A stretch of 12,753 nucleotides of DNA from an uncultured Deferribacteres bacterium. GTDB lineage: Bacteria; Zhuqueibacterota; Zhuqueibacteria; Zhuqueibacterales; Geothermadaptataceae. The stretch spans positions 1-12,753 of the forward strand of contig CAXHAT010000214.1 of NCBI GenBank assembly GCA_964014485.1. Direction: 5' to 3'. The notes beneath the pieces were generated by a model. That model made no database searches, had not been told where the DNA came from, and saw only the letters and a list, made by a program, of their open reading frames with translations. Numbering within the stretch: the first letter of the stretch is position 1; each line of letters begins with the position of its first letter. Positions 1 to 12,753 of the stretch are shown here, in pieces. Both the position numbers and the translations under genes were made by a program.

Positions 1-106
1 CGGGAATCCAGTCAAACGTGCGCAGCCCCTGGATTCCCGCCTGCGCGGGAATGACTTTAATGAGGGCTTCTACGGCGTCACTGCTGTCGCATAACATCAG
101 TTAATA
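1..106. repeat. REP-doublet/MITE-like element family 1, copy A (left end cut off by window edge)
   Basis: Partial left arm CGGGAATCCA (1-10), 19-nt spacer (11-29), right arm TGGATTCCCGCCTGCGCGGGAATGAC (30-55), then a 51-nt tail (56-106) matching 3270-3320 at 43/51 positions. Confidence 0.85.
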
Positions 107-351
107 GATTAAAATACAAGACGGCAAGATTTGATGCAATCGGGATGTTTCAAGACCGGTCAAAACAATGCAGCCGGTAAGAATATTTTACGTTTCCCTG
201 CGTTGAAGTTGGTAGAATAGTAAAAGATAACGCGGCAGGCGTAAGAATGCGCGGCGTTGTCTTGGGAAGAGCATAAATTTCTCACATCTCTCTATCACGC
301 CGCTTCGAAGAACGAAGCTTTTTCATAAAATATTTTCAGGAAGGATTCCAC

Positions 352-1470
352 ATGAAAGATCCAAGATTAGCCCAACTTGCAAATATACTTGCCTCACATT
401 CAACAAATCTGCAGCCCGGCGAGCGCGTGCTCATCGAAGCGATTGATATTCCCGAGCAATTTACGATTGCGCTCATCCAAGCGGTGGAAGCGCGCAAAGC
501 CGTGCCGTTCGTCACCGTTAAAAACAATGCCATCAACCGGGCTCTGTTGCGCGCGCTGCCGACGGAAGGCTTCGAAAGTTGGGGAGCCTATGAAGCCAAT
601 CGCATGCAAGAAATGCACGCCTACATCGGCGTACGCGGCAGTTTGAACATCAACGAAATGTCGGACGTCGATCAGCGGAAAATGAATGATTACAAACTGC
701 ACTTTATGAAGCCGGTGCACCACGATATTCGCGTGCCGAAAACGAAGTGGGTTGTGCTGCGCTACCCGTCGTCTTCCATGGCGCAACAGGCTTCGATGAG
801 CACGGAGGCTTTTGAAGATTTCTATTTCAACGTCTGCACCCTCGACTATGCGAATATGTCCGAAAAAATGCAGGCGCTGCAGGCAAGGATGAACCAGGCG
901 GACAAAGTACGGATTCTCGGCAATGACACGGAGCTTGAGTTCAGCATCAAGAACATTCCGGCTATCGGTTGCGGCGGCGAGCACAATATCCCCGACGGCG
1001 AATGTTTTACCGCGCCTGTGCGCGACAGCGTTAACGGCCACATTCATTTTAATACGCCGACGATCTATGAAGGCGTAACCTTCAACGACGTACGGCTGGA
1101 ATTCAAAGACGGAAAAATCGTCGCCGCGACGGCGGACAAATCAGAAAAATTGAATGCGATTTTGGACACGGACGAAGGCTCCCGCTATATCGGCGAGTTC
1201 GCCATTGGGTTCAACCCGCACATTACACGGCCCATGCTGGACATTTTGTTTGATGAAAAAATGGCGGGGTCGTTTCATTTTACGCCGGGGCAGGCTTACG
1301 AAGAAGCGGATAACGGCAACCGGTCCAACGTTCACTGGGACTTGGTCATGCGCCAAACTCCGGAGATGGGCGGCGGGATGATCTACTTTGACGATGAACT
1401 CATCCGCAAGGACGGCGAATTCATCCCGCAAGATTTACAGCCGCTTAATCCGCAAAACCTTGCAGGTTAA
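352..1470 (+). CDS. Aminopeptidase, peptidase family M29 (AmpS/PepS/aminopeptidase T-like)
   Basis: 372-aa ORF with AGGAAGGA RBS upstream. M29 motifs: N-terminal LAQLANIL..STNLQPGERVLI, NIPDGECF, IGEFAIG, LFDEKMAGSFHFTPG, N.SNVHWD. Confidence 0.93.
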   Translation: MKDPRLAQLANILASHSTNLQPGERVLIEAIDIPEQFTIALIQAVEARKAVPFVTVKNNAINRALLRALPTEGFESWGAYEANRMQEMHAYIGVRGSLNINEMSDVDQRKMNDYKLHFMKPVHHDIRVPKTKWVVLRYPSSSMAQQASMSTEAFEDFYFNVCTLDYANMSEKMQALQARMNQADKVRILGNDTELEFSIKNIPAIGCGGEHNIPDGECFTAPVRDSVNGHIHFNTPTIYEGVTFNDVRLEFKDGKIVAATADKSEKLNAILDTDEGSRYIGEFAIGFNPHITRPMLDILFDEKMAGSFHFTPGQAYEEADNGNRSNVHWDLVMRQTPEMGGGMIYFDDELIRKDGEFIPQDLQPLNPQNLAG

Positions 1471-1508
1471 TTTCCCGCGCTCTATTTTCAGCAAGTTTTA
1501 AACAAGCG

Positions 1509-1548
1509 ACCTTCCAGATTTGTCACAAAGTTTGGAAGGTTTCTTTTT
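1509..1548 (+). terminator. Rho-independent terminator after the aminopeptidase
   Basis: ACCTTCCAGA-TTT...AAA-GTTTGGAAGGT stem followed by TTCTTTTT, about 40 nt after the stop codon. Confidence 0.7.
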
Positions 1549-1631
1549 GTCAACGTTCCGGAAAAGCATTCAATTTCGTCTGGCGAGACCGCATGCTCTT
1601 GCCCGCATTCAAACATAGAAAAAGGTCAAAG

Positions 1632-1862
1632 ATGAACGTCTCAATCGAATACTGCGTCATGTGAAACTACAAGCCGAGAGCCCTTAGTTTAAGGGACGCG
1701 CTTCTTCGTTTTGACGCCAACCTGAACATTTCATTTATCAAATCCAAGGGCGGCGCATTTGAAATCCGCGTCGGCGAGAAGCTGATTTTTTCGAAAAAAC
1801 AGACCGGGCGATTTCCAGAGTACGAAGAACTTTTTTCACTATTAAAACGGGCGAACGCTTAG
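1632..1862 (+). CDS. SelW/SelT/SelH (Rdx-family) selenoprotein, 76 aa, CxxU motif, TGA (Sec) at 1662-1664
   Basis: Manual translation: MNVSIEYCVM-U-NYKPRALSLRDALLRFDANLNISFIKSKGGAFEIRVGEKLIFSKKQTGRFPEYEELFSLLKRANA*. Rdx hallmarks IEYCxxU, GGxFEI, LIFSK and GRFP lie on both sides of the TGA in one frame. AAAGG RBS at 1621-1625. Not in the ORF track because of the TGA. Confidence 0.92.
1671..1703 (+). promoter_or_regulatory. Putative bacterial SECIS element
   Basis: Directly 3' of the in-frame TGA: upper stem CCCTT (1681-1685)/AAGGG (1691-1695) with loop AGTTT (G early in the loop, followed by U) about 21 nt from the TGA; lower stem AAGC (1671-1674)/GCTT (1700-1703). Confidence 0.75.
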
Positions 1863-1902
1863 CGCCAAAGTTCACTACCTGACACTTTTCGTATAGGCTT
1901 CT

Positions 1903-2039
1903 AAAACTGGCGAAAAAGGCCGAAATTGTCATGTTGGAAGCATCTTTTTTGATCCGATTCTTGAATTTTTGAGCATGATCTGTACTGGACGATAACAAAG
2001 ATTCCTTCAGAATGACAAAACGGGGCCGTGCGACGGCTC
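1903..2039. repeat. MITE/REP-like element family 2, copy A
   Basis: Similar to 8007-8139, with 27 nt identical (GATCTGTACTGGACGATAACAAAGATT at 1977-2003 and 8074-8100). Imperfect internal palindrome GTCATGTTGGAAGCATCTTT...AAAGATTCCTTCAGAATGAC (1928-2016). Outer boundaries approximate. Confidence 0.75.
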
Positions 2040-2126
2040 CAAAATGCAGTTTACAAAAAGCGTCAGATAAAGAGCGTCAAAGTTGCAAAAAGCGAGCATT
2101 TGAACGAACTGTTGGTCGAAGAAAAG

Positions 2127-3041
2127 ATGTTGAGAAAACTTGTACTGTTTGTTGCGTTGCCGCTCTGTGCTTGCTCCCAGAAAAAAGAAATCCAGCCCGG
2201 AACTATTGATGCGGTACAAATGGAAAATTACCTGAACGCCCTCGCCGACAGCCTCCACGCGAGCTTGGGCGTGTCCTTTTTTGATTTGGAGACCGGGCAG
2301 GAATTTCATTTCAACGAGAAAGAATTGATGCACGCCGCCAGCACGATGAAGGTGCCTCTGATGATCGAGCTGTTTCGGCAGGCCGAAGCGAACGAATATG
2401 CAATGGATGACTCAATAATTGTTAAAAATGAGTTCCGGAGCATTGTGGACGGCAGCGCGTATTCGATCAGCGACGACAGCGAAAAAACGCTCTATGAAAA
2501 AATCGATCAGCCTGTTTCGATGCGCAAATTGAACGAGCTCATGATCACGATGAGTAGCAATCTCGCTACGAACCTGTTGATTGAAAAAGTTGAGGCCCGG
2601 CGCGTCATGCAGACGATGGCGGAAATCGGCGCCAACGACATACAAGTGCTGCGCGGCGTAGAAGATTTAAAGGCGTACCGTAAAGGTTGGAGTAATCGCA
2701 CAACGGCATTCGACATGATGCTGGTTATGCGCGCCATCGCCGAAAAGAAGATCGTTTCCGAGCAAAGTTGCGACGAGATGATTTCGATTTTAAAGCGTCA
2801 ACATTTTCGTAAAAAAATTCCCGCAGGCGTTCCGGTGGAAATCGAAGTCGCGAGCAAAACCGGCAATATCACGGCCATCGATCATGATTGCGCCATCGTT
2901 TTTCCCAAGGAGCGAAAGCCCTATGTTTTGGTCGTCCTAACCAAGGGCGTCGCGTCTCAGGAAACAGCCAGCGAAGCCATCGCGGCGATTTCGAAAAAAA
3001 TCTATGAAAGCCTGAGACCCGTTAACGATAACATTTCCTGA
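2127..3041 (+). CDS. Class A beta-lactamase-like serine hydrolase, predicted lipoprotein
   Basis: SxxK (HAASTMK), SxN (MSSNLATN) and KTG (SKTGNI) motifs in the expected order. Start moved to ATG 2127 because MLRKLVLFVALPLCAC is a lipoprotein signal; the ORF-track start at 2028 overlaps a repeat. Confidence 0.88.
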   Translation: MLRKLVLFVALPLCACSQKKEIQPGTIDAVQMENYLNALADSLHASLGVSFFDLETGQEFHFNEKELMHAASTMKVPLMIELFRQAEANEYAMDDSIIVKNEFRSIVDGSAYSISDDSEKTLYEKIDQPVSMRKLNELMITMSSNLATNLLIEKVEARRVMQTMAEIGANDIQVLRGVEDLKAYRKGWSNRTTAFDMMLVMRAIAEKKIVSEQSCDEMISILKRQHFRKKIPAGVPVEIEVASKTGNITAIDHDCAIVFPKERKPYVLVVLTKGVASQETASEAIAAISKKIYESLRPVNDNIS

Positions 3042-3064
3042 CGCGGCTGATTTTGTAGCTTCGA

Positions 3065-3138
3065 TAACTCAAGTTGCGCGCCTGACTAATGGTTTGAGTC
3101 AGTTCCCACGTTTTTAAGCGAGCGCGCAACACCAGTTA
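3065..3138. repeat. Short element bounded by inverted repeats, sharing its right end with family 1
   Basis: TAACTCAAGTTGCGCGC (3065-3081) against GCGCGCAACACCAGTTA (3122-3138) is a 14/17 inverted match. AACACCAGTTAATAA occurs at both 3128-3142 and 3307-3321. Confidence 0.55.
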
Positions 3139-3169
3139 ATAAATCATGTTACGCACTCGGAGATTTCCC

Positions 3170-3320
3170 AACTAGTGTCTGAGAAACGTCACTTTTACGT
3201 CATTCCCGCGCAGGCCGGAATCTAGGGGCTGCGCACGATTGACTGGATTCCCGCCTGCGCGGGAATGACTTCAACGAGAGTATCTACGGCGTTACTGCTG
3301 TCGCGTAACACCAGTTAATA
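3170..3320. repeat. REP-doublet/MITE-like element family 1, copy B
   Basis: Arms GTCATTCCCGCGCAGGCCGGAATCTA (3199-3224) and TGGATTCCCGCCTGCGCGGGAATGAC (3244-3269), each with an ATTCCC-N8-GGGAAT-type palindrome (one mismatch in the left arm). Possible outer TIR AACTAGTGT (3170-3178)/ACACCAGTT (3308-3316). Tail shared with 56-106. Confidence 0.85.
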
Positions 3321-3380
3321 ATGAACTTTTTGAATAAATCGCGCCGTCACGATCGACGGGCGCTGAGGCGACACGGAGGT

Positions 3381-4592
3381 ATGCTTCAAAATTTGATGAC
3401 GAGAAGTATTGCGTCATTCTTAGTCGGCCTGATTTTAGTCGGGCTTACCGCTTGCAAACAAACCGAATTTTCCGTTGAGCTGGCCTACAACGACAAAAGC
3501 TCGGGAAAATCTCTTCCGTATTGGCCGCTAAAGCGCATCGACCTAGTCGCTCCAGATTCTGTGAACGCTTCTTTTAGATATGAGCGTGCGAAAGACGCTC
3601 AGCCGCTTATTGCTCAGCTCGCGTTAGGAAACACCAATCGCCCCGCCTATTTCTTGCTCGCCAAATCAGACGAGCGAAGCCTCTATTACGACTTGCTGTA
3701 CATCGATGAAAATCGGGATTTTAACTTCGATAATGACGGACCGCCCAGGCAATCACGCGGACAATTTATTCGCTCGCGCAACAGGCATTACACCGAATTT
3801 GACAACGTTCATTTGACTTATGGCTGGCAAACGCCGACAACGGTGCAGGCGGAATCGCTGTTGTGCAAAATTTATCTTTGGTACCCGGTCTCCGGCGCGC
3901 CGCAGTCCGCCTTCGTTATTCGCGAATCCTGGCGGGAAGGACGTTTTGAGTACAATAAGCAAAAAGCGTTTCTCTCTTTCGTAGACGACGATTACAATGG
4001 CGTCTTTGACGCCAACGACCGCTGGGCAATCGTGCCCGAAGACAGCTTAAACGATTCGATCTTAACCCAGCGCCACGAATTCCGGGACGTTACCAGACTC
4101 GGCTGGTTGGGCGAAACGCCGTTTGAAGTTTTGGAAATTTCACCGCGCGGCGATTTGATTAAACTGGTGCGAAAAGAAACGGAGTTAACGCGAGAAGTCG
4201 ATTTTGCCGCTGAATCTCCGTACTTAAACGAACCCAAACGCCCCAAGGCCGCGCGCGCAATTGAGTGGGAAACAAGCTATAACAGAGCAAAGCGCAAGGC
4301 GCGCGCTTTGCGCAAAAGCATCCTTGCGGTGTTCACGACCTCATGGTCGGGGCCGTCGCTGACGCTGGAGGAACGCACTTTTTCCGATTCCGAAATCGTA
4401 TCGCTTTCCGATAATTTTGTTTGCCTGAAAATTGACGGCGACAAAGAGCAAGCAGTGGTTGAGCGCTTCAAAATTCAGGATTATCCGACGATCCTGTTTA
4501 TAGACAGAAATGAAAAAGAGCTGTCGCGAATCATTGGATACCAACCCGCCGCAGAGTTTTCGCGTCTCTTAAAGGAGCAACTCAAACCGTAA
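3381..4592 (+). CDS. Lipoprotein with a C-terminal thioredoxin-like domain in which CxxC is replaced by SxxS
   Basis: Hydrophobic signal with lipobox LTAC. Two DxDxDG-like loops (YIDENRDFNFDND, FVDDDYNGVFD). C-terminal IEWETSY..AK..A...RKSILAVFTTSWSGPSLTLEERTF...FVCLKID...FKIQDYPTILFID...RIIGY fits a thioredoxin fold. Start uncertain (3381 or 3396; GGAGG at 3375-3379). Confidence 0.82.
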   Translation: MLQNLMTRSIASFLVGLILVGLTACKQTEFSVELAYNDKSSGKSLPYWPLKRIDLVAPDSVNASFRYERAKDAQPLIAQLALGNTNRPAYFLLAKSDERSLYYDLLYIDENRDFNFDNDGPPRQSRGQFIRSRNRHYTEFDNVHLTYGWQTPTTVQAESLLCKIYLWYPVSGAPQSAFVIRESWREGRFEYNKQKAFLSFVDDDYNGVFDANDRWAIVPEDSLNDSILTQRHEFRDVTRLGWLGETPFEVLEISPRGDLIKLVRKETELTREVDFAAESPYLNEPKRPKAARAIEWETSYNRAKRKARALRKSILAVFTTSWSGPSLTLEERTFSDSEIVSLSDNFVCLKIDGDKEQAVVERFKIQDYPTILFIDRNEKELSRIIGYQPAAEFSRLLKEQLKP

Positions 4593-4620
4593 ATTCGAAT
4601 GTCATCTTGGAAGCAGCATC

Positions 4621-6606
4621 ATGAAGAAGCATTCCGGGGCTCGAACCCGTTTCTACGCCTTTTCACTCTTCTCATTCCTGATTTTCACAATTTCAGCCAA
4701 TGCGCAGAAAGCGCTGATTCTCGATAAAACCATGCGTCCGGCGCAAGCGCTGGAAACCGTCGCCAAAACCTGGACCGCCGTCGGGTGCAGCATCGATTAT
4801 CGGCCTTTTCATCCCTACCTTACGCTGGCGGACACTTCGCAGTACGATATTCTGATAATGCTTTGCGGGCGAACGCCGTTGCTCGCCAGCGCCGAAATTA
4901 CCCAAGACGAAATTGATTTATTGCTCGATTTTCATCGGAAAGGTCGGGGCGTCGTCTTTGGCTATGTTCCCGGCGGAACCGGCGACGGGGCGCACGACCG
5001 GGCCGCGATCAACGCATTCCTGCAACAAATTAATGCACGCGTACAAATCGCCGAGATGTTCGTTTATGACAACGATAATCAATATGCAACCGGCGGCGGC
5101 GGGCGCATTTTCGCGCACCGACGCGACTCCTGGAGCTTTTCCGCCATTGGCCGCGTCCCCCTCGGGCATATGACGCCGTTGCGCATTTCGCCGGACGCGC
5201 GGACGGAAATATTCGCCGAATCTTCTGAAACCTCATTTGTGCAGAAAGGGCGTTTGCAGTTTAACGGGCCGTTTCCAACCGGCTTGTTTATTCAAGGAGA
5301 AGGTCCCGTTCTCTTGCTTCCGCGTACGGCGCTTTCCTCGAGCGCAACGGGCATTCACGGGGACGACGCACCGTTTTTGCAGCCTGATTTTGCCGATTCC
5401 TCGCGCGTATTTTTGCAGAGCGTCGTGGAGCGATTTAAGCAATTGCTCTCCGGACAATCGTTGGAGCTTTCGCCCATCGACCCGACGCCCACGTTGCCGA
5501 TTCAGCACAAATCTGAATTTCCGCGCCTTGCTCTGCTTGAAACGGCGCCTTCAAATGCGCTTTTGCCGAGCGAAACAGTCGCCTTTTCAAATTCCGTTCA
5601 GAATACAGGCACAAACGGCGGAGCGGCGTCGCCAGACTTGGCAGGTTCCAGTCACAAAGCATTAAAGGGGCTTTTGATCAATCCAGGAGAAACTGGCGGG
5701 GCTTGGAAAAAAGGAGAACAATTTTTAAAAACGGCGGGGTTGAATTTTTTAATCGGAGAATCGAACTCGGCAATGCTGGAAGAGAGCCGATTTTTTGGGC
5801 TAAAAGATTTGGCGCTGGACGCATCGGAATTTGAGAAGGAAGTACTTGTCGGAGCCGACGGTCTGGAAGTCAAAACCTGGCACCCGCTCAATCGGCGCGT
5901 TTGGCGTGAAGCATTTTTTTCAGCGCTTCATCAAAACGATCACGGCCAGTTTTCCGGCTTCTTTCTGGATCTTCAAACGTTAGAAAATCCCCTGCGATTC
6001 GAAGATTTCAGCGGCTTTGACTTTGGCGATCGTTCGTGGATGGTCTTTTTAAATCACACAGGATCGCTGTTGGAAAATTCCGTTCGAGACGAAGCGCTGG
6101 AAACACCCGCAGCCGCTCGTTTTTCGTGGCTGCTTACGAAAGGCTACCTCCCGCTCTACCGCAAAGCGCTCATGGATGAAGCTGAACGATTCGGGATTGA
6201 ATTGCGGCGCGAAAGCGCTGGCCGCACCCGCGACGGACTTTGGGCAATCGCGCTTTCGTCCATGCCGCGAGACTGGTTCACGATTGGCCTTTTGCGCGGT
6301 CTAAGCCGCCCAAGCAAGCCGGTCATTCTGCTGACGCTGGAAACGCAAGTCCGCAAAAAACTGGCGTGGCTGCGGCAACACGATGTTCACGCCGTCCATC
6401 TTTTGGCGATCACGCCGATGAAATACAGGCGAGAAGATTACCCAAAATTAATGCAATTAGCGAAAACTGAACACAACGGCTTTTGGATATTAGCCTCCGA
6501 AAAGATGCTTGGTTCCGGCGGCGTTCAGTGCGGAGAAGAGACGCTTTCTCTGGAAGATTACGGCAGTTTGCTCAAAGATTCATGGGCGGCGGCTAATGCT
6601 CAATAA
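4621..6606 (+). CDS. Secreted protein of unknown function (possible GATase/GldG-like N-terminal domain and glycoside-hydrolase-like C-terminal barrel)
   Basis: 661-aa ORF 28 nt after the previous stop, so probably co-transcribed. Sec signal ending ISANA-Q. Low-complexity linker (NTGTNGGAASPDLAGSS) between two regions. Domain calls are by eye only. Confidence 0.7.
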   Translation: MKKHSGARTRFYAFSLFSFLIFTISANAQKALILDKTMRPAQALETVAKTWTAVGCSIDYRPFHPYLTLADTSQYDILIMLCGRTPLLASAEITQDEIDLLLDFHRKGRGVVFGYVPGGTGDGAHDRAAINAFLQQINARVQIAEMFVYDNDNQYATGGGGRIFAHRRDSWSFSAIGRVPLGHMTPLRISPDARTEIFAESSETSFVQKGRLQFNGPFPTGLFIQGEGPVLLLPRTALSSSATGIHGDDAPFLQPDFADSSRVFLQSVVERFKQLLSGQSLELSPIDPTPTLPIQHKSEFPRLALLETAPSNALLPSETVAFSNSVQNTGTNGGAASPDLAGSSHKALKGLLINPGETGGAWKKGEQFLKTAGLNFLIGESNSAMLEESRFFGLKDLALDASEFEKEVLVGADGLEVKTWHPLNRRVWREAFFSALHQNDHGQFSGFFLDLQTLENPLRFEDFSGFDFGDRSWMVFLNHTGSLLENSVRDEALETPAAARFSWLLTKGYLPLYRKALMDEAERFGIELRRESAGRTRDGLWAIALSSMPRDWFTIGLLRGLSRPSKPVILLTLETQVRKKLAWLRQHDVHAVHLLAITPMKYRREDYPKLMQLAKTEHNGFWILASEKMLGSGGVQCGEETLSLEDYGSLLKDSWAAANAQ

Positions 6607-6714
6607 CGTGAGTTCGATCTAATGAGCCTCTGGTTGTTTTGTGCATGAGATGTTTCTTTTTCCCGCCTTGAAGCCGCCCATACCCACAAGTTGGGTTTGG
6701 ACGACCTTTAAAAG

Positions 6715-6806
6715 AGCCCTGAAGGGACGAAATGTAACAGCGAAGGGCGTCCGCCCTGGCAAATGTCAACGCACGATCATTTCAAGAAGCACTGTAAGGG
6801 CGAAAT
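6715..6806. repeat. Degenerate REP-like palindrome cluster
   Basis: AGCCCTGAAGGGACGAAAT (6715-6733) and AGCACTGTAAGGGCGAAAT (6788-6806) are imperfect direct repeats with the hairpin AGGGCGTCCGCCCT between them. Confidence 0.5.
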
Positions 6807-6857
6807 AAACGGCGCTGTTTGCGGGAAACAATCTCTTGATTTGGGGGTGAGTGTTGC

Positions 6858-6899
6858 TCCCCGGTTCTCGTCGCGAGCAAGCTTGGCGAGAACCGGGGA
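6858..6899. other. Strong stem-loop between convergent genes (3' UTR of the OmpA-family gene)
   Basis: Perfect 13-bp inverted repeat TCCCCGGTTCTCG (6858-6870)/CGAGAACCGGGGA (6887-6899), 24 nt past the stop codon. No U-tract follows it on either strand. Confidence 0.6.
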
Positions 6900-6923
6900 A
6901 AAAGAGGAACGCAGGCAAGCGTT

Positions 6924-7604
6924 TTAATCGCCTGTTTGCGATTTCGCCGCTTTTTTGAGCTTTTCGTTCGCCCAAATAGCGACTTCAACACGGCGATTTT
7001 GCTGACGCCCCGCCGCCGTTTCATTATCCGCGACAGGTTGAGTTTCACCGTAGCCGGTCGTCGAAACGCGCCCGTTGATCACGCCTTCTCCGGCCAGATG
7101 TTTCATAACGGACGCGGCCCGCTGCTCGGAGAGCTTTTGGTTATAATCTTCGCCGCCTTGAGAATCCGTGTGGCCTTCCAGCAGAATGTTTGTGTCTTCG
7201 TATTTGTTGAGAATCGTCGCCAAATTGGAAAGGTTTTCCTGGCTGACCGACTTGAGCTCGGCCTTATTAACGTCAAACAGAATCCCCGAATCGAACGTAA
7301 TTTTGATGCCTTCGCCGACGCGTTCGATTTTGGCGCCGTCCAAATCGCGACGCATTTCTTCGGCTTGTTTATCCATGTAATTACCGATGTACGCGCCCGC
7401 CGCTCCGCCGACGGCCGCGCCCAGAATGGCGCCAAGCGCTGTATTTCCGGCTTTTTTGCCGATCACCCCGCCAATAACGCCGCCCGAAGCCCCGCCAATA
7501 ATCGCGCCTTTCTGCTTTTTGTTGAGAGATGAGCAGCCCGCGCCAAAAATAAGTGATGCTGCAACAAGGAGATAAATCGTCTTCCTTAACATGATTTTCC
7601 TCAT
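6924..7604 (-). CDS. OmpA-family lipoprotein with glycine zipper (YiaD-like architecture)
   Basis: Lipobox GAGC; glycine zipper GAIIGGASGGVIGGVIG...GAILGAAVGGAAGAYIG; OmpA C-terminal motifs LFDVNKA, EGHTDS.G...YN..LSEQRA..V and NRRVEV. Start may be 7592. Confidence 0.95.
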   Translation of the reverse strand: MRKIMLRKTIYLLVAASLIFGAGCSSLNKKQKGAIIGGASGGVIGGVIGKKAGNTALGAILGAAVGGAAGAYIGNYMDKQAEEMRRDLDGAKIERVGEGIKITFDSGILFDVNKAELKSVSQENLSNLATILNKYEDTNILLEGHTDSQGGEDYNQKLSEQRAASVMKHLAGEGVINGRVSTTGYGETQPVADNETAAGRQQNRRVEVAIWANEKLKKAAKSQTGD

Positions 7605-7855
7605 CGTGAGTTTCTTGAAGAATTATGCCGGGAAGATGATAGATTGTTCAAAAACAATCAATGAAATATTTTGTAAAACTAATTTCACTTGCCAGTTGTA
7701 AGCGCCGGATTCGCTACGCTTCATTCGCCCGAAGCTTAAGTTCTCATGTTACGCACACGTCGTTTGGCGCGCACGATCAAAGCCTGCGGGCAACTTTTGA
7801 CTCTCATTAGAGGGCCGTCCAAAAACAAGGCGCCCGAATAGCAGGCATACCATAT

Positions 7856-7883
7856 GTAAGGGTTCAAAATCTTGAACCCCTAC
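7856..7883. repeat. GTAG-type REP-like palindrome
   Basis: GTAAGGGTTCAAAATCTTGAACCCCTAC (reads GTAGGGG... on the minus strand), lying between degenerate inverted ends at 7811-7827 and 7914-7930. Confidence 0.6.
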
Positions 7884-8006
7884 GACATGTTGTGTGGCGA
7901 TTTAAAGGTTTTATGTTTTGAGGCAGCCGTACTCCTAAAAAAAGTTACTCTGAAATCAACCAACCGCGTTGAGTCTCGCCATGCAAGCAACCGATGCAAC
8001 TCTAAC

Positions 8007-8139
8007 GAAACTGTCAAAAAAAGCCCGGAGTTCTCTTGCTTTAAGCATCTTTTTTGATCTAACTTTTGAGCACGATCTGTACTGGACGATAACAAAGATT
8101 TTTTCAAAATGACACGCAGGGCGCTTTTTCGATAGTCTC
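8007..8139. repeat. MITE/REP-like element family 2, copy B
   Basis: Imperfect TIRs GAAACTGTCAAAAAA / CTTTTTCGATAGTCTC; core similar to 1938-2017, including the 27-nt identity. Confidence 0.75.
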
Positions 8140-8212
8140 GGCCCTCTTCCAGAATTAGAAGCCGGGCACACCCCCAAGAAGGGCTGAATCGGCACGGTAC
8201 GGTCATATTTGA

Positions 8213-10636
8213 TTACTCATATTTCAAAGCGTCCACCGGATTTGACGAGGCGGCGCGAAAAGCCTGTGCACTGATGGTCGCAAGTGCGATGATGAGCGCG
8301 AGTCCGCCCGCGAGACCAAACGCCCACCACTCGAGATCAATGCGATAAGCGAAATTTTGCAGCCATTTATTCATCACAAACCAGGCGGCGGGCCAAGCGA
8401 CAAGATTGGCGACGATAACGAGCAAAACGAATTCGTGCGTCACCAGAGCAGCGATTTGGCGGTAGGAAGCGCCCAGAACCTTGCGCACGCCAATTTCCTT
8501 CGTTCGGCGATTCACTGAGAGCGTAACCAGCCCGAACAATCCCAGGCACGCCAGCAGCACGGCGATTGAAGATGAAGCATTAATGATGCTTGCCCAGCGG
8601 GACTCGCTGCGATATTGCCGCTCAACGTCTTCATCGATAAAGGCGAAATCGAACGGCGTGTTAGGCGCAACGCGCAGCCACACTTTCCGAATGCTCTCAA
8701 TCGTTCCCGGCACGTCCTTGCCGGAGAATCGGATGAGATAATCTCCCAAGCTCCACTCCGGCTCGAGCATTAGCATCATCGGCTTGATTTCCTGATGCAT
8801 CGAAAGAAAATGATAGTCTTTGACCACGCCGACCACGACGGGGCCGAGCGGATTTTGCTTTTTGTTCCAGCCTTCCAGTCTTTGCCCAACTGCATTTTCT
8901 TGCCAGCCAAATTCTTTTACGAACGCTTCGTTGACGATAATTGCGTCGTCCATGTCGGTGGCGAGTTCACGAGAAAAATTCCGCCCTTCCGCCAGTTCAA
9001 TATCAAGCAAGTCAATAAAGTCATGATCGATTTTGTACACAAAAGCGGACTTTTGCTCGCCCTTGTGCTCAAATCCGTTTACGCTCCAGCCGCGATTGAA
9101 CGAGGAGCTGACGCCGCTCACTTTTTCAATGTTCTGCGTGCGCAAAAGCTCGGCGCGCAGGCGTTCCAATCGGCTGACGCTTTCTTCCGGCGAACCGGCA
9201 AAGGAACGCATGCCCAGCACCAGGTCAGCGTTGTAGCCGAGGCTGCGAGTCATCATAAAATTTTGCTGTGCTTGCATAAAAATGGCGCAGACGATGAGAA
9301 AAATGGAGAGCCCGAATTGGAAAACAATCAAACTGCGCGTCAGCCTGTTTTTACCGCCCGTTCCTGATTTTCCCTTGAAAACTTCGACTGGCCTAAAACG
9401 CGACAGCCACGCCGCGGGATAGCTTCCGGCCAGCAGGCTGACGAACAGTACGACGCCGATCAATCCAAGCACGCCGGGGCCGTTGATGAGCAGATCAAAT
9501 TCCAGACTTTTGTTTGACAATTTGTTGAACAGGGGCAGGAAGTATTCCGCCAGAACAACGCCCAGAACGGCGGAAAAGCCAGTGAGCAAAACCGCTTCTC
9601 CCCAAAATTGTTTTTTGATTTGAAACCGCCCCGCGCCCAAGGCTTTGCGCACGCCGACTTCCAATGCGCGCGTACTCGAACGCCCGATAGCGAGAGTGAC
9701 GAAATTGATGCAGGCAATGATCAGAATGAGCGTGGCGATCCCGCCCAAAATCCAGGCGTACATGGGGTTGCTGACCGGCTCTTCGGAAAAACTGACGGCG
9801 CCGAGATGAATGTCAGTGATTGGCTGAAACGCTATCCGCATGGCGTCTTCGGCTTCGGTCATCCTGCCGCGTGAGCGCGCACGCTCAATCATGTCGCCCC
9901 AGTATTTTTGAATAAACGGCGAAAACTTGCTTTCCAAGGCGGAAACGTCGGCTGTTTTTGTCAATTGCACATAAACCGAACCGTTGAAGCTGGACCAGCG
10001 CGTCAGGCGTTGTTCATAAGTCGGGTAGGATGTGATGGGCAAAATCGCTTCAAATTGAATGCTGCTGTTTGAAGGCGCCGGTTGAATAACGCCGGTGACG
10101 ACGTGCATTCTTTTGCCTTGCCAGTGAGAAACTTCGATATTTTTGCCGACCGGCTCTTCATCGCCAAAGAACTTTTCAGCGATTTCCTGCGTGATGACGA
10201 TGGAATTCGGATCTGTGAGTGCGTCTTCGGCGCTTCCTTTGAGCAATGGAAACGAAAACATTTTGAGAAAACCGGGATGCGTGTAAGTCGCCTTGTGAAC
10301 CGCTGACAGTTCGCCGTAACTCAATGGATTACGTTCATTCAAAAGCATCGCCGCACTTTCAATTTCGGCAAATTCCTCAACAAGCGCCTGGGCCAGCGGC
10401 GCCGGTTGGTATGCTGACATTCGCTCTTCCCCGGAGGGCTTTTTCTCTATTTCGATAACCCGAAAAAGTCGATCTTTCTTCTCATGAAAATTGTCGAAAC
10501 GCAGCTCGTCCTGTACAAAAAGTAAGATCAGAACGGCGCAAGCCAGACCAAAGGACAGGCCAAAAATATTGATGATCGAGTAGGTTTTGTGGCGCACCAA
10601 ATTACGGAATGCGATTTTGAGATAATTTTTCAGCAT
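8213..10636 (-). CDS. ABC transporter permease, duplicated MacB-periplasmic/FtsX type (807 aa)
   Basis: Canonical N-terminus MLKNYLKIAFRNL..HK.YS.INI.GL..G. Two FtsX units (IACINF...R..EVGVRKALGA; LACLGLFGL...RRTKEIGVRKVLGAS). C-terminus NPVDALKYE. Start set to ATG 10636. Confidence 0.95.
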   Translation of the reverse strand: MLKNYLKIAFRNLVRHKTYSIINIFGLSFGLACAVLILLFVQDELRFDNFHEKKDRLFRVIEIEKKPSGEERMSAYQPAPLAQALVEEFAEIESAAMLLNERNPLSYGELSAVHKATYTHPGFLKMFSFPLLKGSAEDALTDPNSIVITQEIAEKFFGDEEPVGKNIEVSHWQGKRMHVVTGVIQPAPSNSSIQFEAILPITSYPTYEQRLTRWSSFNGSVYVQLTKTADVSALESKFSPFIQKYWGDMIERARSRGRMTEAEDAMRIAFQPITDIHLGAVSFSEEPVSNPMYAWILGGIATLILIIACINFVTLAIGRSSTRALEVGVRKALGAGRFQIKKQFWGEAVLLTGFSAVLGVVLAEYFLPLFNKLSNKSLEFDLLINGPGVLGLIGVVLFVSLLAGSYPAAWLSRFRPVEVFKGKSGTGGKNRLTRSLIVFQFGLSIFLIVCAIFMQAQQNFMMTRSLGYNADLVLGMRSFAGSPEESVSRLERLRAELLRTQNIEKVSGVSSSFNRGWSVNGFEHKGEQKSAFVYKIDHDFIDLLDIELAEGRNFSRELATDMDDAIIVNEAFVKEFGWQENAVGQRLEGWNKKQNPLGPVVVGVVKDYHFLSMHQEIKPMMLMLEPEWSLGDYLIRFSGKDVPGTIESIRKVWLRVAPNTPFDFAFIDEDVERQYRSESRWASIINASSSIAVLLACLGLFGLVTLSVNRRTKEIGVRKVLGASYRQIAALVTHEFVLLVIVANLVAWPAAWFVMNKWLQNFAYRIDLEWWAFGLAGGLALIIALATISAQAFRAASSNPVDALKYE

Positions 10637-10945
10637 GGCGAACAACCAGGTTAAAAACGAATGGACTTTGAACTGACAATTCTCGCGATTGGATTTCAAA
10701 AAACACGCCAGATGAATGATGAGGCGAAAAGACGTGCCTGGCGATTAATTCTCACCGCGGGCTAACCGAAAATGCAACACGCTCTGTACGATTGCGAACG
10801 TTGTTGGAGCATCGGCGGCAAATATTTTCTGCAAAACGCGTGAATCGCGGTAGATTTGATAAAAGGGAGTTTTTCTGGCTGTGATGACTGATTTTCATCA
10901 GTTCTTGAACAATAAATCTTCTCAACTTGCGGCAGGACGCTAATA

Positions 10946-11791
10946 GTGAGTCAAACACGGATCGAGGCCTTCCTCACGGAGCTGTCCACGAACGGCCCCT
11001 TGCGACGGCAGTTTAAATTTTTCCCCGCAGACGTACTCAACATTTACGGCTTCAGCGAAGACGAAAAGCGCACGCTGAAAACGCTCGACTGGAAACCCAT
11101 CTCGGAGTACATCAACCAAGCCTTTCAAAAGCGGCTTTCTTTTTTAAAGGCCAATATTCCGGGCGTTTGCATTCTGCTCGGCGATGCGCTCGAAACCACT
11201 TTCAGCGCGTTTTGCGAGCGTTTTCCGGTCAAGGCGAAAACTTCGGCGCAACAAGAGGCGCTGCAATTTATCGAGTACTTGACGTTCTATTCCGATTATC
11301 CAATTCCGGGCTACCCCTACGCAAACGACGTGCTCGATTTCGAAAAAACCCGCCTCGAGGTGACGCTCAACGCATCGCTCTCCAGCCGCTATTCGCTGAC
11401 GCCCAGCGAGATGGCGATTCTCGAAGGCGACGAATGGAAACTGCTCAAACCGCGAATAAACGAGGGTTTGTTGCTGAAACGCTACGCATATCCGATTGAC
11501 CGCATCATTCGAAAACTGACGAGCACGGAAAAGGTGCACCCCGACCCTGACGAGACTTGGGTCATTTTTCTACGTCGTCGGAAAAACGGCAAAACAATCG
11601 CACGCGGCGTCGCAGCAACGACGCGCCTGCTCATCACGCGCTGCGACGGGCGAACGCCGATCTACGATATTCTAGAGCGCATCCGCAACGAAGTTTTGCT
11701 CACGGGCAAACAACTCATTTACTTCGAGCACGATTGTCGGCATTTTTTGAAGAAGTTGGCGCAGGAAGGATTGTTGGAGTTGGTTGACTGA
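10946..11791 (+). CDS. Hypothetical protein resembling DUF2063/HvfC-like MNIO partners, with a C-terminal PqqD/RRE-like winged helix
   Basis: 281-aa ORF, GTG start, AGGA at 10934-10937. Pattern KR...LK..IP.....LG......F..F...FP......EAL.F.EYL.....P...DVLDFE; C-terminal YAYPI...TWVIFLRR...LLITRCDGRTPIYDIL...FLKKLAQEGLL. Confidence 0.65.
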   Translation: MSQTRIEAFLTELSTNGPLRRQFKFFPADVLNIYGFSEDEKRTLKTLDWKPISEYINQAFQKRLSFLKANIPGVCILLGDALETTFSAFCERFPVKAKTSAQQEALQFIEYLTFYSDYPIPGYPYANDVLDFEKTRLEVTLNASLSSRYSLTPSEMAILEGDEWKLLKPRINEGLLLKRYAYPIDRIIRKLTSTEKVHPDPDETWVIFLRRRKNGKTIARGVAATTRLLITRCDGRTPIYDILERIRNEVLLTGKQLIYFEHDCRHFLKKLAQEGLLELVD

Positions 11792-11840
11792 CCGCCTGAG
11801 AATGAGTGTGGCAAGCGAGCGATTGGATACACTCAGCGCG

Positions 11841-12741
11841 CTACTCAAAATCTTGAAAACCAAGCTTGCCCAAACCCGCCTTAATCTCCGGGGAAGACAT
11901 AAACAAATCCCACAACAGCCCGCTCCGGTAGTTCTCGATCATCACGATAATCGGGCCTTGATCAATAGCGAGATATTTTTGCGGGTACCAGTTTCCCTGC
12001 ACGCTGAATGCGTCGTAAAAACCAAGTTCGCCCCAAATTTTGTCGCCGTGATCGTAGTAAAAATGCTCGAGCGCCTGCATGGCAGGCTCCGGCGCATAGG
12101 GAAAAGATGAGAGCGCGGCGGTCGGCGAAATAACGCCGAAATCTTCCAGCCAGGGCTTGTGACCGGCGTAAAAATTGAGTGAATAACTCGAAGTCAGTCC
12201 CCAACAGTTTTCCCCGTAATCCGCGAAATTTTTGGGATTTTCAACGGCGTATTGCCAGTGAATCATGGCGTGATTGCGGTTGTGCTCCCAATAGTTTGCG
12301 TAGCGATCCTTTAATTTTCTCGGGTCCAATCCAAGAAACGAGTAATGCGCCCAGAAGAGCGGGCCGGTAAATTCTTCGGCGTAATTGTGGCGTAATGCGA
12401 TTTTGTAGCCGTACTTTTCCCCGCCGTAAGCAATCTCGCCGCCTTTCGCCCAGCCTTCGTGGTAAACTTCCGGCGGAACCGGGTGGGTCGGCGACGATGC
12501 GGCAAGTATGTACATAATCAGGCATTCGTTATAGCCCGTCACCGCGAAATTTTTCTCCCAGCCGTAGTTCGGCGACCAGTGCCAGTAGAGCACGTTTTCT
12601 TTATTTTTTCTGAACCAATCCCACTCAATCTCTCGCCACAGCGCGTCGATTTTGGCGGCCAGGCGCCGCTCCGCTTCATCGCCTTCCGCAAAGTATTGCC
12701 GCACGGTGAGAAGCCCTTGCATCATAAACGCGGTTTCCACC
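11841..12741 (-). CDS. Glucoamylase-like (DUF3131) / GH144 endo-beta-1,2-glucanase family protein, 5'-truncated
   Basis: Motifs VETAFMMQGLL..RQYF, LYWHWSP, GYNECLIMYILA, GPLFWAHYSFLGLDP, WGLTSS, ISPTAALSS, GFYDAF and YLAIDQGPI.VMIENYRSGLLW. The ORF-track 'start' is an internal Val; the N-terminus is missing. Confidence 0.88.
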
Positions 12742-12753
12742 CTGTCTCTTATA
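12742..12753 (+). other. Nextera/Tn5 mosaic-end adapter remnant (library artefact)
   Basis: Terminal CTGTCTCTTATA equals the first 12 nt of CTGTCTCTTATACACATCT and interrupts the GH144-like gene exactly at the end of the sequence. Confidence 0.9.

Follow-up and report, generated by a model that had tools for sequence, protein, structure and literature searches.

A SelW-like gene with an in-frame TGA, a putative SECIS hairpin and a complete set of selenocysteine genes in the genome of an uncultured bacterium

The window analyzed here, a stretch of 12,753 nucleotides from an uncultured Deferribacteres bacterium, in all likelihood carries an intact SelW-like (Rdx-family) gene at positions 1632 to 1862 of the + strand, whose UGA is decoded as selenocysteine (Sec) by means of a SECIS element and whose product is a CxxU oxidoreductase. 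This reading is carried by the family and the fold of the product, the conservation of the TGA at the active-site column, a hairpin that covaries, a complete Sec machinery in the same genome, and the use of TGA as an ordinary stop codon elsewhere. An initial annotation of this DNA had proposed an intact 76-residue Rdx/SelW-like selenoprotein of the CxxU type, and the family scores, the TGA column, and the Sec machinery back that proposal.

Read on the + strand, the gene runs from an ATG start codon (1632 to 1634) through MNVSIEYCVM to an in-frame TGA (1662 to 1664) and on through 65 further sense codons, including those for GGAFEI, LIFSKK, and GRFP, to a TAG stop codon (1860 to 1862), giving 76 codons and a product of 76 residues when TGA is translated as U. 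A Shine-Dalgarno-like AAAAGG (1620 to 1625, + strand), which may serve as the ribosome-binding site, lies 6 nt 5' of the ATG. The sequence reads as the initial annotation had it, with a ribosome-binding site, an ATG, IEYCVM-TGA-NYKPRA, and a frame that stays open to the TAG. The putative redox motif, Cys8-Val-Met-Sec11 (CxxU; 1653 to 1664, + strand), ends with the Sec codon and falls in the loop between a strand (residues 2 to 8) and a helix (residues 14 to 27) of the structural model. Under translation table 11, the sole + strand open reading frame (ORF) of at least 20 aa touching the stretch is a 23-aa frame (1593 to 1664) that closes at this TGA, and no + strand ORF of at least 20 aa lies over 1665 to 1862. 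Since no such + strand ORF crosses 1632 to 1862, a standard gene caller would leave the region empty. The earlier claim that standard callers miss the gene therefore stands for naive ORF callers, but for them only, as curated NCBIfam models of the family exist. An antisense ORF of 86 aa (1738 to 1998, - strand) was treated as spurious; it has no Pfam family and extends into the MITE-like repeat described below.

With Sec given as Cys to the profile and modeling programs, the translation scores 72.6 bits with the Pfam Rdx family (PF10262; cut-off 22.6) and aligns to positions 1 to 73 of the 74 in the profile, a score that speaks against an open frame past the TGA by chance. It also exceeds the cut-offs of the NCBIfam models TIGR02174 (SelT/SelW/SelH; 66.1 bits versus 34.2) and NF041051 (an equivalog; 91.3 bits versus 88, a margin of just 3.3 bits), so that all three models of the family recognize it, as the initial annotation had expected. 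The gene is the sole Rdx match in its genome. An AlphaFold2 model built on 19 homologues (pLDDT 92.1, pTM 0.81) predicts the order strand-helix-strand-strand-strand-helix, with strands at residues 2 to 8, 32 to 38, 43 to 47, and 50 to 54 and helices at 14 to 27 and 64 to 75, and places Cys8-x-x-Sec11 directly after the first strand and before the first helix. Its best Foldseek match is the solved bacterial Rdx protein 2FA8 (TM 0.89, rmsd 1.2), and Rdx structures reach TM 0.79 to 0.91, whereas ordinary thioredoxins reach just 0.5 to 0.6. A sequence search of the PDB returned seven solved Rdx chains (E = 1.3e-7 to 1e-3). By every defining feature that can be tested on the sequence and the model, the product is a member of the SelW-like/Rdx family; it is predicted to be small and cytoplasmic, and its modeled fold is thioredoxin-like.

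Among the 40 nearest relatives, 32 encode a homologue, each match with an in-frame TGA, and eight, whose genomes are 75 to 100% complete, gave no match to the window query. Across the phylum, 85 of 167 genomes match when the window's own genome is included (84 of 166 others, leaving 82 without a match to this query), at 36 to 60% identity. The TGA lies inside the match in 83 of these 85; in the remaining two genomes (G091 and G109), only part of the protein is matched and the match stops short of residue 11, meaning that every phylum match extending to residue 11 contains the in-frame TGA. These phylum tallies include two unpublished genomes (G016 and G023), and the exact column was verified in the 20 stored loci, namely the window and 19 relatives, where TGA occupies the CxxU column in 20 of 20 (19 of 19 when the locus from G023, marked unpublished, is set aside). 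Both Cys8 and position 11 are invariant across the 19 aligned homologues. The 65 codons past the TGA are open and conserved as well, with 46 to 60% identity to these homologues and 13 invariant columns. A scan of named genomes from other phyla yielded 18 loci, from groups including Latescibacteria, Krumholzibacteriia, Neomarinimicrobiota, Planctomycetota, Fusobacteria, Clostridia, Chloroflexi, and Actinomarina, with CxxU and TGA in 16; for the other two (L056 and L057), the script for the CxxU pattern gave no resolved motif.

Could the gene instead be a pseudogene, a Cys-type (CxxC) Rdx gene with a nonsense mutation from TGT or TGC to TGA, left untranslated past codon 10? The frame from the ATG at 1632 does end after 10 codons under table 11, but conservation already contradicts this reading: the TGA recurs at the same column wherever the homologues reach it, the codons behind it are maintained, and no Cys form of the gene was found across the phylum with the window query. 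Further arguments against it are the covarying hairpin 3' of the TGA and the complete Sec machinery in the genome, and we regard a pseudogene as exceedingly improbable. The intact selenoprotein gene is also in keeping with what the initial annotation had anticipated for the homologues, namely Cys or Sec at the TGA column, with TGA at 20 of 20 loci and Cys in the solved structure 2FA8. A passage of an earlier study reports very few Cys homologues of SelW-like proteins in Sec-using organisms and considers that Sec may be the original form (PMC1794560). The Sec-only homologues seen in the sequences of the sampled phylum fit this published view of Sec as the original state of the family.

A simpler objection would be a sequencing or assembly error at 1662 to 1664, with TGT or TGC as the true codon, in an assembly that is fragmented into 465 contigs. 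The TGA is read in the assembled Logan contigs of two public runs, X1 (covering 1300 to 1900) and X3 (1644 to 1906), each with 0 differences, so that the TGA appears in read-derived data as the initial annotation had hoped; a contig of a third run, X2, covers 1742 to 1920 only. These three runs come from one study that is possibly the source of the assembly, and the support from X1 and X3 is not independent. The stronger argument against an error is the TGA at the same place in the independent assemblies of the relatives, and we give such an error next to no credence.

The genome that contains the window (8.4 Mb in 465 contigs, 97% complete) encodes selA (566.6 bits), selB (332.3 bits; G000:C245:119-1975), selD (377.1 bits), and tRNA-Sec (68.8 bits), all above curated cut-offs, and ARAGORN likewise calls a tRNA-SeC with anticodon tca. 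All components of the Sec pathway are present, in agreement with the earlier prediction that the organism should have the Sec trait; their action on the mRNA of the SelW-like gene would follow by analogy. Might TGA instead be a sense codon throughout this genome, with Trp or Gly rather than Sec at position 11? The in-frame TGA itself would be expected under such an alternative code, which nothing beyond it favors. TGA closes 1,362 of the 3,702 open frames of at least 300 codons in this genome, and this use as an ordinary stop excludes a recoded genome. The Rdx gene itself ends with TGA in 7 of the 20 loci compared, tRNA-Sec, selA, and selB are present, and the in-frame TGA sits exactly at the redox Cys/Sec column of the family. 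The alternative code is thus contradicted by stop codon usage, and hardly any weight can be placed on it.

Other candidate selenoprotein genes were seen in the same genome. The selD gene (G000:C68:143-1069, - strand; locus L009) has an in-frame TGA near its N terminus, in TCG-U-AAKVSP, suggesting that the selenophosphate synthetase SelD is probably itself a selenoprotein here; its Sec codon presumably aligns with E. coli Cys17. Three frames of the AhpC/TSA family have an in-frame TGA in a UxxC motif (WUPFC, WUPYC, and YUGPC); they lie at G000:C217:2833-3219 (+ strand), G000:C371:2204-2647 (- strand), and G000:C40:8272-8565 (- strand). Judging by their sequences, these are likely to be additional selenoprotein genes that table 11 calling breaks. 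Formate dehydrogenase-type selenoproteins were not found: an in-frame stop lies inside none of the nine PF00384 matches in this genome.

How would the ribosome tell this UGA from a stop? A short hairpin inside the coding sequence (1679 to 1697, + strand), 17 to 35 nt past the UGA, covaries as expected of a bacterial SECIS and may act as one. In the window, five pairs join 1681 to 1685 with 1691 to 1695 around the loop AGUUU (1686 to 1690), whose G1687 lies 25 nt past the U of the UGA. When segments of 100 nt spanning the TGA are aligned without gaps for the 20 loci (alignment A1), the helix corresponds to columns 48 to 54 and 60 to 66 (window 1679 to 1685 and 1691 to 1697). There, 80.7% of the cells are paired versus 68.8% in shuffled alignments, and the covariation score is 0.343 versus 0.136, values that 0 of 500 shuffles reached in either case, with the shuffles ignoring kinship among the loci. 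Five of the seven helix pairs show changes on both sides, and pairing falls to 23.6 to 46.4% when the partner strand is slid by one to three columns. RNAalifold independently predicts the same hairpin, and two loop columns, A55 and G56 (the latter being G1687), are invariant in 20 of 20 loci. The stem is short, with five to seven pairs among the relatives and one internal mismatch common, and five or six pairs in the window itself. Because the hairpin lies within the coding sequence (ALSLK/ASSLK), part of its conservation is due to the protein. Folding of the single sequence 1655 to 1730 (76 nt) gave z = -0.13 versus shuffled sequences, a weak test for so short a hairpin. A longer lower stem in the minimum free energy fold of the window (columns 40 to 45 with 66 to 72) was rejected, since it is not conserved (45% of cells paired). 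Rfam gave no match at the gathering threshold over the whole window, nor at E values up to 1 over 1600 to 2130, leaving both the hairpin and the downstream repeat uncovered.

In the proposed decoding mechanism, SelD would make selenophosphate, and SelA would turn Ser-tRNA(Sec) into Sec-tRNA(Sec), as in the established bacterial pathway. With the ribosome at the UGA (1662 to 1664), the hairpin with its small apical loop and G1687 would act as the SECIS and bind SelB carrying Sec-tRNA(Sec), so that Sec would be inserted and the chain would not terminate. In the folded product, Cys8-x-x-Sec11 at the end of strand 1 would cycle between the selenol/thiol and the selenenylsulfide forms. From the motif and the predicted fold, the product is most likely a thiol-dependent CxxU oxidoreductase. 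Selenium incorporation, SelB binding, this redox chemistry, and a physiological partner of the product are features that we infer.

The gene is a further member of a known bacterial selenoprotein family, in a new uncultured host. It shares with the bacterial SelW-like selenoproteins (PF10262; TIGR02174, CXXU_selWTH; NF041051, SelTWH_Campy) the CxxU motif, a length of about 75 aa, and an in-frame hairpin behind the Sec codon; nothing categorical sets it apart from them, and it comes from an uncultured lineage whose genome is large. A part of the Sargasso Sea study describes SelW-like proteins as the most abundant selenoprotein family there, with 48 genes, the CxxU motif, and an unclear function (PMC1088965). 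In a section of a 2026 review, the family (PF10262, CxxU) is listed as "predicted with high confidence" and not among the experimentally verified ones (PMC13188914).

Six solved bacterial Rdx proteins, 2FA8 (Agrobacterium Atu0228), 2OBK (Pseudomonas fluorescens), 2P0G (Vibrio cholerae), 2OJL, 2OKA, and 3DEX, have the same fold as the model (Foldseek TM 0.85 to 0.91, rmsd 1.0 to 1.4 over 69 to 77 columns, identity 26 to 36%), and the solved bacterial proteins are also found by sequence (E = 1.7e-7 to 3.9e-4). The 2FA8 chain has Cys at the Sec column of the window, and the names of the other solved bacterial chains suggest Cys in them as well; these Cys-type proteins are 20 to 30 residues longer than the window product. 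Mouse SelW (2NPB; TM 0.79, sequence E = 0.001) and MIEN1/C17orf37 (2LJK; TM 0.83, sequence E = 1.3e-7) likewise have the Rdx fold with the motif after strand 1. Eukaryotic SelW mRNAs carry their SECIS in the 3' untranslated region, whereas the candidate SECIS of the window lies in the coding region just past the UGA, a contrast drawn in the legend to Figure 7 of PMC1088965. SELENOW binds 14-3-3, according to the abstract of PMC8508763, a partner for which no bacterial counterpart is known. As for SECIS elements of the fdhF type, one passage names a loop feature common to bacterial SECIS elements (PMC1088965), and G1687 does not vary among the 20 loci compared here; compared with the fdhF type, the stem in these loci is short (five to seven pairs) and outside all Rfam models.

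The initial annotation had placed the gene between a terminator and a repeat, and both flanks could be confirmed: a terminator-like hairpin (1508 to 1541) lies upstream, and a repeat begins 8 nt past the stop codon. This repeat is a MITE-like insertion of 204 nt (1871 to 2074) bounded by terminal inverted repeats about 23 nt long and situated between the SelW-like gene and the lipoprotein gene that follows it. Flank comparison revealed a target-site duplication of 8 bp, with a left copy cgccaaag (1863 to 1870) and a right copy cgtcaaag (2075 to 2082) that match at 7 of 8 positions. The element has 118 further matches of at least 130 nt in the genome; with its own copy counted, 60 lie on the - strand and 59 on the + strand, and 70 copies are end to end. 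The flanks match at 7 to 8 of 8 positions in 49 of the 55 copies tested, compared to 2 of 70 in a control taken 30 nt further out. Read depth in run X1 rises from 6.2 in the flanks to about 1,880 over the element, which suggests roughly 300 copies. A search of 20 relatives found no full-length copy of the element. A 40-nt inner module (element positions 43 to 82, window 1913 to 1952) recurs in about 27 places in G001, a genome of another genus (e.g., G001:C3:896948-896987), and this sequence match suggests a shared short repeat unit that is older than the full element.

Another question is whether the gene stands alone. The initial annotation took it to be monocistronic, which is doubtful given its neighbors. 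Upstream and co-oriented lies a gene for a 372-aa M29-family aminopeptidase (352 to 1470, + strand; PF02073, 190.9 bits), and downstream, also on the + strand, lies a gene for a predicted lipoprotein of the class A beta-lactamase family (2127 to 3041; PF13354, 187.5 bits). The ORF of the latter is open from 2028, with a likely start at ATG 2127; an alignment with seven relatives places the shared N terminus at MLRKLVL...C, with a Cys typical of lipoproteins. Further downstream, two genes away from the SelW-like gene, the window also encodes a protein of 423 aa (3321 to 4592, + strand) whose C-terminal domain is thioredoxin-like (PF13899/PF13098).

The synteny scan covered 50 of 56 flanking ORFs in 18 relatives' loci (among L020 to L038), the other six being two window ORFs scanned beforehand, two from G023 (unpublished), and two antisense ORFs that overlap the Rdx gene. 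The PF13354 gene is downstream and co-oriented in 14 of the 18 loci, and the M29 aminopeptidase gene is upstream and co-oriented in 13; in four loci of one genus, a gene for an ABM-fold protein (monooxygenase) lies between the M29 and Rdx genes. All loci with this block come from a single order, where they fall into two families (f1 and f2). In two loci of a third family (f5) of the same class, the gene is preceded by an Rrf2-type regulator and followed by either a flavin disulfide reductase or a nitroreductase, and the single locus of a fourth (f8), also of this class, has unrelated neighbor genes. No recurring neighbor was found across the 18 loci from other phyla, where the scan took in 38 of 59 ORFs and passed over loci that were near duplicates, fragments at the edges, and ORFs that overlap the gene. 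In one relative (G013), a frame downstream of the SelW-like gene (L037:1-1431, - strand) combines pentapeptide repeats with a TIR domain and the first part of PF13354; it runs off the locus and may be either a genuine fusion or a pair of genes with no stop between them.

The selenoprotein gene might therefore be real and yet form part of a conserved unit with the aminopeptidase and lipoprotein genes, into whose spacer the MITE was inserted. The recurring co-oriented neighbors argue for such a unit, as does the spacing to the downstream ORF, which varies among the relatives between 2 and about 290 nt and is 2 to 54 nt in some of them. In the window, this spacer is 264 nt, or 52 nt after subtraction of the MITE and one target copy, and a consensus scan found no + strand terminator between 1862 and 2127. 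On the other hand, the block is confined to one order, so that shared descent alone could explain it; the neighbors are unrelated in f5, in f8, and in the 18 loci from other phyla; and the spacing is about 180 to 290 nt in other relatives. The same consensus scan also matched a terminator-like site between the aminopeptidase gene and the SelW-like gene, namely the hairpin mentioned above with its T run, a 14-pair stem followed by TCTTTTTGTC (1508 to 1551 in all, + strand; a pattern match only). Nor is any shared task apparent for a redox protein of the cytoplasm and a lipoprotein that is exported. Overall, the gene block is specific to this lineage, co-transcription of the SelW-like gene with the downstream gene is possible from the arrangement of the sequences, and we consider a conserved unit unlikely, though far from implausible. 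That the SelW-like protein is functionally tied in this order to its conserved flanks (the M29 aminopeptidase, the ABM-fold monooxygenase in one genus, and the lipoprotein) is a long shot. If it were true, the block would for the first time place bacterial SelW-like proteins in a physiological context, and the MITE insertion seen here would be a natural uncoupling of the pair.

For the family, the intact SelW-like gene of the window is one more member of the selenoprotein family that was most abundant in the Sargasso Sea dataset and opens no new question; its putative SECIS hairpin, with its clear covariation, could seed a covariance model. For the organism, the finding would mean that an uncultured bacterium with a large genome decodes selenocysteine, with at least five candidate selenoprotein genes, namely, those for SelD, the SelW-like protein, and three UxxC peroxiredoxin-like proteins, and that gene calling with table 11 drops such genes from its proteome.
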